A stretch of 64,000 bases of DNA from an uncultured delta proteobacterium (GTDB lineage Bacteria; Desulfobacterota; Desulfobacteria; Desulfobacterales; JAFDCJ01), in assembly GCA_963769935.1 (NCBI GenBank), contig CAVYNY010000011.1, positions 224,001 through 288,000 of the forward strand. The letters run 5' to 3'. Position numbers and translations under genes: made by a program. This document shows positions 1 to 64,000 of this stretch, piece after piece. Position 1 is the stretch's first letter. Every line of letters starts with the position of its first letter. A model generated the notes under the pieces. It worked only from the letters and a program-made list of their open reading frames with translations. It made no database searches and was not told where the DNA came from.

Positions 1-1
1 C

Positions 2-415
2 CAAAAAGAGCTGGATCGCATTCAGTATGAAATCAAGCCCCTGGATATCGTCCTGATTCAAACCGGGGCGGATGCGGCCTGGGGTACGGAGAAATATCTG
101 GTGACGGGCGCCGGTATGGATCGGGACAGCACCCTGTTTCTGACCGAAAAAGGCATCAAGGTGGTGGGAATCGACGCCTGGAGCTGGGACCGCCCGCTGC
201 CCTTTCAGGCCAAAGAGTTCAGCGCAAACAGAGATCCCAAGGTCATCTGGGAAGCGCACTTTGCCGGGATTGACATCGGCTATTGCCACATGGAAAAAAT
301 GGCCAATCTGTCCGCCATCGGCAAACCTTTCGGATTCACGGTCTGCTGTTTTCCCGTCAAGATCAAGGGCGCCAGCGCGGGATGGACAAGACCGGTGGCG
401 ATCATCGAGGAATAA
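2..415 (+). CDS. Cyclase family protein (kynurenine formamidase-like), 5' partial
   Basis: Frame open from the window edge; GIKVVGIDAWSWD, AH..G, HMEKMANL, FPVKIKGASAGWTRPVA are typical of the cyclase-family C-terminus. Confidence 0.85.
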   Translation, partial: QKELDRIQYEIKPLDIVLIQTGADAAWGTEKYLVTGAGMDRDSTLFLTEKGIKVVGIDAWSWDRPLPFQAKEFSANRDPKVIWEAHFAGIDIGYCHMEKMANLSAIGKPFGFTVCCFPVKIKGASAGWTRPVAIIEE

Positions 416-449
416 ATAAATTCAATGATTAAGAAAAAGGAGGCTTAAA

Positions 450-1523
450 ATGAAAATGTGGCAAAAAGCGCTGTTGATTGTCGTTTTGGCTTCACTGGTT
501 TTTAGTTTGCCCGTAGGCCCGGCATCGGCCAAAGACTATAAACTCACCGTCGTTGCAGGTCATCCGCCCATCTTTTTATGGGTGACGCTGTGCCGTGACT
601 ATTTCATTCCGGAAGTCGACAAACGCTTGCTGGAAGCCGGTGGAAAGGACAAAATTGAGTGGAACCAGGCCTATGGCGGTACCGTGGCGAAAATCGGCGG
701 GGTCCTCGAAGCGATCGAAGGAGGCATCGCCGATATGGGCTTTGTAGGGACGATATTTGAAGCCTCCAAAATGCCGCTGCACAATGTGACCTACATGACA
801 CCCTTCGGGACCGACAATATTTTTTACGTGGTCGACATCATGCATGAGCTGCAGTCCAAGATTCCGGCCCTGGCCCAGGAGTGGAGCCGTTACAACCAGA
901 TCAACCTGGGCGGGGCGGCGCTGGATACATACGGGATTCTGACCAATTTTCCGGTGAAAACCGTGGACGATGTCGACGGCCATAAAATTGCCGCTCCCGG
1001 ACCGTCCGCCAACTGGCTGAAGGGAACCGGCGGGGTCCCGGTGGCCTCCAACCTGAACGAATACTACAACGGGATTAAAACCGGGGTCTTCGAGGGCACC
1101 CTGACCTTTATGACCGCGGCCATGGCCATCAAGGTTTACGAAGTCGCACCCTATATCTGCATGGTGAATTTCGGCGCGCAGTTTGCCGGCGGCCTCAGCA
1201 TCAACAAGGATATTTTTGAATCGTTTCCGCCCTATATGCAGCAAATCTTTATCGATGTCGGCAAGGGATACAATGAAAAGCTGGCCGAGGCCCAGGCGGC
1301 CCGGGCCAGCAAAGCCATGGAGACCATGAAGCAAGGCGGGGCCAAAGTCGTCTACCTGTCTGAAGCCGAACGCGAACGCTGGGCCGGCAAACTGCCCAAC
1401 GTTCCGATGGAATGGGCGCAGGCCATGGAGGAAAAAGGCCTGCCCGGCAAGGCCATGCTCAAAGGCTACCTGGACGGCTTAAGAGCGCGCGGCGTCAAAC
1501 TGGCACGAGATTGGGATAAGTAA
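450..1523 (+). CDS. dctP: TRAP transporter substrate-binding protein (DctP family)
   Basis: AAGGAGG RBS, signal peptide, DctP-like pattern, directly upstream of DctQ/DctM. Confidence 0.85.
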   Translation: MKMWQKALLIVVLASLVFSLPVGPASAKDYKLTVVAGHPPIFLWVTLCRDYFIPEVDKRLLEAGGKDKIEWNQAYGGTVAKIGGVLEAIEGGIADMGFVGTIFEASKMPLHNVTYMTPFGTDNIFYVVDIMHELQSKIPALAQEWSRYNQINLGGAALDTYGILTNFPVKTVDDVDGHKIAAPGPSANWLKGTGGVPVASNLNEYYNGIKTGVFEGTLTFMTAAMAIKVYEVAPYICMVNFGAQFAGGLSINKDIFESFPPYMQQIFIDVGKGYNEKLAEAQAARASKAMETMKQGGAKVVYLSEAERERWAGKLPNVPMEWAQAMEEKGLPGKAMLKGYLDGLRARGVKLARDWDK

Positions 1524-1540
1524 GCCAGTAATTTTCTAAT

Positions 1541-1676
1541 GAATGGATTCGTTTGTATTTTCTCTTTATTAGACAGAATTTATTGGATTTTTTTCTTTGT
1601 TTCCGGAAGAAACAAAGAATATCCTCACAATCCTGTCTATCCTGTCTGATTTAAAAAAATATAACAGAATCCATTC
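1541..1676. repeat. MITE-like palindromic element, terminal inverted repeats GAATGGATTC...GAATCCATTC
   Basis: 10-bp TIRs and internal GACAGAAT/ATCCTGTC arms; related copy at 41751-41908. Confidence 0.65.
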
Positions 1677-1719
1677 CGATTAACCTGATCGCTTGCGGGA
1701 AAGGAAAGATTAACTCGAT

Positions 1720-3609
1720 TTGGCTAAAAAAGGAACAATGCAAGGCACCCCCTGGCGTCCCCGGTTTTCCTTTGGGTTCGTCATTTCGGTCATGAACAGT
1801 ATCGGCACGGCCTGGGTTTTCGTGCTGCTGGTGATCATCAACTTGGACATCGGCGGACGCGCGCTTTTCAACCATCCGATCCGCGGGGTGCCCGAAATTG
1901 TGTCTTTGTCCATTGTGGCCTGTGTCTTTCTGCAGATTGCCCACACCCTGAAGGTGGATCGGCTGACACGCTCGGATATTTTATTAAACCGGCTGGGAGC
2001 GAGACACCCCGGTTTGAGGCATTTTCTGGAAGGCGTATATTATCTTGTCGGTGCGGGGGTGATGGCCATATTATTCAACGCCAGCATTCCGCTGTTCACC
2101 AGGGCCTGGCGCATCGACGAATATGTGGGGGCCCAGGGGGATTTCATGGCGCCGATCTGGCCGGTGAAGCTGATCATCCTGATCGGATGCGCCGCGGGTG
2201 CCGTCCAGTTTCTGCTGATGGCCGTCGGCAGCTTCAGGAACCTGACCGCATCAGGCCGCATATGCCAAGGATGCCCGCGGAGGGAGCCGATGACGGACAT
2301 TCAGATCGGAATGCTGTCCATCGTCGGTATTTTGTTTCTGATATATGCCGGCATGCATGTGGCCATTGCCCTGACGCTTTTGTCCCTGCTGGGGGTCTGG
2401 CTGATCAAAGACAATTGGACCATTGCCACCAAACTTATGGCCTTAGCGGCCTCCGACAGTATTTCCGGCTATATTTTCGGCGTGGTGCCGCTGTTTGTCT
2501 TAATGGGTCTGCTGATATCCGTGTCGGGCATCGGCAAGGACACCTTCGAGGTGGCCAACCGGCTTTTTAGAGGTATCCCGGGCGGACTGGGGATATCGAC
2601 CGTTGCCGCCAATGCGATTTTTGCGGCGGTGACCGGCATTTCCATCGCTTCGGCCGCGGTATTCACCAAGGTGGCCGTGCCCGAAATGATCCGCCTGGGG
2701 CACAAACCCCGGTTTGCCGTGGGGGTGGTGACGGGGTCTTCGGTCTTGGGGATGCTGATTCCTCCCAGCCTGCTGCTGATCCTATTCGGCGTGCTGACCG
2801 AAACTTCCATCGGGGATCTGTTTAAAGCCGGTATCATGCCCGGCATCGTGTTGTCGGCTGCCTACAGCGGGCTGATTCTTTTAATGGCCTACCGTTTTCC
2901 CGCTTATGTGGGTCAAACGATCGATGAATCAAAGGATAGTCCAGCCGGACGCATGACCTTCGTCCAGGCAGTCTGGAAACTGACCCCGATTGCGCTGCTG
3001 GTGGCCCTGGTGCTGGGGGGGATTTACGCCGGCTGGTTTACCCCCACCGAATCCGGGGCCGTGGGCGCTTTGGGCGCTTTGCTGCTGGCGCTGGGCAAAC
3101 GGCAGCTGACCTGGGGCAAACTGTGGCAGGTGCTTACCGAAACCGGACATGTTACCGTTTCCATCCTGTTTTTGCTGATTGCGGCCAATATTTACGGGCG
3201 CATGCTGGCGCTGTCCGGCATTACCGGGTTTATTGCAGCCTGGATCGGTGAATCCGGCTGGGGATTGTACACCATCCTGGCGATCTACCTGGTGATCGTC
3301 CTTCTGATGGGGACCATCCTGGACTCCACCTCCATCATGATGATCGTTGTGCCGCTGATTTATCCCATCATGCAGGACCTGCAGGTCGATTTTGTCTGGT
3401 TCGGGGTGGTGACGGTGATTGCGATCGAGGTCGGGCTGATTACGCCGCCGCTGGGGATTGCCGCCTTTGTGGTAAAATCAACCCTTGACGACCAGAGCAT
3501 CACCCTCAACGATGTCTTCGCCGGTGCGTTTCCATACGTGTTGATTATGATTCTGGTCCTGGTGCTGGTGGTCATTTTTCCCGGAATCAGTTTGGTTTTA
3601 GTAAGATAA
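1720..3609 (+). CDS. TRAP transporter DctQ and DctM permeases in one ORF (DctM part starts at ATG 2290)
   Basis: N-terminal 4-TM DctQ-like part; C-terminal DctM motifs LGMLIPPS, FTPTESGAVG, GLITPPLG. Confidence 0.85.
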   Translation: MAKKGTMQGTPWRPRFSFGFVISVMNSIGTAWVFVLLVIINLDIGGRALFNHPIRGVPEIVSLSIVACVFLQIAHTLKVDRLTRSDILLNRLGARHPGLRHFLEGVYYLVGAGVMAILFNASIPLFTRAWRIDEYVGAQGDFMAPIWPVKLIILIGCAAGAVQFLLMAVGSFRNLTASGRICQGCPRREPMTDIQIGMLSIVGILFLIYAGMHVAIALTLLSLLGVWLIKDNWTIATKLMALAASDSISGYIFGVVPLFVLMGLLISVSGIGKDTFEVANRLFRGIPGGLGISTVAANAIFAAVTGISIASAAVFTKVAVPEMIRLGHKPRFAVGVVTGSSVLGMLIPPSLLLILFGVLTETSIGDLFKAGIMPGIVLSAAYSGLILLMAYRFPAYVGQTIDESKDSPAGRMTFVQAVWKLTPIALLVALVLGGIYAGWFTPTESGAVGALGALLLALGKRQLTWGKLWQVLTETGHVTVSILFLLIAANIYGRMLALSGITGFIAAWIGESGWGLYTILAIYLVIVLLMGTILDSTSIMMIVVPLIYPIMQDLQVDFVWFGVVTVIAIEVGLITPPLGIAAFVVKSTLDDQSITLNDVFAGAFPYVLIMILVLVLVVIFPGISLVLVR

Positions 3610-3833
3610 TATTTTTGCCTCCATATCAGGTTATAAATTGCTGTTAGGTCCCTCAGTGCGATTATTTCCTAAAAATTGTGTCGTATTTATCGTCAAAAAT
3701 ATCATTTAAAATTGCTGCAGATGACGCCAGCCGGTTCACGGCCGGCACGCTGCCCAACGGACTTGCATTTGCCGAAAACGGCGATATCTTAAATAACTAT
3801 TCAACCAATTAACTAAAGAATGAGGAGCTGATT

Positions 3834-4760
3834 ATGTCCGAAAAGTTTATCGTTACGGCCGCCCTAACCGGGGCCATTCATACCCCGACCATGTCGCCGG
3901 ACCTTCCGATTACCCCTGCTGAGCTTGCCGAAGAGGCTCGCCGGGCAAGGGAAGCGGGCGCAGCGGTGGTCCACGTTCATGCCCGTAATCCGGAAACCGG
4001 CCAGCCTTCCGCCGACAGCCGGCTGTTCGGCGACATTTTAGCGAAGATCAAAAATAAATCCGACGCGGTCATCTGCACCACCACCGGCGGTGGATTCGGT
4101 ATGACCGTCGAGCAGCGGGTGTCCGTGGTTAAAGCCTACAGCCCGGAGCTGGCTTCGCTGAATGCCGGTTCTTTAAATTTTGCCCTGCATCCGATTTTGG
4201 AAAAAATCAAAGAATTCAAATTTGACTGGGAACCCCAGTACCTGGGCATGAGCGAAGATTTTATCTTCCCGAACACCTTTAAAACCCTGCGCGAGTTTGC
4301 CGAATTTTTTGCCGCGGAGAACACCAAACCGGAACTTGAAATTTATGACGCCGGCATGATCAACAACGTGGCCTTTCTGCTGAGCCAGGGCTACATCAAG
4401 AGTCCGGTCTATCTGCAATTTGTATTGGGAATTCTGGGCGGTATGCAGGCCACGATCAACAACCTGGTGTTTCTGGTCAATTCGGCCAAAGAAATCCTCG
4501 GTGACGGCTTTCAATGGTCGGTGTGTGCGGCCGGCAAAAATCAATTTAAAATGTGCAACGCCGCCCTGCTGATGGGAGGTTTTACCCGGGTGGGGCTGGA
4601 GGATAATCTCTATCTGGATAAGGGCCGGATGGCCCAAAGCAGCGGCGAGCAGGTTGAAAAGATCGTGCGCATCGCCAGAGAGCACGGCCTGGAACCGGCT
4701 ACACCGGAGGAGGCGAGGGAGATACTGAGATTAAAGGGGTTGGATAAAGTCAGGTATTAA
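3834..4760 (+). CDS. 3-keto-5-aminohexanoate cleavage protein (BKACE/DUF849)
   Basis: ITAALTG-like start, GAAVVHVHAR, PELASLNAGS, RVGLEDN; GAGGAG RBS. Confidence 0.9.
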   Translation: MSEKFIVTAALTGAIHTPTMSPDLPITPAELAEEARRAREAGAAVVHVHARNPETGQPSADSRLFGDILAKIKNKSDAVICTTTGGGFGMTVEQRVSVVKAYSPELASLNAGSLNFALHPILEKIKEFKFDWEPQYLGMSEDFIFPNTFKTLREFAEFFAAENTKPELEIYDAGMINNVAFLLSQGYIKSPVYLQFVLGILGGMQATINNLVFLVNSAKEILGDGFQWSVCAAGKNQFKMCNAALLMGGFTRVGLEDNLYLDKGRMAQSSGEQVEKIVRIAREHGLEPATPEEAREILRLKGLDKVRY

Positions 4761-4764
4761 CGGG

Positions 4765-5304
4765 TTAGATATACTCCTCCTGCATAAACGCGCTGATCAG
4801 ATCGATATGTTGGGGGGTCATATCGCTGAATTTTACGCCCATGCCCAGCATGCCTTTCCACAGGATTTCACCGTTGATATTCAACCGACCGGGGCTGTTC
4901 GGCAGGGAAAACGAGAGCCGGATCGACTGACCGGCGATAAACGGTTCGCCGGTTTCAATAAAGGCCCCGGCCGGACTGATATCCAGCATAAACCCTTCAA
5001 AATTGCGATCCTCAACCGTGTAATCGATGTTGAGCATACAGGATTTACGCGTGTGGCCCCGCAGGGCGATTTCGGTTTCTTCCAGGCTGACGGATTTGAG
5101 GGGAAGTTCCTGGAGTTGCTCTAACAGGGTGGACTGTCGATCGTCGGACATGGTGCCGATCAACCGAAACAAAGTAGAGGTGAGATTGCCTTTCAGCAGC
5201 TGTTTGAGCAGAATCAATTGCTGATCTTCAGGCAAATTCTTTATCGTTTCCGCTAATTTTAAATTGACTGTTTTGTGATCCGACGGTGGTTTGATGCCTG
5301 TCAT
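4765..5304 (-). CDS. PilZ domain protein
   Basis: RGHTR and DISPAGA c-di-GMP-binding motifs, GMGVKF. Confidence 0.85.
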   Translation of the reverse strand: MTGIKPPSDHKTVNLKLAETIKNLPEDQQLILLKQLLKGNLTSTLFRLIGTMSDDRQSTLLEQLQELPLKSVSLEETEIALRGHTRKSCMLNIDYTVEDRNFEGFMLDISPAGAFIETGEPFIAGQSIRLSFSLPNSPGRLNINGEILWKGMLGMGVKFSDMTPQHIDLISAFMQEEYI

Positions 5305-5478
5305 TAAAAGGCTCCTTCGTTATTGATTATACATCTTGCCGCAGCAGTATAACCTTGATTGATCGGGAACAAAATAAAAAATCGAAAAACTGAACTGTCC
5401 CGGACCGGATGATCAGGCGTTGATCACGCGCCGGCGGGACGTCGTTTAGTTGAATTGTAAAAGAATTAACAAAAATCC

Positions 5479-7011
5479 ATGCACTATGTCAAGAATCATG
5501 GAAGCGGTTTGAAAAACCAAACAATCGCCAAACTCGAAAACGTTACTCTCAGAGTCAGAGACACGCTGATACTGCCCAACACAAGCTGGCAAATCGACAA
5601 AGGGCAGCACTGGGCGATTTTGGGCCCCAACGGCGCCGGGAAGACTTCCCTGGTCAAAGCGCTTGTCGGGGATGTCCCGGCGGTCAAGGGTACGATACGT
5701 GCTTTGGATGATCCCGCCAATCCACTGCGGGCTGAATATGTATCCTTCGAGCAGCATCAGCGCCTGATTGCACGCGAGGATCAACGCGATGAATTCCGTT
5801 CTTTCAGCGGCGATTTAGACCGCATCACCACGGTCCGTGAAATACTGCTTGAAGGCGACGGCCAGCCGAGCGGCCTGGGCGCTGATATCGCGGCTGCGGT
5901 CGCCGCACTTAAAATCCAGCACTTGCTCGGCCGGGGAATCCGGGCCCTATCCACGGGGGAAATGAGAAAAATTCAGATTGCGCGGGCGCTGCAGAAGCTG
6001 CCGGAAATTATGATTTTGGACGAACCTTTTGACGGCCTGGATGAAGCTTCCCGCCGGGATCTGGCTCAAATTATCGATGGCCTGATGGATGAAACCCGGA
6101 CCGTGATCCTGGTCACCCATCGTGAGCGGGAGATTTTGCCCAAAATCTCGCATGTGCTGGCCGTCCGAGACGGGGAGGTGCTGTTTCAAGGGAGTCGCTC
6201 GGAGGTGCTGACGCCTTCCCAAATGGAGCGTCTGTACGCATTCGATTTTGCCGCTTCTTTTTCCATTCCGGCCGGAGAAGATCGCACCGAGCCGGCTGCC
6301 GGCAGCCTGTCCCGTACTCTGGTCTGTATGCAACATGTGACGGTACAATACGGCGCCACCACGGCCCTGGATGATGTCAGCTGGACTATGAAACACGGTG
6401 AGAACTGGGCTATACTGGGCCCCAACGGTTCCGGCAAGACAACCCTGCTGAATCTGATCACGGCCGACAATCCCCAGGCGTACGCCAACCGGATTTACTT
6501 ATTCGGCCGACGTCGCGGTTCGGGGGAAAGCATCTGGGATATCAAACAACGCATCGGCACCGTGTCCTCTGAATTTCAGATCCGCTACCGCAAGCCCATC
6601 GCGGCGTTTGAGGTTGTCTTATCCGGATTTTTCGACAGCATCGGTCTTTATCGCCATGCATCTGCCCGGCAAAAACAAACGGCCGAACAGTGGATGGCGG
6701 TTCTGGGCATTGCCCATAAGTCGGATAAAACCTTCAATCAGCTTTCTTACGGTGAGCAGCGCATGGTTCTGCTGGCGCGATCCATGGTGAAGATGCCGCT
6801 GATACTGATTCTGGATGAGCCTTGCCAGGGGCTTGACCGCACAAACCGGCAAAGAATTCTGGATGCCATTGATGTCATCGGCCGCCACAGCGGGACCCAT
6901 ATCCTTTATGTGACCCATTATCCGGATGAGATCCCCGCCTGCATCACCCACCTGCTGCAATTCAAACAGACACCCACCGGAAGATACCGGGCCAGCCGGC
7001 GGCGGTGCTGA
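5479..7011 (+). CDS. modF: Duplicated ABC ATPase, ModF-like
   Basis: Two Walker A motifs (GPNGAGKT, GPNGSGKT), LSTGE and LSYGEQR signatures, GSGESIWDIKQRIG. Confidence 0.8.
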   Translation: MHYVKNHGSGLKNQTIAKLENVTLRVRDTLILPNTSWQIDKGQHWAILGPNGAGKTSLVKALVGDVPAVKGTIRALDDPANPLRAEYVSFEQHQRLIAREDQRDEFRSFSGDLDRITTVREILLEGDGQPSGLGADIAAAVAALKIQHLLGRGIRALSTGEMRKIQIARALQKLPEIMILDEPFDGLDEASRRDLAQIIDGLMDETRTVILVTHREREILPKISHVLAVRDGEVLFQGSRSEVLTPSQMERLYAFDFAASFSIPAGEDRTEPAAGSLSRTLVCMQHVTVQYGATTALDDVSWTMKHGENWAILGPNGSGKTTLLNLITADNPQAYANRIYLFGRRRGSGESIWDIKQRIGTVSSEFQIRYRKPIAAFEVVLSGFFDSIGLYRHASARQKQTAEQWMAVLGIAHKSDKTFNQLSYGEQRMVLLARSMVKMPLILILDEPCQGLDRTNRQRILDAIDVIGRHSGTHILYVTHYPDEIPACITHLLQFKQTPTGRYRASRRRC

Positions 7012-7388
7012 CACCTTATATGAATCTGAATAAAAAGAGTGTCATGTCAAATCTCAGGAGAAAAAAAGCCTAATAACAAAGCAAAACCGGCAAGGCATAA
7101 ATTCCAAATTCCAATAATCAATGACCGAAATCGGCCGAACCAGGAAAATCCAGCTGGTTAATTTTATTGTGTTTTGTTATTTGGAATTTGTGATTTTGAT
7201 TTGTGCTATTACGGTCCCAGAAGGAACTTAGAGTTTTAATCGTCTCATGTCCTTGAATATCCTCGACTGGATCATCATTCGGCGCCGGAGAGCCGACACC
7301 GGTGGCGGCGCTATTATCTGGTGCTGGCGGCCTGTGGCGTCGGCCTTCTAACGCTGCTGACCATCGCGACTATGATTTTTTAGATGTC

Positions 7389-7517
7389 TTAATCCTCCGG
7401 CCCATTCTCTTCGTCCGGTGTTTCCTCTTCGATCATATCACAGGTCATGTAAGAACCGTCATCGACGGTCACAAGGCAATCCAATTCTTCGTCGGTTTCA
7501 TGGCGTTTGTCGTTCAT
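7389..7517 (-). CDS. Small acidic hypothetical protein (42 aa, MNDKRHETDEELDCLVTVDDGSYMTCDMIEEETPDEENGPED)
   Basis: ATG with AAAGGA RBS, TAA stop, strongly biased composition; below the ORF track cutoff. Confidence 0.45.
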   Translation of the reverse strand: MNDKRHETDEELDCLVTVDDGSYMTCDMIEEETPDEENGPED

Positions 7518-7757
7518 TTTTGATTTCCTTTGGCATGTATTTGACGGGTATCCTCAGATACCGGTGTATTCAAAGAAACCTGATTCTCTATGACAGGATT
7601 CTTTACTCAGCGGTTGACCATATAATGGGCATGAATTGGAGAATGTAAATTGTTATGGGTTATATGACGGCCAAAACCACCCCTCTCTTCGAGCTGTAGG
7701 CTCTACGAGCCGGAAGCTGGGACGAAGTCAAAGCCTGGCGATCTGGGCCAGGATTCT

Positions 7758-8918
7758 TTACTTCTCTTGCGGCAGAAAAAATATTAGGCCCACGGTGAGC
7801 AGCGGTATAAGGGCCAGGACACCCAGCACGGTGCGAATGGAGTACAGGTCCGACAGCATGCCGGTCAGGGGTGTCAGCAGGCCGCCGAGGCCGTATGCCA
7901 GGCCCGTCATCAGGCTGGAGGCCATGGACTTGCCGCGCGGGGCCAGTTTTTGAACCAGCGCGACTCCCAGAGGAATGGTTGCCAGGACAAAAAATCCGGT
8001 AAAAAAAGCCCCCGAATAAACCCATGCGCCGGAAGACTTCAGCAGCAGATACATACTGGGGGTGGTAAGCAAGTTGGCCGCTATGAGCACCGGCTTAAAG
8101 CCGATGCGGTCGGAAAGGTGGCCGGCGAGCAAACCGCTAACTGCACCCGCCACCGTAAAAAATGACACCATCAGGCCGATTGCGACCAGTGAATATCCTT
8201 CATTAGAATAAAGCATCGGCATATAGGTCAGGAATGACTGGCTCACAAAAGCCCGAATAACCATTACCAGCCAAACCAGAATCACCGGTTTCCACACCGG
8301 GCCGAAGATTTCCTTTATGGACCCCAGCAGGCTCTTATTTTCAAAACTTTCAACCTCGGGTACCGGTATGGTTAGGTAAAGATGAACCATTATCATCAGT
8401 CCCGGCAGCATGGTCCAGGGAGTTGCCTTAAGGCCGAAATTTTCCACAACCCAGGCGATAAACAGCGGGCCTGCGGCAAATGCCAGCGTACCACCCATAT
8501 TAAAAATGGACATATTGAAACCGAAGCGTCGACCGGAGTAGGCGCCGATCATGCCGGCTACCGCAGGGTGAAACATGGAAGAGCCGATGGAACCGATGGA
8601 TACAAAAACAAGCAAAAGCCAGAAGGAAGGGGTTATTCCGGAAAGAGATATGAAGACGATCACCAGCAGCGGTCCACCCAGGACAAAGAAACGCGTGGAA
8701 TAGCGATCGGATAGATATCCAACGGGCGGCTGGACCACGAACGCCAAAAAGCGGCTCAAACCGGCGATCAACCCGGCCTTGGCTAAAGTTAAAGAATAGT
8801 TGGTGACAAAAATGGGCAGCAGCGGGATAACAAACGCATTGTAAAAATCGCCGATAAAATGTACCAGGGTGAGCTCAAAAATTATTTTGAAATTAGATTC
8901 TTTTATGGTTGAAGACAT
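7758..8918 (-). CDS. MFS transporter (Fsr-like)
   Basis: About 12 TM segments; HFIGDFY, GYLSDR, SSMFHP. Confidence 0.85.
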   Translation of the reverse strand: MSSTIKESNFKIIFELTLVHFIGDFYNAFVIPLLPIFVTNYSLTLAKAGLIAGLSRFLAFVVQPPVGYLSDRYSTRFFVLGGPLLVIVFISLSGITPSFWLLLVFVSIGSIGSSMFHPAVAGMIGAYSGRRFGFNMSIFNMGGTLAFAAGPLFIAWVVENFGLKATPWTMLPGLMIMVHLYLTIPVPEVESFENKSLLGSIKEIFGPVWKPVILVWLVMVIRAFVSQSFLTYMPMLYSNEGYSLVAIGLMVSFFTVAGAVSGLLAGHLSDRIGFKPVLIAANLLTTPSMYLLLKSSGAWVYSGAFFTGFFVLATIPLGVALVQKLAPRGKSMASSLMTGLAYGLGGLLTPLTGMLSDLYSIRTVLGVLALIPLLTVGLIFFLPQEK

Positions 8919-9182
8919 GAAATTCTACAGTCCGGAAGCTACCCGTCTTATAAAACCGAAAGTAGGTTCAGCGGCAGGGCAGGGGTATAGAGCAATGATA
9001 GGGGCGTGTCAATAAAATAATGGATAGACAACCTACCCGTTTTGCTTTTGAACCGGAAGTGTTCTAGAAAAGCGAATATTGATTACGAGGTTTTAAATTT
9101 CGAGGCCGAGTCCTTGCCCGTCCGGTGCAAATCTGGTAAAAATGCTGCCGCATGGCAATTCAGGACATTTAGGGAGGCATTT

Positions 9183-10460
9183 ATGAAAATTATCGTGGTT
9201 GGGGGCGGTTGGGCCGGATGTGCGGCGGCGTTGTCGGCACGCAAGCAGGGTGCGGAGGTTCTCTTGATCGAACGCACGGACATGCTGCTGGGAACCGGCC
9301 TGGTGGGCGGTATCATGCGCAACAACGGCCGATTTACGGCCGCCGAAGAAATGATTGCCATGGCCGGAGGAGAGCTGTTTCAGTTGACCGATCAAAACAG
9401 CCTGCATCGGGGTATTGATTTTCCGGGACACCGGCATGCATCGCTTTATAATGTAGCCAAAATGGAGCCGATCCTTAAAAATTTTCTGCTTCAGGCGGGT
9501 GTTGAAATTCAACTGTCCACCCGCATAACCGATGTTGAAATGCAGGCGGATCGTCTGAAAACCGTCATCGGAAAATGCAGTAAAGAAGAATTGCGCTTCG
9601 ATGCCGAGGCCTTTATCGACACTACCGGCACGGCCGGTCCGCCAGCCAACTGCAATAAATTCGGCAACGGATGTGTGATGTGCGTGCTGCGCTGCCATAC
9701 CTTCGGCGGACGCGTCAGCCTGGCGGCCAAAGCCGGCGTCAAAGAAATTGTCGGGAAAAAAGGCTCTCAAACCGGAGCCATGAGCGGGTCCTGCAAACTG
9801 CTTAAAGAATCCCTGTCGGAAGATATCGTGCAGCGGTTAAATAAAGACGGGGTGGTCGTCATCCCTTTGCCGGAAGCGAGTCGCTCGGCCGGCAAACTGG
9901 CAATTAAAGCCTGCCAGCAATACGCTATTTCGGAATTTGAGAAAAATATCGTTTTGCTGAACACAGGCCATGCCAAGCTCATGAGTCCTTTTTTTCCGCT
10001 GGAGGCCTTGAGGCGAATTCCGGGCTTTGAATATGCGCGCTTCGAAGACCCGTACGCCGGCGGCCAGGGTAATTCCGTGCGCTACCTGGCCATGGCACCC
10101 CGGGACGACAGCCTGCAGGTGGCAGGCGTGGCCAACCTGTTCTGTGCCGGGGAAAAAGCCGGTCTGCTGGTGGGGCACACCGAGGCCATCTGCACCGGCA
10201 CACTGGCCGGCTATAATGCCGTCCGAAAAATAAAAAAAGACCCCCTGCTGGTAATCCCCGAGAGCCTGGCGATCGGAGATGCCATCCGTCAGGTGCGTCT
10301 GCGGATGAAAACCAGTGAGGGGCTGGGATTCAAATATACGTTTTCCGGCTCTGTTTTCTTTGAGCGCATGCTGGAACGCAAGCTGTATTCCACCGACGTA
10401 CAGCAGATCGAGCAAAGGGTGGCGGCCGCTGGATTGGGAGGTGTATTTGCTGGTAGCTGA
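9183..10460 (+). CDS. FAD-dependent oxidoreductase (GidA/TrmFO-like)
   Basis: GGAGG RBS then MKIIVVGGGWAG Rossmann motif; NLFCAGEKAG, GHTEA. Confidence 0.8.
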   Translation: MKIIVVGGGWAGCAAALSARKQGAEVLLIERTDMLLGTGLVGGIMRNNGRFTAAEEMIAMAGGELFQLTDQNSLHRGIDFPGHRHASLYNVAKMEPILKNFLLQAGVEIQLSTRITDVEMQADRLKTVIGKCSKEELRFDAEAFIDTTGTAGPPANCNKFGNGCVMCVLRCHTFGGRVSLAAKAGVKEIVGKKGSQTGAMSGSCKLLKESLSEDIVQRLNKDGVVVIPLPEASRSAGKLAIKACQQYAISEFEKNIVLLNTGHAKLMSPFFPLEALRRIPGFEYARFEDPYAGGQGNSVRYLAMAPRDDSLQVAGVANLFCAGEKAGLLVGHTEAICTGTLAGYNAVRKIKKDPLLVIPESLAIGDAIRQVRLRMKTSEGLGFKYTFSGSVFFERMLERKLYSTDVQQIEQRVAAAGLGGVFAGS

Positions 10461-10524
10461 TCCTGATATGAAAATTCAGGAAAACGACGCGGGTCTCTTT
10501 TTATTTCTCAGAAGGCAGGGGAAA

Positions 10525-10777
10525 AATTCCAAATTTCAAGCACCAAATTACAAACAAATCCCAAATCACAATAATCAATGACCGAAACCGGTCAAGCCGG
10601 GAAAATCCCGCTGGTTTATTTTTTCCTGTTTCAGAACTTTCGTGATTTCGTGATAAAAGGATCGCTTTTTTGTCTAGAGCGATATTCAAGACTGATAAAG
10701 TCTTGTTTGGAATTTGGAATTTTGGTGATTGGAATTTGTTTGGGATTTGTGATTTGGAATTTGTGATTTTGATTTGC
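10525..10777. repeat. Inverted-arm element built from degenerate CCAAAT/ATTTGG short repeats; related shorter copy at about 7099-7204
   Basis: Both copies share CAATAATCAATGACCGAAA and TTGGAATTTGTGATTTTGATTTG. Confidence 0.65.
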
Positions 10778-10836
10778 GTCCGCCTTAAGGTCTGATCCGC
10801 GTACCTGAACGCGTTGGAGGAAGCCCCCTGACGGGT

Positions 10837-11829
10837 TCAACGATTCCAGCACGCGGCCCTATGCCCCGGGTGGCGTTCAACCAGCGGCGGATCTTCTCTG
10901 CGACACTGTTCGGATACGTGGGGACAGCGGGTTTGAAAGCGGCACCCCGGCGGCGGTGCCATCGGGTTCGGCACTTCGCCGCCGTAGGCGATCCTTTGCC
11001 GCGCTTTTTGGGCTTTCGGATCGGGCACCGGAACCGCAGACAGCAGCGCTTCCGTATAGGGGTGGATGGCCGAATTATAGATGGCATCGCGTCCGGCGAT
11101 TTCTACAATCTTGCCCGCATACATGATTGCGATGCGGTGGGAAATGTGCCGCACCACGGCCAGGTCATGGGCAATAAATAGATACGTCAGGCCAAAATCA
11201 GCCTGCAAGTCCTGCATCAGGTTAACGACCTGGGCGCGGATGGAAACATCGAGCGCTGAAACGGGTTCGTCGGCGACGATGAATTTCGGGCTCAGGGCCA
11301 GGGCCCGCGCGATGCCGATGCGCTGGCGTTGGCCGCCGCTGAAGGCATGCGGATAGCGGCCGCCCGCATCCGGCGGCAGGCCGACCAATTTTAAAAGTTC
11401 AGCGACCCGGTCTACGGCTGCGCGGGTGTTTTTTACCAGACCATGAACCAGCAGGGGTTCGGCCACGATGTCGATGATCCGCAGCCGCGGATTGAGACTG
11501 GCGTAAGGATCCTGAAAAACCAGCTGCATATGCCTGCGCAGCGGCCTAAGTCCCTCCTCATCCAGGTCGGTGATGTCCTGAGCGTGAAAATATATGCGGC
11601 CGGATTTGATCGGTACCCGGCGCAGAATTGCCCGTCCCGTAGTGCTTTTGCCGGACCCGGACTCCCCCACCAGCCCCAGGGTTTCACCGGGATAAATCTC
11701 AAAAGAGACATCATCGACGGCATGGACCACCAGGTGTTTTTGTCCCCAGAACCCGCTGCGCCCGGCATCAAAATGGACGGTGAGGTGGTCGACTTTGATG
11801 AGAGGTTCCTTATTTGAGGTAGGTGCCAT
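10837..11829 (-). CDS. Oligopeptide/dipeptide ABC transporter ATP-binding protein (OppF/DppF-like)
   Basis: [32 protein letters not shown]. Confidence 0.92.
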
Positions 11830-11857
11830 TTGTTTCTTATTTAATCACCCGCGATAA

Positions 11858-12139
11858 AAAATGCCTAAAATGCACTAAATTGCCTAAATTGCCTAAAATG
11901 CCTAAAATGCCTAAAATTGAGGTATTCTGTCGATTTAAATAGCAACGCAAGTGAATCCATAAAGCAATGTTGATAATATCCGGTTTCCAATAGGCCGAAT
12001 ATCTTTATAAAAAAGACGGAGTGTCCCGCAGCGCAAGCGCTTGCGCGACGTGTGCGCTGCGGGAGCGACACCATAATTTTAGGCATTTTAGCGCATTTTA
12101 GGCACTTTAGGCATTCATAGTAGGCACTTTAGGCATTTT
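11858..12139. repeat. Inverted element with 9-mer tandem arms (TGCCTAAAA)n ... (TTTTAGGCA)n and a central GC hairpin
   Basis: Tandem 9-mers at about 11858-11918, reverse complements at about 12078-12139; TCCCGCAGCGCA/TGCGCTGCGGGA hairpin between them. Confidence 0.75.
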
Positions 12140-12140
12140 C

Positions 12141-13130
12141 TTATATCTGTCTTTGAAACGCACACCAGCAGGACACCTGGCGGTTTTCCTCGTAGGGGGT
12201 CAGGGACTGCCTTTGGGCGCAGCCTTCCCGGGCCTGGTCGCAGCGGGTGACAAAGGCGCAGCCGGACGGCGGTGCAATAAGGTTCGGCGGCACCCCCTCG
12301 ATGGCGACCATGCGTTCGGCGACTTCATCCGGCCGCGGCGTTGCCCGCAGCAGGCCCTGGGTGTAAGGATGAACCGGCCGCTCGAAAATGTCCTGCGCAT
12401 CTCCGATTTCAACGATTTCGCCGGCATACATGACGGCCACCCGGTGACAGAGCTGGGCGATCACCCCAAGATCATGGGTAATCATGACCACCGCCAGGTT
12501 CAGCCGCTGCTGGAGATCCGCCAGAAGCTCCAGTATCTGGGCCTGAATCGTGACATCGAGAGCGGTTGTCGGTTCATCGGCAATCAGCAGGTGGGGGTCA
12601 CAGGCCAGGGCCATGGCGATCATTACGCGTTGGCGCATACCGCCGGAAAACTCATGGGGGTACTGATCCAGACGTTTTTCGGCCGCACTCATATTTACCA
12701 GCTCCAACAGTTCGACGGCGCGGCGGCGGGCCTGCTTTTTGCTCATGCCGAGGTGATGGCGCAGCACTTCCCCAATTTGTTGGCCGACGGTGAACAGCGG
12801 GTTCAGGGATGTCATCGGGTCCTGAAATATCATGGCGATTTCCTTGCCCCGCACTTTTTGCAAAAGTCGCCGGCCTTCGGAAGACAACAATGAGCGGCCC
12901 CGCCATCGAATGTCACCGGCTATAATTTCGCCGGGGATGGTAATCAGACCCATGACCGCTTGAAACGTCACACTCTTGCCGGATCCGGATTCGCCCACCA
13001 ATCCCAGGGTTTCACCGGAATCCACATGCAGATTGACGCCGCGCGCCCCCTGGACGATCCCGCTGCGGGTTGTAAAGTGAACCTTCAGACCTTTGATTTC
13101 CAGCAGATGCTGATCGGCTGTCCCGCTCAT
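12141..13130 (-). CDS. Oligopeptide/dipeptide ABC transporter ATP-binding protein (OppD/DppD-like)
   Basis: [45 protein letters not shown]. Confidence 0.92.
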
Positions 13131-14116
13131 TGGCTCACCACCTTCCCGGGCACAACCATGCTGCGCCCGCGCTTTTTGAGGATGGCCATCCGGCGGGCAA
13201 ACTGTTTTTCACGCTCCTGCGGATCGGAGATCAACCGCATCCAGCTGGCCACAAGATTGACTGCCAGCACTGTTATGGATATGGCAATTCCCGGCATCGT
13301 GACCAGCCACCAGGCACTGAAAATATAGTCCTTGCCGGCGGCCACATCCAGGCCCCAGGAGGTGGCCGGCGGCTGAATGCCCAGTCCGAGAAATGACAAA
13401 GCGGCCTCGGCCAGAACGATGCGGGCAAACTCGAGGATCGCCAGGGTCAGCAGCGGCGAAGTGAGATTGGGCAGAATATGGCGGAAGATCACCCGGTGGG
13501 AACTGCACCCGATGATCTCCGCCGCTTCCACATAGGGGGTCTGCCGCACCGAGAGCACCGCGCTGCGGATCATGCGTCCGTAAACCATCCAGCCGTTGAG
13601 CGACAGCACCATGATGACGGTTGCCATACTGGGCCCGATGACGGCCAATATGATCAGGGCCAGCAAAAGACCGGGAAATGCCACCTGGGTATCGATCCAG
13701 CGCATGATAAGGCTGTCCGTGCGGCCGCCGCGATAGCCGGCAAACAACCCCATCAGAACCCCGAAAGTTCCGGCGATGAGCACCACGACGGTGCCGACCA
13801 GCAGCGACACCCGCGAGCCGTAAATGACCCGGGAAAGAACGTCGCGGCCCAAATGATCGGTACCCAGGAGATGGTTCCAGCTGCCTTTGGCCGACCAGGC
13901 CGGCGGTTTCAGGCGTGCCCGCAGGTCCTGGGCCGTCGGATCGTGAGGAGCCAGCAAGGGTGCCGCCAGGGCCATAAAAAGAAGGGCGGCAATCAGGGCA
14001 ACGCCGAGCAGGCCGGTTTTGTCCCGCCATAGTTCCCGAGACAGGCTGTGCAGCCGTTGACGCCATTCCCGCCGGCGGCTGCCGAGCATTTTGTCGATGT
14101 TGCTTTCGGTTTGCAT
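13127..14116 (-). CDS. Peptide ABC transporter permease (OppC/DppC-like)
   Basis: LGTDHLGRDVLSR, EAA loop, EAALSFLGLG. Confidence 0.92.
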   Translation of the reverse strand: MQTESNIDKMLGSRRREWRQRLHSLSRELWRDKTGLLGVALIAALLFMALAAPLLAPHDPTAQDLRARLKPPAWSAKGSWNHLLGTDHLGRDVLSRVIYGSRVSLLVGTVVVLIAGTFGVLMGLFAGYRGGRTDSLIMRWIDTQVAFPGLLLALIILAVIGPSMATVIMVLSLNGWMVYGRMIRSAVLSVRQTPYVEAAEIIGCSSHRVIFRHILPNLTSPLLTLAILEFARIVLAEAALSFLGLGIQPPATSWGLDVAAGKDYIFSAWWLVTMPGIAISITVLAVNLVASWMRLISDPQEREKQFARRMAILKKRGRSMVVPGKVVSQ

Positions 14117-14117
14117 A

Positions 14118-15038
14118 TCAGGCCAGCTTTAATCTCGGATCGATCATTGTATAAACAACGTCCATCAGGATATTGATCAATACCACCGTGACGGCCACAG
14201 TGAAAACAATGGCCTGGAGTAGAATCAAGTCTTCACGCTCGATGGCCTGGATGGCGGTCAGGCCGAGGCCGGGCCAGGCGAAAACGGTTTCAACGACCAC
14301 CGAATAGCCCGCGACAGCTCGTATCAGCTCCCAGCCGCCGAGGGTGACCACCGGCAGGCTGGCGTTGCGCAGCGCATGGATGCCCACCACCCGATAGAAG
14401 GGCAGCCCCTTGGCAAAACCGGTTTTGACATATTGCTGGTTGAGTTCGTCGATCATGGACGAGCGCACAATCATAACCATGCGGGCCAGGGCCGGCAGGC
14501 CCATCGTGACGGCCGGCAGAATGATGTGGGCCGGTGTGGCGATCCCGGAGGTCGGCAGCCAATGCAGCTGAACGGCAAACAGCATGATCAGCAGCAGGCC
14601 GAGCCAGAACTGGGGGACCGAAAGCCCCAGCAGGCTGACGAAAATCGTGCTGCGATCCGACAGTCCCCCCGGCCGCAGGGCAGCGATAATGCCCAGGGGC
14701 ATCGCCAGGACAAAGGCCAGCCCGATGCCGAGAAATGACAGCTCAAGGGTCAGCGGCAGCTTTTCGAATACGATCTGCATGGCCGGCCGATGCTGCCACA
14801 ATGAATCGCCGAAATCCAGCCGTGCGATGCCTCCCATGAATTCGACAAATTGAACCGGGATGGGCCGATCAAGCCCCAGCTGCTTTTCAAAAGCGGCCCG
14901 CTGCTCCACGGTGGCCTCCATCGGCAGCATCACTTTGACGGGATCTCCCACCAGGCGGGTGACCACGAAGACAATGACGGTAACGCCGAATATGACCCCC
15001 GCACCGTGCCAGAGTCTTTTGAGAAAGTAACGACCCAT
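14118..15038 (-). CDS. Peptide ABC transporter permease (OppB/DppB-like)
   Basis: LGLDRP, PQFWLG, AKGL, VETVFAWPGLG, IDPR. Confidence 0.92.
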   Translation of the reverse strand: MGRYFLKRLWHGAGVIFGVTVIVFVVTRLVGDPVKVMLPMEATVEQRAAFEKQLGLDRPIPVQFVEFMGGIARLDFGDSLWQHRPAMQIVFEKLPLTLELSFLGIGLAFVLAMPLGIIAALRPGGLSDRSTIFVSLLGLSVPQFWLGLLLIMLFAVQLHWLPTSGIATPAHIILPAVTMGLPALARMVMIVRSSMIDELNQQYVKTGFAKGLPFYRVVGIHALRNASLPVVTLGGWELIRAVAGYSVVVETVFAWPGLGLTAIQAIEREDLILLQAIVFTVAVTVVLINILMDVVYTMIDPRLKLA

Positions 15039-15046
15039 AATTCAAC

Positions 15047-16528
15047 CTATTTCAACCCCATCTCGCTCACCAGGATTTTGGCGTCGACGCGGCCGTGCCA
15101 GTCGAGGCGGGCACTGACGCCGTAAATATCTTCGATGTTGAGCAGCCAGACAAAGTAGGCCTGATCGTAAGCACGCTTGACGGCCTGGTGGTAGAGAGCC
15201 TCACGCCGGTTAGAATCGGTCTCGATGCGGGCCTTGTCGATCAGGGATGCCAGCTCCTGGTCGCTGTTGGACGAACCGATGCCGCCGGCCCGATAATAGG
15301 CTGAGAAGCTTTTATCGGCATCCAGCAGTTCATTGGAGCTGACCACAAAAATTGCGCCGGCACGGGTCTTGCGGTCGAACAGGCGGTTCAAGTACTCATT
15401 GAACTCAAATATGCGAACCTTGGTTTTCAGCCCGACTGAATCCCAGAAGGCGGCCACCGCTTCCACCAATTCCCGATCCTTAAGCCACCGGCCGGCCGTG
15501 CCGATAAGCTCAACCGTTGCCCCCTGCGCGCCCGCCTCCTTGAGCAGCGACTTGGCTTTTTCCGGGTCATAGGGGTAGGCGTGGACATTCTTATTAAAAC
15601 CGAAGAAAGAAGGACTCAACAGCTGACCCTGGGCAATCTGGGCAAACCCTTCGAACAAGCCTTCGGACAGGGCATCCTTGTCGACGGCGTAATTTAAGGC
15701 CTGACGAACGCGAACGTCCTTGGTCGGTCCGCCGTCGGCATTCAGAATGATTATGGGATGTTCCAGTCCTAATATATGGATAGCCTGGGGCACCTGTTGA
15801 GTGAACTCCGGCAGCAAATTTGTAATGACGTCGAATTCGCCGGCCTTCAAGCCGGCCAAACGGGTGCCGGGCTCCTCGACAAAACGATATTTCACCGCCT
15901 TAATGCGGGGTGCCGGACCCCAGTAATCTTTATTTGCCGTCAGGACGATGTCCTGTCCCCGGTTCCAGTGGACGAATTTGTAAGGTCCGGTGCCGACCGG
16001 ATTTTCGGCGAATTTTGGATCCTGTGAAAAGACGGGCGGCACCATCTTCATCCAGTAAAGCCGTGACAGCAGGATGGGGTCCGGTCCGTTGGTGGTTATG
16101 CGCACAGTCAGATCATCAACCTTTTCAGCATCTTTAATCGTTTCGAAGAAGGAAATCTGCTCGGAATTGAACTTGGGATCAATAATTCGTTTGATGCTGT
16201 AGACCACGGCGTCGGCATTGAAAGGCTCGCCGTTGTGAAATTTTATCCCCGGGCGAAGTTTTACCTCCCAGGTCCGGGGATCAAGCAGCTCCGGTGGGGC
16301 GGCTGCCAGGCCGGTGACCAGCTTGCCGTCCGGTGTACGGTCCATGAGGGTCTCGTAGATATTGTCGTTGACGGCACGTTCGCCGCCGTCTTCACGCAAC
16401 TGGGGATCCAGGGTGGTCGGTTCGGAGCCCAATGCAATCGTGACCTGCTGGGCACTGACGGCACCGGCGAGCAATATGACGAAGGCCGCAGCCAGACTGG
16501 CCGCTAGTAATGCATATTTTCGATTCAT
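15047..16528 (-). CDS. Peptide ABC transporter substrate-binding protein (family 5)
   Basis: AAGGAGG RBS, signal peptide MNRKYALLAAS, PVGTGPYKF, RVRQALNYAVD; ends in TAG. Confidence 0.9.
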   Translation of the reverse strand: MNRKYALLAASLAAAFVILLAGAVSAQQVTIALGSEPTTLDPQLREDGGERAVNDNIYETLMDRTPDGKLVTGLAAAPPELLDPRTWEVKLRPGIKFHNGEPFNADAVVYSIKRIIDPKFNSEQISFFETIKDAEKVDDLTVRITTNGPDPILLSRLYWMKMVPPVFSQDPKFAENPVGTGPYKFVHWNRGQDIVLTANKDYWGPAPRIKAVKYRFVEEPGTRLAGLKAGEFDVITNLLPEFTQQVPQAIHILGLEHPIIILNADGGPTKDVRVRQALNYAVDKDALSEGLFEGFAQIAQGQLLSPSFFGFNKNVHAYPYDPEKAKSLLKEAGAQGATVELIGTAGRWLKDRELVEAVAAFWDSVGLKTKVRIFEFNEYLNRLFDRKTRAGAIFVVSSNELLDADKSFSAYYRAGGIGSSNSDQELASLIDKARIETDSNRREALYHQAVKRAYDQAYFVWLLNIEDIYGVSARLDWHGRVDAKILVSEMGLK

Positions 16529-16705
16529 TTTCCACCTCCTTGCTGTTGGCTGATGATGAAATGATGACAGGAATTGACCGTTGGGAAGGGGACTCTTGTA
16601 AGGGCCGACTATAGAGAAATGAAATTTAGGTGTCAAGTCGAATGGTCGATTGCCGGTCGGACTGTTGGCCGGTTGGCCCGTGCGCCCGTTGGCCGGTCTC
16701 GCCGT

Positions 16706-17686
16706 TTAATTGTTTAGATGAGGGATCGGGGTGTTTTTCTCGTCAGGCCCGCGGAGGCGGGCATCCAATCCAGCCATGATTTCGACGAACCGCAGGGGAC
16801 TTACCGCAATCCCACTTAGTTTGACGCCCCAGTGAAGATGTGGCCCGCTGACTCTGCCGGTGGCGCCCGTCAATCCGATCAACTGCCCTTTTTCGATGCG
16901 CCGGCCGGCCGCCGTTTTGATGGAGCTCAGGTGGGCATAAATCGTGAAAATTTCCGTGCCGTGGTCGATAATGACGGCATTGCCGGAATAGAATAGATTT
17001 TTGGCCAGCCTTACAACACCCGAATTGGATGCGTAGACGGGGGTTCCTTTTGGAGAGCGAAAATCAAGACCGTTATGATAACTTTTCAGCTGGTCGTTGA
17101 ATACCCGCCGGTTGCCGAAGCGACTGGATATTTCATTTTCAACCGGCAGTTGAAACGCACCTTCCCACAAGCGCTCCTGAATGCCGCCGGCATAGACTCG
17201 CTGGATTTCCCCCGCTTCGCGGCCGGCCCGTTGAAGGTCTTTTTTGTCGGGGTTGACCCGCCTGGCATCCACCTTTAAAACATCGGTTTGGTAATTGCCG
17301 GCTATCACCTGGAATGGAATCGGCATGCTTTTAGTCACAGCTGCCTCGAAATAGGTCAGCGTCAGTTCTTGAGGGCCGGGTTTGGTGCGATACGGTATTC
17401 CGATCAGGGCGAAATAGACCCCGTCCCCTCCGGCCGGATGCCGGTAAACCGGAAAACTGCGATTATTAAAGTCGATATGCATCCCGGCGGCGGGCAGCTG
17501 CAGCGCTCCGGTGTCGATTTCCACCAGGAGGATGCCGCCGTTGGCGACATCATATGAAGACGCATGCACCGCGGGGTATTGCTGGGTTTGGTTTTGGGCG
17601 GCGGCCGTCCACGGCAGGAGCAAGGCGAAGAATACAATAGCGGCGGCCGCGGTAATGAACCGCCGGATTTTCGGGCTAAGTTTCAT
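16706..17686 (-). CDS. M23 family metallopeptidase
   Basis: Signal peptide; HNGLD, IDHG, YAHLS, GPHLHW zinc motifs. Confidence 0.9.
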   Translation of the reverse strand: MKLSPKIRRFITAAAAIVFFALLLPWTAAAQNQTQQYPAVHASSYDVANGGILLVEIDTGALQLPAAGMHIDFNNRSFPVYRHPAGGDGVYFALIGIPYRTKPGPQELTLTYFEAAVTKSMPIPFQVIAGNYQTDVLKVDARRVNPDKKDLQRAGREAGEIQRVYAGGIQERLWEGAFQLPVENEISSRFGNRRVFNDQLKSYHNGLDFRSPKGTPVYASNSGVVRLAKNLFYSGNAVIIDHGTEIFTIYAHLSSIKTAAGRRIEKGQLIGLTGATGRVSGPHLHWGVKLSGIAVSPLRFVEIMAGLDARLRGPDEKNTPIPHLNN

Positions 17687-17895
17687 AAATCAGTTCTGAT
17701 GCGCGCTACGACAACGTTTACTATAAATCTACCAGGTAATTTTCAAACTGTCCAGCAGAGAACCGAGTGAGATCTTTCCCGCCGCAATCCCCCATTGTTC
17801 TATTTTTTCATTATTCCAATATCCTATGGGGGCTAAAAAAGCAGACTTTGGCGGCTTGTTCCTATTCGCGATTTCCGGGTGCTCCCACCGAATTC

Positions 17896-17969
17896 GGGCG
17901 GGCGTAAAGCCCGCCCCTGCAAGACGGTGCCCGACCTGCTGGGTGAGAGCGGGGTTTATGCCCGCCCGC
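17896..17969. repeat. REP-like paired palindromes (GGGCGGGCGTAAAGCCCGCCC ... GCGGGGTTTATGCCCGC)
   Basis: Two GC hairpins; similar GTAG-headed pair at 52057-52110. Confidence 0.55.
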
Positions 17970-17997
17970 ACAGAACTGATGTCGCATTATTTCAGCA

Positions 17998-19731
17998 CTA
18001 TCCCCTGATGATGCGCGGCAGCATCATTTGATGATGGGGACAGATGGATCGGGGATTTTGATAGGCCGCACCGGCAAACGCGACCAGATACTTTCGAATG
18101 TCCGTCATTTTAGCGACTTCATCCACCATGCCGTGCTGCGCGCAATAAACCGGTCGGGAATAATCGTTGTATTCCTGGACCAGTTTGTTCATTTCTTCGA
18201 TGATCGGTTCCAGGGGCCGGCCGGCGTTTTTTTCCTTTACCAGGCGGCGGGAGAAACTGGCGGCCGCCGCCGTCTCTCCGTGCATGACATAAATTTCCGT
18301 CGTGGCCGTACCCAGGGTGAAGGCATTGTGCCGGTTGGCGGTGGGACCGCCCATGATGTAGTGGGCGGCCGCCGTCCCCTTTCGCAACACCACCAGCAGC
18401 ATGGGGACGTCGGTTTGCTGGATGGAATAAATCAATGATTGGCCCAGGCCCAGTAATTCGGCTTTTTCGGCAATGTCGCCGACATCGATACCGCTGGTGT
18501 CCTGAAACCAGATTACCGGCACCCGGTCGCGGCCGCAGTGCGTCACAAATTCGTTCATTTTGATCAACCCCTGGCGATAGAGTTTGCCGCCGATGCCCGG
18601 ATAGGGTGCATATTCGGGATAATTCTCACCCAGAAATCCCTGCCGGTTGCCGATGACGCCTACCAGAAAACCGTCCATTTTAACCAGACCGGTGTAAACC
18701 TCGGGACCGTAATCGGGCCGATATTCCATGTGTTCGCTGCCGTCTACCAGGCGGGACAATACTTCGTCGAAGTTGTACATTTGTTTCTGGTTGAAAGGAA
18801 CCAGGCGATAAAGATCTTCGGCCGGCAGGGCAGGTTCTTTGGGATCGGCCACGCGGAAGAATTTAGGCTGGTAGGCCGGCATGTCTTTCATGTAGTCCTT
18901 CAGTCCGTCAAGAACCTCTTCCTCGGTGTCAAAAACATACCTGAAAAAGCCGGTTTCATCGTAGTGGATTTTAGTGCTGCCGGGCGGTTCGGCCTTGTAC
19001 TGCTTGGCAGCCTCAATCAACTGTTCGGCGCCTTCCAGATCAAAATAGCCTTTCGGCGACATGCCGCTTAAGATACCGCCGCCGCCCACTGCAATGTTGC
19101 AGTCTTTGTGGGCAAACAATACGGTGGGGCTGATGCCCTGGTATCCGCCGCCGGCCGGGTTGGTGCCGTAGATTCCCGCCAGCACCGGAATCCCCTCCTG
19201 GTTGAGCTCGGCATGCCGGAAAAAGGTGGTGCCGGATCCGCGGCGGTCGGCATAAAATTTTTCCTGCTCGGTTAATTTCACACCGCTGCAGTTCACCAGC
19301 CAGACCAGGGGGATATTCAACCTTTTGGCAAGATCGGTGCATCTTAAAACATTTTCGGATTGTCCGGGGAGCCAGGCGCCGGCAAAAACTTTGTTGTCGA
19401 AGCCGATGACGACCGCCCATTTTCCCGCTATTTTGCCGAGACCGTCGATGACATTATTGGTTCCTTCAACATTATCCAGCGGATTGTATAAGGTATGCAG
19501 GGGACACCAGGTCCCCTCGTCCACCAGGTAGTCCAAACGCTGCCACACGGTGAGCTGCCCGCGGGCATTTATCTTTTCAGTCGGCAGTCCGGCGTTTTTC
19601 ACCTTCTCGACGGCCTCTGCAACAAGGGCCTCTACCTCCTGAATCTTGCCCACGTTGGCTGCGGTGCTTTTGACCTGTCCGGGTTTTAGTTCCTGGCCAA
19701 AATCCTTCATCTTTTCAAAATAAGATCTCAT
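17998..19731 (-). CDS. gcdA: Glutaconyl-CoA decarboxylase subunit alpha-like carboxyltransferase
   Basis: GTNPAGGGY, AVGGGGILSGMSPKG, GIGGKLYRQGLIKMNEFV, HQMMLPRII resemble GcdA. Confidence 0.8.
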   Translation of the reverse strand: MRSYFEKMKDFGQELKPGQVKSTAANVGKIQEVEALVAEAVEKVKNAGLPTEKINARGQLTVWQRLDYLVDEGTWCPLHTLYNPLDNVEGTNNVIDGLGKIAGKWAVVIGFDNKVFAGAWLPGQSENVLRCTDLAKRLNIPLVWLVNCSGVKLTEQEKFYADRRGSGTTFFRHAELNQEGIPVLAGIYGTNPAGGGYQGISPTVLFAHKDCNIAVGGGGILSGMSPKGYFDLEGAEQLIEAAKQYKAEPPGSTKIHYDETGFFRYVFDTEEEVLDGLKDYMKDMPAYQPKFFRVADPKEPALPAEDLYRLVPFNQKQMYNFDEVLSRLVDGSEHMEYRPDYGPEVYTGLVKMDGFLVGVIGNRQGFLGENYPEYAPYPGIGGKLYRQGLIKMNEFVTHCGRDRVPVIWFQDTSGIDVGDIAEKAELLGLGQSLIYSIQQTDVPMLLVVLRKGTAAAHYIMGGPTANRHNAFTLGTATTEIYVMHGETAAAASFSRRLVKEKNAGRPLEPIIEEMNKLVQEYNDYSRPVYCAQHGMVDEVAKMTDIRKYLVAFAGAAYQNPRSICPHHQMMLPRIIRG

Positions 19732-20316
19732 TTTTTCCTCCGCGTCTCATGTATTTGGAAAATTTATCGGGGCGACGATACCGCCGAATTGTCAACTTTT
19801 TTTAGAATGTCCCTGTTTTTGAAATGCACCCGTAAATCGCATCTGCGCCGGTGAACCGTGTCATGCCGAGCGCTACCGGATTCAACGCCTATGTCTCTTA
19901 TACGAACCCCATCTTAACGTCAAGGACATATGGTGAGCAGAATAAATAAATCCCCCTAATTAATCCGCCCTGAAAAATAGCCTGTCCAGGGTTGGGTGCT
20001 GTTCTTTGAAACTTGAAAAAACTCGTTCGATCGAAGGTTCGACGGCTTAATGATTTAGAGTGCCCAAGCATCTGCTAAAGTTTTAACTTTATTTCCCGAT
20101 ATATTAGGAAAATGGCGTCACCCAGGAAGTCCGGTGCCTGTGTTGTCAGCTGTCGCAACTGAAAAATTTGAAATGATTATTTATATTCCAGCCGGCCGTC
20201 AATCAGACAAAAATCGTCATCCGGATGACATTTATTGCCGGTTTATTCCGGTAGTTGGTTTGGTTGATTTATCTAACTATCAGAAATTAAAAATAATTTA
20301 AACAAAATAGAACTTA

Positions 20317-20331
20317 TGGCACAATTGTTGC
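20317..20331 (+). promoter_or_regulatory. Sigma54 -24/-12 promoter TGGCACAATTGTTGC
   Basis: GG-N10-GC spacing with a TGGCAC core, AT-rich upstream region, about 155 bp before the ORF at 20487. Confidence 0.65.
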
Positions 20332-20486
20332 CGGTAATCAGCCGGTCAGATGATCAAATCCGGCTGAATTGGATCGGTGATGTCGATGAAGAATCAGGAG
20401 TGAAAATGCCGGCAGCGGTATTAGTTTTGTCTTTTTTAAATTGATTTTGCCAATTTTATTAACTCTTAAAACCGGATTTTTGTATC

Positions 20487-21920
20487 ATGAAAAAATTTTG
20501 CAACGGCCATCCTACAAGAAAGGCGCACTGGCATTGCCCCAAATGCAAGGCGCTGCTATGTCCTGAATGTGTCACCGCCCACGAAAGCGAGAACTTTGGC
20601 CGAAAAGATATTCATCACTTCTGTCCCAAATGCAACCTGCCGGTGGAATGGGTCGGCGTACAGAATCTTATTGATCCGTTCTGGAACCGTATGCCTCGTA
20701 TTTTCACCTATCCGTTTTCCCTGCAGCCCTTGGTCCTGATATCGGTATTGGCAGTCGCCACTTTGTTCCTCTCAGGCGACGGTTTCATCAGTGGCATACT
20801 GCGTGGGGCGCTATGGCTGATTGTCCTGAAATATTCTTTCGAGTCGCTTAAAGCCACCGCCGGCGGAAATCTCAAGCCGCCGTCCGTCAACGGTAAAACA
20901 ATATCCGAAGATATTCAACAGGTCTTCAAACAGTTTGCCATATATGTCCTGATTTTCATTGGTTTTAGCTATGTTTCCATTAAAGTCCATCCTGCGGCGG
21001 GATTCGCATTTGCGATGGTTGTGTTGTTCTTTGTGCCGTCAATGATTATTTTGCTGGTCACTACCGGCAGTCTTTTCCATGCCATCAATCCCGTCATCTT
21101 TGCCGGTCTGGCCTTCAGAATCGGCTGGGCTTATTTTCTGATGTATTTTTTTCTGTTTCTGCTGGGAAGTGCGCCGGCCTACCTGGCGCAATATGTCATA
21201 AGATTTCTGCCGCCGGAACTGCACCTGATGCTGTTCGGGTTTGCCAAGAGCTTTTATACAATTGTTTCCTACCATCTCATGGGGTATGTGATCCTGCAGT
21301 ACCATGAAAAGATCGGTTATCAGGTGGATTATGAAGATTTTTCCGACCCCGATGCCGAGAACTTTGAGCCCCAGAAGACGGATCCGGATGCAGTTGTTTT
21401 AAGTAAAGCGGCGCCGCTGATCAAAGAAGGCAAACTGGACGAGGCCATTGCCCTCATCAAACAGATGACCCAGCAGCAGCCCATCAGTGGGATTGAATTG
21501 TCCGAACGCTACTACAATCTGCTAAAGATGAGAAAACGGATGGCCGAGTTGTTGGCGCACGGCATCCCCCATCTGGACCTGCTGACCGCCCAGAATCAAA
21601 AAAATAAGGCCATTGCCGTATTTACCGAATGCCGGACAACGGCCGCCAATTTTTTGCCGTCGGCCAACGTTTTGTTCAAGCTGGCAGGCTGGTTGAACGA
21701 AAGCGGCAAAACCAAGGCGGCGGTCGCAGTTTATAATACTCTGGCGAAATCCTATCCGGATAATCCGCTGGTTCCCAAGGCCTATTTTCGAATCGCCCAG
21801 ATATTTCACGATCGTCTAATGAACAAAGAACAGGCCAAAAAAGCACTTGACCTCCTGCTGCGGAAATATCCCAATCATGACATCATTCCGCAGGCGGAGA
21901 GCTTTCTGGCAAGGATTTAG
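20487..21920 (+). CDS. Membrane protein: N-terminal Cys/His zinc finger (B-box-like), DUF4013-like TM domain, C-terminal TPR-like repeats
   Basis: CxxH...CxxC...CxxC and CPKC motifs, several TM helices, C-terminal helical repeats (YPDNPLVPKAYFRIAQI). Confidence 0.65.
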   Translation: MKKFCNGHPTRKAHWHCPKCKALLCPECVTAHESENFGRKDIHHFCPKCNLPVEWVGVQNLIDPFWNRMPRIFTYPFSLQPLVLISVLAVATLFLSGDGFISGILRGALWLIVLKYSFESLKATAGGNLKPPSVNGKTISEDIQQVFKQFAIYVLIFIGFSYVSIKVHPAAGFAFAMVVLFFVPSMIILLVTTGSLFHAINPVIFAGLAFRIGWAYFLMYFFLFLLGSAPAYLAQYVIRFLPPELHLMLFGFAKSFYTIVSYHLMGYVILQYHEKIGYQVDYEDFSDPDAENFEPQKTDPDAVVLSKAAPLIKEGKLDEAIALIKQMTQQQPISGIELSERYYNLLKMRKRMAELLAHGIPHLDLLTAQNQKNKAIAVFTECRTTAANFLPSANVLFKLAGWLNESGKTKAAVAVYNTLAKSYPDNPLVPKAYFRIAQIFHDRLMNKEQAKKALDLLLRKYPNHDIIPQAESFLARI

Positions 21921-23209
21921 GGTTCAACCTTCTCAACCAATTCGAGACAATCCGCCAGGGTTTTGCCTTTGAATCTTATTTTCAAGGCCGCCGCCAGCAT
22001 TTCAACATTTATTACCCGGCCGAGTTTGGCCAGCATACCCACCGACGCCAGGGCCCAGTCCGGATTTTTAATTCCCTGGGATTTTAGATCCATTTTATGA
22101 ATACGGGCGCTGCAGGCCGGCACTTCGACCCCGGCAGCCTGCAAAATAAGGGTATTGCCGTCGGTTTGTTCAAATATTTGCCGGCGGCGGTCCACCCCTT
22201 CCGGGGCCAGCGCCACGATGACGTCCGGACGTTCGATTCCGGTATAGTCAATTTCCAGCGGTGACAGAATTAATTCACTGATGGACGGTCCCCGCATGAC
22301 CGTGATGTTGTACTCGTTTTTCTGGGTGGTATTCAGGCCGGCCGTCAGCCCCGCCAGGCATAAAATTTCTCCGGCGGTGATAATACGCTGGCCGGCACTG
22401 CCAAGCAGGATCAATTCCCGGCGATGTGCGTCGGGCGGTTGGAATTCGGCCTCAATTGCGGGAGGTTCCGGCGCCGGTTTCAATCGGGCGCTCGATTGCC
22501 GGTAGTGCCGGCTGTATTCCATGCGGGAGTTTTCGGCCACGATCCCTTCCGCCGGGGGTAACCCGGCCAGGGCTTCATCAATGGTTTTAGGGGTCAGACG
22601 ATTTTTTTTGGTGAATCGCCCCGGGCACACCCCCCAAATATCCAATATGGAAAACCCTTCAAATTCAACGGCCCGCTGAATTTCTGCAGCCAGATCCGGG
22701 CGATAGGCCGAGCAGCGCGCTGCATAAGCCGCCCCCGCCGACCGGGCTACCTGGCAGATGTCCAGGGGGCGTTCCAGCTGATTTAAGAATGCCGAGCCGA
22801 CCAGCGCATCCGGCGGTGTGGTAGCGGAATACTGACCGCCGGTCATGCCGAAATTGAAATTGTTCAATATCAGCAGGGTCAGATCCAGGTTGCGCCGGCA
22901 GGCGGCCAGCAGATGGGCACCGCCGATACCCTGGCCGCCGTCACCCATGGTGACCACGATTTTTAAATCCGGCCGAGCCAGTTTCAAACCGGCCGCATAG
23001 GTCAGCGCACGACCGTGCAGTCCGTGCAGGGCGTGGGTGTTGAAAAATGTGTCAAACAGACCCGAGCAGCCGATATCGCTGACCATCACGATCCGGTCGC
23101 CGGTCAACCCCATATTTTGAAAGGCCTTGTCCAGCGTGTGGGTGATGTGCTCGTGGGAACATCCGGGACAAAAGACCGGCGGTCTGGCATTGTTGAGCAA
23201 ACTAACCAT
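21917..23209 (-). CDS. 2-oxoacid:ferredoxin oxidoreductase, fused beta (TPP-binding) and gamma subunits
   Basis: FCPGC, DIGCS, GLHGR, GDGG, NNFNFGMTGGQ; C-terminal gamma-like GSAGQ, MRGPSISE. Confidence 0.8.
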   Translation of the reverse strand: MVSLLNNARPPVFCPGCSHEHITHTLDKAFQNMGLTGDRIVMVSDIGCSGLFDTFFNTHALHGLHGRALTYAAGLKLARPDLKIVVTMGDGGQGIGGAHLLAACRRNLDLTLLILNNFNFGMTGGQYSATTPPDALVGSAFLNQLERPLDICQVARSAGAAYAARCSAYRPDLAAEIQRAVEFEGFSILDIWGVCPGRFTKKNRLTPKTIDEALAGLPPAEGIVAENSRMEYSRHYRQSSARLKPAPEPPAIEAEFQPPDAHRRELILLGSAGQRIITAGEILCLAGLTAGLNTTQKNEYNITVMRGPSISELILSPLEIDYTGIERPDVIVALAPEGVDRRRQIFEQTDGNTLILQAAGVEVPACSARIHKMDLKSQGIKNPDWALASVGMLAKLGRVINVEMLAAALKIRFKGKTLADCLELVEKVEP

Positions 23210-24323
23210 TTGCGATGGTCTCCTTGATTTTTTGCGGCGAGATCAGGCGTCCGTCCATCTGGCCGTAGAAATCCACGTGCCGATCAACCAGGATGCGTTT
23301 TATTTCCCAGACATACTGGCCCAGATTCATCTCCAGCGCGACTACCCGTTTGACACCCCTGGCCGCCCGGCGGATGACGGCTTCGGGCACCGGCCACAGG
23401 GTCTTGAGAATCAGCAGGGAAATCGGCCGGCCCGAGCTTTGCAATTCCCGGTAAACTGCTTTGGCCGCCCGGGCGGTAACGCCATACGCAATGAGCAGGG
23501 TATCCGATTGACCGGCACCAAGGAGCTCATAGAATGAAAATTCCGTGACAGCCGATTCAAGTTTGTTTTTCAAGCGGTCAAGGATCCGGGAAATTTCCTG
23601 CGGGTCGGTGGTGATGTAGCCGCTGGTGCCGTGGGTGGAGGATGTCTGGCGCACCGGTATATCGGAACCGATGGGTAAAAAATCCGGCACGCCCTGGCCA
23701 TCTTCAACCTGAAACGGCAAAAACGGTTTGCCGGCCGGCGGCGGCGTGCGATTGATGATGCCGGGCTTTGCCAGGGCCTCCAGGTCGACACTTTCCCGGG
23801 TCATGCCGATTTCCTTGTTGGAGGCGATGAACACCGGACAGCGAAATTTTTCAGCCAGATTAAAGGCATGCATCGTCAACGTAAAGCAGTCGGCAACGTT
23901 TTCCGGTGCCAGCACAATGACCGGCATGCCGCCGCTATTGCCCCAGCGCAGAAAGCAGATATCGCCGTCGGCGCCGCGGGTGGCCGAGCCGGTGGACGGC
24001 CCCAGTCGCTGCACATCGACAATCACGATCGGAATTTCACTGCCGATGGCAAATGAAATATGTTCGCTGTAAAGGCTGATACCCGGCCCGGAGGTCGCCG
24101 TCATTACCTTGAGCCCGGCCATTGAGGCACCCAGACAGGCTCCGATGGATGCAATTTCATCTTCGGCCTGAAGACAAATACCGCCCAGGGGCGGCAGCAG
24201 CGTCAGCATGGTGTTTAATATCGTGGTGGCCGGTGTGATCGGATATCCGGCAAAAAACCGGCAGCCGGAGGCCATTGCCCCCCGGCCGATTGCCTCGTTG
24301 CCCTCAATGAAACTAAACGCCAT
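23202..24323 (-). CDS. 2-oxoacid:ferredoxin oxidoreductase alpha subunit
   Basis: GNEAIGRGA, FFAGYPITPAT, EDEIAS, TATSGPGISL, QRLGPSTG. Confidence 0.9.
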   Translation of the reverse strand: MAFSFIEGNEAIGRGAMASGCRFFAGYPITPATTILNTMLTLLPPLGGICLQAEDEIASIGACLGASMAGLKVMTATSGPGISLYSEHISFAIGSEIPIVIVDVQRLGPSTGSATRGADGDICFLRWGNSGGMPVIVLAPENVADCFTLTMHAFNLAEKFRCPVFIASNKEIGMTRESVDLEALAKPGIINRTPPPAGKPFLPFQVEDGQGVPDFLPIGSDIPVRQTSSTHGTSGYITTDPQEISRILDRLKNKLESAVTEFSFYELLGAGQSDTLLIAYGVTARAAKAVYRELQSSGRPISLLILKTLWPVPEAVIRRAARGVKRVVALEMNLGQYVWEIKRILVDRHVDFYGQMDGRLISPQKIKETIANG

Positions 24324-24351
24324 CTTAACTCCTTAAAGACGAAATGTACGA

Positions 24352-26574
24352 TCATCCTGGTCTTTTACCGGTATCCGCTCCGATCTTCCAGGATGTTTTC
24401 TGGGGCAGGGCCTTTTTTTCCTGCCAAGGGTATCGAATGCGCGAATGAAAGGATGCTTCAAGCGCATCGACCAGCGTTTCGACGATTTTTGAAAGGTCGC
24501 GGGACGTCAGGTCACATTCACTGAATTGTCCGTCAACGATGCGTCTGACCAGAATGAGACGCACCATTTTTTTGAACTTGTTGCGGTTCGGATCCTGCAG
24601 GGAGCGGGAGGCCGCCTCGACGGCGTCGGCCACCATTAAAATTGCAGCTTCAACGCTCTGGGGTTTTGGCCCCGGATAGCGGAATTCTTCCTCGCGAATG
24701 GTGCTTTGCGGATATGTTTTGGCGGCGATATTGTAAAAGTATTCCATTAACTGGGAGCCGTGGTGCTGCATTATCAGGTCGACCACGATTTTGGGCAATC
24801 CCGATTCCTGACCGATGCGGATGCCGTGTGCCACATGTTTGATGATGATTCGTGCGCTTTCCCGCGGTTCTAAAACATCGTGGGGATTTTCCCCATTGAA
24901 TTGATTCTCGATGAAAAACTTGGGATTCATCATTTTGCCGACATCATGATAATACGCCCCGATCCGCAACAAAAGTGTATCGGCTCCGACAGCTTCGCCG
25001 ACCGATTGAGCAAGATAGGCCACCGTCATGCAGTGCTGGTAGGTTCCCGGCGCTTTTGACAGCAGTTCTTTCATCAGTGGGCGATTAAGATCCATATAGC
25101 GGTTGAGCTTAAAGGTTGAAGCCGTCGCCCAGCTTATCTCAAGCAGGGGCAGCAGCATAAGCGCCAGGGGTCCTGCCGCCAGGCCGCCGACCACGGCCCA
25201 GCCGATATCCCCGGTCAAGGCGCCGTCAACGGCCTGTACCAGGATGTCAAATTTATCTGTTGGACGGGCGATAAATTGAGTGAGGACAGACTGCCAGTCC
25301 AGGGTGAATATGATGACGGTGAGCGTGTTGATAAATCCGACCAGCAAGGAAGGCAGCAGGATTTGCAGGCGTTTTCTCAGCCCCGAAGAAACCAGCACCG
25401 CCGCCAGTCCGCCGAATGTCAGAAACAGCAGAATCTGATAGGTCGGTCCGGATGACAGGCTGACCAGCATCGCGCCTATCAGGGTCGTAGCGGTTGCGAT
25501 CGCTTTTCCGTGGTTTAGAAAGATGATCAGCATGGGAAGTACGCAAAAGGGCAAACCATAAATCGGAAAAGGCGTGAAAACCAGGTAGCCCTTGAGGATA
25601 ACGATGGTGGTGATCAGCAACACCTGCAAAAAGCGGTAAGGCGGCTGGCTGCGTGAGCCGTTGGCCAGGATTTTTGTCATGAACAAGTTGAAAAATCCCA
25701 GCATAAAAAGAATGGTAAACAAAATCCAGGGCGCATTCCGGTATATCGCGACAAGCCGGTACTTCTGGTAAGATGCCAGCAGCAGCAGGTCCTTTTCATT
25801 TAAAATCCTGCGAAACGGCACCAGCACATCGCCGGGCTTATATTCAACAATCCGGGAGGGAAACTCCCGGTTTATTGTGTCCAATCTGCGCTCGTTTTCG
25901 TTCTGATCGTATTCGAGGTTGGGCTGCAATGTGGCGAGGGCAACCTGAACAACCGGATCCAACACGCTTTTATCGACCTGCCAAAAAAGCTGCCGGACTT
26001 TTTCCTCAAGCTGGGAGCGGGCCTTTTCGAGGGTCATCAGCTCATCGACCGGATATGTGACCGTACCGGCGGAATTAGGGCTCTGGATTTCAATGGTCTT
26101 TCTGTCCATAAGGCCCTGGGGATCGCGTAAGATTTTATTTTGCAGAATTGACTCCTCGATGGTGAGAATCCCTTCCAGCAAGTTTTTCAGGTCGCGGTAC
26201 TTGACGATATTGATAATATTAGCCGGAGACAGCCGGACATCGAATTCCTCCTGCAGCTGGTTCTTCAGGTCTTCCACCCCTTTTTGTTTTTTTTCCTGAA
26301 AAGTGGAAACTGCCTGCATAATCGTTTTAAACTTTTCGAGGGAAGTTTCGACGCCCTGGGGATCATAGCGGTAGATGGGAATGTACCGTGACAGCGCATC
26401 CTTGCGTTTGACCTCCAACGCCGTTCGCTGATCGAAGCTGAAATTGCCCTGCGACCGGATGGTCAGATATATGGCCTGGTTCTTTTGAGGCGGCCAAAGA
26501 TAGAGGTAGATATCCTCAACAAAGCAAGCCAAAATCGCTATCGAAATTAAAATTATGTTAAGAATTAATCGCAT
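24352..26574 (-). CDS. 7TM-HD (HDIG) phosphohydrolase, PgpH-like
   Basis: Extracytoplasmic domain, TM region, APGTYQH, YYHDVGK, FIENQ, HHGS, FRYPGPKPQS, ADAVEAASRS. Confidence 0.85.
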   Translation of the reverse strand: MRLILNIILISIAILACFVEDIYLYLWPPQKNQAIYLTIRSQGNFSFDQRTALEVKRKDALSRYIPIYRYDPQGVETSLEKFKTIMQAVSTFQEKKQKGVEDLKNQLQEEFDVRLSPANIINIVKYRDLKNLLEGILTIEESILQNKILRDPQGLMDRKTIEIQSPNSAGTVTYPVDELMTLEKARSQLEEKVRQLFWQVDKSVLDPVVQVALATLQPNLEYDQNENERRLDTINREFPSRIVEYKPGDVLVPFRRILNEKDLLLLASYQKYRLVAIYRNAPWILFTILFMLGFFNLFMTKILANGSRSQPPYRFLQVLLITTIVILKGYLVFTPFPIYGLPFCVLPMLIIFLNHGKAIATATTLIGAMLVSLSSGPTYQILLFLTFGGLAAVLVSSGLRKRLQILLPSLLVGFINTLTVIIFTLDWQSVLTQFIARPTDKFDILVQAVDGALTGDIGWAVVGGLAAGPLALMLLPLLEISWATASTFKLNRYMDLNRPLMKELLSKAPGTYQHCMTVAYLAQSVGEAVGADTLLLRIGAYYHDVGKMMNPKFFIENQFNGENPHDVLEPRESARIIIKHVAHGIRIGQESGLPKIVVDLIMQHHGSQLMEYFYNIAAKTYPQSTIREEEFRYPGPKPQSVEAAILMVADAVEAASRSLQDPNRNKFKKMVRLILVRRIVDGQFSECDLTSRDLSKIVETLVDALEASFHSRIRYPWQEKKALPQKTSWKIGADTGKRPG

Positions 26575-26912
26575 TTAAAGTGCATCCTGATTCTATCCAG
26601 CCGATTGTTTTTTGAAAACAACGGTACCGCAATCCGTGCCGTGATATTTCCAATCGACCCACCATAATATAAGGGAGTGAAGCAGGAGTCAATCATATCC
26701 GTGTTATTAATGCAAGCAGGATGCAGCTGGCGGATTGCAAGAGAATAATGTAATTAATTAGAATTATTAAATAAATTATTGTTGTCTTGCTATTTGGGAC
26801 GATATCTGACATAATATAAATTAACGGCTTCGCTCCAATTGGAATGGTGCAATAGTGCAATATTGGTAAAATTCCAGGACGTTTTAACCGACGTCTTGCA
26901 GGGAGACCCGAA

Positions 26913-27551
26913 ATGTTCGGCCTTGGGAAGAAAAGCAAAAATGACGGTGAGGATAAGCCTGACGTCCTGAAAGGCAGGCCGGGATCACCGCTGGGCGACA
27001 TTTCCAAAATGCTCAATGCCTCGGGCAGAATCGCTCTTCCAACCCTCGAAAAGCTAGTGAAGGTATGCCATAAGACCAAATTCGCCTTATTTATGGAACA
27101 ACCGGCGTTCGTCGGGTCTTCCATCCAGTCCGGTTCATTGAATTTGCGGAAACGGGCCAGCAAAGAGGAGATGAACAGAACCGTTATTTTTCAGATTGAA
27201 GATGGAGAAGAGGCTTCATCGCCCTCGGAAACATTGAAACATGCGATTTATCCGCTGGTCAAGGGCGAATATGCCACCGGCCCGGTGAACTCCTTTACAA
27301 TCGGGCGAGTGGACGGCAATGATATGATTATGCCGGATTATGCCATCTCCAAACAGCATGCGATCGTAGAAATCAGAAGAGGCAGTTACTCGATTCGCGA
27401 CTGCGATTCCACCAACGGCACGATGGTCAACGGAAAACGTCTGGATAAAAAGCCGGTGCAGCTGAATGATGGAGATGTGGTCGGATTTGCCCGGTATGAA
27501 TTTACCTTTTTCTTTCCCGAATCACTCTTCGATATGCTCAGCGACTCGTAA
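26913..27551 (+). CDS. FHA domain protein
   Basis: IGR, ISKQHA, STNGTMVNG FHA motifs. Confidence 0.85.
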   Translation: MFGLGKKSKNDGEDKPDVLKGRPGSPLGDISKMLNASGRIALPTLEKLVKVCHKTKFALFMEQPAFVGSSIQSGSLNLRKRASKEEMNRTVIFQIEDGEEASSPSETLKHAIYPLVKGEYATGPVNSFTIGRVDGNDMIMPDYAISKQHAIVEIRRGSYSIRDCDSTNGTMVNGKRLDKKPVQLNDGDVVGFARYEFTFFFPESLFDMLSDS

Positions 27552-27701
27552 CGCCGCCATCGATTGCGGATGTCGGATGGCGGAATTCGGATTGTGATTG
27601 GAATTGCAACGCCCTGTCTTTTTAATTCATAAAATTCGGTAGAATTCCTTTAACCTTTCGCCTTTCACTATCCAGAATCCAGCATCCAGCATCCAGCCCT
27701 T

Positions 27702-30584
27702 CTATCTCCCCAGCGCCGCTTTAATTGCCCGACCTATTTTTTCCAGCAGGTAAGGTTTTTTGACATATGTTCCGGCCCCCAATCGTTGAGCTTCCTTGAC
27801 CCGGACTGATTCAGAGTACCCGCTGGCGATAATGGCTTTTTGGCCCGGATGAATTTTAAGAATTCGGCGGTAGGTTTCGAGACCGTCGATGCCGGGTTCC
27901 ATTATCATGTCCAGAACCAGCAGGTCCGCCGTATGGGTACGCATGTATTCAACGGCTTCCCCGCCGCCGGCCGCGGTGGTGACCTGATACCCCAGTTTTT
28001 CCAGCATTTCGGTCGCAATTTGACGCTGGGCGGCGATATCATCGACCAAAAGTATGGATTCACCCTTTCCCATTATATCCTGAATGGAGGCAATTTCTGC
28101 TTCGGGAGCAAACATCTTGCGAGTGATCGGAAAATACAGGGTAACTTCCGTTCCTTTGCCTTCCGTGCTGTTGATGTCGATGAATCCCCTGTGGTCTTTT
28201 ACCGTACCCCAGACAACCGCCATCCCGAGTCCGGTGCCGCTCCTGCCCATAGTTTTTTTGGTGTAAAAGGGCTCGAAAATTCTTTCAATATCTTCGGGTG
28301 AAATTCCGATACCGGTATCCAAGACGGTCAGGGTGGCGTAGTCTCCCTTGTCAATGTCGTCATAACCGGGTTTGATTTTGTCCATATGGCGGTTTTCAGT
28401 GCTGATGACAATCGTTCCACCTTCGGGCATGGCTTCAGCGGCATTCGATACCAAATTCATAACAGTTTTGGATAAATGCACGGGTGAGCCTAAAATATTG
28501 AGCAGATCTTTATCCAACTTCCTGACAATGCGGGCATCGGGATGGTTCAACTCCAATTTCGCATGCTCGGGGCTTTGCAGGTACTCGGCAACGATAAAAT
28601 TCAAGTTGACCACTTCTGTTGCTTCAACGCCCCTGCGAGCCAGCGTGAGCAGATCCTGGACAATCGCGGCCGCCTTTTCACCGGATTTTTGAATAGTTAA
28701 AATTGGTTTTCGCAGGGGGCTGTCTGCCTTAAGATCCATTAAAAGCAACTCCGGATAACTGACAATACCCGAAAGAATATTGTTCAGATCGTGAGCCACG
28801 CCGCCGGCCAGGGTTCCGATGGCTTCCATCTTCTGGGCGCGTTGCAACTGGGCCTGGAGTTCTTCTTTTTCGCGGCTGGCCGATTTAAGCTGGGTGACGT
28901 CGTTGCCGATGCAAAGAATTTCGATAAAATGAGCGCCGTCGTTGAAAATGGGCTTGTAAGTCCATGCTATCCACACGCTTTCACCGGATTTGGTCGTTGT
29001 TTCGTTTTCACTGACCATCAATTGGGCAGGATTTTTTTGCAGGGCGGCAGCGAGTTCTCCAAAGCTCAATTGATTTGAATCTGGTGCGGGCAGAATGATC
29101 CGGCCGGCATTTTTCCCGATCAGCTCCGCTTCCGTATAGCCGAAAAATCGCTGGGCAAATTCGTTGAAATAGGTAATATTGCCTTCCGTGTCCACCCGCA
29201 GGATGATGCTGTTGGCATTTTCTACCAGTTCGCGATATTTTTTCTCGCTGGCATGCAGTTTTTCAAATGACATCGCATTTGAAATGCTGATTGCCAGCTG
29301 CGATGCCACGCCGATCAGCAGACTCATGTCGCTTTGTCTCAAAGGCCGGCTGGACTTGCTATTGTCGACCGCCAATATCCCCAACGATTCTTTTTCGTAT
29401 ATTATGGGAACGCAAATCAGCGCCTCGCTGCCCAGCTGCTGGGAGAATTCATAACTTTTGCGGGACAGCGAGCCTTGAATTTCACTGATGTTGTTGACCA
29501 GAAAGGGTCGCTGCTCCTTGATGGCCAGCACAAACAATCCTTTGGATTCGGGATTGTCCAGATGAAACTCCGTTTCTTTTAAAATGGTCTCTTCGGGTCG
29601 ATTCTGGCCGTATCCGGCACAATATCGCAGCATGTTTTTTTCTTTGTCGACCAGCATGATCATCCCGCGGTCGAAATCCAGCCGTTTTTCCATGACACCG
29701 GCCACCGTATTGAGCAGGTTGTCGATGTCCAGAATATTTGCGGTGGCCTGCCCGATTTCTTGAACCAGCAGGGCGTTGTTATAACTGATATTGCTTTCAA
29801 GGATGTTGTCCTGAGCCGCTTCGGTCTGGGTCTCAACCGTTCTGATCAAGGCTTTTTTCTCAAGATATTCGATGTAATAAGACAGCAGCAGAACAATACA
29901 GGCGCACGCCAGGGCAAAAACCGCCCAGTTTAAATAAGGTAAAACGAAAAGCAATGTCAGCATAAGGAGAATGCTGGCGATCAGAGCGTAATTGCGAATC
30001 AGCTTCCAGTGGAATTTGGGGGTTTGGGTCCAGCTGATAAGGTACCGGCAGCAGTCATCACCTTTGTGAACGCAGTCCGGATGATCAATCTGGGCAAATT
30101 TGTCGGTGAACATGCGGGCGAGAGATTCGAATGAACCTCTTCGGTTTTCACACTGGTAGGGTTTTTCGTTAACCCCCGTTTTGGGTACGGCGGTAATTTC
30201 TACCTGGTTCGCGCCTATTTTTCTGGCACTGACATCTGCGCCGCGGCTCATCAGGGCATGAATTTTTTCGATCAACAGGTAGATGGTGGCCGGACTCATC
30301 AAGCCCAGCGCGTATTGTTTGGTTGCTCCCAGCCCTTCCGATGATGCCGAGTATCGACCGGCCTCTCTGGCAATATTGGGATTGCCTGTCCGGACTACCA
30401 GAATGTCATGCAAACGATCCTGCTTCTCCTGGGTAAACCAGTGGGCCGGGTCCTCAATTTCATATCGGGCGATCCCCGCCTCGTCCAGAATAGAATCAAG
30501 GTCAATATCCGGATAATATTTGCTCAGATATTGAATATAAACTTTAGTTATACGGCTGTTATACAAGGGGGTCGAGTCGTTCAT
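27702..30584 (-). CDS. Hybrid sensor histidine kinase (N-terminal V4R-like sensor, TM, GAF, PAS, HisKA, HATPase, REC)
   Basis: H-box LAGGVAHDLNNIL, NLVSNA, DTGIGI, FEPFYTKK, GTGLG; C-terminal receiver (LLVDD, LDMIMEPGIDG). Confidence 0.9.
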   Translation of the reverse strand: MNDSTPLYNSRITKVYIQYLSKYYPDIDLDSILDEAGIARYEIEDPAHWFTQEKQDRLHDILVVRTGNPNIAREAGRYSASSEGLGATKQYALGLMSPATIYLLIEKIHALMSRGADVSARKIGANQVEITAVPKTGVNEKPYQCENRRGSFESLARMFTDKFAQIDHPDCVHKGDDCCRYLISWTQTPKFHWKLIRNYALIASILLMLTLLFVLPYLNWAVFALACACIVLLLSYYIEYLEKKALIRTVETQTEAAQDNILESNISYNNALLVQEIGQATANILDIDNLLNTVAGVMEKRLDFDRGMIMLVDKEKNMLRYCAGYGQNRPEETILKETEFHLDNPESKGLFVLAIKEQRPFLVNNISEIQGSLSRKSYEFSQQLGSEALICVPIIYEKESLGILAVDNSKSSRPLRQSDMSLLIGVASQLAISISNAMSFEKLHASEKKYRELVENANSIILRVDTEGNITYFNEFAQRFFGYTEAELIGKNAGRIILPAPDSNQLSFGELAAALQKNPAQLMVSENETTTKSGESVWIAWTYKPIFNDGAHFIEILCIGNDVTQLKSASREKEELQAQLQRAQKMEAIGTLAGGVAHDLNNILSGIVSYPELLLMDLKADSPLRKPILTIQKSGEKAAAIVQDLLTLARRGVEATEVVNLNFIVAEYLQSPEHAKLELNHPDARIVRKLDKDLLNILGSPVHLSKTVMNLVSNAAEAMPEGGTIVISTENRHMDKIKPGYDDIDKGDYATLTVLDTGIGISPEDIERIFEPFYTKKTMGRSGTGLGMAVVWGTVKDHRGFIDINSTEGKGTEVTLYFPITRKMFAPEAEIASIQDIMGKGESILLVDDIAAQRQIATEMLEKLGYQVTTAAGGGEAVEYMRTHTADLLVLDMIMEPGIDGLETYRRILKIHPGQKAIIASGYSESVRVKEAQRLGAGTYVKKPYLLEKIGRAIKAALGR

Positions 30585-30766
30585 CCTGACAATTCCGCGG
30601 AGTCTGTCTGCCGGGTCTTTGATAGTCTCTTATTGTAAAGAAAAGCTTTCACGCTGAATGCGGGTCCCGCGGGTATTTGAAATCGAACAGGCAGCCGTCG
30701 GGCAAACCACATGAAAAGCATAATAAACTCGTTAGCTTATGTCAAGAAAGGATATGCAGTCGCAAT

Positions 30767-31675
30767 TTATTCGACGCGATGGACGATAGCGGATGCCGGC
30801 ACCAGTTTTACTTCTTTTTGTAATTCGGGCAGCATCTCGCGCAAGATATTATAGGTTATTAAATGCGGGTGTCCGATACCCACAGCATAGCCATTGCGCC
30901 GGGCAATTCGAACCAATTCCTTGATCTGCCGGTGGATAAATTCGGCATCCTGCAGATGATCCAGAAAGACGTCCCGTTGTGCAAAAGGAATCTGAAACAA
31001 GCGAGCAGATGATTTACAGAGCGTTTGGGAGGTGGTGCGACTATCTATAAAATAAAGATTCCTTTCTTTGAGCACGGAAAAAATCTGGTACATTTGACTG
31101 GATTCAGCTGTCATTTTGGACCCCATATGATTGTTGACGCCCTTTATGTAGGGCACAGCCTTGAGATTTTCTTTAAGCTGGTGAATCAACTGATCCGGCG
31201 TCATGGAGGTCAGCAGGGTACCGGGACCCGGGTTGACGGCCGGATATTCGATCGGCTCCATCGGCAAATGAAGCATGATCTCCAGGCCTCTGGCCTTTGA
31301 TAAATTGGCGATACTGTCCTGAAAAGGGCTGAATGGCAGAATGGAAAAGGTGAAAACTGCGTTGAGCTCACATAATTTTTCCGCCAGTTTGCGGTCATAG
31401 CCCAGATCGTCGATAATGATGGCCACCTGGGGGAGCTGTTTTTCATCCGGCGGCGGCGGCACCTTTATCGATTTTTTTTCCGGTGGAATATCTTTTTGGG
31501 GATAAATTTCAAACGTGGGAATGTTGGCGATCGGCTCCTTGATGGCAGGAGCCGATTTCGCCGGCGCAGCCGCCGTCCGTTGCGGTTTGGCGGGAGTTAT
31601 CAGATAGTGAGCCACCAAACCCGCCAGCGCCACCAGGAATAATAAGATGGCAACGCCGGCAAAAGCTTTAAACAA
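30767..31675 (-). CDS. Divergent polysaccharide deacetylase family protein (YibQ-like); true start may be ATG 31749 across an A10 frameshift
   Basis: IIIDDLG, HLPMEP, GVNNHMGS, FIDSRT, RDVFLD, GIGHP. Confidence 0.88.
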   Translation of the reverse strand: MFKAFAGVAILLFLVALAGLVAHYLITPAKPQRTAAAPAKSAPAIKEPIANIPTFEIYPQKDIPPEKKSIKVPPPPDEKQLPQVAIIIDDLGYDRKLAEKLCELNAVFTFSILPFSPFQDSIANLSKARGLEIMLHLPMEPIEYPAVNPGPGTLLTSMTPDQLIHQLKENLKAVPYIKGVNNHMGSKMTAESSQMYQIFSVLKERNLYFIDSRTTSQTLCKSSARLFQIPFAQRDVFLDHLQDAEFIHRQIKELVRIARRNGYAVGIGHPHLITYNILREMLPELQKEVKLVPASAIVHRVE

Positions 31676-31775
31676 AGGACTTTTGTTTGAATTGTTTTTG
31701 CGGCTTTTGTTGGTTTTTTTTTTCTGCGTGTGGGTTTTCGATTTGCCATATATCGATGTCAGATGGCTCTAGAAA

Positions 31776-33158
31776 TCAGCTTTTCAAATTTTTAAATATT
31801 TCATAACCCTGCAGCATTTCAAGCGCACGAATCACCTGGTTGTCGGTTTGCAGCGTTTCGAGCGTCAGCGGGCCGATTATTTGTTCGGCCTCTTTCATTT
31901 TGGAGTCCTTTTCGTCTTCCGGCTTGGGCTGCGATTCGCTCTGCGGTTTTTTAACTTTGCTCGGTTCGGCCGCCAGATGGTTTTCCAGATCTTTCTCTTT
32001 CAACAGGCCCTCTTCCTTTTTTGCAATTTCTTCAGGCTCCAGGCGCCGAAATTTTAGATAAATATCCGGCATAATGCCCTTGGCCTGTATCGAGCGATCA
32101 TTGGGGGTGTAGTACCGGGCGATTGTTAATTTCAGCCCGGAGCCGTCACGCAGGGTTTCCACTGTCTGAACCGAGCCCTTGCCGAACGAGGTTGTACCCA
32201 GGATCAGGGCCCGCTTGTGATCCTGCAGGGCGCCGGCCACGATTTCAGAAGCGCTGGCAGTGCCGCCGTTGATTAAAACCACTATCGGGTAGTCCCGTTT
32301 AATTGCCGAAGGAGTTGCATTGAAAACTTTGGTGTTTTTCTTATTGCGCCCTTTGATGGAAAGAATTTTGCCGTCATCTATGAAAAGGTCGGCTATTTTG
32401 ATGGATTGATTCAACAACCCGCCGCCGTTGTTGCGCAGATCGATGATCAGTCCTTTTAAGGGCACTCCCGAGTTTTCCATTCCGCCCAGGGCCTTTTCAA
32501 ATTCGTCGGTGGTTGTGCCGGTGAAATTTGATAAACGAATATAGCCATAACCCGGTTCTAAAAGGATCGACTTTACACTTTGAATGGGAATGACATCTCT
32601 GACTAATTCGAATTCGAGCGGTTTTTTCTCTCCTTCACGCATAATCGTGACCTTGACCTTCGTCCCCTTGGGTCCGCGCATCATATTGACTGCTTCTCTC
32701 AGGTCTTTGGCTAATTTGCCGTCGACTTTAATGATTCTGTCCTGGGCTTTTATGCCGGCTTTATAGGCGGGGGTGTCCTCAATGGGTGTAATCACCGTAA
32801 CGAAGCCGTCCTGCATGGTGATATGGATTCCGATTCCGGTAAATTTTCCCTGGGTATCGATCTGCAAATCTTCGAAAGCATCCGGCGGCAGCAACGCCGA
32901 ATGCGGGTCCAGACTCTGCACCATGCCCTGAATTGCATTTTGGATCAATTCCTTGGGATTAACTTCATCGACATATTCCCGCTCTATCAAATCGATCACA
33001 TCGGAAAGCACTTTTAATTCTTCGTAGGTATCATCATTTTTAGCCGACAGATTTTTGGCCGACAGGTCACGGTAAAATCCGGTACCAATCGTCCAGAAAA
33101 GAACGGCGATTACCATCAGTAACCACAGTTTAAATTGCCGGGGGTTATTTTTGATCAT
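31776..33158 (-). CDS. ctpA: Carboxyl-terminal processing protease (S41)
   Basis: LDPHS, PDZ GIGI, DLRNNGGGLL, TASASEIVAGALQD, FGKGSVQ; AGGAG RBS. Confidence 0.92.
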   Translation of the reverse strand: MIKNNPRQFKLWLLMVIAVLFWTIGTGFYRDLSAKNLSAKNDDTYEELKVLSDVIDLIEREYVDEVNPKELIQNAIQGMVQSLDPHSALLPPDAFEDLQIDTQGKFTGIGIHITMQDGFVTVITPIEDTPAYKAGIKAQDRIIKVDGKLAKDLREAVNMMRGPKGTKVKVTIMREGEKKPLEFELVRDVIPIQSVKSILLEPGYGYIRLSNFTGTTTDEFEKALGGMENSGVPLKGLIIDLRNNGGGLLNQSIKIADLFIDDGKILSIKGRNKKNTKVFNATPSAIKRDYPIVVLINGGTASASEIVAGALQDHKRALILGTTSFGKGSVQTVETLRDGSGLKLTIARYYTPNDRSIQAKGIMPDIYLKFRRLEPEEIAKKEEGLLKEKDLENHLAAEPSKVKKPQSESQPKPEDEKDSKMKEAEQIIGPLTLETLQTDNQVIRALEMLQGYEIFKNLKS

Positions 33159-33172
33159 TAATATACTCCTTC

Positions 33173-34469
33173 TTATCCTTTTTTTAACCACGCCAACGGG
33201 TCGACCGGCTTTCCGTGATGGCGCACTTCGAAATACAGTCTAGCCCCTTCCAATGATCCGGTGTCTCCCACGGTGGCGATAACCTCGCCGGCTTCAACTT
33301 CATCGCCTTTGGATTTAAAGGTTTCTTCCAGATGGGCATAGACGGTGTAATAATTTTGGCCATGGTCAATTATAATCATGTTGCCGTAGCCTTTGAACCA
33401 GTCGGAATACAGTACCCTGCCTTTAAAGACGGACCGGATGGGTTCGCCTTTGTCCGCTTTGAAATCGATCCCGCTGCGGAAGTTGGTAATGTTATATTTC
33501 TGGTTTTTATAAGGCCCGAATAAAGATACTATACTACCTTTAACCGGCATGATTAGCAAGCCTTTATGAGCGGAAAATGTCGATTGCGATGCAGATTCAT
33601 CCTGGTCCGTCATTTTTTAACTCTTCCCGCAACGAGTTTATTTTGTCGTCCAAATCGGCGGCGGCCTGGGTTAACGCATTTATCGCGGCCAGTTCCAGGG
33701 CTTTTTGATCGCGGATATCGGCCAGCAATTTTTGGCGCAGCGACCGCTCTTCAGACATTTGCCGTATCTGTTTTTTGTAGGCTTGCGCCCGTTCGTTTTT
33801 TTCGGTTTTGTGCTGCTCCAGGTCATGCAGCACCTTTGCAAGCTCAGCCTGATTTTTCACCATCTCATCGCGAATCGTCTCATCATAGGCCAGAATATGC
33901 TGGAGGGCCGCCTTGCGCTGGATAAATTCCTGCATTGAATCAGCGGATGCCAGCAGATCAATTGTGCCCAACCAGCTCATTTTATACATTGCCACCAGAC
34001 GCCGGGCTACATATTCTTCATTGACCCGGATGCGCTTTCTCAATTCCTCCGAGGTCCGGGATGCTTTGGTTATCTCTTTGTCCAGCTTATCGATTTCTTT
34101 GCTTAACAAGGCCGCGCGTTCTTTGCTTTGCTTGAAGGCCACTTCCACCTGGTTTAAGCGTTTTATGACATCGGTTTCTTTGCGGGTAATTGTCTCGACT
34201 TCCTGCCGGCCTTTTACTATCTCGCGGCGGATATGTTCTTGCCGCGTTTTATATTCCTCAATCCGGGTTTGCCGCCCTTCCGGCGGTTCCGGTTGCCTCT
34301 GATCTTCAATTTCCTGGGCGGATACGATGCGGATCAGGTGGCCGGCGGTACCGCCGACGGTTGCAACCGCGCAAAGAATAAGCGGACCGGCAATCAGGAG
34401 CAGAATTTTCCAATAAGATGTTGCGGGGCGGATGACCTTAGAGTTTTTTAAATTTTGGGACTTCGCCAT
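33173..34469 (-). pseudogene. envC: EnvC-like murein hydrolase activator split by a frameshift into a coiled-coil ORF (33597-34469) and an M23 ORF (33173-33613)
   Basis: Position in ftsE-ftsX-envC-ctpA-yibQ order; deleting one base of the A6 run at 33613-33618 fuses the two ORFs. Confidence 0.75.
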
Positions 34470-34553
34470 AATTGGAATGGTGGAATATTGAAATAATAGG
34501 TTTATCGCTTAGCCGGTTTGCCGAATCGGGCCAACGGGTCAACAGGCCGGGCG

Positions 34554-35435
34554 TCAGGTTTTCAGAAACTGTTTCAGCGAAATGTAGCAACCCAGCCAGC
34601 CGACCAGCATACTTCCCAGCAAAATCCGGCCTAAAATCTCCGGGGGAAGAAACGTAATATGAAAAAGGCCCGGCAAAAGGCCCTGTTCCGCATTGGAAGA
34701 GATAAACAGGAAGGCGATATACAGCAGCCCCAACCCAAAAATTGCGCCCAGAGCTCCCTGGATGATTCCCTCGAAATAAAAGGGTATCTTTATGAAATTA
34801 TCGGTTGCTCCCACCAGGCGCATAATTTCGACCTCTTCGCGTCTTGAATAGATGACAAGCCGGATCGTGTTGGCCACAATGAAGATGGCGGCCATAAAAA
34901 ACAACGTCCCCATGGCATATCCCGCCAGTCGGAACAAATTGAACATGCGAATAAAACGACCGATCCAGCGTTGGCCGTATTCAACTTCTTCAACATGGGC
35001 CAGGATCTCGATTTGAGCGGCCAGCGATTCAATTTTTTGCCAGCTGTCGGTAGTGGCGGTCATGCGAATCTCAAAACTGTCGGGCAACGGATTTTCACTG
35101 AGGTTTTCGAATAGGGAGGCCTGGTGCTGCATCTGAGATTTCAGCTGTTTGAGCGCTTCCGCTTTGGGAATATACCGCAGCCGTTGGACCCCGTCCAGAG
35201 ACTGGATGGCCTGTCTTAGATATGCCAAATCGGTGTTACTGACCCCCGGCTTAAGATAGGCCATGATGCGCAGTCCTTTGTGCCAGGAATTAATAACTTC
35301 ACCGGTATTGATAAAAAAAAGAATAAAGGCGCTGGTTATTAATATCGACAATGAAATGGTGATGATTGTGATTAAATTCAAAAATATGTTTTTGAAGATA
35401 TCATCCAGCGCTCGTCTAAAAAATAGCATTGTCAT
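34554..35435 (-). CDS. ftsX: Cell division permease FtsX
   Basis: ENPLPDSF, NTIRL, RREEVEIMRLVGATDNFIKIPF; follows ftsE. Confidence 0.92.
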   Translation of the reverse strand: MTMLFFRRALDDIFKNIFLNLITIITISLSILITSAFILFFINTGEVINSWHKGLRIMAYLKPGVSNTDLAYLRQAIQSLDGVQRLRYIPKAEALKQLKSQMQHQASLFENLSENPLPDSFEIRMTATTDSWQKIESLAAQIEILAHVEEVEYGQRWIGRFIRMFNLFRLAGYAMGTLFFMAAIFIVANTIRLVIYSRREEVEIMRLVGATDNFIKIPFYFEGIIQGALGAIFGLGLLYIAFLFISSNAEQGLLPGLFHITFLPPEILGRILLGSMLVGWLGCYISLKQFLKT

Positions 35436-36132
35436 ACTGCTTTTCGATGAAAGTGGATGTTTCAAGCCGGCCCTGTTGAAGGTGCAGGACATGCCCGCCG
35501 GTTCTGCGCATCAGGGCCTTGTCGTGGGTGGCTATTATGACGGTTGCCCCACGGATGTGTACGCCTCTGAGAAGTTCCAGAATTACTTCGGCCGACGCTT
35601 CATCCAGGCTTCCGGTGGGCTCGTCGGCCAGAATTATTTTAGGGTCTCCGATAATTGCCCTGGCAACGGCAATTCGCTGCTGCTCGCCGCCGGACAGGCT
35701 GGGCGGATATGATTTGAGGCGGTCTTCCATGCCGACCAGCCGCAGGACGCTCCTGACCTTCTTTTGGATGACCCGTTTTTTGTCGCCGGCGGCCTCAAGC
35801 ACAAGGGCAACATTGTCAAAAACGGTTTTGGTCGGAATCAGCTTGTAATCCTGAAAGATGATGCCGAATTTGCGTCTCAGTTGTGGGATGCGGTTGCGGG
35901 GAATCCGCGCAAGGTTGATGCCGTCGATCAGGATTTGCCCCTCGGATACGGGCTCTCCCAGATAAAACAGCTTTAGCAATGTAGTTTTGCCGGCCCCGCT
36001 GGGCCCGCTGATAAAGACAAATTCATTTTTGGCGATATCGAGGGTAATATCGATCAGGGCTTTTTTGGGACCGTAATTATGATGGACGTGGAACATCCGA
36101 ACGATGGAGCTCTTCTCTGCGGCGTCAATCAT
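35416..36132 (-). CDS. ftsE: Cell division ATP-binding protein FtsE
   Basis: [35 protein letters not shown]. Confidence 0.92.
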
Positions 36133-37478
36133 TCCAGTACTTCCTGGCCGATCGCCCGATAGAGGACCGCTTTTGCTATTTTATAGTCATATAAGGCAGA
36201 GTAATAATTTGTCATTGTTTGGGTAAACAGGGTCTGGGCGACCAGCACGTCGGTAATCGTGGATACCTGTTCCTTGTAGCGTTCCTCGGTTATTCTCAGG
36301 TTTTCTTTGGCCTGCTCGATGGCTTTTTCAATGGTGACAATATTCTGTTCCGATTCGTTGGTTCGCAGAAACGCCGATTTGACCTCCTGGTTAATATCGA
36401 CCTGGACTTGTTCCTGGCGATACTTGGCCTGGGATATACGCTGCAGCTTTTCGCGTACACCGTAGGTGGTCCGTCCCCATTCCCAGAAACTCCAGGTCGC
36501 CGTGGCCCGGATATCCCAGTATTCGCTGTCGGAGATGCCTTCCCCGCCGTTGGCATCCCAATCGGTTCCGCGTTTGTAGTAATTTCCCTCCAGATTGACG
36601 GTGGGGTAGTAATCGCGCTGGGCCAGTTTATAATCTTTTTGCGAGATCTGGACTTCAAGATCGGCGACTTGAATTTCAAGCCGATTTTTTCCGGCCTGCG
36701 CCAGGCAGTAGTCGATGTCATGTTCAAAAGGTTTGTAGTCCAGGATGTCCACAATAGAAACCGGGGCATTCACCGGCCTGATCAACAGGGTATTAAACTG
36801 CGATTTGGCGATTGCCAGATTGTTTTGGGCCGTAATGAGAGCCTGCTTCGCATTGGCCAACTGGACCTGGCTCTGCAGCAAATCGTTTAAAGGGCTCATG
36901 CCGACCTGGTACATGTTTTCGGCCACATCTTTCTGGGCCGTGATCTGCTTGACGGTAATCTGGGCCACATCGAGCAGTTTCTGGGTTTTTAAAATTGAAA
37001 AATAGGCATTCTTGGCATCCAATACGATATTCTGCCGCGTGAGTTGTTGATTGATTTCAGCGACATTGAGTCCCAGGCTGGCAATTTTGTACTGGTTGAT
37101 CAGTGCAAACCCTGTAAAGATCGGCTGTGAGAAAGAGGTCACGAAATTGTATTCATCCTCAGGGCTAACCAGGACTTCCGTGATGCCGACCCCCGGCACA
37201 CCGATGGCCTGGCTCGTCGGTTGATTGCGGCGCAGATAGCTGTATCTCGAATTCAAGGTCGGCAAAAACTCGGTGGTCCGCGCATTTTTCGTATCCTGAG
37301 CAGCCCTGACTTCCGCCTCGGCTTGCTTAAGTCCCAGATTGGCCTTGAGCGCGGCGGTGATGGTTTCCTGCAGATTCAGTTTTTCTGAGGGTTCCTGGGC
37401 AAAATTCAAAACCGGATAAAATAAAATGAGTCCGATGGTGAGGCTGCAAAGCAAGTCGCTTAGCCTAGTCCGTGCCAT
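36129..37478 (-). CDS. TolC family outer membrane efflux protein
   Basis: Signal peptide and two OEP-like repeats. Confidence 0.85.
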   Translation of the reverse strand: MARTRLSDLLCSLTIGLILFYPVLNFAQEPSEKLNLQETITAALKANLGLKQAEAEVRAAQDTKNARTTEFLPTLNSRYSYLRRNQPTSQAIGVPGVGITEVLVSPEDEYNFVTSFSQPIFTGFALINQYKIASLGLNVAEINQQLTRQNIVLDAKNAYFSILKTQKLLDVAQITVKQITAQKDVAENMYQVGMSPLNDLLQSQVQLANAKQALITAQNNLAIAKSQFNTLLIRPVNAPVSIVDILDYKPFEHDIDYCLAQAGKNRLEIQVADLEVQISQKDYKLAQRDYYPTVNLEGNYYKRGTDWDANGGEGISDSEYWDIRATATWSFWEWGRTTYGVREKLQRISQAKYRQEQVQVDINQEVKSAFLRTNESEQNIVTIEKAIEQAKENLRITEERYKEQVSTITDVLVAQTLFTQTMTNYYSALYDYKIAKAVLYRAIGQEVLE

Positions 37479-37604
37479 TTTATAAGCTGCTCCTTTAATT
37501 CAACCCCGGCCCGCAATCGCTGCCGGTTAAGGATTGACCTGTAAAATATTTCCTGGTATGAAGCCGTCGAGTTCAGGGAGTGCCGTCGCCGGTTTTCCTT
37601 GCTC

Positions 37605-37660
37605 AAAGCCTCCACTGAAACCCATTAAAAAGGCTTCTTCCAAAAAGTGGAGGCTTTTTT
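37605..37660 (+). terminator. Inverted repeat AAAGCCTCCACT...AGTGGAGGCTTT followed by T run (terminator-like, large loop)
   Basis: 12-bp perfect inverted repeat and T tract. Confidence 0.35.
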
Positions 37661-37929
37661 ATATCGAATCACCCTATTGAAATCAACAGTTTATTGGCAA
37701 TGATGGCTGTCCTGTTCAGGAGTAAACCGATCGAGGCCATTGGAGCGGGCATGCACCGATGGTCCGGAAGTTGTCAAATCGGCCAGCCTGGCGGAGCGCC
37801 GGGAGGAGGGCCTGAAAATATTGGAAAATACGTGGACGTAGGCAGCAGCCGAATCAAGCGGGATGAGTTGATCGAAAGGTGGAATGAGCTCAACCGTCAG
37901 TTGTAAGCGGAAAAACGACGGACAACGGA

Positions 37930-38307
37930 CTACGGACGATTGACGATATACGTCGCACCCGCATCATCGGATTCCCAGGCCGTGACCCGGCTGACATGGG
38001 CGGTGTGATTATCGATTCTTTTCTGCAGCTCGGTGGCCACAAAAAAGGCGATATTTTCCGAAGACGGCTGGTTTTTTTGAAAGTAATCGATTTCGTTGAG
38101 ATATTTGTGGTCGAGCATGGACATGATATCGCGCACGTGTTTTTTTATGACGCCGAAGTCCAGCAAGACGCCTGCCCCGTCGGTATTTTCACCCGAGACA
38201 TAGACCTCGATCTTCCAGTTATGTCCATGCAGATTCTCACACTTTGAACCCAGCATGGTCAGTTGATGTGCGGCAGCGAATTTAGTGACGACTTTTAATT
38301 CATACAT
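37930..38307 (-). CDS. queD: 6-carboxytetrahydropterin synthase
   Basis: FAAAH, CENLHGHNW, LDHKYLN, PSSENIA, WES. Confidence 0.93.
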   Translation of the reverse strand: MYELKVVTKFAAAHQLTMLGSKCENLHGHNWKIEVYVSGENTDGAGVLLDFGVIKKHVRDIMSMLDHKYLNEIDYFQKNQPSSENIAFFVATELQKRIDNHTAHVSRVTAWESDDAGATYIVNRP

Positions 38308-38370
38308 TGCACTAAAATCCAAAATCCCAAAAATCAGATTCCAAACAATATTCGAATGCGGAGCATTAAA

Positions 38371-38467
38371 TAATTAATCCGCCGGACCTTTGAATAAACA
38401 ACTTTCTTCAGTTGTCAGGGAGCAAATTACCACCCTGATCGGCCAATTTTTCAGGGCGGATTAATTG
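38371..38467. mobile_element. 97-bp MITE-like element, copy 1 (TAATTAATCCGCC...GGCGGATTAATT)
   Basis: 12-13 bp TIRs; same length and related interior as copies at 43177-43273 and 63038-63134. Confidence 0.65.
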
Positions 38468-39576
38468 GGTGCTTCAGCCGTTCCGCCTCGGAGGATGTTT
38501 TTTAATTTCTTGGACAGCTTGTTGGATTCGAGTTTGGCGAATTCCTTCAGCAGGGCTTCCTGCTTTTTATTCAAACTGGTCGGCGTGCGGATATCAATCT
38601 GGATCAATTGATTCCCGCGCTTTCCCGTCCTCAGGGAGGGGATCCCCTCTCCGCGAAAAGACAGCACATCTCCGGGCTGGGTGCCCCTAGGTATCTGCAG
38701 GGTTTTATTGCCGTTTAGGGTCGGAATGGATATTTCATCGCCTAAAGCCGCTTGTATAAATGAAATCGGTATTCGGCAGATAATATCCGTATCACGGCGC
38801 TGGAAAAACTGGTGGGGTTCGACATTAATAAATACATATAAATCCCCCGGGGGACCGCCATGCATGCCGGGCTCGCCTTCGCCGGTCAGGCGCAGTCTTG
38901 ATCCGATGTCTACGCCGCCGGGAATTTTGACCGAAACCTTTTTGTTGACCATCACCTGGCCTGCGCCGCCGCAGCCGGCGCATGGGTGGGCTATGGCCTG
39001 ACCTTCACCGCGGCAGACAGGACAAGTTGTGCGCACGGTGAAAAACCCCTGGTTTCTTGAAATCTGACCCGCCCCGCCGCATTGGCGGCATGTTTCCGGA
39101 CCTGTTCCCGGTTCACAGCGACTGCCGTTGCAGACGGGACAAATCTCACTTTTGCCCACCTTGATCTCGGTTTCCGTACCAAAAGCAGCATCCATAAAAC
39201 TGAGGGTCATATCGAAGCGCAGGTCGGCGCCGCGCTGCACTCTGTTCCTGGAGCGCCTGCGGGTGCCAAAGCCGAAGAAATCCTCAAAAATATCGCCGAA
39301 ACTCGAAAAGATATCCTCAAACCCGCCAAAACCCGAAAATCCGGACCCTGCAAGGCCGGCATGACCGTATTGATCATACAGGGCTCTTTTTTGAGCATCC
39401 CGCAGAACTTCGTATGCTTCAGCTGCTTCTTTAAATTTTTCTTCAGCTTCTTTATCGTCGGGATTTCTATCCGGATGATACTGTAAGGCAAGTTTGCGGT
39501 AGGAAGCTTTTAGCTCAATTTCGGTGGCGTTGCGGCTCACACTCAGAATTTCATAATAATCCCGTTTGGTACCCAT
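38461..39576 (-). CDS. dnaJ: Molecular chaperone DnaJ
   Basis: HPD J-domain, G/F region, four CxxCxGxG-type repeats. Confidence 0.95.
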
Positions 39577-39799
39577 TTATACTACCGTGCCATTCCGACG
39601 TCTTGAAATTTTTTCCCCGCTGTTTTTTGGGAAATTATCTTGTTTTTCGAGGTAAAATATCTTGTCGGGTCGTTGATAACTCCCCTTTGGATGCTTAATC
39701 GGCATTCAAATGTTGTCACTAATGTAATGCAAGAATGGTTGTTGTCAATTTATAATGAATCACCGCATCTGCTGCATTTTTGATGTCGCCCCGCGGGGG

Positions 39800-41728
39800 C
39801 TACAGGATGATCCGGCCGGTTTTTTCCGTGCTGTATCCGCCCAACTCTTCTGCGCGGCGCTTAAATTCGCGGCTATTGATGGTTTCAAGCATCAGCCGAA
39901 TATTATCCGATTCAAAGTGGGCCAGCGGGATGATCAAATCATATTGCTCCGTGACCACCGGAATAAATTCAAGATTCAGCGCTTTGGCGGCGGCATAAAT
40001 TCCCAGACCGGTATCCACCGTACCGCTGAGGACTGCCACCGCCACGGCCATGTGCGTGAACTCTTCATGCCGGTAGCCGACGATAGCCTCCGGATCGATG
40101 CCGATTTGGTTCAGACGATAGTCAAGCAGAATCCGGGTGCCGGAACCCGGCTGGCGGTTGATAAATGCGATATCTTTGCGGGCCAGATCTTCGATGCCCT
40201 TAATGCCCTTGGGATTTCCCCGTCCAACAATCAACCCCTGATCGCGGTAAACCAGATTGACCAGTTTTACATCAAGTCCCGCTAAATATTTCGCAATATA
40301 GGTTACATTGTACGAGCCGTCTTCGGTATCCAGCAGATGCGACCCCGCCAGGTGGCAGGCACCTCTCTTGATGGCCATCAATCCCCCCATGCTTCCGACA
40401 TGGCTGGAAGAAATGGTCAGGTGGCTGTGTTTAGCCTTGATCATGTCGGCCAAGACATCCAGCGTGTTATCGTGGCTGCCGACAATGACAATGGTATTCT
40501 GCACGGAAGAAAGCGGGCGCAGCAACTCAGCCACGGCCGTCTCGTTATCTTTTAACCCTTCAATATGGTTTGGTATGCGAATGATGCCGTCGGCTTCGGT
40601 GATTGAGGTAATACAGCCGGCCCCTCTGGGCAGGGGAGTTGCCACGATCCGGTCGCCGACCTGTCCGAGCTTTACCCGCAAGAATTCCTCGACGCCGAGT
40701 TTGGAAGCAATTTTTCGAGTGGGTTCAACCTCAATCGTTTGAACAGCAGGGTCGGGTTGTCCCAGCATTCGATTGAGTATGGGGCGAACGAACTGTTCAA
40801 AGGCAATGATAGCCGACACCGGATATCCCGGAATGCCGAATACGGGTTTGCCGCGCACGGAGCCGATTACCACCGGTTTGCCGGGCATAATGGTAACGCC
40901 ATGCACCAGAACCGTGCCGAGGTCCAAGATTACGCTTTTGGCAAAGTCTTCCGAACCGGCCGAAGATCCACCCAGCACTAAAATCATTTGATAATCTTCA
41001 TTAACGGCCTGATCCACCACCTGTTTGATCTTGGCCGGATCATCTGCCAGCATTTCATGGCGGATGTAAGCTCCACCGAATTTTTCGACCAGGCTGCCCA
41101 GCATAAAGGAGTTGGTTTCGAGCACCTGACCGGGCTTGAAGCTATCGAGCGGCCGGGTGCGCCAGTCGAAAAGTTCCGATCCGGTAGGGATGATCAGAAT
41201 GCGCGGTTTTTTTTTGACCGGGACTTCAAATATCCCACCGGTCAGAAGGGCGCCTACACAATAGGGGGTAATGACATGATTTTGCGGAAAAAGAAGCTCG
41301 GTTGCCACCATATCTTCACCCACCTTGCGCACATTCTGCCAGGGAAACACCGGCTTATCGATTTCTACGCGCTCATCGTCTACCAGATTTACCTGCTCGA
41401 TCATGATCACGGCATCGGTTTCCCGCGGCATCACATTTCCGGTGTTCACATAAAAAGCATCACGATCGATCCGGAGCCCTTTGACGGCGGCCTCACTGGC
41501 CCCGAATGTAACTTCGGCCTTGACGGCCAGGCCATCCATAGCGGCCGCATTAAAATGAGGCGCAGAAATTCCGGCATACACGGGTTCGGCCAGCACCCGT
41601 CCAACCGCCTGCGGAACAGAGATTTTCTCAGCTGCTGGAAAATTCTCTCCGGGAAAATGCGCAGCGACGATTTGCCGGGCTTCCTGCAGGGTTTTCATTT
41701 CTAAATAAACGTTGCGTTTAGATCCCAT
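39800..41728 (-). CDS. moeA: Molybdopterin biosynthesis protein MoeA fused to a PBP/LysR-type substrate-binding domain
   Basis: AAMDGLAV, TGSEL, GGSSAG, GIPGYPVS; C-terminal GSHD, GSMGGL, INRQPGSGTR. Confidence 0.9.
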   Translation of the reverse strand: MGSKRNVYLEMKTLQEARQIVAAHFPGENFPAAEKISVPQAVGRVLAEPVYAGISAPHFNAAAMDGLAVKAEVTFGASEAAVKGLRIDRDAFYVNTGNVMPRETDAVIMIEQVNLVDDERVEIDKPVFPWQNVRKVGEDMVATELLFPQNHVITPYCVGALLTGGIFEVPVKKKPRILIIPTGSELFDWRTRPLDSFKPGQVLETNSFMLGSLVEKFGGAYIRHEMLADDPAKIKQVVDQAVNEDYQMILVLGGSSAGSEDFAKSVILDLGTVLVHGVTIMPGKPVVIGSVRGKPVFGIPGYPVSAIIAFEQFVRPILNRMLGQPDPAVQTIEVEPTRKIASKLGVEEFLRVKLGQVGDRIVATPLPRGAGCITSITEADGIIRIPNHIEGLKDNETAVAELLRPLSSVQNTIVIVGSHDNTLDVLADMIKAKHSHLTISSSHVGSMGGLMAIKRGACHLAGSHLLDTEDGSYNVTYIAKYLAGLDVKLVNLVYRDQGLIVGRGNPKGIKGIEDLARKDIAFINRQPGSGTRILLDYRLNQIGIDPEAIVGYRHEEFTHMAVAVAVLSGTVDTGLGIYAAAKALNLEFIPVVTEQYDLIIPLAHFESDNIRLMLETINSREFKRRAEELGGYSTEKTGRIIL

Positions 41729-41750
41729 TTTCGCTCCAACTGGCAGAAGT

Positions 41751-41908
41751 GGAATGGATTCGATTTTTTATGTTTATTTAGACAGGATCAACAGGATTAT
41801 CAGGGATTTTTTCGCCTGCGGCGAGGGGCCTTTCGGCCGAAGGCCGCCTTATCCTAACGATCCTGTTGATCCTGTCCAATTTTTTACTTTAAAATAAGAA
41901 TCCATTCC
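41751..41908. repeat. MITE-like palindromic element, TIR GGAATGGATTC...GAATCCATTCC
   Basis: 11-bp TIR, nested GACAGGATCAACAGGAT/ATCCTGTTGATCCTGTC arms; related to 1541-1676. Confidence 0.65.
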
Positions 41909-41947
41909 TCTCTTTTCCCAATTCTTTATTTCAAGAACCACAGCGCC

Positions 41948-43174
41948 TTACAGCGGAATCACCTCCACCTCGGCACCTTTATCCAGCCCCTCCGTATTCA
42001 TGCCGATTTCGATCAGCCCGTCTGCTTTTACCATGGTATTGATTAACCCCGATTTGCCTAAAATGGGTTCGGCCCACCGGATTCCCTCATTATGGTATGT
42101 GCGGACGCGAATATAATCCACCCGGCCCTGAGCCGATGCGATGTTTCGGCTGAGTCGGGCGGTCAGCCGCGAATCCCTTGCGGCTGCGCGACAGCCGCTG
42201 ATGTGATCAATAAAGGGCCTGACAATACGTGCAAACACAATCATGGCGGAAACCACATGTCCGGGCAATCCCCAGAACGCCTTGTTTTTTATTCCGGCCA
42301 AAATTGTCGGTTTGCCCGGGCTGATGGAAATTCCGTGAAACAGGATGGCGGCGTCTTGCATTGCGGATATGACGTCGATGGTAAAATCGCGGGCGCCCAC
42401 CGAACTGCCCCCGGATACCAGAACCATATTGCACTGGTTCAAGGCCTGGGTGCTTTTTGCCAGCAGCGCCTGGTAGTCATCGGGCACAATTCCAAATTGT
42501 ATCGGCCTGGCCCCCGACTCCTGAATCAATCCCGCAAGGGTATAGGTATTGATGTCACGTATCCGGCCCGGTCCGGGAACCTCGCCCACGGGGACAATTT
42601 CATCTCCGGTGGAAATGATGCCGATAATCGGTTTTTTATATACCGTAACCACCTGACTGCCCAGCGCCGCCAGCATGCCGGCTTCCTGAGGTCTGATGCG
42701 GCGTCCGCCGGTCAGGGCAATTTCACCTTTTTTAAGGTCTTCGCCAACCGTCACCATATTCTGGCCGGGTGCAACACTGCGGTACACCTCAATGGTGGTA
42801 TTATCGATGGCCTCAGTGTGCTCCAGCATGACAACGCTGTCGGCGCCTGCCGGCAGCATGCCGCCGGTTGAAATCCGCACGGCTTCACCCGGTCCTATCG
42901 AGATTTTTGGAGAAACTCCCATGGCTACGGTTCCGGTTACAGTCAGATATGCCGGATTGCCTTCACTGGCGCCAAAGGTGGATGATCCTTTGACTGCAAA
43001 ACCGTCCATGATCGAACGGGAAAAATCCGGCAGATCGATGTCGGAGCGGATATCGGTCGCCAGTATTCTGCCCCCCGATTCCGTCAGGGGAATACTTTCG
43101 GTCGGCATGAGCGGAAACAGCTGCCTGTATTCGAGGACCTGATCGATTGTTTTAACTTTGAAAAATTCTTTCAT
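41948..43174 (-). CDS. moeA: Molybdopterin molybdotransferase MoeA
   Basis: SIMDGFAV, ISTGG, STGDEI, SGGSSVG, PGKPT, GLPGH. Confidence 0.92.
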   Translation of the reverse strand: MKEFFKVKTIDQVLEYRQLFPLMPTESIPLTESGGRILATDIRSDIDLPDFSRSIMDGFAVKGSSTFGASEGNPAYLTVTGTVAMGVSPKISIGPGEAVRISTGGMLPAGADSVVMLEHTEAIDNTTIEVYRSVAPGQNMVTVGEDLKKGEIALTGGRRIRPQEAGMLAALGSQVVTVYKKPIIGIISTGDEIVPVGEVPGPGRIRDINTYTLAGLIQESGARPIQFGIVPDDYQALLAKSTQALNQCNMVLVSGGSSVGARDFTIDVISAMQDAAILFHGISISPGKPTILAGIKNKAFWGLPGHVVSAMIVFARIVRPFIDHISGCRAAARDSRLTARLSRNIASAQGRVDYIRVRTYHNEGIRWAEPILGKSGLINTMVKADGLIEIGMNTEGLDKGAEVEVIPL

Positions 43175-43176
43175 CC

Positions 43177-43273
43177 TAATTACTCCGCCCTGTAAAACGG
43201 TATATTCAGGGTCGTGATTTTGTCATTTCCAATTGAAGATAGTCGTTGGATCAACGATTTGGCGGATTAATTA
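43177..43273. mobile_element. 97-bp MITE-like element, copy 2 (opposite orientation)
   Basis: TAATTACTCCGCC...GGCGGATTAATTA; interior aligns with copy 1 when reverse-complemented. Confidence 0.6.
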
Positions 43274-43473
43274 TTCATTAAGCGATTTACCCGATCAATA
43301 TTAGCCAGAGCCGCAATCTTGTCAAGCGCTGAGATGGCAGCTGGATGCTGGATACTGGATAAAATAAGGCAAAAGGTTAAAGGATAATGATAATTTCAAC
43401 GTCATCGGCAGAATGTGTCATCTGGCATCTGAATCCATTAACCAATAACTAATAACAAATAACGGTGGCCCTT

Positions 43474-43556
43474 TTCTGTCCTCTGACTTCTGTCCTCTGA
43501 CCTCTGCCTTCTGTCTTCTGTCCTCTGATCTCTGATCTCTTTCCTCTGTTCTCTGA
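43474..43556. repeat. Degenerate 7-mer tandem repeat (approx. TCTGTCC/TCTGACC)
   Basis: About 11 imperfect units read directly. Confidence 0.7.
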
Positions 43557-43660
43557 TTTACTGACTTGCAATAATTAAAAATCTGCGTATAATCTACCCA
43601 TTATAAAATATGATGCAATAGCAAGCGTTTACCCCAAGCATTAAAAAGGTGGCAAAATCT

Positions 43661-45121
43661 ATGTCGGAAGAACCTCAATCGCCGTTGCAAATCCAACGGG
43701 CTCAGAAACCTGAATTTCTGACGAATACCAGATTTGATGAGTTTGATTTACATGCCGAAGTACTGGCCGGGCTAAACGATGCCGGGTTCGTGTACTGCAC
43801 TCCGATCCAGGCCCAAACACTGCCGATTTCCCTGACCGGCCGGGATGTTGCCGGGCAGGCCCAGACCGGCACCGGCAAAACGGCTGTTTTTCTCGTTACC
43901 CTTCTAAACCGGCTGTTGTCGAAACCGGAAAAAAGCACCGGTCTGCCCCTGGCCCTGATTGTTGCACCCACCCGGGAACTGTCTCATCAAATATATGAAG
44001 AAGCCAAAGTTCTTGCGCGTCACACCCGGCTTTCTATGGTGCAGGTGGTAGGCGGCGTGGATTATCTCAAGCAGGCTGAAATTCTTCGCCAGGGGGTCGA
44101 TATCGTCATCTGCACCCCGGGTCGCATTATCGACTACTATAAACAGGGAATTTTTAAAACTGAAAGCATCAAATCGCTGGTTATTGATGAAGCGGATCGT
44201 TTGCTGGATCTTGGTTTTGCCAAAGACATGCGCTATATTCTGCGCAAGCTTCCGCCCTATGACAAACGGCAGTCCATGTTGTTTTCAGCCACGCTTTCTT
44301 ATCGGGTTTTGGAACTTACTTATGAATATATGAACCTGCCCGAATTTATTTCCGTCACTCCGCAGACCGTGACCGTCGAAGGTATCGAGCAGTCGTTGTA
44401 TCATGTCGGCAGCGACAAGAAGGTTGCTCTCCTGCTGGGCCTTTTAAAGCGGGAGGAATGGAGCCGGATGCTCATATTTGTCAATACCAAGGCCGGCGTG
44501 GAAAACTTGACCTATAGACTGAAAGGCAATGGATGCCCGGCTGAGGGGATCACAGGGGATCTGCCCCAGCGAAAGCGGTTTCAGCTGATGGCGCAGTTTA
44601 AAAAAGGTCAAATCAAAATCCTGGTTGCAACGGATGTCGCTTCACGGGGCATTCATGTCGAGGATATCAGCCATGTGATAAACTATGATCTGCCCCAGGA
44701 CGCGGAAAACTATATTCACCGCATCGGCCGCACAGCGCGGGCCGGCAAAACCGGCAAGGCAATTTCTCTGGCATGTGAGAGATACGTATTTCATCTCGAG
44801 CAGGTGGAACAGATGCTGGACTACAAAATTCCGGTAATATGGCCCGATGAAGACTGGTACGTAGAAGATAAATCCAGACCGCTTCCCAGCAAAAGACGAA
44901 GCCGGCCGAAAAGAAGCGACCAGCGGCGCGACAGGGGGGCGGATAAAAAACAGCGGACCGGCCCCGCCGGCCCCGGCCCCAAACCCCAGAAAAGAAGAAA
45001 GCCTTCGCACTTTCCAGGCGCTTTTTTCGGCTTTGGACCAGGGCCGATAGAAGATGAAAAGACGGATGTGCGCCAGGAGCCTATCTCAAAAGCGCCTGAT
45101 ACCAAAACTGCGGACGCCTGA
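43661..45121 (+). CDS. DEAD-box RNA helicase (RhlB-like)
   Basis: Q motif TPIQ, AQTGTGKT, PTREL, DEAD, SAT, HRIGRTARAG. Confidence 0.9.
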   Translation: MSEEPQSPLQIQRAQKPEFLTNTRFDEFDLHAEVLAGLNDAGFVYCTPIQAQTLPISLTGRDVAGQAQTGTGKTAVFLVTLLNRLLSKPEKSTGLPLALIVAPTRELSHQIYEEAKVLARHTRLSMVQVVGGVDYLKQAEILRQGVDIVICTPGRIIDYYKQGIFKTESIKSLVIDEADRLLDLGFAKDMRYILRKLPPYDKRQSMLFSATLSYRVLELTYEYMNLPEFISVTPQTVTVEGIEQSLYHVGSDKKVALLLGLLKREEWSRMLIFVNTKAGVENLTYRLKGNGCPAEGITGDLPQRKRFQLMAQFKKGQIKILVATDVASRGIHVEDISHVINYDLPQDAENYIHRIGRTARAGKTGKAISLACERYVFHLEQVEQMLDYKIPVIWPDEDWYVEDKSRPLPSKRRSRPKRSDQRRDRGADKKQRTGPAGPGPKPQKRRKPSHFPGAFFGFGPGPIEDEKTDVRQEPISKAPDTKTADA

Positions 45122-45280
45122 TGCGGAATTCTGTGCGTAAATCTCACCTGCGGCGTCGTGGTCGCTTTTTTAGAATTAACGTCGAACGCTGGTTCCTTGA
45201 ACGGTGAACGCTGAACCTTTGAACGCGTGCCAGCGGTATCCCCCTTGATAAAGTCCAATTTATTCCTTAAATTACCGAAC

Positions 45281-46027
45281 ATGGGACACGTCTTTGACTT
45301 CAATGAAGCTGTCGCTTACGAGCATTGGCTGAAAAAACCGCAATCTAAAAAAGCATTTGAACTCGAGACGCAATTGATGCGGGATTTGCTGCAACCCATG
45401 CGGGGCGAGACCGTGCTGGATATTGGTTGCGGTACCGGGGCCTGTCTGGTTGCGTTTCTTGAGATGGGCCTGCGGGTCACCGGTGTGGACCCGTCTACCT
45501 ACATGCTGGATATTGCTCTGAAAAAAATCAGCACCCGGGCGGATCTTTACCGCGGGTACGCCGAAGATTTGCCCTTTGATGACAATTCCTTCAGTTATGC
45601 CTGTCTTTTTACTACGCTGGAATTTGTCGAAGATCACCGCAAGGCGCTCGAAGAAGCATTTCGGGTGGCCAAGGACCGCGTCTTTATCGGAGTGTTGAAT
45701 CGCTACGCCATTAAAGGAATTCAACGGCGCGTCAAAGGAATATTCACGCCGACCATCTTCAATCATGCCAAGTTTTTCAGCGTCTGGGAACTTAAGCAAT
45801 TAATCCGGGATATTATCGGAGATACGCCGGTGTCATGGCGCACGGTGTGCCAGCTGCCGTCGAATTCGGGCCATTTTGTCAACAGCCTGGAACAGTCTAA
45901 AATTATCCAGCGTTGTCCGTTCGGAGCCTTTGCCGGGATCGTGGTAACCCTGGTGCCCCGGTTTAGAACGCGGCCGCTTACCATGCGATACCAGGCCAAA
46001 AATCCGGGCGAGGTTGCGACCGGGTAA
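45281..46027 (+). CDS. Class I SAM-dependent methyltransferase
   Basis: VLDIGCGTG, GVDPS, AEDLPFDDNSF. Confidence 0.85.
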   Translation: MGHVFDFNEAVAYEHWLKKPQSKKAFELETQLMRDLLQPMRGETVLDIGCGTGACLVAFLEMGLRVTGVDPSTYMLDIALKKISTRADLYRGYAEDLPFDDNSFSYACLFTTLEFVEDHRKALEEAFRVAKDRVFIGVLNRYAIKGIQRRVKGIFTPTIFNHAKFFSVWELKQLIRDIIGDTPVSWRTVCQLPSNSGHFVNSLEQSKIIQRCPFGAFAGIVVTLVPRFRTRPLTMRYQAKNPGEVATG

Positions 46028-46269
46028 GATGGGATTGGATATGAATATTGAAGATTGAAGATTGAAGATTGAAGATTTGTGGATGTCGCTTCGCTCCGTC
46101 ATTTTTATAATCGTTTTCTTTAAATAGATACGCCAAGGCGCGGAGACAACTGTTAATTTTAAAATAGAAAGAATTCCTTAATTATTCAATCTGCAGTATT
46201 CAATATTCATTTATTACAGCTTCGATTCCTGATTCCTCAAACTTTAAATCAAAATGGAGTTTTACCACC

Positions 46270-47283
46270 ATGGAAGCTTACCTGTATGAAACCCTGGAGG
46301 ATAAAAAGGTCAAATGCAACCTTTGCAGTCACCGTTGTGTGATTAAAGACGGCCGCCGGGGAATTTGCGGGGTGCGTCAAAATGAGAACGGCATCCTGAA
46401 AACCCTGGTTTACGGCAACCTCATCGCCCGTCATATCGATCCTATTGAGAAAAAGCCCCTGTTTCATTTTTTGCCCGGAACCCATTCTTATTCCATTGCC
46501 ACCGTCGGCTGCAACTTTCGCTGCCGCTTCTGTCAGAATGCCGATATTGCCCAGATGCCTGCCGACCACAAGGGCCTGATTATGGGTGACACCTACACCC
46601 CGCAGGAAGTGGTGGATGCGGCGGAAAAGGCCGGCTGCCGCAGTATCTCCTACACCTATACCGAGCCCACGGTCTTTTTTGAATTTGCTTACGAGACTGC
46701 CAAGCTGGCTCACGATCGGGGAATTCGCAACGTATTTGTCACCAACGGGTACATGACCGCCGAAGCGCTGGAGATGATTCATCCCTATCTGGATGCCGCC
46801 AACGTCGATTTGAAGGCTTTTTCGGACAAGTACTACAAAGAGATTTGCGGCGCCGGCCTGCAGCATGTGCAAGCCACCCTGAAATTAATGAAATCGCGCG
46901 GCATCTTTGTGGAGGTGACCACCCTGATCGTTCCGGGATTGAATGACGACGCGGCGGAGTTAAAAGGACTGGCTGAATTTATCGCCCAAGACCTGGGCGT
47001 TGGAACCCCTTGGCATATCAGTCGATTCCATCCCACCTACAAGCTGATTGACCGCCCCCCCACACCGGTTAAGACCCTCATAAAGGCCCGGAAAATAGGT
47101 CTGAAAGCCGGCTTGAGATATGTGTATACCGGCAATGTCCCCGGCGATGCCGCAGAAAATACCTTTTGCTACAGCTGCGGGGAGAAGGTGATCGAGCGTT
47201 GGGGCTTTCAGGTAGGAAAGCTGAGGATTAAAAACGGCCAATGTGAGAAATGCGGCGCGCAAATCGACGGAGTGTGGGAATAG
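46270..47283 (+). CDS. AmmeMemoRadiSam system radical SAM enzyme
   Basis: IDPIEKKPLFHF, GCNFRCRFCQN, YTYTEP, HISRFHP. Confidence 0.9.
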   Translation: MEAYLYETLEDKKVKCNLCSHRCVIKDGRRGICGVRQNENGILKTLVYGNLIARHIDPIEKKPLFHFLPGTHSYSIATVGCNFRCRFCQNADIAQMPADHKGLIMGDTYTPQEVVDAAEKAGCRSISYTYTEPTVFFEFAYETAKLAHDRGIRNVFVTNGYMTAEALEMIHPYLDAANVDLKAFSDKYYKEICGAGLQHVQATLKLMKSRGIFVEVTTLIVPGLNDDAAELKGLAEFIAQDLGVGTPWHISRFHPTYKLIDRPPTPVKTLIKARKIGLKAGLRYVYTGNVPGDAAENTFCYSCGEKVIERWGFQVGKLRIKNGQCEKCGAQIDGVWE

Positions 47284-47338
47284 CCGCCCTTCGAGCGGCG
47301 GGTTCAGGGTTTTATGTTCAGAGTTCAACGGTTTAAAT

Positions 47339-48496
47339 TTACGAGCTGTGAGCTTTTGCAGGTATTCGGATCAGCTGGATCGCGCAAAGCGACACCAAGG
47401 CCATCATGGCTCCGCCGAAAAATGGTATGCGGTAGTCGACCATCCACAGCACGCCGCCTAAAGCCGGCAAAAAAACTGCGGCAATATGATTGATGGTGAA
47501 ACCGACTGCCATGCTCGGGGCAATGTCTCTGCGGTCGCCCACCTTTTGGAAATAGGTGCGAATGGCAATGGCAAAGTTAAAAAATATGTGATCCAGAATA
47601 TAGAGGGCGGCAATCAGCAGCTTGGATGTTGTGGTGGCATAAGCCAGAAAAATGAGAATCAGACTGAAATATTCCAGCGATAAAACTTTTCTCTCGCCAA
47701 AGCGTATAATGCTTCTTCCGATCAAAGGGCTCAGATAATAATTGATGGCATTGTTGATGACAAATAGAATTGTGATTTCTTGAACGGAGTATTTGAATTT
47801 CTGCACCATCAGCAAAACGGCAAATGCCATAAAAATCTGGCGCCGGGCCCCGGCCATGAAAGTCAGAAAATAAAAGAGCCAGTATTTTTTGCGCAGAATC
47901 ATTTTTTTGTGTTGCGGGATCAGCGTCTTGTCTGAAGGGTCCTGCAGCAATCCCCAGAACCCCGCGACGAAAGTCAGACCGCCAATCAGCAGGTAGATCC
48001 CGGCAAAATTCATTACAAACGCTGCAAAATAAATCAAAATTCCGACTGCGATGTTGGATGCCGCCGCAAAACTGCGTTGTTTGCCGAAAACCCAGGGTGA
48101 TGTTCCCTGATCGAAGTACTGAAGCGTCAGGGACATGTTGGTAGTTTCAAAATAATGAAAACCGAAGCTCATCACCAGGGTGGTTGTCATCAATCCGGCA
48201 TAGGATGGAAACCAACCGGTAATTGCCAGACCGAGACCCAGAATTAAAATCGAAAGGGCCGAAAGGCGATGCTCTTTGATGAACATGATTACGAAGACGG
48301 CCAACAGCGCCAGAAATCCCGGAATTTCTCTGACGGATTGTATCATTCCAATTTGATTTCCGCCCAGCCCGGCGACATCAACAGCAAAATTGTTAAACAA
48401 CGTGAGCCAGGTCTGCAACCCCATGGTTGAACAGATTGTAAACACAATCAGGTATCGGTACATGGGATCTTTTTTTGCTTTTTCGATATGAATCAT
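47339..48496 (-). CDS. MFS transporter
   Basis: Multiple TM helices; REIPGFLAL, GARRQIF, FTINHIAAV. Confidence 0.8.
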   Translation of the reverse strand: MIHIEKAKKDPMYRYLIVFTICSTMGLQTWLTLFNNFAVDVAGLGGNQIGMIQSVREIPGFLALLAVFVIMFIKEHRLSALSILILGLGLAITGWFPSYAGLMTTTLVMSFGFHYFETTNMSLTLQYFDQGTSPWVFGKQRSFAAASNIAVGILIYFAAFVMNFAGIYLLIGGLTFVAGFWGLLQDPSDKTLIPQHKKMILRKKYWLFYFLTFMAGARRQIFMAFAVLLMVQKFKYSVQEITILFVINNAINYYLSPLIGRSIIRFGERKVLSLEYFSLILIFLAYATTTSKLLIAALYILDHIFFNFAIAIRTYFQKVGDRRDIAPSMAVGFTINHIAAVFLPALGGVLWMVDYRIPFFGGAMMALVSLCAIQLIRIPAKAHSS

Positions 48497-48537
48497 TTTC
48501 GGGTGCTTCGTTTATTTTAAGCTGTAATTTCAGTCAT

Positions 48538-48854
48538 GGTTCAAAATGATGAACCTCGGTATTAAGTCTATTTTCAATTACTTAAGATCCTATTCATGAG
48601 TCTGACCGACTGCGGTTCAAAATTTTGAATTTTACGCCATAGTAAAAAACTGCTTTAAAAACAAGTACTTTATCAAAATTTAACCCTCAAGGGTTAAAAA
48701 TTGTGAACCCAAACAGCGGTTCAACCGGTCTGCCGGCCACTATGAAAACGTCGCTTTTTTTTGGCATAAAATTATATCTTACTGAATTTAAATGGGATAT
48801 AAATATTTTTTCCTTGGCCGGCCTTTTTAATTCTAATTTGGCAAGTTTATTGCA
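48538..48854 (+). promoter_or_regulatory. Unit 1: three GGTTCAAAATTTTGAACC-like palindromes (48538, 48614, 48692) and sigma54 promoter TGGCAAGTTTATTGCA (48839-48854)
   Basis: Palindromes 76 and 78 bp apart; GG-N10-GC. Confidence 0.75.
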
Positions 48855-48864
48855 GGATACTATG

Positions 48865-48939
48865 CCAGCCTAATAATTTGTTCATCTGTTCTCCTCCTTA
48901 ACGGCCGATTGGCTAGCCCCCAATCAGCCGTTTTTTTTT
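48865..48939 (+). ncRNA. Candidate sigma54-dependent small RNA, copy 1
   Basis: Starts about 12 nt after the -12 box, contains CTCCTCCTT, ends in a hairpin plus T9. Confidence 0.65.
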
Positions 48940-48965
48940 GATGATTGGCTGCGGAATTTAGCGGA

Positions 48966-49276
48966 AGTTCAAAACTTTGAACCTAATATAAATAGTAATT
49001 TAAGTTAGTTATAAGCTATTCCCTCAGACGGCAGGACCGGGTTCAAAATTTTGAACTTTAGGGACTAATAAGAAAATGCTTTAATAACAGAAGGTTTTCA
49101 AGTTTTGCCGGCAGCCGGTTAAAAATAATGAACCCAAGCGCCGGTTCGAAAGCCTGCAGTTCTGCTTGGCGATGCGATCCGATCTTTTTTTAGATTTTTA
49201 ACTAATTGAATTATATAGGTATAATTAATATTTTAAATTTATTTATTTTTTTCTTCATTTTGGCAGATAATTTGCA
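48966..49276 (+). promoter_or_regulatory. Unit 2: three palindromes (48966, 49040, 49117) and sigma54 promoter TGGCAGATAATTTGCA (49261-49276)
   Basis: Same layout as unit 1, offset by 422-428 bp. Confidence 0.75.
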
Positions 49277-49286
49277 TTAAAATATC

Positions 49287-49371
49287 ACTAAAGAAATAAA
49301 GCCTAATAATTTCTTCATCTGTTCTCCTCCTTAACGACTGATTGGCCAGCCCCCAATCAGTCGTTTTTTTT
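49287..49371 (+). ncRNA. Candidate sigma54-dependent small RNA, copy 2
   Basis: 59 of 64 core nt identical to copy 1; perfect ACGACTGATTGG/CCAATCAGTCGT stem plus T8. Confidence 0.65.
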
Positions 49372-49506
49372 GTTTGAATTTTAAGAAGCTTTTGCTTAAA
49401 AAACATTTCTGGATGTGTTAAATTTTTTGTTATCGTCACATCTACTTAGCCAATCAACTGTTCAACCCGTCAGCGGATTTTGTATTTCAAGAACCAAGGA
49501 CCACGG

Positions 49507-50346
49507 ATGATTATCGATTGTCACACCCACATTTTCCCGGCAGATGTGCAACAGAACCGGGATCAATATTTTCAGGCAGAGCCGAACTTCAAACTATTAT
49601 ACCAGTCTCCCAAATCCAAGCTGATCGGGGCCACGGAACTGTTAAACGCCATGGATGAGCACGGGGTGGACAAATCGGTTATTTTCGGGTTCCCATGGTC
49701 CGATACCGATACTTATCGATTCCACAACGACTACATCATGGAAATAGTTCAAAAATATCCCCACCGGTTTATCGGCCTGGGATGTTTCGATCCGGCAGAT
49801 GTACAGGCTTTGGCTGAAACCGAACGGTGCCTGGCCGGAGGCCTTTCCGGCATCGGCGAACTGGCGTTTTATCGGTCCGGTATTGACGAATCCGCCCTGG
49901 AGCAGCTGGCTCCGATTATGAAGATCTGCTTAAATCGCGGCCTGCCGGTTTTAATTCATACCAATGAACCTGTGGGACATCACTATCACGGGAAAACTCC
50001 GATTACGCTGGCCCAGATTTACCAACTCATTAAACGATTCCCGGACAACAACATTATTTTGGCCCATTGGGGCGGCGGCCTGTTTTTTTATAGCCTGATG
50101 AAAAAGCAGGTTAAAGAAAGCCTTAAAAATGTCTATTTTGACACGGCCGCTTCTCCGTTTCTTTATGATGCCGCAGTATACCGCGTCGCCATTGAGCTGA
50201 CCGGCGCCGACAAAATCCTTTTCGGTACGGATTTTCCCCTGCTGCCGCCGGCAAGATATTTTAGCGAGATGGATCAGGCTGGATTAAGCCCAGCGGAGAT
50301 CGACCAAATTTGCGGTTTGAATGCGAAAGTGCTGCTTTCGCTTTAA
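49507..50346 (+). CDS. Amidohydrolase family protein (amidohydro_2)
   Basis: IDCHTH, GIGEL, VLIH, LAHWGGG, YFDTAA, LFGTDFP. Confidence 0.88.
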   Translation: MIIDCHTHIFPADVQQNRDQYFQAEPNFKLLYQSPKSKLIGATELLNAMDEHGVDKSVIFGFPWSDTDTYRFHNDYIMEIVQKYPHRFIGLGCFDPADVQALAETERCLAGGLSGIGELAFYRSGIDESALEQLAPIMKICLNRGLPVLIHTNEPVGHHYHGKTPITLAQIYQLIKRFPDNNIILAHWGGGLFFYSLMKKQVKESLKNVYFDTAASPFLYDAAVYRVAIELTGADKILFGTDFPLLPPARYFSEMDQAGLSPAEIDQICGLNAKVLLSL

Positions 50347-50368
50347 TCTTTTATCAAGGAGGATCTTC

Positions 50369-51697
50369 ATGAACAAATCAGTGGTCGCCATCGTATCCTA
50401 CGATAAACCTAAAGAATCCGTGCGCCAAGCCGTCGAACTTTCCCGCGGTCTGGATCACCTGCCGGCCGGGGCCAAGGTGTTTATTAAGCCCAACATTGTC
50501 TTTTGGACCAAAGCCGTTCCCTTTCCCAAGTGGGGCGTTATCACCACCTCCCGGGTAGTGGAGGACATGATTGTGATTCTCAAGGAGCGCGGCATCGATG
50601 ACATTACCATCGGCGAAGGGACCGTTACCATGAATCCCAAAGACCTGACCACTCCGGCCCATGCTTTTGAAACCCTGGGTTACGGGAAATTGAAGCAAAA
50701 ATACGGCATTAAATACGTGAATATATTCGAACGGCCGTTTAAAAAGATGGATCTCGGCGACGGTGTCGAGCTCCGGTTCAATACCGATGTTCTGGCAAGC
50801 GATTTTGTAGTGGATCTGCCGGTAATGAAAGCCCACAATCAGACCGTGGTCAGTTTGGGCATCAAAAATTTAAAAGGACTGATCGACGTCTCCTCCCGCA
50901 AAAAATGCCACAATATGACACCCGGTAGGGATCTGCACTTCTGGGTGTCCAAACTGGCCGACCCAATGCCCCCAATTTTCACCCTTATCGACGGTATTTA
51001 TTCCAACGAACGGGGTCCCGGTCCGGACGGCAAATTGCGCCGGACCAATCTTCTGGTGGCATCGGCCGACATATTGTCGGCCGATCTGGTAGGTGCCGCA
51101 ATTCTGGGGTATCAACCCGAACAGGTGCCGCACCTGGTACATGCGGCCCAACACCGCGGTCGTCCCTGCGACCTTTCGGACATCGAGGTCGTTGGCGAAC
51201 GCATCGCAGACGTGAAACGGCCGCACGAATATGATTTCAGCTACAGTGAAACAGATGAAGTAATTCTCCCGACCCCGCTGGCAAAACAGGGAATTAAAGG
51301 TGTTTTTTATCACAAGTACGATTTATCAATGTGCACGTATTGTTCCGGTGTCAACGGTTTGATGATTTCTGCTATTCGGTTTGCCTGGAAGGGAAAACCC
51401 TTTGATGATGTGGAGATTCTCACCGGTAAATCCATGCAGCCGACACCCGGCAAGAAAAAAACGATTTTAATGGGCAAATGCATTTACCAGGCTCATAAAG
51501 ACAATCCTGCTATCCAGGAGGCCATACCCATCAAGGGTTGTCCGCCCAAACCCGAAGATATGCTGAAGGCCTTGCAAAAAGCCGGCATTGAAGCCGATCC
51601 GGGGCTGTTTGAAAACATCGATCATCTGCCCGGGTTTTATATGGAACGGTACCGGGACAGGCCCGAGTTTGATGAGGGGTTTTTTCAGATAAAGTAG
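50369..51697 (+). CDS. DUF362 domain protein with C-terminal Cys motifs
   Basis: VFIKPN, LPVMKAH, SLGIKNLKG, IDGI; CTYC, GKC, GCPP; AAGGAGG RBS. Confidence 0.8.
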   Translation: MNKSVVAIVSYDKPKESVRQAVELSRGLDHLPAGAKVFIKPNIVFWTKAVPFPKWGVITTSRVVEDMIVILKERGIDDITIGEGTVTMNPKDLTTPAHAFETLGYGKLKQKYGIKYVNIFERPFKKMDLGDGVELRFNTDVLASDFVVDLPVMKAHNQTVVSLGIKNLKGLIDVSSRKKCHNMTPGRDLHFWVSKLADPMPPIFTLIDGIYSNERGPGPDGKLRRTNLLVASADILSADLVGAAILGYQPEQVPHLVHAAQHRGRPCDLSDIEVVGERIADVKRPHEYDFSYSETDEVILPTPLAKQGIKGVFYHKYDLSMCTYCSGVNGLMISAIRFAWKGKPFDDVEILTGKSMQPTPGKKKTILMGKCIYQAHKDNPAIQEAIPIKGCPPKPEDMLKALQKAGIEADPGLFENIDHLPGFYMERYRDRPEFDEGFFQIK

Positions 51698-51814
51698 GTT
51701 TCGAGATTCGGGTTTCAGCGACGCCTACGGCCGTCCGAACGGACAGTTCAATCGAAATGGAGATTTCGGTCGCGGTGATTCTCAAACAAGTTTAAAAAAT
51801 CACCTACCTATAAG

Positions 51815-52197
51815 ACCTCGTATGAAACTACATCTCACACAGAGCGCTCAGAGATCACAGAGGTCTGGGTTTACAGCCGCCTGCGGCGAAAGAAATCCGC
51901 CTCCGGCGGACTGCGGTCTCTGTGAGCTCTAACGAAGTGGGCGTGATATTAAATCCAACTGTGTCCGATTTCCAAAAGTTTCTTTGTTCGATCAGACTGG
52001 ACGTTCGCGGCCAGAGGCAGCGCTCATATGAAAATTCGTTTATAGCGACCGATTTCGTAGGGCGGGCTTACGTGCCCGCCGCAATGAGTCGGCACGGAGG
52101 CCGACCCTACGCCAGCGCCAAACCAAAGTTTCTTTTTTGATCAGAGCGGCCGTTGTTTTGGCCACCGGCGGTGCTGACACCTGAAACCTGAAACCTC
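51815..52197. repeat. Composite dispersed repeat with near-identical modules at 63546-63803
   Basis: Shared blocks TATGAAACTACATCTCACACAGAGCGCTCAGAGATCACAGAGGTCTGGGTTTACAG and AAGTGGGCGTGATATTAAATCCAACTGTGTCCGATTTCCAAAAGTTTCTTT. Confidence 0.8.
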
Positions 52198-52206
52198 AAC
52201 CCTATC

Positions 52207-52890
52207 TTAGATCTTTACCTGCCTGAGTTCCTGCAGAATCGGCTCAATTCTTGCGCGGTGCTCGGGCGGCACCATCAATACCTGCAGCGGCTGATTGGCA
52301 ATCAATCCGTTGCCGGTGCAATGCAGTTTGCCGTTGCGGTACGCCTCACGGTTTTGCTCCATCGACATCGTCTGCAAAACATCCACCAGATTGCCGCTGC
52401 AGCCTTCGGCATCCACATGTTCGATGGTCTGCAAAATTACCGTGTTCACCGATAAGACCAAATCGTCCATTTCCGCATAGCCTTTTTCTCCGCAATGGCG
52501 GCGGGATACCAGGCAGCGGCATCCAAACGGACGCACTTCGTAGAGCGGGCACTGGTGATCCTGCAAAACAGGGCAGACCTGCCAGTTTTCGCTGCCGGTT
52601 TCCTCCGGTGGTTCGATGCCGTCGGCGCATAACCGCGCCAGGCGGTTGGTGGTGATTTGCGGTCGAAAACGATTTATTTCCGACGCGGAGCGAATCTTTT
52701 GGATGAACCCGGTGTCGGTGTCCGAGATCAGGCGGTCAATAATCTTATACCCTTCAAGGGTGGTCAGGATTACACCCGAAGTGCAGCAATGATCACAAAG
52801 TTTTTTACAGGCCAAATCCAGTGAGTCGGCGAATCTGTCATAGATAGAGTAGATCTGATCCAGTATTTTTAATTTTGAAGCAATTATCAT
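52207..52890 (-). CDS. YkgJ-like cysteine cluster protein
   Basis: CKKLCDHCC, CPVL, CPLYEVRPFGCR. Confidence 0.8.
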   Translation of the reverse strand: MIIASKLKILDQIYSIYDRFADSLDLACKKLCDHCCTSGVILTTLEGYKIIDRLISDTDTGFIQKIRSASEINRFRPQITTNRLARLCADGIEPPEETGSENWQVCPVLQDHQCPLYEVRPFGCRCLVSRRHCGEKGYAEMDDLVLSVNTVILQTIEHVDAEGCSGNLVDVLQTMSMEQNREAYRNGKLHCTGNGLIANQPLQVLMVPPEHRARIEPILQELRQVKI

Positions 52891-53119
52891 AATTATCTCC
52901 AAATTTATTTCTTTTTAAAATTGGGTTCCCTCATTGTAAGTTCTTAATTGTGATTTCAGTGCATATTAGTGAAAGGCAATTTTGCCACCAAGACCCTAAG
53001 TCACAAAGATAAATTTTATCCAGAAATATCACTTTGTGTCTTCGTGCCTTTGTGGCAATTTTTCTCCGCCATACAAGGTGAACCCGACCTAAATTCTATC
53101 TATTAATCACGATCGAAAC

Positions 53120-54079
53120 CTACTTTTTATTTGGATATACATTGTAAAAAGCCTCGACCACCTTTTGCGGATGGATAGCTGCCAGGCACTGCGAATCATT
53201 GCAATTGGCCTGATCGGTTTCAAAACACGGGCGGCATTCCAGCGCGGGGCGCACGATCCTTACGACCCGGCCGATCGGTGTCCAGCGGGCGGGGTCGGCC
53301 GGCCCGAATATGACCGTTGTCGGCAGGCCTAAGTAGGCTGCCAGATGGCTGGCGCCGGAATCGTTGCCGATGTACCCGCCGGCGGATTCGAGCAAAACCG
53401 CCAGTTCCGGAAGATCCTGCGGTGTGTGTACCAACCGGTGCGGGTGCTGCAGTTCAGCCGCCAGACTTTCTTCCGCCGGACCCAGGACGAATTCCGGCTT
53501 CAATCCATCATTTTTCAGCATGGTTTCCACCAGAAGGAAATTGGAAACCGGCCAGCGTTTGCGGATGCTGCCGGCGCCGGGATGCAGCAATATCTTGCGA
53601 AAATTTTGCGGGCGGTCCTTGTGAACCGGCAGCGGTACGTCATCCAGCGTTGCATCCGTGTCTTTTATCAGACCGCAGCCGTAAATCTTATCCAGTATGA
53701 ATTGCGCCACATGGATGCACTCATGGACCGGCGGTCTGGGTGGAATCCGGCAAACGGGTTTTTCCGTTACCTGGTTGAGGGATTGTTCGAGTTGACCGGA
53801 TAGTGAAAATAATACGATTTCCCCATACGGCTTCAGCAGAGCCTTTATTTTCGGATCAATTTGATGGGTGAAAAGCGAAGCCCAGCAAGCGGCTTCCAGC
53901 GGATGCCAATTTTCAGCAAGTCCCAGGGCCTTGGCCAGCTTTCCCTGCCCGCTCTGACAGAGCACATCAATAAACCGATAATAGGCTTGCAGCCGGAGGA
54001 TCGCCGGAAATGTCAGGATGAAATCCCCGATGGCACCCTGGTGGACGATGAGAAGCTTTGTATCCGCTATATTCAGCAT
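53120..54079 (-). CDS. Glycosyltransferase family 9 (heptosyltransferase-like)
   Basis: GAIGDFIL, HPGAGS..KRWP, YIGNDSGASHLAA, FGP. Confidence 0.88.
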   Translation of the reverse strand: MLNIADTKLLIVHQGAIGDFILTFPAILRLQAYYRFIDVLCQSGQGKLAKALGLAENWHPLEAACWASLFTHQIDPKIKALLKPYGEIVLFSLSGQLEQSLNQVTEKPVCRIPPRPPVHECIHVAQFILDKIYGCGLIKDTDATLDDVPLPVHKDRPQNFRKILLHPGAGSIRKRWPVSNFLLVETMLKNDGLKPEFVLGPAEESLAAELQHPHRLVHTPQDLPELAVLLESAGGYIGNDSGASHLAAYLGLPTTVIFGPADPARWTPIGRVVRIVRPALECRPCFETDQANCNDSQCLAAIHPQKVVEAFYNVYPNKK

Positions 54080-54526
54080 TCCATTTTTCCACCCCTCCAA
54101 AGGCGGATCTTCGACATTCCATTATTTTATGGGTTCTCTGAGAATTCGATTGGCAATTTTAATCCGCTTTTGTCGTTTGTCAACGGATTGTGCAAAGCTT
54201 TCTCAAATGCCAGCGTTGCGTAAATTCTATTTTTGCATCTGCAGGCCAAATTGAGCATGAGTCGCTTCATTGAGCGGCAATACCATAATCTTCGATGTAT
54301 CTGGAGAACCGTTCATGGATTTGATCGGCATCGAGTCCAAACTGAGGCCGATCAAATCCAGGCTTCAATCCCCGCGCGAGGCCGTTTAGCCACCGGACCG
54401 GCAGGGGTGCATGTATCCCGCCGAAAGTAATTTGCCTTTTAGCGGTCATATCGCTATTTTTCAGGGTCGAGTAATTAATTTAGCCTCAGCGTCCCCGGCG
54501 CCTCGGCGGAGAATTATTTCAGTTCG

Positions 54527-55465
54527 TTAGCCGGCTGATGACGCAACGCTCCTTTCTTTTAAGGTGTCGGCAACTTCCAGGGCCTGGTTCCACGTCGGGA
54601 CCCCCTGACGGCCGCCGTATTCCCGGCAGGACAACGAGGCTACCGCCACCGAAAACCTTACGGCCCGATGCAGGTCAAAGCCTCTGGTCAGGGCCAGGGC
54701 AAAGGCCGCGTGAAAATTATCGCCGGCCCCCACGGTATCGACGACCAGCACCTGCGGGGCAGCCACATGTTGGAGGGTGTCGTCGGTGATATAGTAAGCC
54801 CCGTCTTCACCGTGGGTCACGATCAGGCTGCCGGCCACCATTTCCTTTAATTTCATGATCCTTTGATTAAAGGGAACGTCTTCAAAACCCAGCTCAGCGG
54901 CTGCCAGAAATTCGGAGGACGGGATGAAATAGTCGGCCGTTTGCATGATATCTTCGATGCCCGCCCGCCACCTTTCGCAATCGTAAACGACTTGGGCGTC
55001 ACTTCCCGCAAGCTTTTTTAATTGCCCGCCCAGGTAGGTGGCCTCCGGGTCCAGCAGTACCACACCGGACTGCCGGACCAGTTCTTCGATCAGGGGGCCT
55101 ACTTTTATCTGTGGTAAGGAATTGCGTTCATAAATAATGCTGCGGGCACCGCTGCCGGCGGTAATAAATACATACGCCACCGGTGTTTTGCCGCCCTTGA
55201 CGATTTCAACAAATTCCGTGGTTACGCCGAAGTCCGCCAGGCGCTTTAAGCATAATTTGCCTTCATCATCATCGCCGAGTTTGCCCACATAGGCAACCTT
55301 GCCGCCTAAGCGCGATATGCAGCAGGAGGCCGTGCCTCCCTGGCCGCCGCCCTCGGTCAGGCGAAACTCCAGCGGCAGTTTTTGATTCTCCTGCGGAAAT
55401 CGATTCAGCACGGCAATCATATCGAGACAGCTGCGGCCGATGACCAGTACGTCGAAATTGTTCAT
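54527..55465 (-). CDS. PfkB family carbohydrate kinase
   Basis: GGGQG, GKLGDD, VDTVGAGDNF. Confidence 0.9.
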   Translation of the reverse strand: MNNFDVLVIGRSCLDMIAVLNRFPQENQKLPLEFRLTEGGGQGGTASCCISRLGGKVAYVGKLGDDDEGKLCLKRLADFGVTTEFVEIVKGGKTPVAYVFITAGSGARSIIYERNSLPQIKVGPLIEELVRQSGVVLLDPEATYLGGQLKKLAGSDAQVVYDCERWRAGIEDIMQTADYFIPSSEFLAAAELGFEDVPFNQRIMKLKEMVAGSLIVTHGEDGAYYITDDTLQHVAAPQVLVVDTVGAGDNFHAAFALALTRGFDLHRAVRFSVAVASLSCREYGGRQGVPTWNQALEVADTLKERSVASSAG

Positions 55466-55610
55466 GTTTGAAAACCGTTAATTTGTAAATTTGCCATCAG
55501 GCGACCTCCTGAGAAGCATTTCATGGGAAATTAATGTTTTTTCATAAATATATCAAGTGCGCCCGAGGCATACGTTTTAATGAACTCCAGATACGACCGG
55601 GATACGAAAT

Positions 55611-55638
55611 AAAAAAGCAGGACCATTTCTGGTCCTGC
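55611..55638 (-). terminator. Rho-independent terminator after the PEP-CTERM fragment
   Basis: GCAGGACC/GGTCCTGC stem followed by T6 on the minus strand. Confidence 0.7.
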
Positions 55639-55665
55639 CATATCCTTTAATAATTTTAATTTTTT

Positions 55666-56037
55666 TTATTTCTTAAATTTTTTTCTGCAAAGTCCCGCAA
55701 GTCCAATAAGTCCGGTACCTAAAAGCATCAGCGTTGCAGGTTCGGGAACCGGCGCAACTCTGGCTCTAAAGATGAAATCCTGGTAATCCTTGTCACTGGC
55801 GGACAAATTTAGATCTTCAAAACCAATAATATACTCGTTTGAGAATTCGAGCACTTTATAAACAACAGCTTGAGAGAGCAGGGAGTTCCCAGTAAACATA
55901 CGAGACTGCGAGGCGCCATTGGGATCAAGGTAAAACCCGAATGTTATTGGCCCGCTGAATGGCGTATCAGCTTCAGCTCCTGCTGAAGATGCACCCGCAT
56001 AAATTTCTTTGTAGTCAGAACTGTTTGTATCATACCA
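55666..56037 (-). pseudogene. 5'-truncated PEP-CTERM protein (DUF4114-like domain)
   Basis: VPEPATLMLLGTGLIGLAGLCRKK sorting signal, IGFEDL...DYQD; frame stays open to 56037 but has no signal peptide. Confidence 0.7.
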
Positions 56038-56219
56038 TCAATATTTTTATTTAAAAAATCGAGTATAAAAAAGAGTATAAAAAAATAGTAATATTTTTGG
56101 GAAAAATTTTTCCTAGGGGTGGAAAGCTGCTGGTAAAGCAAATGCAGGAATATAGTTTAACCGGGGTGCGTGCGTAATTGATCTTTTTTAGTTCCCCGAT
56201 GAATCGGCATTTCCGTTTT

Positions 56220-57059
56220 TCACCCCACCCGGTCGGTCCGGGTGATGTTAAATACGCTATATTTGCCGCTCAGGGGACATTTGAATTCCAGGGCAGTTGC
56301 GGTAAGCTGCATACCTTCAGTGTTTTTATTGCCTTCACCATAAAGCGGATCGCCCATTACCGGGAAGCCGATCATTTCAAAATGGCGGCGGATCTGGTGC
56401 TTGCGGCCGGTGCGGATAATCACATCGACCATGGTGGTGTTGGACGTCGGATCATAATCACCGGCCGTATACTCGGTTTCGGCAGATTTGCCGTCCAGCG
56501 GTATTTGAATTGTATCCTTGGTTTTTTTTTGAGCAAGGTCTCCGAGGACCTGCGCCTGGTAGTGTTTGACGATGGATCGATTCTGAAACAGGCGCGACAG
56601 TTTGCCGGCCGCCCCTTTATCATGGGCCACCAGCACGATGCCGGCTGCTTCCCGATCCAGTCGGTGAACTGGAAAAACCTGGCGTTTGTTTTTGAAAAAA
56701 AGCTCCGCCGCACGCAGCAGCGCGCAGTGATCCCCGTAGGCGGTGCCCTGGGTCATCAGGCCGGCCGGCTTGAACCACACACTGTAGCGCCTTCGATCGC
56801 TGATGCACTCCGCCGCCGGAGGCATTAACGCCAGCAGTTTTTCATCATAATAAAACGCGAGGCGATCCCCCCGCTTTATAACCGTGGTTGCCCGCCGGAT
56901 TCGATATTGTTTGCCGTGCGTCCGCTTGAGCCAGACCGCCCCCTTGTTCATGGCATCCTTAATTCGGATCTTGGAAATTCCGCTGTGCCTGGCCAGAAAT
57001 TCAACGGCCGTTTCAGGATCATCCGGCCCCACGGTTTTTTTGAGTGAAAATTTTTGCAA
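56220..57059 (-). CDS. RluA family pseudouridine synthase
   Basis: KPAGL, VHRLDREAAG, TGRKHQIRRH, GDPLYG; TTG start chosen to avoid overlap with the upstream gene. Confidence 0.85.
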   Translation of the reverse strand: MQKFSLKKTVGPDDPETAVEFLARHSGISKIRIKDAMNKGAVWLKRTHGKQYRIRRATTVIKRGDRLAFYYDEKLLALMPPAAECISDRRRYSVWFKPAGLMTQGTAYGDHCALLRAAELFFKNKRQVFPVHRLDREAAGIVLVAHDKGAAGKLSRLFQNRSIVKHYQAQVLGDLAQKKTKDTIQIPLDGKSAETEYTAGDYDPTSNTTMVDVIIRTGRKHQIRRHFEMIGFPVMGDPLYGEGNKNTEGMQLTATALEFKCPLSGKYSVFNITRTDRVG

Positions 57060-57060
57060 G

Positions 57061-58494
57061 TTACTGTTCGATCTCCGGCAGCGCTGCCAGTACATTGGCG
57101 ATAAACTCATTTGAATTCCAGGACTTGCGATGGGAGGTAGCGCCAAATCGAACCAGCACGAGCTTTTTGGAGGGTATTATGATAACTTTTTGCTCCTGAA
57201 ATCCGAGGGCTGCAAACGCATCCTGCGGCGCGCCGGGCCATCTTCGATCCCCAGGATCCGAGGGCGATCCGGCGTTCAACCAAAAAAGAGCGCCGTACTC
57301 CCCCCGGGGGGCCTGCGGCGTGGGCGTGGTGGAATATCTCACCCAGCCCTGCGGGAGAATCCTCTCCCCCTGCCAGACGCCGTCCTGAAGGTACAGCTGA
57401 CCAAATCTGGCCCAGTCCCGCGGGGTTGCAAATGTGTAAGACGAGCCTACAAAGGTACCGGATGAGTCCGGTTCCATAACCGCGCTGTACATGCCTATCG
57501 GGTAAAATAATTTGGTGCGCATAAAAGTATAATACTGCGGGTAGCGCTTTTCAGCGGTCTGCCGGACGATACGGGCAATAATATTGGCCGTGCCGCTGGA
57601 ATAATTCCATTTGGCGTCGGGTTTTGCTTCCAGTGGTTTGCCGGCGGCATAGGCCGCAAAATCATAGCTTTCGTATAACATGCGCGTCGTGTCGTCAGGC
57701 GGCAGGTAGCGCTCTTCGAATTCAAGCCCGGAGCTCATGCGCAGCAGTTGATCGAGGGTGATTTCCCGACGGGGATCGCCTGCCTGTTGCCATTCTGCTA
57801 CCGGGGCCGGCGCCTTGATGTCCAGCTGCCCGTTTTTTACTTGGATTCCGATCAGCGCATTGGTCACACTTTTGCTCATCGACCAACCCAGCAGCGGCAT
57901 ATCTTTATCAAAGCCGGGGGCGTATCGTTCGGCGGCCAGCCGTCCGTCATATACCACGATGACGGCCCGCGTTTTTCTCGGATGAGCAGGTCCCGGTTCG
58001 GCAAAGGCGGCATCCAGGGCTTTTTGCAATTTAGCGGGGTCAATGCCCAGGGAGGCGGGATCCACCGGCCCCCGGCTGCCTGCGGGCCAAGGTAAATCAT
58101 CCCGGCGAGCGGGTTGGACATCATCGGCGGCCTGTTTGTAAAAAGTTTGTCGGCGCATTTTTTCCTGGGTGGCCCCGATAACCAGGGAACACCCGCAGCC
58201 GTCACGGTAGATAGCCGTTGCGGTGAAAAGGCCGAAATAATCTGCGCTGACGGATTTTTGTTCGCGGTTCACCGTCCACTCAACAGGTTTAAGCAATGGA
58301 TTCAGCGGGGCAACATCCTCCGGATACACGATATCCGGATTGCGCTTCGATATGAAGGTGCTGGAGCAAAGGTACTTCGCGGTATAACCTGCCCCGACGG
58401 GCAGCGCTTGGCTTAAAAACCAGGCAAACGCGCCAAGAGCCACGATCAGAATGCCTCCGATACCGAGCAGAACTATTTTCAACCAGCGCTTCAT
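57061..58494 (-). CDS. Serine hydrolase (beta-lactamase family C-like)
   Basis: WSMSKS (SxxK), LLRMSSGL, YSSG, RDWARFG; GGAGG RBS. Confidence 0.88.
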   Translation of the reverse strand: MKRWLKIVLLGIGGILIVALGAFAWFLSQALPVGAGYTAKYLCSSTFISKRNPDIVYPEDVAPLNPLLKPVEWTVNREQKSVSADYFGLFTATAIYRDGCGCSLVIGATQEKMRRQTFYKQAADDVQPARRDDLPWPAGSRGPVDPASLGIDPAKLQKALDAAFAEPGPAHPRKTRAVIVVYDGRLAAERYAPGFDKDMPLLGWSMSKSVTNALIGIQVKNGQLDIKAPAPVAEWQQAGDPRREITLDQLLRMSSGLEFEERYLPPDDTTRMLYESYDFAAYAAGKPLEAKPDAKWNYSSGTANIIARIVRQTAEKRYPQYYTFMRTKLFYPIGMYSAVMEPDSSGTFVGSSYTFATPRDWARFGQLYLQDGVWQGERILPQGWVRYSTTPTPQAPRGEYGALFWLNAGSPSDPGDRRWPGAPQDAFAALGFQEQKVIIIPSKKLVLVRFGATSHRKSWNSNEFIANVLAALPEIEQ

Positions 58495-59036
58495 GATGGC
58501 CTCCTTTAATTTAAGGATAGAATGACCGGGTAATATAGAAGAACAACCAATGGATGTCAAAGGGCATATTGTACCCTATAATCTCATAAAATGTTGCATT
58601 TGAGCTAGGCTGTTCCAACGAAGACCATTGGCATTATGGATTGATCCTGGCCTTCGGCTCGTAGAGCCTACGCCTCGGAGAGATATTGGTTTCCAGTCTT
58701 CGCCCTTTCAGAGCTTCGGCCCGGCAAGCTGGATACTGGATGTTTCCTGGATCTCATTCCGGGTGCATTCCTGAATATCCAACCAAAAAGCGACAAATAC
58801 CGCCATGCTCCTGAGGGACAGGCCTCTTTCCCGTCCCAAAAAATCTGCCATCCGCCATTCGCAATCTGCAATCGAAACGTTTTCTTATTGACAATTTTCC
58901 ATCCATAAGCCATAAGGAAACAAGTTCATGATTTAGGTGGTTTCCATCACCCTCATCTTATAAATCCTCTCGAGGAATCCAAGCCGGACGGCAAATAATA
59001 TTCCTTGATAGAACCAGAGGAGCCACGGACCTTGGC

Positions 59037-59065
59037 GGCAGAGTCAGTAGTGACTCTGCCTTTTT
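59037..59065 (+). terminator. Rho-independent terminator
   Basis: Perfect 10-bp stem GGCAGAGTCA-GTAG-TGACTCTGCC plus T5. Confidence 0.75.
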
Positions 59066-59227
59066 AATTGGGAACCGCATAAATCGTTTCGCCCATGTGT
59101 CTGCGGTGTTCGGCAGGTTTCGCCTTATGCGGCGGTTTTAAATTCAAGAAGCATTGCGCAAATAGGCGGGTAAACAGGACGCTGGGCACCATTCATTCTA
59201 TAACAAATGTTAGAAGGAGTTTTTGAT

Positions 59228-59431
59228 ATGCCGGAAGGTACAGTAAAGTGGTTTAATAAGAAAAAAAATTACGGATTTATCGCATCCGAAGATCAGGAAG
59301 AAGTTTTCTTTCATGGCTCCCAAATTGTCGACCATGGTTTTTTTGGTTTGACCAACAATGATAAGGTTAGCTTTGAAATCAAAGAAACCCAAAACGGGCG
59401 CCAGGCGGTTAAGGTAAAGGTGACCAGTTAA
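59228..59431 (+). CDS. Cold-shock domain protein
   Basis: GTVKWFN, YGFI, VFFH; AAGGAG RBS. Confidence 0.9.
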   Translation: MPEGTVKWFNKKKNYGFIASEDQEEVFFHGSQIVDHGFFGLTNNDKVSFEIKETQNGRQAVKVKVTS

Positions 59432-60075
59432 TTTTTTTTCATCAACAGCTGTTTGATTTTTTTAACGCCGTCGCCGGCGTCTTGGGCGCAAGCGTCGGCG
59501 CCGATGCGGTCGGCCCAGCGTTTAGTGACCGGGGCGCCGCCCACAATCGTTTTATACTTTTCTTTCAGGCCTGATTTTTTCAGCTCTTCTTCAAGCTCCT
59601 TTTGAACCACCATGGTTGTGGTCAACAGCGTGCTGCTGCCGATGATGTCGGCCTTGAATTTTTCCGCTTCTTCGATAAAACGCGCAATGGGAACATCGCG
59701 GCCCAGGTCCAGCACATCGAAGCCGTTGGCCCGCAGCAGGGCTACAACAATCGTTTTGCCGATGTCATGCATGTCGCCCTCGACGGTTCCGATGACGATT
59801 CGGCCGGCGGCGGTTTCGTGCCCCAGCGGAATGGCCGCGTTAATGATGGCGGTTGCTTTTTCCATGGCCGCCGCCGATTTTACCAGGCCCGGGATAAACA
59901 GCTTGCCGGCCCCGAAAAGATCACCGACCCGGTTGATTCCGGGGATAAATCCGTTGGCCATTAAATCCAAAGGGTCGATGTTTGCATCCAACCCCCGCCT
60001 GGCAGCCTCGGCTGCCTTTTCAACATCGCCCTGTAAAATTGCTTCAATTGCCGCCGAATATATTTTTTCTGTCAT
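59428..60075 (-). CDS. mtbC: Methylamine methyltransferase corrinoid protein (MtbC-like)
   Basis: B12-binding GTVEGDMHDIGK (DxHxxG), DLGRDVP, VGGAPVT; directly downstream of mtbB. Confidence 0.88.
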   Translation of the reverse strand: MTEKIYSAAIEAILQGDVEKAAEAARRGLDANIDPLDLMANGFIPGINRVGDLFGAGKLFIPGLVKSAAAMEKATAIINAAIPLGHETAAGRIVIGTVEGDMHDIGKTIVVALLRANGFDVLDLGRDVPIARFIEEAEKFKADIIGSSTLLTTTMVVQKELEEELKKSGLKEKYKTIVGGAPVTKRWADRIGADACAQDAGDGVKKIKQLLMKKN

Positions 60076-60130
60076 ATGCGCATCCGCTTTGTCTGAAAAT
60101 TGTCTGAAAAGTAATTTTCTCCTGAACCGT

Positions 60131-61534
60131 TCAACCTATGTCCGATTTGAACAATTCAACCGAATTAATCCTCACATCCAGCAGCTCCGCAACCTTGAGC
60201 TTGGCCCGCATGCCTTTCGGACTGCCGGCCACAGAGGTGATGATGCCGATTCCCAGGTCCTCCCTGACCTGTCGCATGACTTCCTCGTTGGTCAGGTCCG
60301 AAATTTCAACTGCCAGTTTTTTTGCCGCATACTGCTTTGCTTCGGCCAATTTCATTTTTTTGATCAGCTGCAGCCAGGCCACCAGATCTCCGGAGGTCCG
60401 GATGCCGCCCATGCCGGAAGCAAAAATATGCGCCAGGTGCATCCCGAAAGGATCGCCGACGCCAATCTACAAACCGTCGGCTTTGCCGATCTGTACCAGC
60501 GATTTCGATGCCCGGGTGACGCTGTCGATCGGCGGTGCTTCCAGCATCGGCACCCCGCCGACGCCCATGCCGACGTTTACATGCACCGGTATATCGACCG
60601 CCGCCACGGCCGCTTTGACGAATGTCAGGCTGCGGGCGATGTTCCAGGCCGTGGACTGATTCGTGTTGGTGCCGACGGCCACCCCGAAGATGCTGGCACC
60701 GGCGGCTTCGGCCATGCGGGCCTGGTCGTGGGGGTACATTCCGGCCAGCTGCCGGCCGTTAAAGGTCATCTCGCCGTGCATCCCCAGAACAAATTCGCCC
60801 GCACCGCCCAGAATGATCGGCATGTCCGGCGCCGCTTTTCTCAAATCACCGACGGCTTGCAGCGCTGCTAAAAAATCGGCATCGCCCGCCGAACCGGCCG
60901 TATCGAAGTTGAGGCCCTCACAGCCGATGCGATCAAGTTTTTTGCCGACGAAAACCAGATCCTGGCGCAGCTGGGCGGCGGCGGCCTCCTGGACCTCCTG
61001 GGCTTCTTTGATTTTGCCCCCGGCCAGAAGATCGGCCGGATTTTGGTGGGGACCGTCCGGTTGAAAATATAATCCCATGTTGGGCTGGGCCCCGTACAAA
61101 AACGGAGCTGTGGTCATCATGGAAATCGTGTAGTACTCATTCATCTCGGAATTGACGATGGGTTTAACCGGTTTGAAGCTGTAATCGCTGTGGCCCATGG
61201 AGGTCGTATCCGCCGCACAGGCCCGCTCATAGGTCAGGATCGCCTGCATGCGGCTCATGGATACGCCGACACCGCCGCTGTCCTGCCCGGAATAAAAACT
61301 CATCGAGCAACCGTCATCCGTGACAATCACCTCCCGACCGGGTTCGACACTGACGGCCCGGGACGGCTCGGCCAGGATATCAAAGAGTGCTTCCATCTCG
61401 TCGGGGGTGAGTTCGGGAATTTCAGCACGCTGCGCCGCTTCCCGGCTGGCGGCCTGAATATCTTCCTTAACCTCTTCGGATGCCATCAAAACCCGCTCGC
61501 CGTCACCCATCCGGATTATAATTTTATCCTTCAT
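60131..61534 (-). CDS. mtbB: Dimethylamine:corrinoid methyltransferase, 467 aa with pyrrolysine at in-frame TAG (codon 356, 60467-60469)
   Basis: RMGDG N-terminus, DYSFKPVKP, YGAQPNMGLY, GMGVGGVPM; ADGL-[TAG]-IGVGDPFGM continues in frame to TGA at 60131; GGGAGA RBS. Confidence 0.93.
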
Positions 61535-61723
61535 TGGCAGATTCTCCCGTTTTTCCAATATTCCAACGTTCCACCACTCCAATAAGATTGCCTGGTAAAA
61601 CGCTTTCTAACAAAGGGGTATCTGAAAATCAATACCAACCTTGATTTGACGACAATTTAAACAATGCCGGGGTTGACATACCCGCTATGGAAAAGGTAAT
61701 TAGAGAGCACTTCAAGACTCAGC

Positions 61724-61797
61724 GGGGGGTGGATCGATAGGAGATCGCGTGGACTCTAAATTCACGTAGCTCGGTGCGACACCGTGACCTCCCGCCA
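61724..61797 (+). tRNA. pylT: tRNA-Pyl (anticodon CUA at 61756-61758)
   Basis: Acceptor GGGGGGT/ACCTCCC + G + CCA; D stem GATC/GATC; 6-bp anticodon stem CGTGGA/TTCACG with loop CTCTAAA; 3-nt variable loop; no TTC in the T loop. Confidence 0.93.
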
Positions 61798-62036
61798 CTG
61801 TTGGTTCTTGACAACACGTCCTCATATAGGGTGTTGAAGTTATGACATTTATGCAAAAACTTTTTCCACCACGAAAACACGAAATTTATCTTATCCTCTT
61901 TTCGTGTTTTCGTCCTTTCGTGCTTTCGTGATTAATTTGTCTTTATTAGTTCCGGCTAGTCCGGGGAGGTATTAAAAATGGATTTCATCCTTTTCATCAA
62001 ATAACCAATAACCGTTTGTTCAACCGGGGGATAATT

Positions 62037-62879
62037 TTGCAAACAACCTGGACCGCAATCCAGCATGCCCGCCTGATAGAACTAGCCGCCGATGAATGCG
62101 AGCTCAATATGCAATTTGACGGCGCGGCCGGGCGTGACAAGGCTTTTCAACAATTGGAAAGGCAGCGGGTTAAGATACAACGACAGAAGCTCCAGCAATT
62201 GCGCGCTGGTTATCGGCGGCCCGGACTGTGCCGGCTTGAAAGCCGCCTGACGGAAGTCCTGGTCCAAAACAATTTCGTGCAGGTGGCCACACCGACCATA
62301 CTTTCCAAAGGACTGTTGGCCAGAATGTCAATTGATGACGACCATCCGTTGGCCTCACAAATATTCTGGCTGGACAAGGACCGATGTCTGCGGCCGATGC
62401 TCGCGCCGCACCTCTATTATGTTTTAAAAGACCTTTTAAGGCTGTGGGAGAAGCCGGTGCGCATATTTGAGATCGGATCATGCTTTCGCAAGGAATCTCA
62501 GGGTGCCCGGCATTCCAACGAATTTACCATGCTCAATCTGGTAGAGATGGGCCTTGCCGAGCAAAAACGGCAGGCCAGGCTTGAAGAAATGGCAGCCCTG
62601 ATAACAGCGGCCGCCGGTGTGGATGATTATATTATTCAAGCGGAAAGTTCCGCAGTTTACGGTGAGACCATTGACATTCTGGCCGGTGAGAAGCGGTTGG
62701 AAATCGGGTCTGCCGCCATGGGGCCGCATGTCCTCGATCAGGCCTGGCAAATCACGGATGCCTGGGTGGGCATCGGTTTTGGACTCGAGCGCCTGCTGAT
62801 GGCGGCGGAAAAGAGCGACAGTCTGGGGAAAATGGGCCGAAGCCTGGCCTATCTTGATGGTATTCGGCTGAATATTTAA
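62037..62879 (+). CDS. pylSc: Pyrrolysyl-tRNA synthetase, C-terminal catalytic subunit
   Basis: CLRPMLAPHLY, IFEIGSCFRKESQG, EFTMLNLVEMG, VYGETID, WVGIGFGLERLL; TTG start after GGGGGA. Confidence 0.93.
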   Translation: MQTTWTAIQHARLIELAADECELNMQFDGAAGRDKAFQQLERQRVKIQRQKLQQLRAGYRRPGLCRLESRLTEVLVQNNFVQVATPTILSKGLLARMSIDDDHPLASQIFWLDKDRCLRPMLAPHLYYVLKDLLRLWEKPVRIFEIGSCFRKESQGARHSNEFTMLNLVEMGLAEQKRQARLEEMAALITAAAGVDDYIIQAESSAVYGETIDILAGEKRLEIGSAAMGPHVLDQAWQITDAWVGIGFGLERLLMAAEKSDSLGKMGRSLAYLDGIRLNI

Positions 62880-63037
62880 TCGTTCATGGTTCATAGTTGA
62901 TAGGCTGAGGGCATTGAAGTTCGCAGGTTATAGCTCATAGCTGATAATCGGAAGGTATTGGCGCTCATAGCTCACAGCTCATAGTCTTAGCTGAATCGAT
63001 TTAAAAAGAAAAAACTTAAAAAATGCGCAGCATAAAT

Positions 63038-63134
63038 TAATTAATCCGCCGCACCCGTGAAAAAATTATATCCTTCAGTTATCAAAGAACAATTTAAAAC
63101 TTTGATAGTGCTATTCTTCGGGGCGGATTAATTA
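63038..63134. mobile_element. 97-bp MITE-like element, copy 3, between pylSc and pylSn
   Basis: Perfect 13-bp TIR TAATTAATCCGCC/GGCGGATTAATTA. Confidence 0.65.
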
Positions 63135-63153
63135 GTATGGAGAGCTACTAGCT

Positions 63154-64000: not shown

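Follow-up and report, generated by a model that had tools for sequence, protein, structure and literature searches.

Predicted sigma-54-dependent small RNA genes of Desulfobacterales with a seed complementary to porin translation starts

The repeated locus and its signals

The window, by which we mean the whole 64-kb stretch of DNA analysed, contains a 72-nt direct repeat in two copies (48867-48938 and 49300-49371) that are 93% identical. The 22-nt core of the repeat is present twice in the window, where 100 shuffles give an expectation of 0, and the repeat therefore lies far beyond chance; these are also its only two occurrences in the whole 8.0-Mb genome, as found by sequence search and in agreement with the covariance model. 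On the minus strand copy 1 shows CGGCCGTTAAGGAGGAGAACAGATGAACAAATTATTAGGCTGG and copy 2 CAGTCGTTAAGGAGGAGAACAGATGAAGAAATTATTAGGCTTT, and the initial annotation was correct that both repeats, in reverse complement, give SD-ATG-AA(C/G)-AAA-TTA-TTA-GGC. On the forward strand, we predict that the two repeats are genes for small regulatory RNAs of ~75 and ~85 nt, each with the following features.

48538..48708, plus strand: enhancer (UAS) array of unit 1, three palindromic GTTCA-N6-TGAAC boxes, GGTTCAAAATGATGAAC (48538-48554), GGTTCAAAATTTTGAAT (48614-48630) and GGTTAAAAATTGTGAAC (48692-48708), spaced by 76 and 78 nt
48839..48854, plus strand: sigma-54 promoter of unit 1, TGGCAAGTTTATTGCA (-24 GG / -12 GC)
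48865..48939, plus strand: predicted sRNA 1, ~75 nt, its start placed 12 nt past the -12 GC
48869..48902, plus strand: seed of sRNA 1, CCUAAUAAUUUGUUCAUCUGUUCUCCUCCUUAAC, made up of anti-codons 2-6, anti-AUG, spacer and anti-SD
48900..48939, plus strand: intrinsic terminator of sRNA 1, a 13-bp stem (48900-48932) and a T-run
48966..49133, plus strand: enhancer array of unit 2, boxes at 48966-48982, 49040-49056 and 49117-49133, spaced by 74 and 77 nt
49261..49276, plus strand: sigma-54 promoter of unit 2, TGGCAGATAATTTGCA
49287..49371, plus strand: predicted sRNA 2, ~85 nt (fold z = -5.6; covariance model 92.9 bits, E = 4e-17)
49302-49335, plus strand: seed of sRNA 2
49333-49365, plus strand: terminator stem of sRNA 2, followed by a T-run

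The pattern TGGCA-N6-TTGCW occurs only twice in the 64 kb, 13 and 25 nt ahead of the two repeats, and rpoN is present. A sigma-54 element with -24/-12 spacing lies 27-45 nt upstream of the core in 30/30 homologous units, and the promoter accompanies 105 of the 121 exact-core matches in public genomes, nearly all of which are labelled Desulfobacterales. The enhancer boxes are similarly specific: 12 of the 13 strand-wise box matches in the window come from these six boxes (0.38 expected), the six-box GTTCA-N6-TGAAC cluster is the only one in the 8-Mb genome, and in 84/86 homologous units the boxes lie at fixed distances of 140-160, 220-240 and 290-310 nt upstream of the -24 element.

The conserved repeat of unit 1 begins at 48867, at the predicted start of sRNA 1, which folds into an unpaired 5' part and a terminator (z = -3.7) and scores 87.5 bits with the covariance model (E = 7e-16). 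In each unit the seed is a 34-nt unpaired region; the alignment columns of the sRNA 1 seed are invariant or near-invariant and are unpaired in the consensus fold. The T-run of sRNA 1 starts within the 3' arm of the stem and ends at 48939, and both units are terminator-like in terminator scoring. Across 30 sequences the terminator stem shows compensatory changes at 9 of its 13 pairs. To assign the strand we counted 22 G-U cells in the stem on the plus strand versus 8 A-C cells, and the T-run is always 3' on the plus strand. Promoter and terminator signals all point along the plus strand, which is the predicted functional strand of both units. From a single metatranscriptome run, containing 6% of sampled words, came two contigs, one of 236 nt over 48941-49175 and one of 1355 nt whose overlap with the seed region is just 31 nt; neither covers the sRNAs as such.

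The covariance model finds the sRNA in 47/61 related Desulfobacterales genomes, and a subset of homologues has a doubled CCUAAU motif. Within the genus, 20 of 22 genomes carry the sRNA. Cultured organisms with the sRNA include Desulfosarcina alkanivorans PL12 (NZ_AP021874.1, around 5,172,000-5,172,921; locus L105) and Desulfatitalea alkaliphila (L048). Outside the order the covariance model matched only two of ~145 genomes; of these, G153 shows both a sigma-54 promoter and a seed resembling that of the family. There was no gathering-level Rfam match at the locus, and at E up to 10 only chance-level matches appeared (the best at 21.7 bits, where the gathering score is 80), Qrr not being among them. 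The sRNA family is new to Rfam, and the covariance model and alignment are therefore a direct annotation gain.

In 14 genomes the sRNA directly follows the gene of one orthologous NtrC-type response regulator; at loci L025, L028 and L031, the gene immediately upstream on the same strand encodes a response regulator with Sigma54_activat and HTH_8 domains. Sigma-54 activators are very numerous in Desulfobacterales, with 61 paralogues in the window's genome, and there the regulator has a single clear orthologue (C10:100441-101820; 71% identity, 682 bits, the next best paralogue scoring 405 bits). It is encoded on contig C10 and not beside the sRNA genes. The orthologue is still present in 10 of the 14 genomes without the sRNA. 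Enhancer boxes and a cognate regulator are thus both found, binding itself being predicted. At the level of sequence, the promoter, enhancer and terminator anatomy, its conservation, the covarying stem and the adjacency of the regulator in relatives are established.

Reading frames opposite the seeds

The two mini-ORFs reported in the initial annotation are present on the minus strand:

48847-48885, minus strand: mini-ORF 1, MNKLLGWHSILQ and stop, considered a by-product of the seed, not a gene; it runs through the sigma-54 promoter
49277-49318, minus strand: mini-ORF 2, MKKLLGFISLVIF and stop, judged a by-product and not a gene, with no minus-strand promoter-like site upstream

One reading of the locus is that tiny peptides (MNKLLG.../MKKLLG...) are encoded on the minus strand, with the plus-strand RNAs as their cis-antisense regulators. 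All copies do have a strong SD, ideal spacing and an ATG, and similar RNAs in Desulfovibrio have small hypothetical ORFs annotated on the opposite strand. However, in 30 homologous units the frames have only MKKLLG in common, range from 6 to 43 codons and show no similarity after it, and they are therefore not coding; in 5/30 units the frame stops right after the glycine, and one unit reads MRNYQA. No conserved frame beyond nucleotide conservation, as expected of a small-protein gene or dual-function RNA, was found in these units. Codon 2 differs non-synonymously between the window's two copies, and the frame overlaps the sigma-54 promoter. A promoter scan of the minus strand gave 2 sigma-70-like sites, where 3.5 were expected, and neither of them lies upstream of a mini-ORF. 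Furthermore, the minus-strand hairpin has no U-tail, nothing converges on the locus, and the G-U wobbles of the stem favour the plus strand. With the frames unconserved past MKKLLG and the signals all on the plus strand, the proposal of tiny peptides with cis-antisense RNAs is not supported, and we find it scarcely credible. What reads as "RBS-ATG-MKKLLG" on the minus strand is just a mirror of the target site, and the locus makes a case against annotating RBS-ATG mini-ORFs opposite sRNA seeds as genes.

Complementarity to porin start regions and other candidate targets

Among relatives, the seed forms an almost exact antisense to the SD, AUG and codons 2-6 of one porin family (MKKLLV...), which matches NF033939 DESULF_POR1 at E = 6e-29. 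We calculated target energies with RNAduplex, which ignores accessibility, and took gene starts from a home-made caller that yielded 6526 start regions in the window's genome. The consensus seed pairs with porin starts at a mean of -28.7 kcal/mol in genomes with the sRNA (17 regions) and -24.8 kcal/mol in genomes without it (11 regions), compared to -15.9 and -16.2 kcal/mol for shuffles that preserve the anti-SD. Thus the complementarity of the unpaired seed to the porin SD and AUG, as in MicF-like antisense sRNAs, exceeds a generic anti-SD match. Relative to the 6526 start regions of the window's genome, 21 of the 28 porin regions fall in the top 1%, and 25/28 beat all 8 shuffles. The strongest pairing, in G050, covers 31 of 32 nt at -44.8 kcal/mol.

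Seed and target also co-vary. In 16 of 17 cases a genome's own seed pairs with its own porin better than the mean of the other genomes' seeds, and in 5/17 it is the first of 16 (Wilcoxon p = 3e-5). These genomes are related, so the p-value overstates the effect, and we take the co-variation as supportive, not decisive. An example is G044, where the seed GUUUUUCUCC faces GGAGAAAAAC in the porin of the same genome. Porin starts are complementary also in genomes where no sRNA was found, as in G046 (-37.6 kcal/mol), G029 (-31.0 kcal/mol) and G027 (-29.7 kcal/mol), and the target site is thus conserved on its own account. As a property of the sequences, the near-perfect, co-varying complementarity to the start region of this porin family is established in relatives.

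Within the genus, a DESULF_POR1-like porin was found in only 3/22 genomes, and none was detected in the window's genome by searches with 2 single proteins, by tblastn with 8 proteins, by HMM at E up to 10 or by profile search. Because that family was not found there, we infer that the best candidate mRNAs in this genome are those of the ExtI/Porin_O_P-like genes C17:28083 and C38:36134. These are its only two ExtI-like porin genes, and they rank 1 and 3 or 4 of 6526 with both sRNAs, compared to ranks 14-711 under shuffled seeds. Their orthologues, found in just 2 and 1 of the 22 genus genomes, pair unevenly (-28.5 and -20.9 kcal/mol for the C38 porin, -17.5 kcal/mol for the C17 gene).

The initial annotation had suggested that the RNAs block mRNAs of exported proteins starting M-K/N-K-L-L, to be judged by enrichment of signal-peptide genes and by target scores against shuffled anti-SD controls. 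This proposal survives in a narrower form, as pairing with one porin family in relatives; the genome-wide preference is weak. Over the 6526 starts, the energy distributions of the real seeds are barely better than those of 8 anti-SD-preserving shuffles, and the best real-seed energies of -31.9 and -31.5 kcal/mol compare with -28.0 to -34.3 kcal/mol for shuffles. Signal-peptide-like proteins, with a background share of 16.7%, make up 31 of the top 100 with the copy-2/consensus seed and 22 with copy 1, versus 12-23 for the 8 shuffles; in the top 300 the counts are 80 and 63 versus 51-68. Enrichment is thus seen with the copy-2/consensus seed and not with copy 1. An ungapped complement scan of the window's genome gave no site longer than 19 nt besides the sRNA genes themselves. 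An ABC ATPase start (C28:38849) has complementarity of 17 of 20 and lies outside the best 25 for either seed.

A broader interpretation is that these RNAs are GcvB-like repressors of many exported-protein mRNAs starting AUG-AAR-AAA-UUR and not mainly porin regulators. The counts for the consensus seed favour this, and near-complement sites in relatives (at most 3 mismatches in 20 nt) lie at the starts of varied envelope genes (SBP_bac_3, DctP, TctC, TauE and OmpA-family genes, and multihaem lipoprotein and MetA-pathway OMP genes); the invariance of all 34 nt would also suggest several targets. However, the copy 1 counts are in the control range, energies hardly differ from shuffles, and a strong SD with ATGAA favours highly expressed, MK-starting envelope genes, so that such matches are biased. 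Pairing past codon 3 requires UUA Leu codons, and pairing that is both extended and co-varying is seen in the porin family only. We consider the broad reading unlikely. It has also been considered that the RNA mainly binds a protein, the ribosome or a 16S region as a sponge or mimic, for example through a repeated GCCUAAU or AU-rich motif, and does not pair with mRNAs. The doubling of CCUAAU in some homologues, the resemblance of the seed to an extended anti-SD and the failure to find Hfq (PF17209) are compatible with this, yet the porin complementarity covers the spacer, AUG and codons 2-6 and co-varies, which is unexpected of a protein-binding motif and leaves this mode of action very improbable.

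A role in cis was weighed in the same way. Across the genus the order MFS - sRNA - Amidohydro_2 - DUF362 is kept, and unit 2 ends ~135 nt before the amidohydrolase ATG at 49507, so the units could be leaders or attenuators that place the downstream amidohydrolase-DUF362 operon under sigma-54 control via terminator read-through. Against this, unit 1 is followed by the unit 2 enhancer and not by a gene, and in other families the sRNA is flanked by the regulator gene and a convergent TPR gene, which leaves no conserved downstream gene. The stem and long T-run form a strong terminator with no alternative anti-terminator fold seen, and pairing with the two downstream starts is weak or unconserved. 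We give this reading almost no weight. The start region of DUF362 itself had been noted as complementary to copy 1:

50356-50378, plus strand: DUF362 start region, AAGGAGGA (50356-50363), tcttc, ATGAACAAAT (50369-50378), complementarity real but judged coincidental

The blocks of 8 and 10 nt are indeed there, and RNAduplex pairs copy 1 with the site through 8-bp and 10-bp blocks at -23.3 kcal/mol. As a target, though, DUF362 ranks 133/6526 with copy 1 and 1139/6526 with copy 2. It was rejected: one of the 8 shuffled controls reached -22.4 kcal/mol on the site, and the pairing is not conserved in 5 relatives (-7.7 to -19.8 kcal/mol). The neighbouring MFS and amidohydrolase starts were also rejected as targets, with poor pairing of -3.6 to -16.9 kcal/mol. 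Feedback pairing of the sRNA with regulator, kinase or TPR mRNAs was not found, all ranking above 1800 of 6526 and the regulator mRNA above 6000.

The proposed circuit and its relation to known systems

Our preferred reading is that these are probably sigma-54-dependent sRNA genes under an NtrC-type regulator that repress translation at porin mRNA starts. An NtrC-type response regulator, likely the orthologue on contig C10, would bind the three phased GTTCA-N6-TGAAC boxes and drive sRNA transcription from the sigma-54 promoters, ending at the intrinsic terminator. The 34-nt unpaired 5' region likely pairs with outer-membrane porin mRNAs across their SD, AUG and first codons, and possibly with a few other envelope mRNAs, and pairing at a porin start would block ribosome binding. 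From this arrangement of sequences we infer that the RNAs are made, that the regulator activates them and that their pairing represses translation.

Qrr sRNAs of Vibrio are small, multi-copy RNAs transcribed from sigma-54 promoters activated by the NtrC-type LuxO, whose gene often adjoins a Qrr copy; their unpaired region pairs at translation starts, and they end at an intrinsic terminator. The RNAs described here resemble them as multi-copy small RNAs with a sigma-54 promoter, an NtrC-type regulator encoded next to an sRNA copy in relatives, an unpaired pairing region and an intrinsic terminator, and in having an enhancer motif that appears to have no genomic target besides the sRNA genes. 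They differ in that no Rfam Qrr match is found even at E up to 10, the enhancer palindrome is GTTCA-N6-TGAAC in three copies ~77 nt apart, and the regulator scores 380 with the NCBIfam LuxO model against a cut-off of 800. Furthermore, no feedback pairing with the regulator mRNA is predicted, the targets predicted here are porins instead of master regulators, and Hfq was not found. GlmY of Enterobacteria is likewise a sigma-54-dependent sRNA whose response regulator, GlrR, binds three upstream sites, and to this extent the two-component regulator and three upstream boxes are alike. GlmY, however, is a protein decoy with no start-region pairing, in contrast to the start-region pairing predicted here; there is no sequence similarity, and the regulator scores 360 with the NCBIfam GlrR model against a cut-off of 763.

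In their predicted action these RNAs resemble MicF-type sRNAs (MicC, MicA, RybB, NcS25), being trans-encoded with an unpaired region complementary to the SD and AUG of a major porin and a predicted ribosome block. The family has no sequence or Rfam relationship to them, and its complementarity extends unusually far, over as many as 31 of 32 nt. NcS25 of Burkholderia represses the porin BCAL3473 (PMC10117139). Transcription here is predicted to depend on sigma-54 and an enhancer, whereas no sigma-54 motif was found ahead of ncS25 in that study (PMC10117139), and we rejected NcS25 as a sigma-54 precedent on that account.

The same genomic logic occurs in a related phylum-level group. In Desulfovibrio vulgaris, two sigma-54 response regulator genes, DVU0679 and DVU0653, each have an ncRNA downstream, the one at DVU0679 being Dv_sRNA2 (PMC3333781); Rajeev et al. 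2011 mapped as the target of a two-component sigma-54 activator an sRNA gene just downstream, whose function is stated there to be unknown (PMC3333781), and Kazakov et al. 2015 list both ncRNAs in their regulon table (PMC4641369). The portions of these two papers cited here propose no target (PMC3333781, PMC4641369). The likeness is one of gene arrangement: an sRNA immediately downstream of an NtrC-type regulator is found in relatives and not in the window's genome.

We tentatively raise a wider possibility, which we regard as doubtful, that Desulfobacterales have a two-component/sigma-54 pathway with a single genomic output, an sRNA that is the antisense of the 5' end of the major porin (SD, AUG and codons 2-6). 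Such an RNA would have arisen by antisense capture of that start and co-evolved with it across the order, forming an Hfq-free, one-wire switch of outer-membrane permeability. The same target would receive a second, independent input from another class of sRNA, one that combines this 22-nt seed with a sigma-70-type promoter.

In marine sediments, sulfate-reducing Desulfobacterales are the dominant agents of carbon and sulfur turnover, and to our knowledge almost nothing is known of their RNA regulators. The locus offers what may be a complete, testable circuit, from a kinase and response regulator through three phased boxes and a sigma-54 promoter to an sRNA and a porin start. It may also suggest a function for the Desulfovibrio class of ncRNAs downstream of a sigma-54 regulator, which the published account cited above describes as of unknown function.

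Two tandem sigma-54 units and their strand

Two tandem units lie on the plus strand within 48450-49480 of the window, and the six enhancer boxes share one consensus, GGTTCAAAATTTTGAAC.

Features of the two units
48538, 48614 and 48692, plus strand: enhancer boxes of unit 1, three 17-nt palindromes
48839-48854, plus strand: sigma-54 promoter of unit 1, TGGCAAGTTTATTGCA, perfect match
48867-48938, plus strand: 72-nt repeat, unit 1 copy, 93% identity between units
48966, 49040 and 49117, plus strand: enhancer boxes of unit 2, three 17-nt palindromes
49261-49276, plus strand: sigma-54 promoter of unit 2, TGGCAGATAATTTGCA, perfect match
49300-49371, plus strand: 72-nt repeat, unit 2 copy

The boxes are spaced 74-78 nt apart in both units. 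They account for 12 of the 13 strand-wise box matches in the 64-kb window, where 0.38 would be expected, and a genome-wide scan found them to be the sole box cluster of the 8.0-Mb genome. The two promoters are the only TGGCA-N6-TTGCW matches in the window; the whole genome has 114 such strict sites. In unit 1 the 72-nt repeat starts at the transcription start site predicted from the promoter. Each predicted transcript folds into a long unpaired 5' part, a 13-bp hairpin and 8-9 U, with fold z-scores of -3.7 (unit 1) and -5.6 (unit 2), and both hairpins are terminator-like on the plus strand in a simple terminator scan. The neighbouring genes encode an MFS transporter, an Amidohydro_2 protein and a DUF362 protein, an order kept around the units within the genus.

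The initial annotation had read the minus strand of the core as a Shine-Dalgarno sequence, ATG and AA(C/G) AAA TTA TTA GGC, which is right in every detail, and the mini-ORFs that it placed at 48885-48847 and 49318-49277 are present; as a whole, the observation is confirmed. It left open whether the working product is an RNA or a tiny minus-strand peptide, and we compared 30 homologous units, drawn from 28 genomes within the same genus and order. Every one of the 30 has TGGCA-N6-TTGC on the strand of the core and 27-45 nt upstream of it. A 34-nt stretch, CCUAAUAAUUUCUUCAUCUGUUCUCCUCCUUAAC, is invariant or near-invariant and stays unpaired in the consensus fold. Hairpin sequences differ between units while the pairing is kept, with compensatory double changes in 9 of 13 pairs; stem wobble cells number 22 G-U on the plus strand versus 8 A-C, and the T-run is always 3' on that strand. 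The minus-strand frames have only MKKLLG in common, the image of the invariant nucleotides, and then run for 0-37 further codons without similarity. Five are simply MKKLLG*, one is MRNYQA*, the frames overlap the sigma-54 promoter, and a promoter scan found no minus-strand promoter-like site upstream of either mini-ORF in the window, all of which speaks against the peptides. From the promoter, covariation, G-U excess, side of the T-run and unconserved frames we therefore conclude that the element is a predicted sRNA gene of the plus strand, with the mini-ORFs as by-products.

Elsewhere in the window, Rfam PYLIS_2, the pyrrolysine insertion sequence of mtbB, matches the minus strand at 60370-60469 (68.8 bits, E = 1.7e-14); a dimethylamine methyltransferase that contains pyrrolysine is probably encoded in the genome. 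Also on the minus strand, 39800-41728 encodes a 642-aa protein with MoeA N, MoCF_biosynth and C domains and a C-terminal PBP_like domain; a second, plain MoeA gene adjoins it at 41948-43174.

Distribution, related RNAs and likely activator

The sRNAs have no match in Rfam, and their genome carries exactly two copies, both inside the window. A covariance model of the family (R1) finds it in 47 of 61 relatives (E <= 0.001), although a few of the weakest matches are the antisense of porin start regions and not sRNAs. By group, matches occur in 20 of the genus's 22 other genomes and in 26 of 38 other families of the order; beyond the order, R1 matches 2 of ~145 sampled genomes of the phylum. One genome outside the order (G153) has a sigma-54 promoter with a related seed, the seed being the 34-nt unpaired stretch. 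Scanning public species genomes for the exact core returned 119 stretches, of which nearly all carry the label Desulfobacterales, and among the named carriers are Desulfosarcina alkanivorans PL12, Desulfatitalea alkaliphila, Desulfonema, Desulfatibacillum and an Olavius symbiont. A strict promoter lies 26-41 nt upstream in 105 of the 121 core matches of these stretches. At least one box is present in 84 of 86 non-redundant units, and at least two in 75; the boxes lie 140-160, 220-240 and 290-310 nt ahead of the -24 element. One public contig (L140) carries three sigma-54 units in tandem, ~560 nt apart, versus two in the window.

Ten public Desulfobacterales MAG contigs (L035, L060, L065, L069, L078, L079, L092, L126, L142 and L147) contain a second sRNA class with an identical 22-nt seed, a different 5' part (CUGCAGCCUACAGACC) and a different terminator (GGGCGACUC...GAGCCGCCC), in which a conserved upstream TTGACA-N17-18-TAT-rich, sigma-70-like promoter replaces the sigma-54 promoter. 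This class occurs in MAGs that also carry the sigma-54 class and was not found in the window's genome. In two genomes of the genus (L280, G001:C40:32050-32260; L281, G005:C5:13370-13580) a diverged seed and terminator, without a sigma-54 promoter, directly follow an apparent coding-region end (...CTGGAATGA/TAA), possibly as a 3'-UTR-derived paralogue.

In three other families, the gene directly upstream of the sRNA on the same strand encodes a Response_reg, Sigma54_activat and HTH_8 regulator, and the pair is followed by convergent TPR and PfkB genes. When R1 matches were compared with regulator orthologues, 14 genomes had the sRNA downstream of the regulator gene, 200-800 nt away and on its strand (G011, G023, G026, G031, G032, G036, G039, G042, G043, G044, G052, G053, G054 and G055). 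The window's genome has rpoN and 61 sigma-54 activator paralogues (E <= 1e-30), with one clear orthologue at contig C10:100441-101820 (71% identity, 682 bits versus 405 for the next); NCBIfam gave no specific equivalog, every score lying below cut-off. Upstream of it is a HisKA/HATPase kinase whose 250-aa N-terminal part has no domain assignment. The same convergent TPR and PfkB genes are present, with a pilMNOP cluster close by, and this site has no sRNA. In the stretch C10:95000-110000 (L163), the PfkB-TPR pair and pilM-pilN-pilO-pilP flank the putative cognate kinase/regulator pair, and genes for a metallophosphoesterase and a Fur-FeoA fusion protein lie close by as well. We infer, from gene adjacency only, that the regulator binds the boxes.

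Predicted pairing with gene starts

We paired both seeds and eight anti-SD-preserving shuffles, which retain CUCCUCCU in place, with positions -35 to +25 of 6526 starts in the window's genome by RNAduplex (6527 genes, called with a simple codon and SD model). The energy distributions were nearly identical: the real seeds reached -31.9 and -31.5 at best, against -28.0 to -34.3 with the shuffles, and the first percentiles were -24.0 and -24.7 against -22.3 to -24.1. Thus, judged in the way that the initial annotation had proposed, a genome-wide anti-SD effect is not separable from the controls. Signal-peptide-like N-termini, defined by a crude hydrophobicity rule that takes in 16.7% of all genes, numbered 31 in the top 100 for a consensus-type seed and 22 for copy 1, versus 12-23 for shuffles; the proposed enrichment holds for the former and fails for the latter. 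The DUF362 start had been suggested as a partner and its pairing site at 50356-50378 does exist. However, its energies, -23.3 with copy 1 and -17.1 with copy 2, rank 133 and 1139, five relatives with the same gene order give -7.7 to -19.8, and we treat the match as coincidental.

The top of the target list is more telling than the overall distribution. C17:28083 ranks 1 and C38:36134 ranks 3/4 with the real seeds, versus 14-711 with the eight shuffles, and these are the only genes in the genome that match the ExtI porin (NCBIfam) and Porin_O_P / Opacity porin (Pfam) models; their few orthologues pair unevenly (-28.5, -20.9 and -17.5). The only near-complement site in this genome outside the sRNA genes is the start region of an ABC-type ATPase (MGLIVAENITKDY...) at C28:38849-38868, which reads GTTAAGGAGAAAAACATATG and is complementary to the seed core at 17 of 20 positions.

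A scan of the 61 relatives for seed complements, allowing 3 mismatches at most, gave the sRNA genes themselves and gene starts, nearly all of envelope-protein genes. Standing out is a group of mutually related proteins of 406-510 aa that have a signal peptide and end in ...SF, whose only match is NF033939 DESULF_POR1, 'outer membrane homotrimeric porin' (E = 6e-29 and 2e-12, below the model cut-off). The model's namesake is presumably the DVU0799-type major porin of Desulfovibrio. A homotrimeric porin of 466 aa is described in PMC5686591, in whose text neither 'sRNA' nor 'small RNA' occurs. A profile built from 8 members detects the family in 25 of 61 genomes; within the genus only 3 of 22 have it, and neither this profile nor other searches found it in the window's genome. 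In G050, the porin mRNA UUAAGGAGGACAACAGAUGAAGAAAUUAUUGG is complementary to the seed at 31 of 32 nt.

Over 28 such porin start regions, the consensus seed averaged -28.7 kcal/mol in genomes with the sRNA (17 starts) and -24.8 in those without (11), versus shuffle means of -15.9 and -16.2; 21 of 28 fell in the top 1% of the background of the window's genome and 25 beat all eight shuffles. Furthermore, a genome's own seed paired better with its own porin (mean -33.5) than did the seeds of other genomes (-27.6), beating their mean in 16 of 17 cases and ranking first of 16 in 5 of 17, with a Wilcoxon p = 3e-5 that overstates the result, as the genomes are related. In G044 the seed carries GUUUUUCUCC in place of GUUCUCCUCC and the porin GGAGAAAAAC, giving at least 27 uninterrupted pairs. 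Porin gene and regulator-sRNA pair are 2.5 kb apart in G023; regulator, sRNA (620769-620845), TPR gene and porin (623317-624858, minus strand, with one in-frame TGA) fall within 6 kb (G023:C1:618983-624858). Porin starts stay complementary where the sRNA was not found (G046, -37.6; G029, -31.0; G027, a 100% complete genome, -29.7). Thus the porin start site is conserved for its own reasons, and the RNA matches the site, not the reverse.

One public RNA run, the sediment metatranscriptome X1, gave no cover over the sRNAs themselves, and their transcription remains a prediction. It contains a 1355-nt contig (word depth ~50) that shares only 31 nt with the seed region (window 49305-49335, 1 difference). 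In the opposite sense its flanks read AACTTTCT-TTAAGGAGG...ATGAAGAAATTATTAGGT..., much like the porin starts of G004 and G046, and the contig may stem from a target-like mRNA that another organism expresses.

Proposed mechanism and relation to described sRNAs

In the best-supported model, a two-component signal would activate the NtrC-type regulator, which on three phased boxes would open the sigma-54 promoter, and the RNA would then base-pair with porin mRNAs at the SD, AUG and first codons, along 20-30 nt, and prevent initiation. Hfq (PF17209) was not found in the 96.7%-complete assembly of the window's genome, and the long complementarity would fit chaperone-free pairing.

The family resembles Qrr/LuxO in its transcriptional wiring, and MicF and other porin-repressing sRNAs in its proposed action, but is a member of neither. 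Nearest in kind, as judged by gene arrangement, are the Desulfovibrio vulgaris ncRNAs downstream of the sigma-54 regulators DVU0679 (Dv_sRNA2) and DVU0653 (PMC3333781, PMC4641369), of which Dv_sRNA2 is given as 'function unknown'. Searches of an open-access library yielded no paper on this Desulfobacterales sRNA or on any sRNA acting on a DESULF_POR1-type porin.

The suggestion that the RNAs block mRNAs of exported proteins thus survives in a narrower, porin-centred form, carried by the co-varying pairing with porin starts, and not as a genome-wide effect beyond the shuffles. On comparative grounds there is a good case that these predicted sRNAs are well-defined members of a sigma-54-driven kind that would target start regions.
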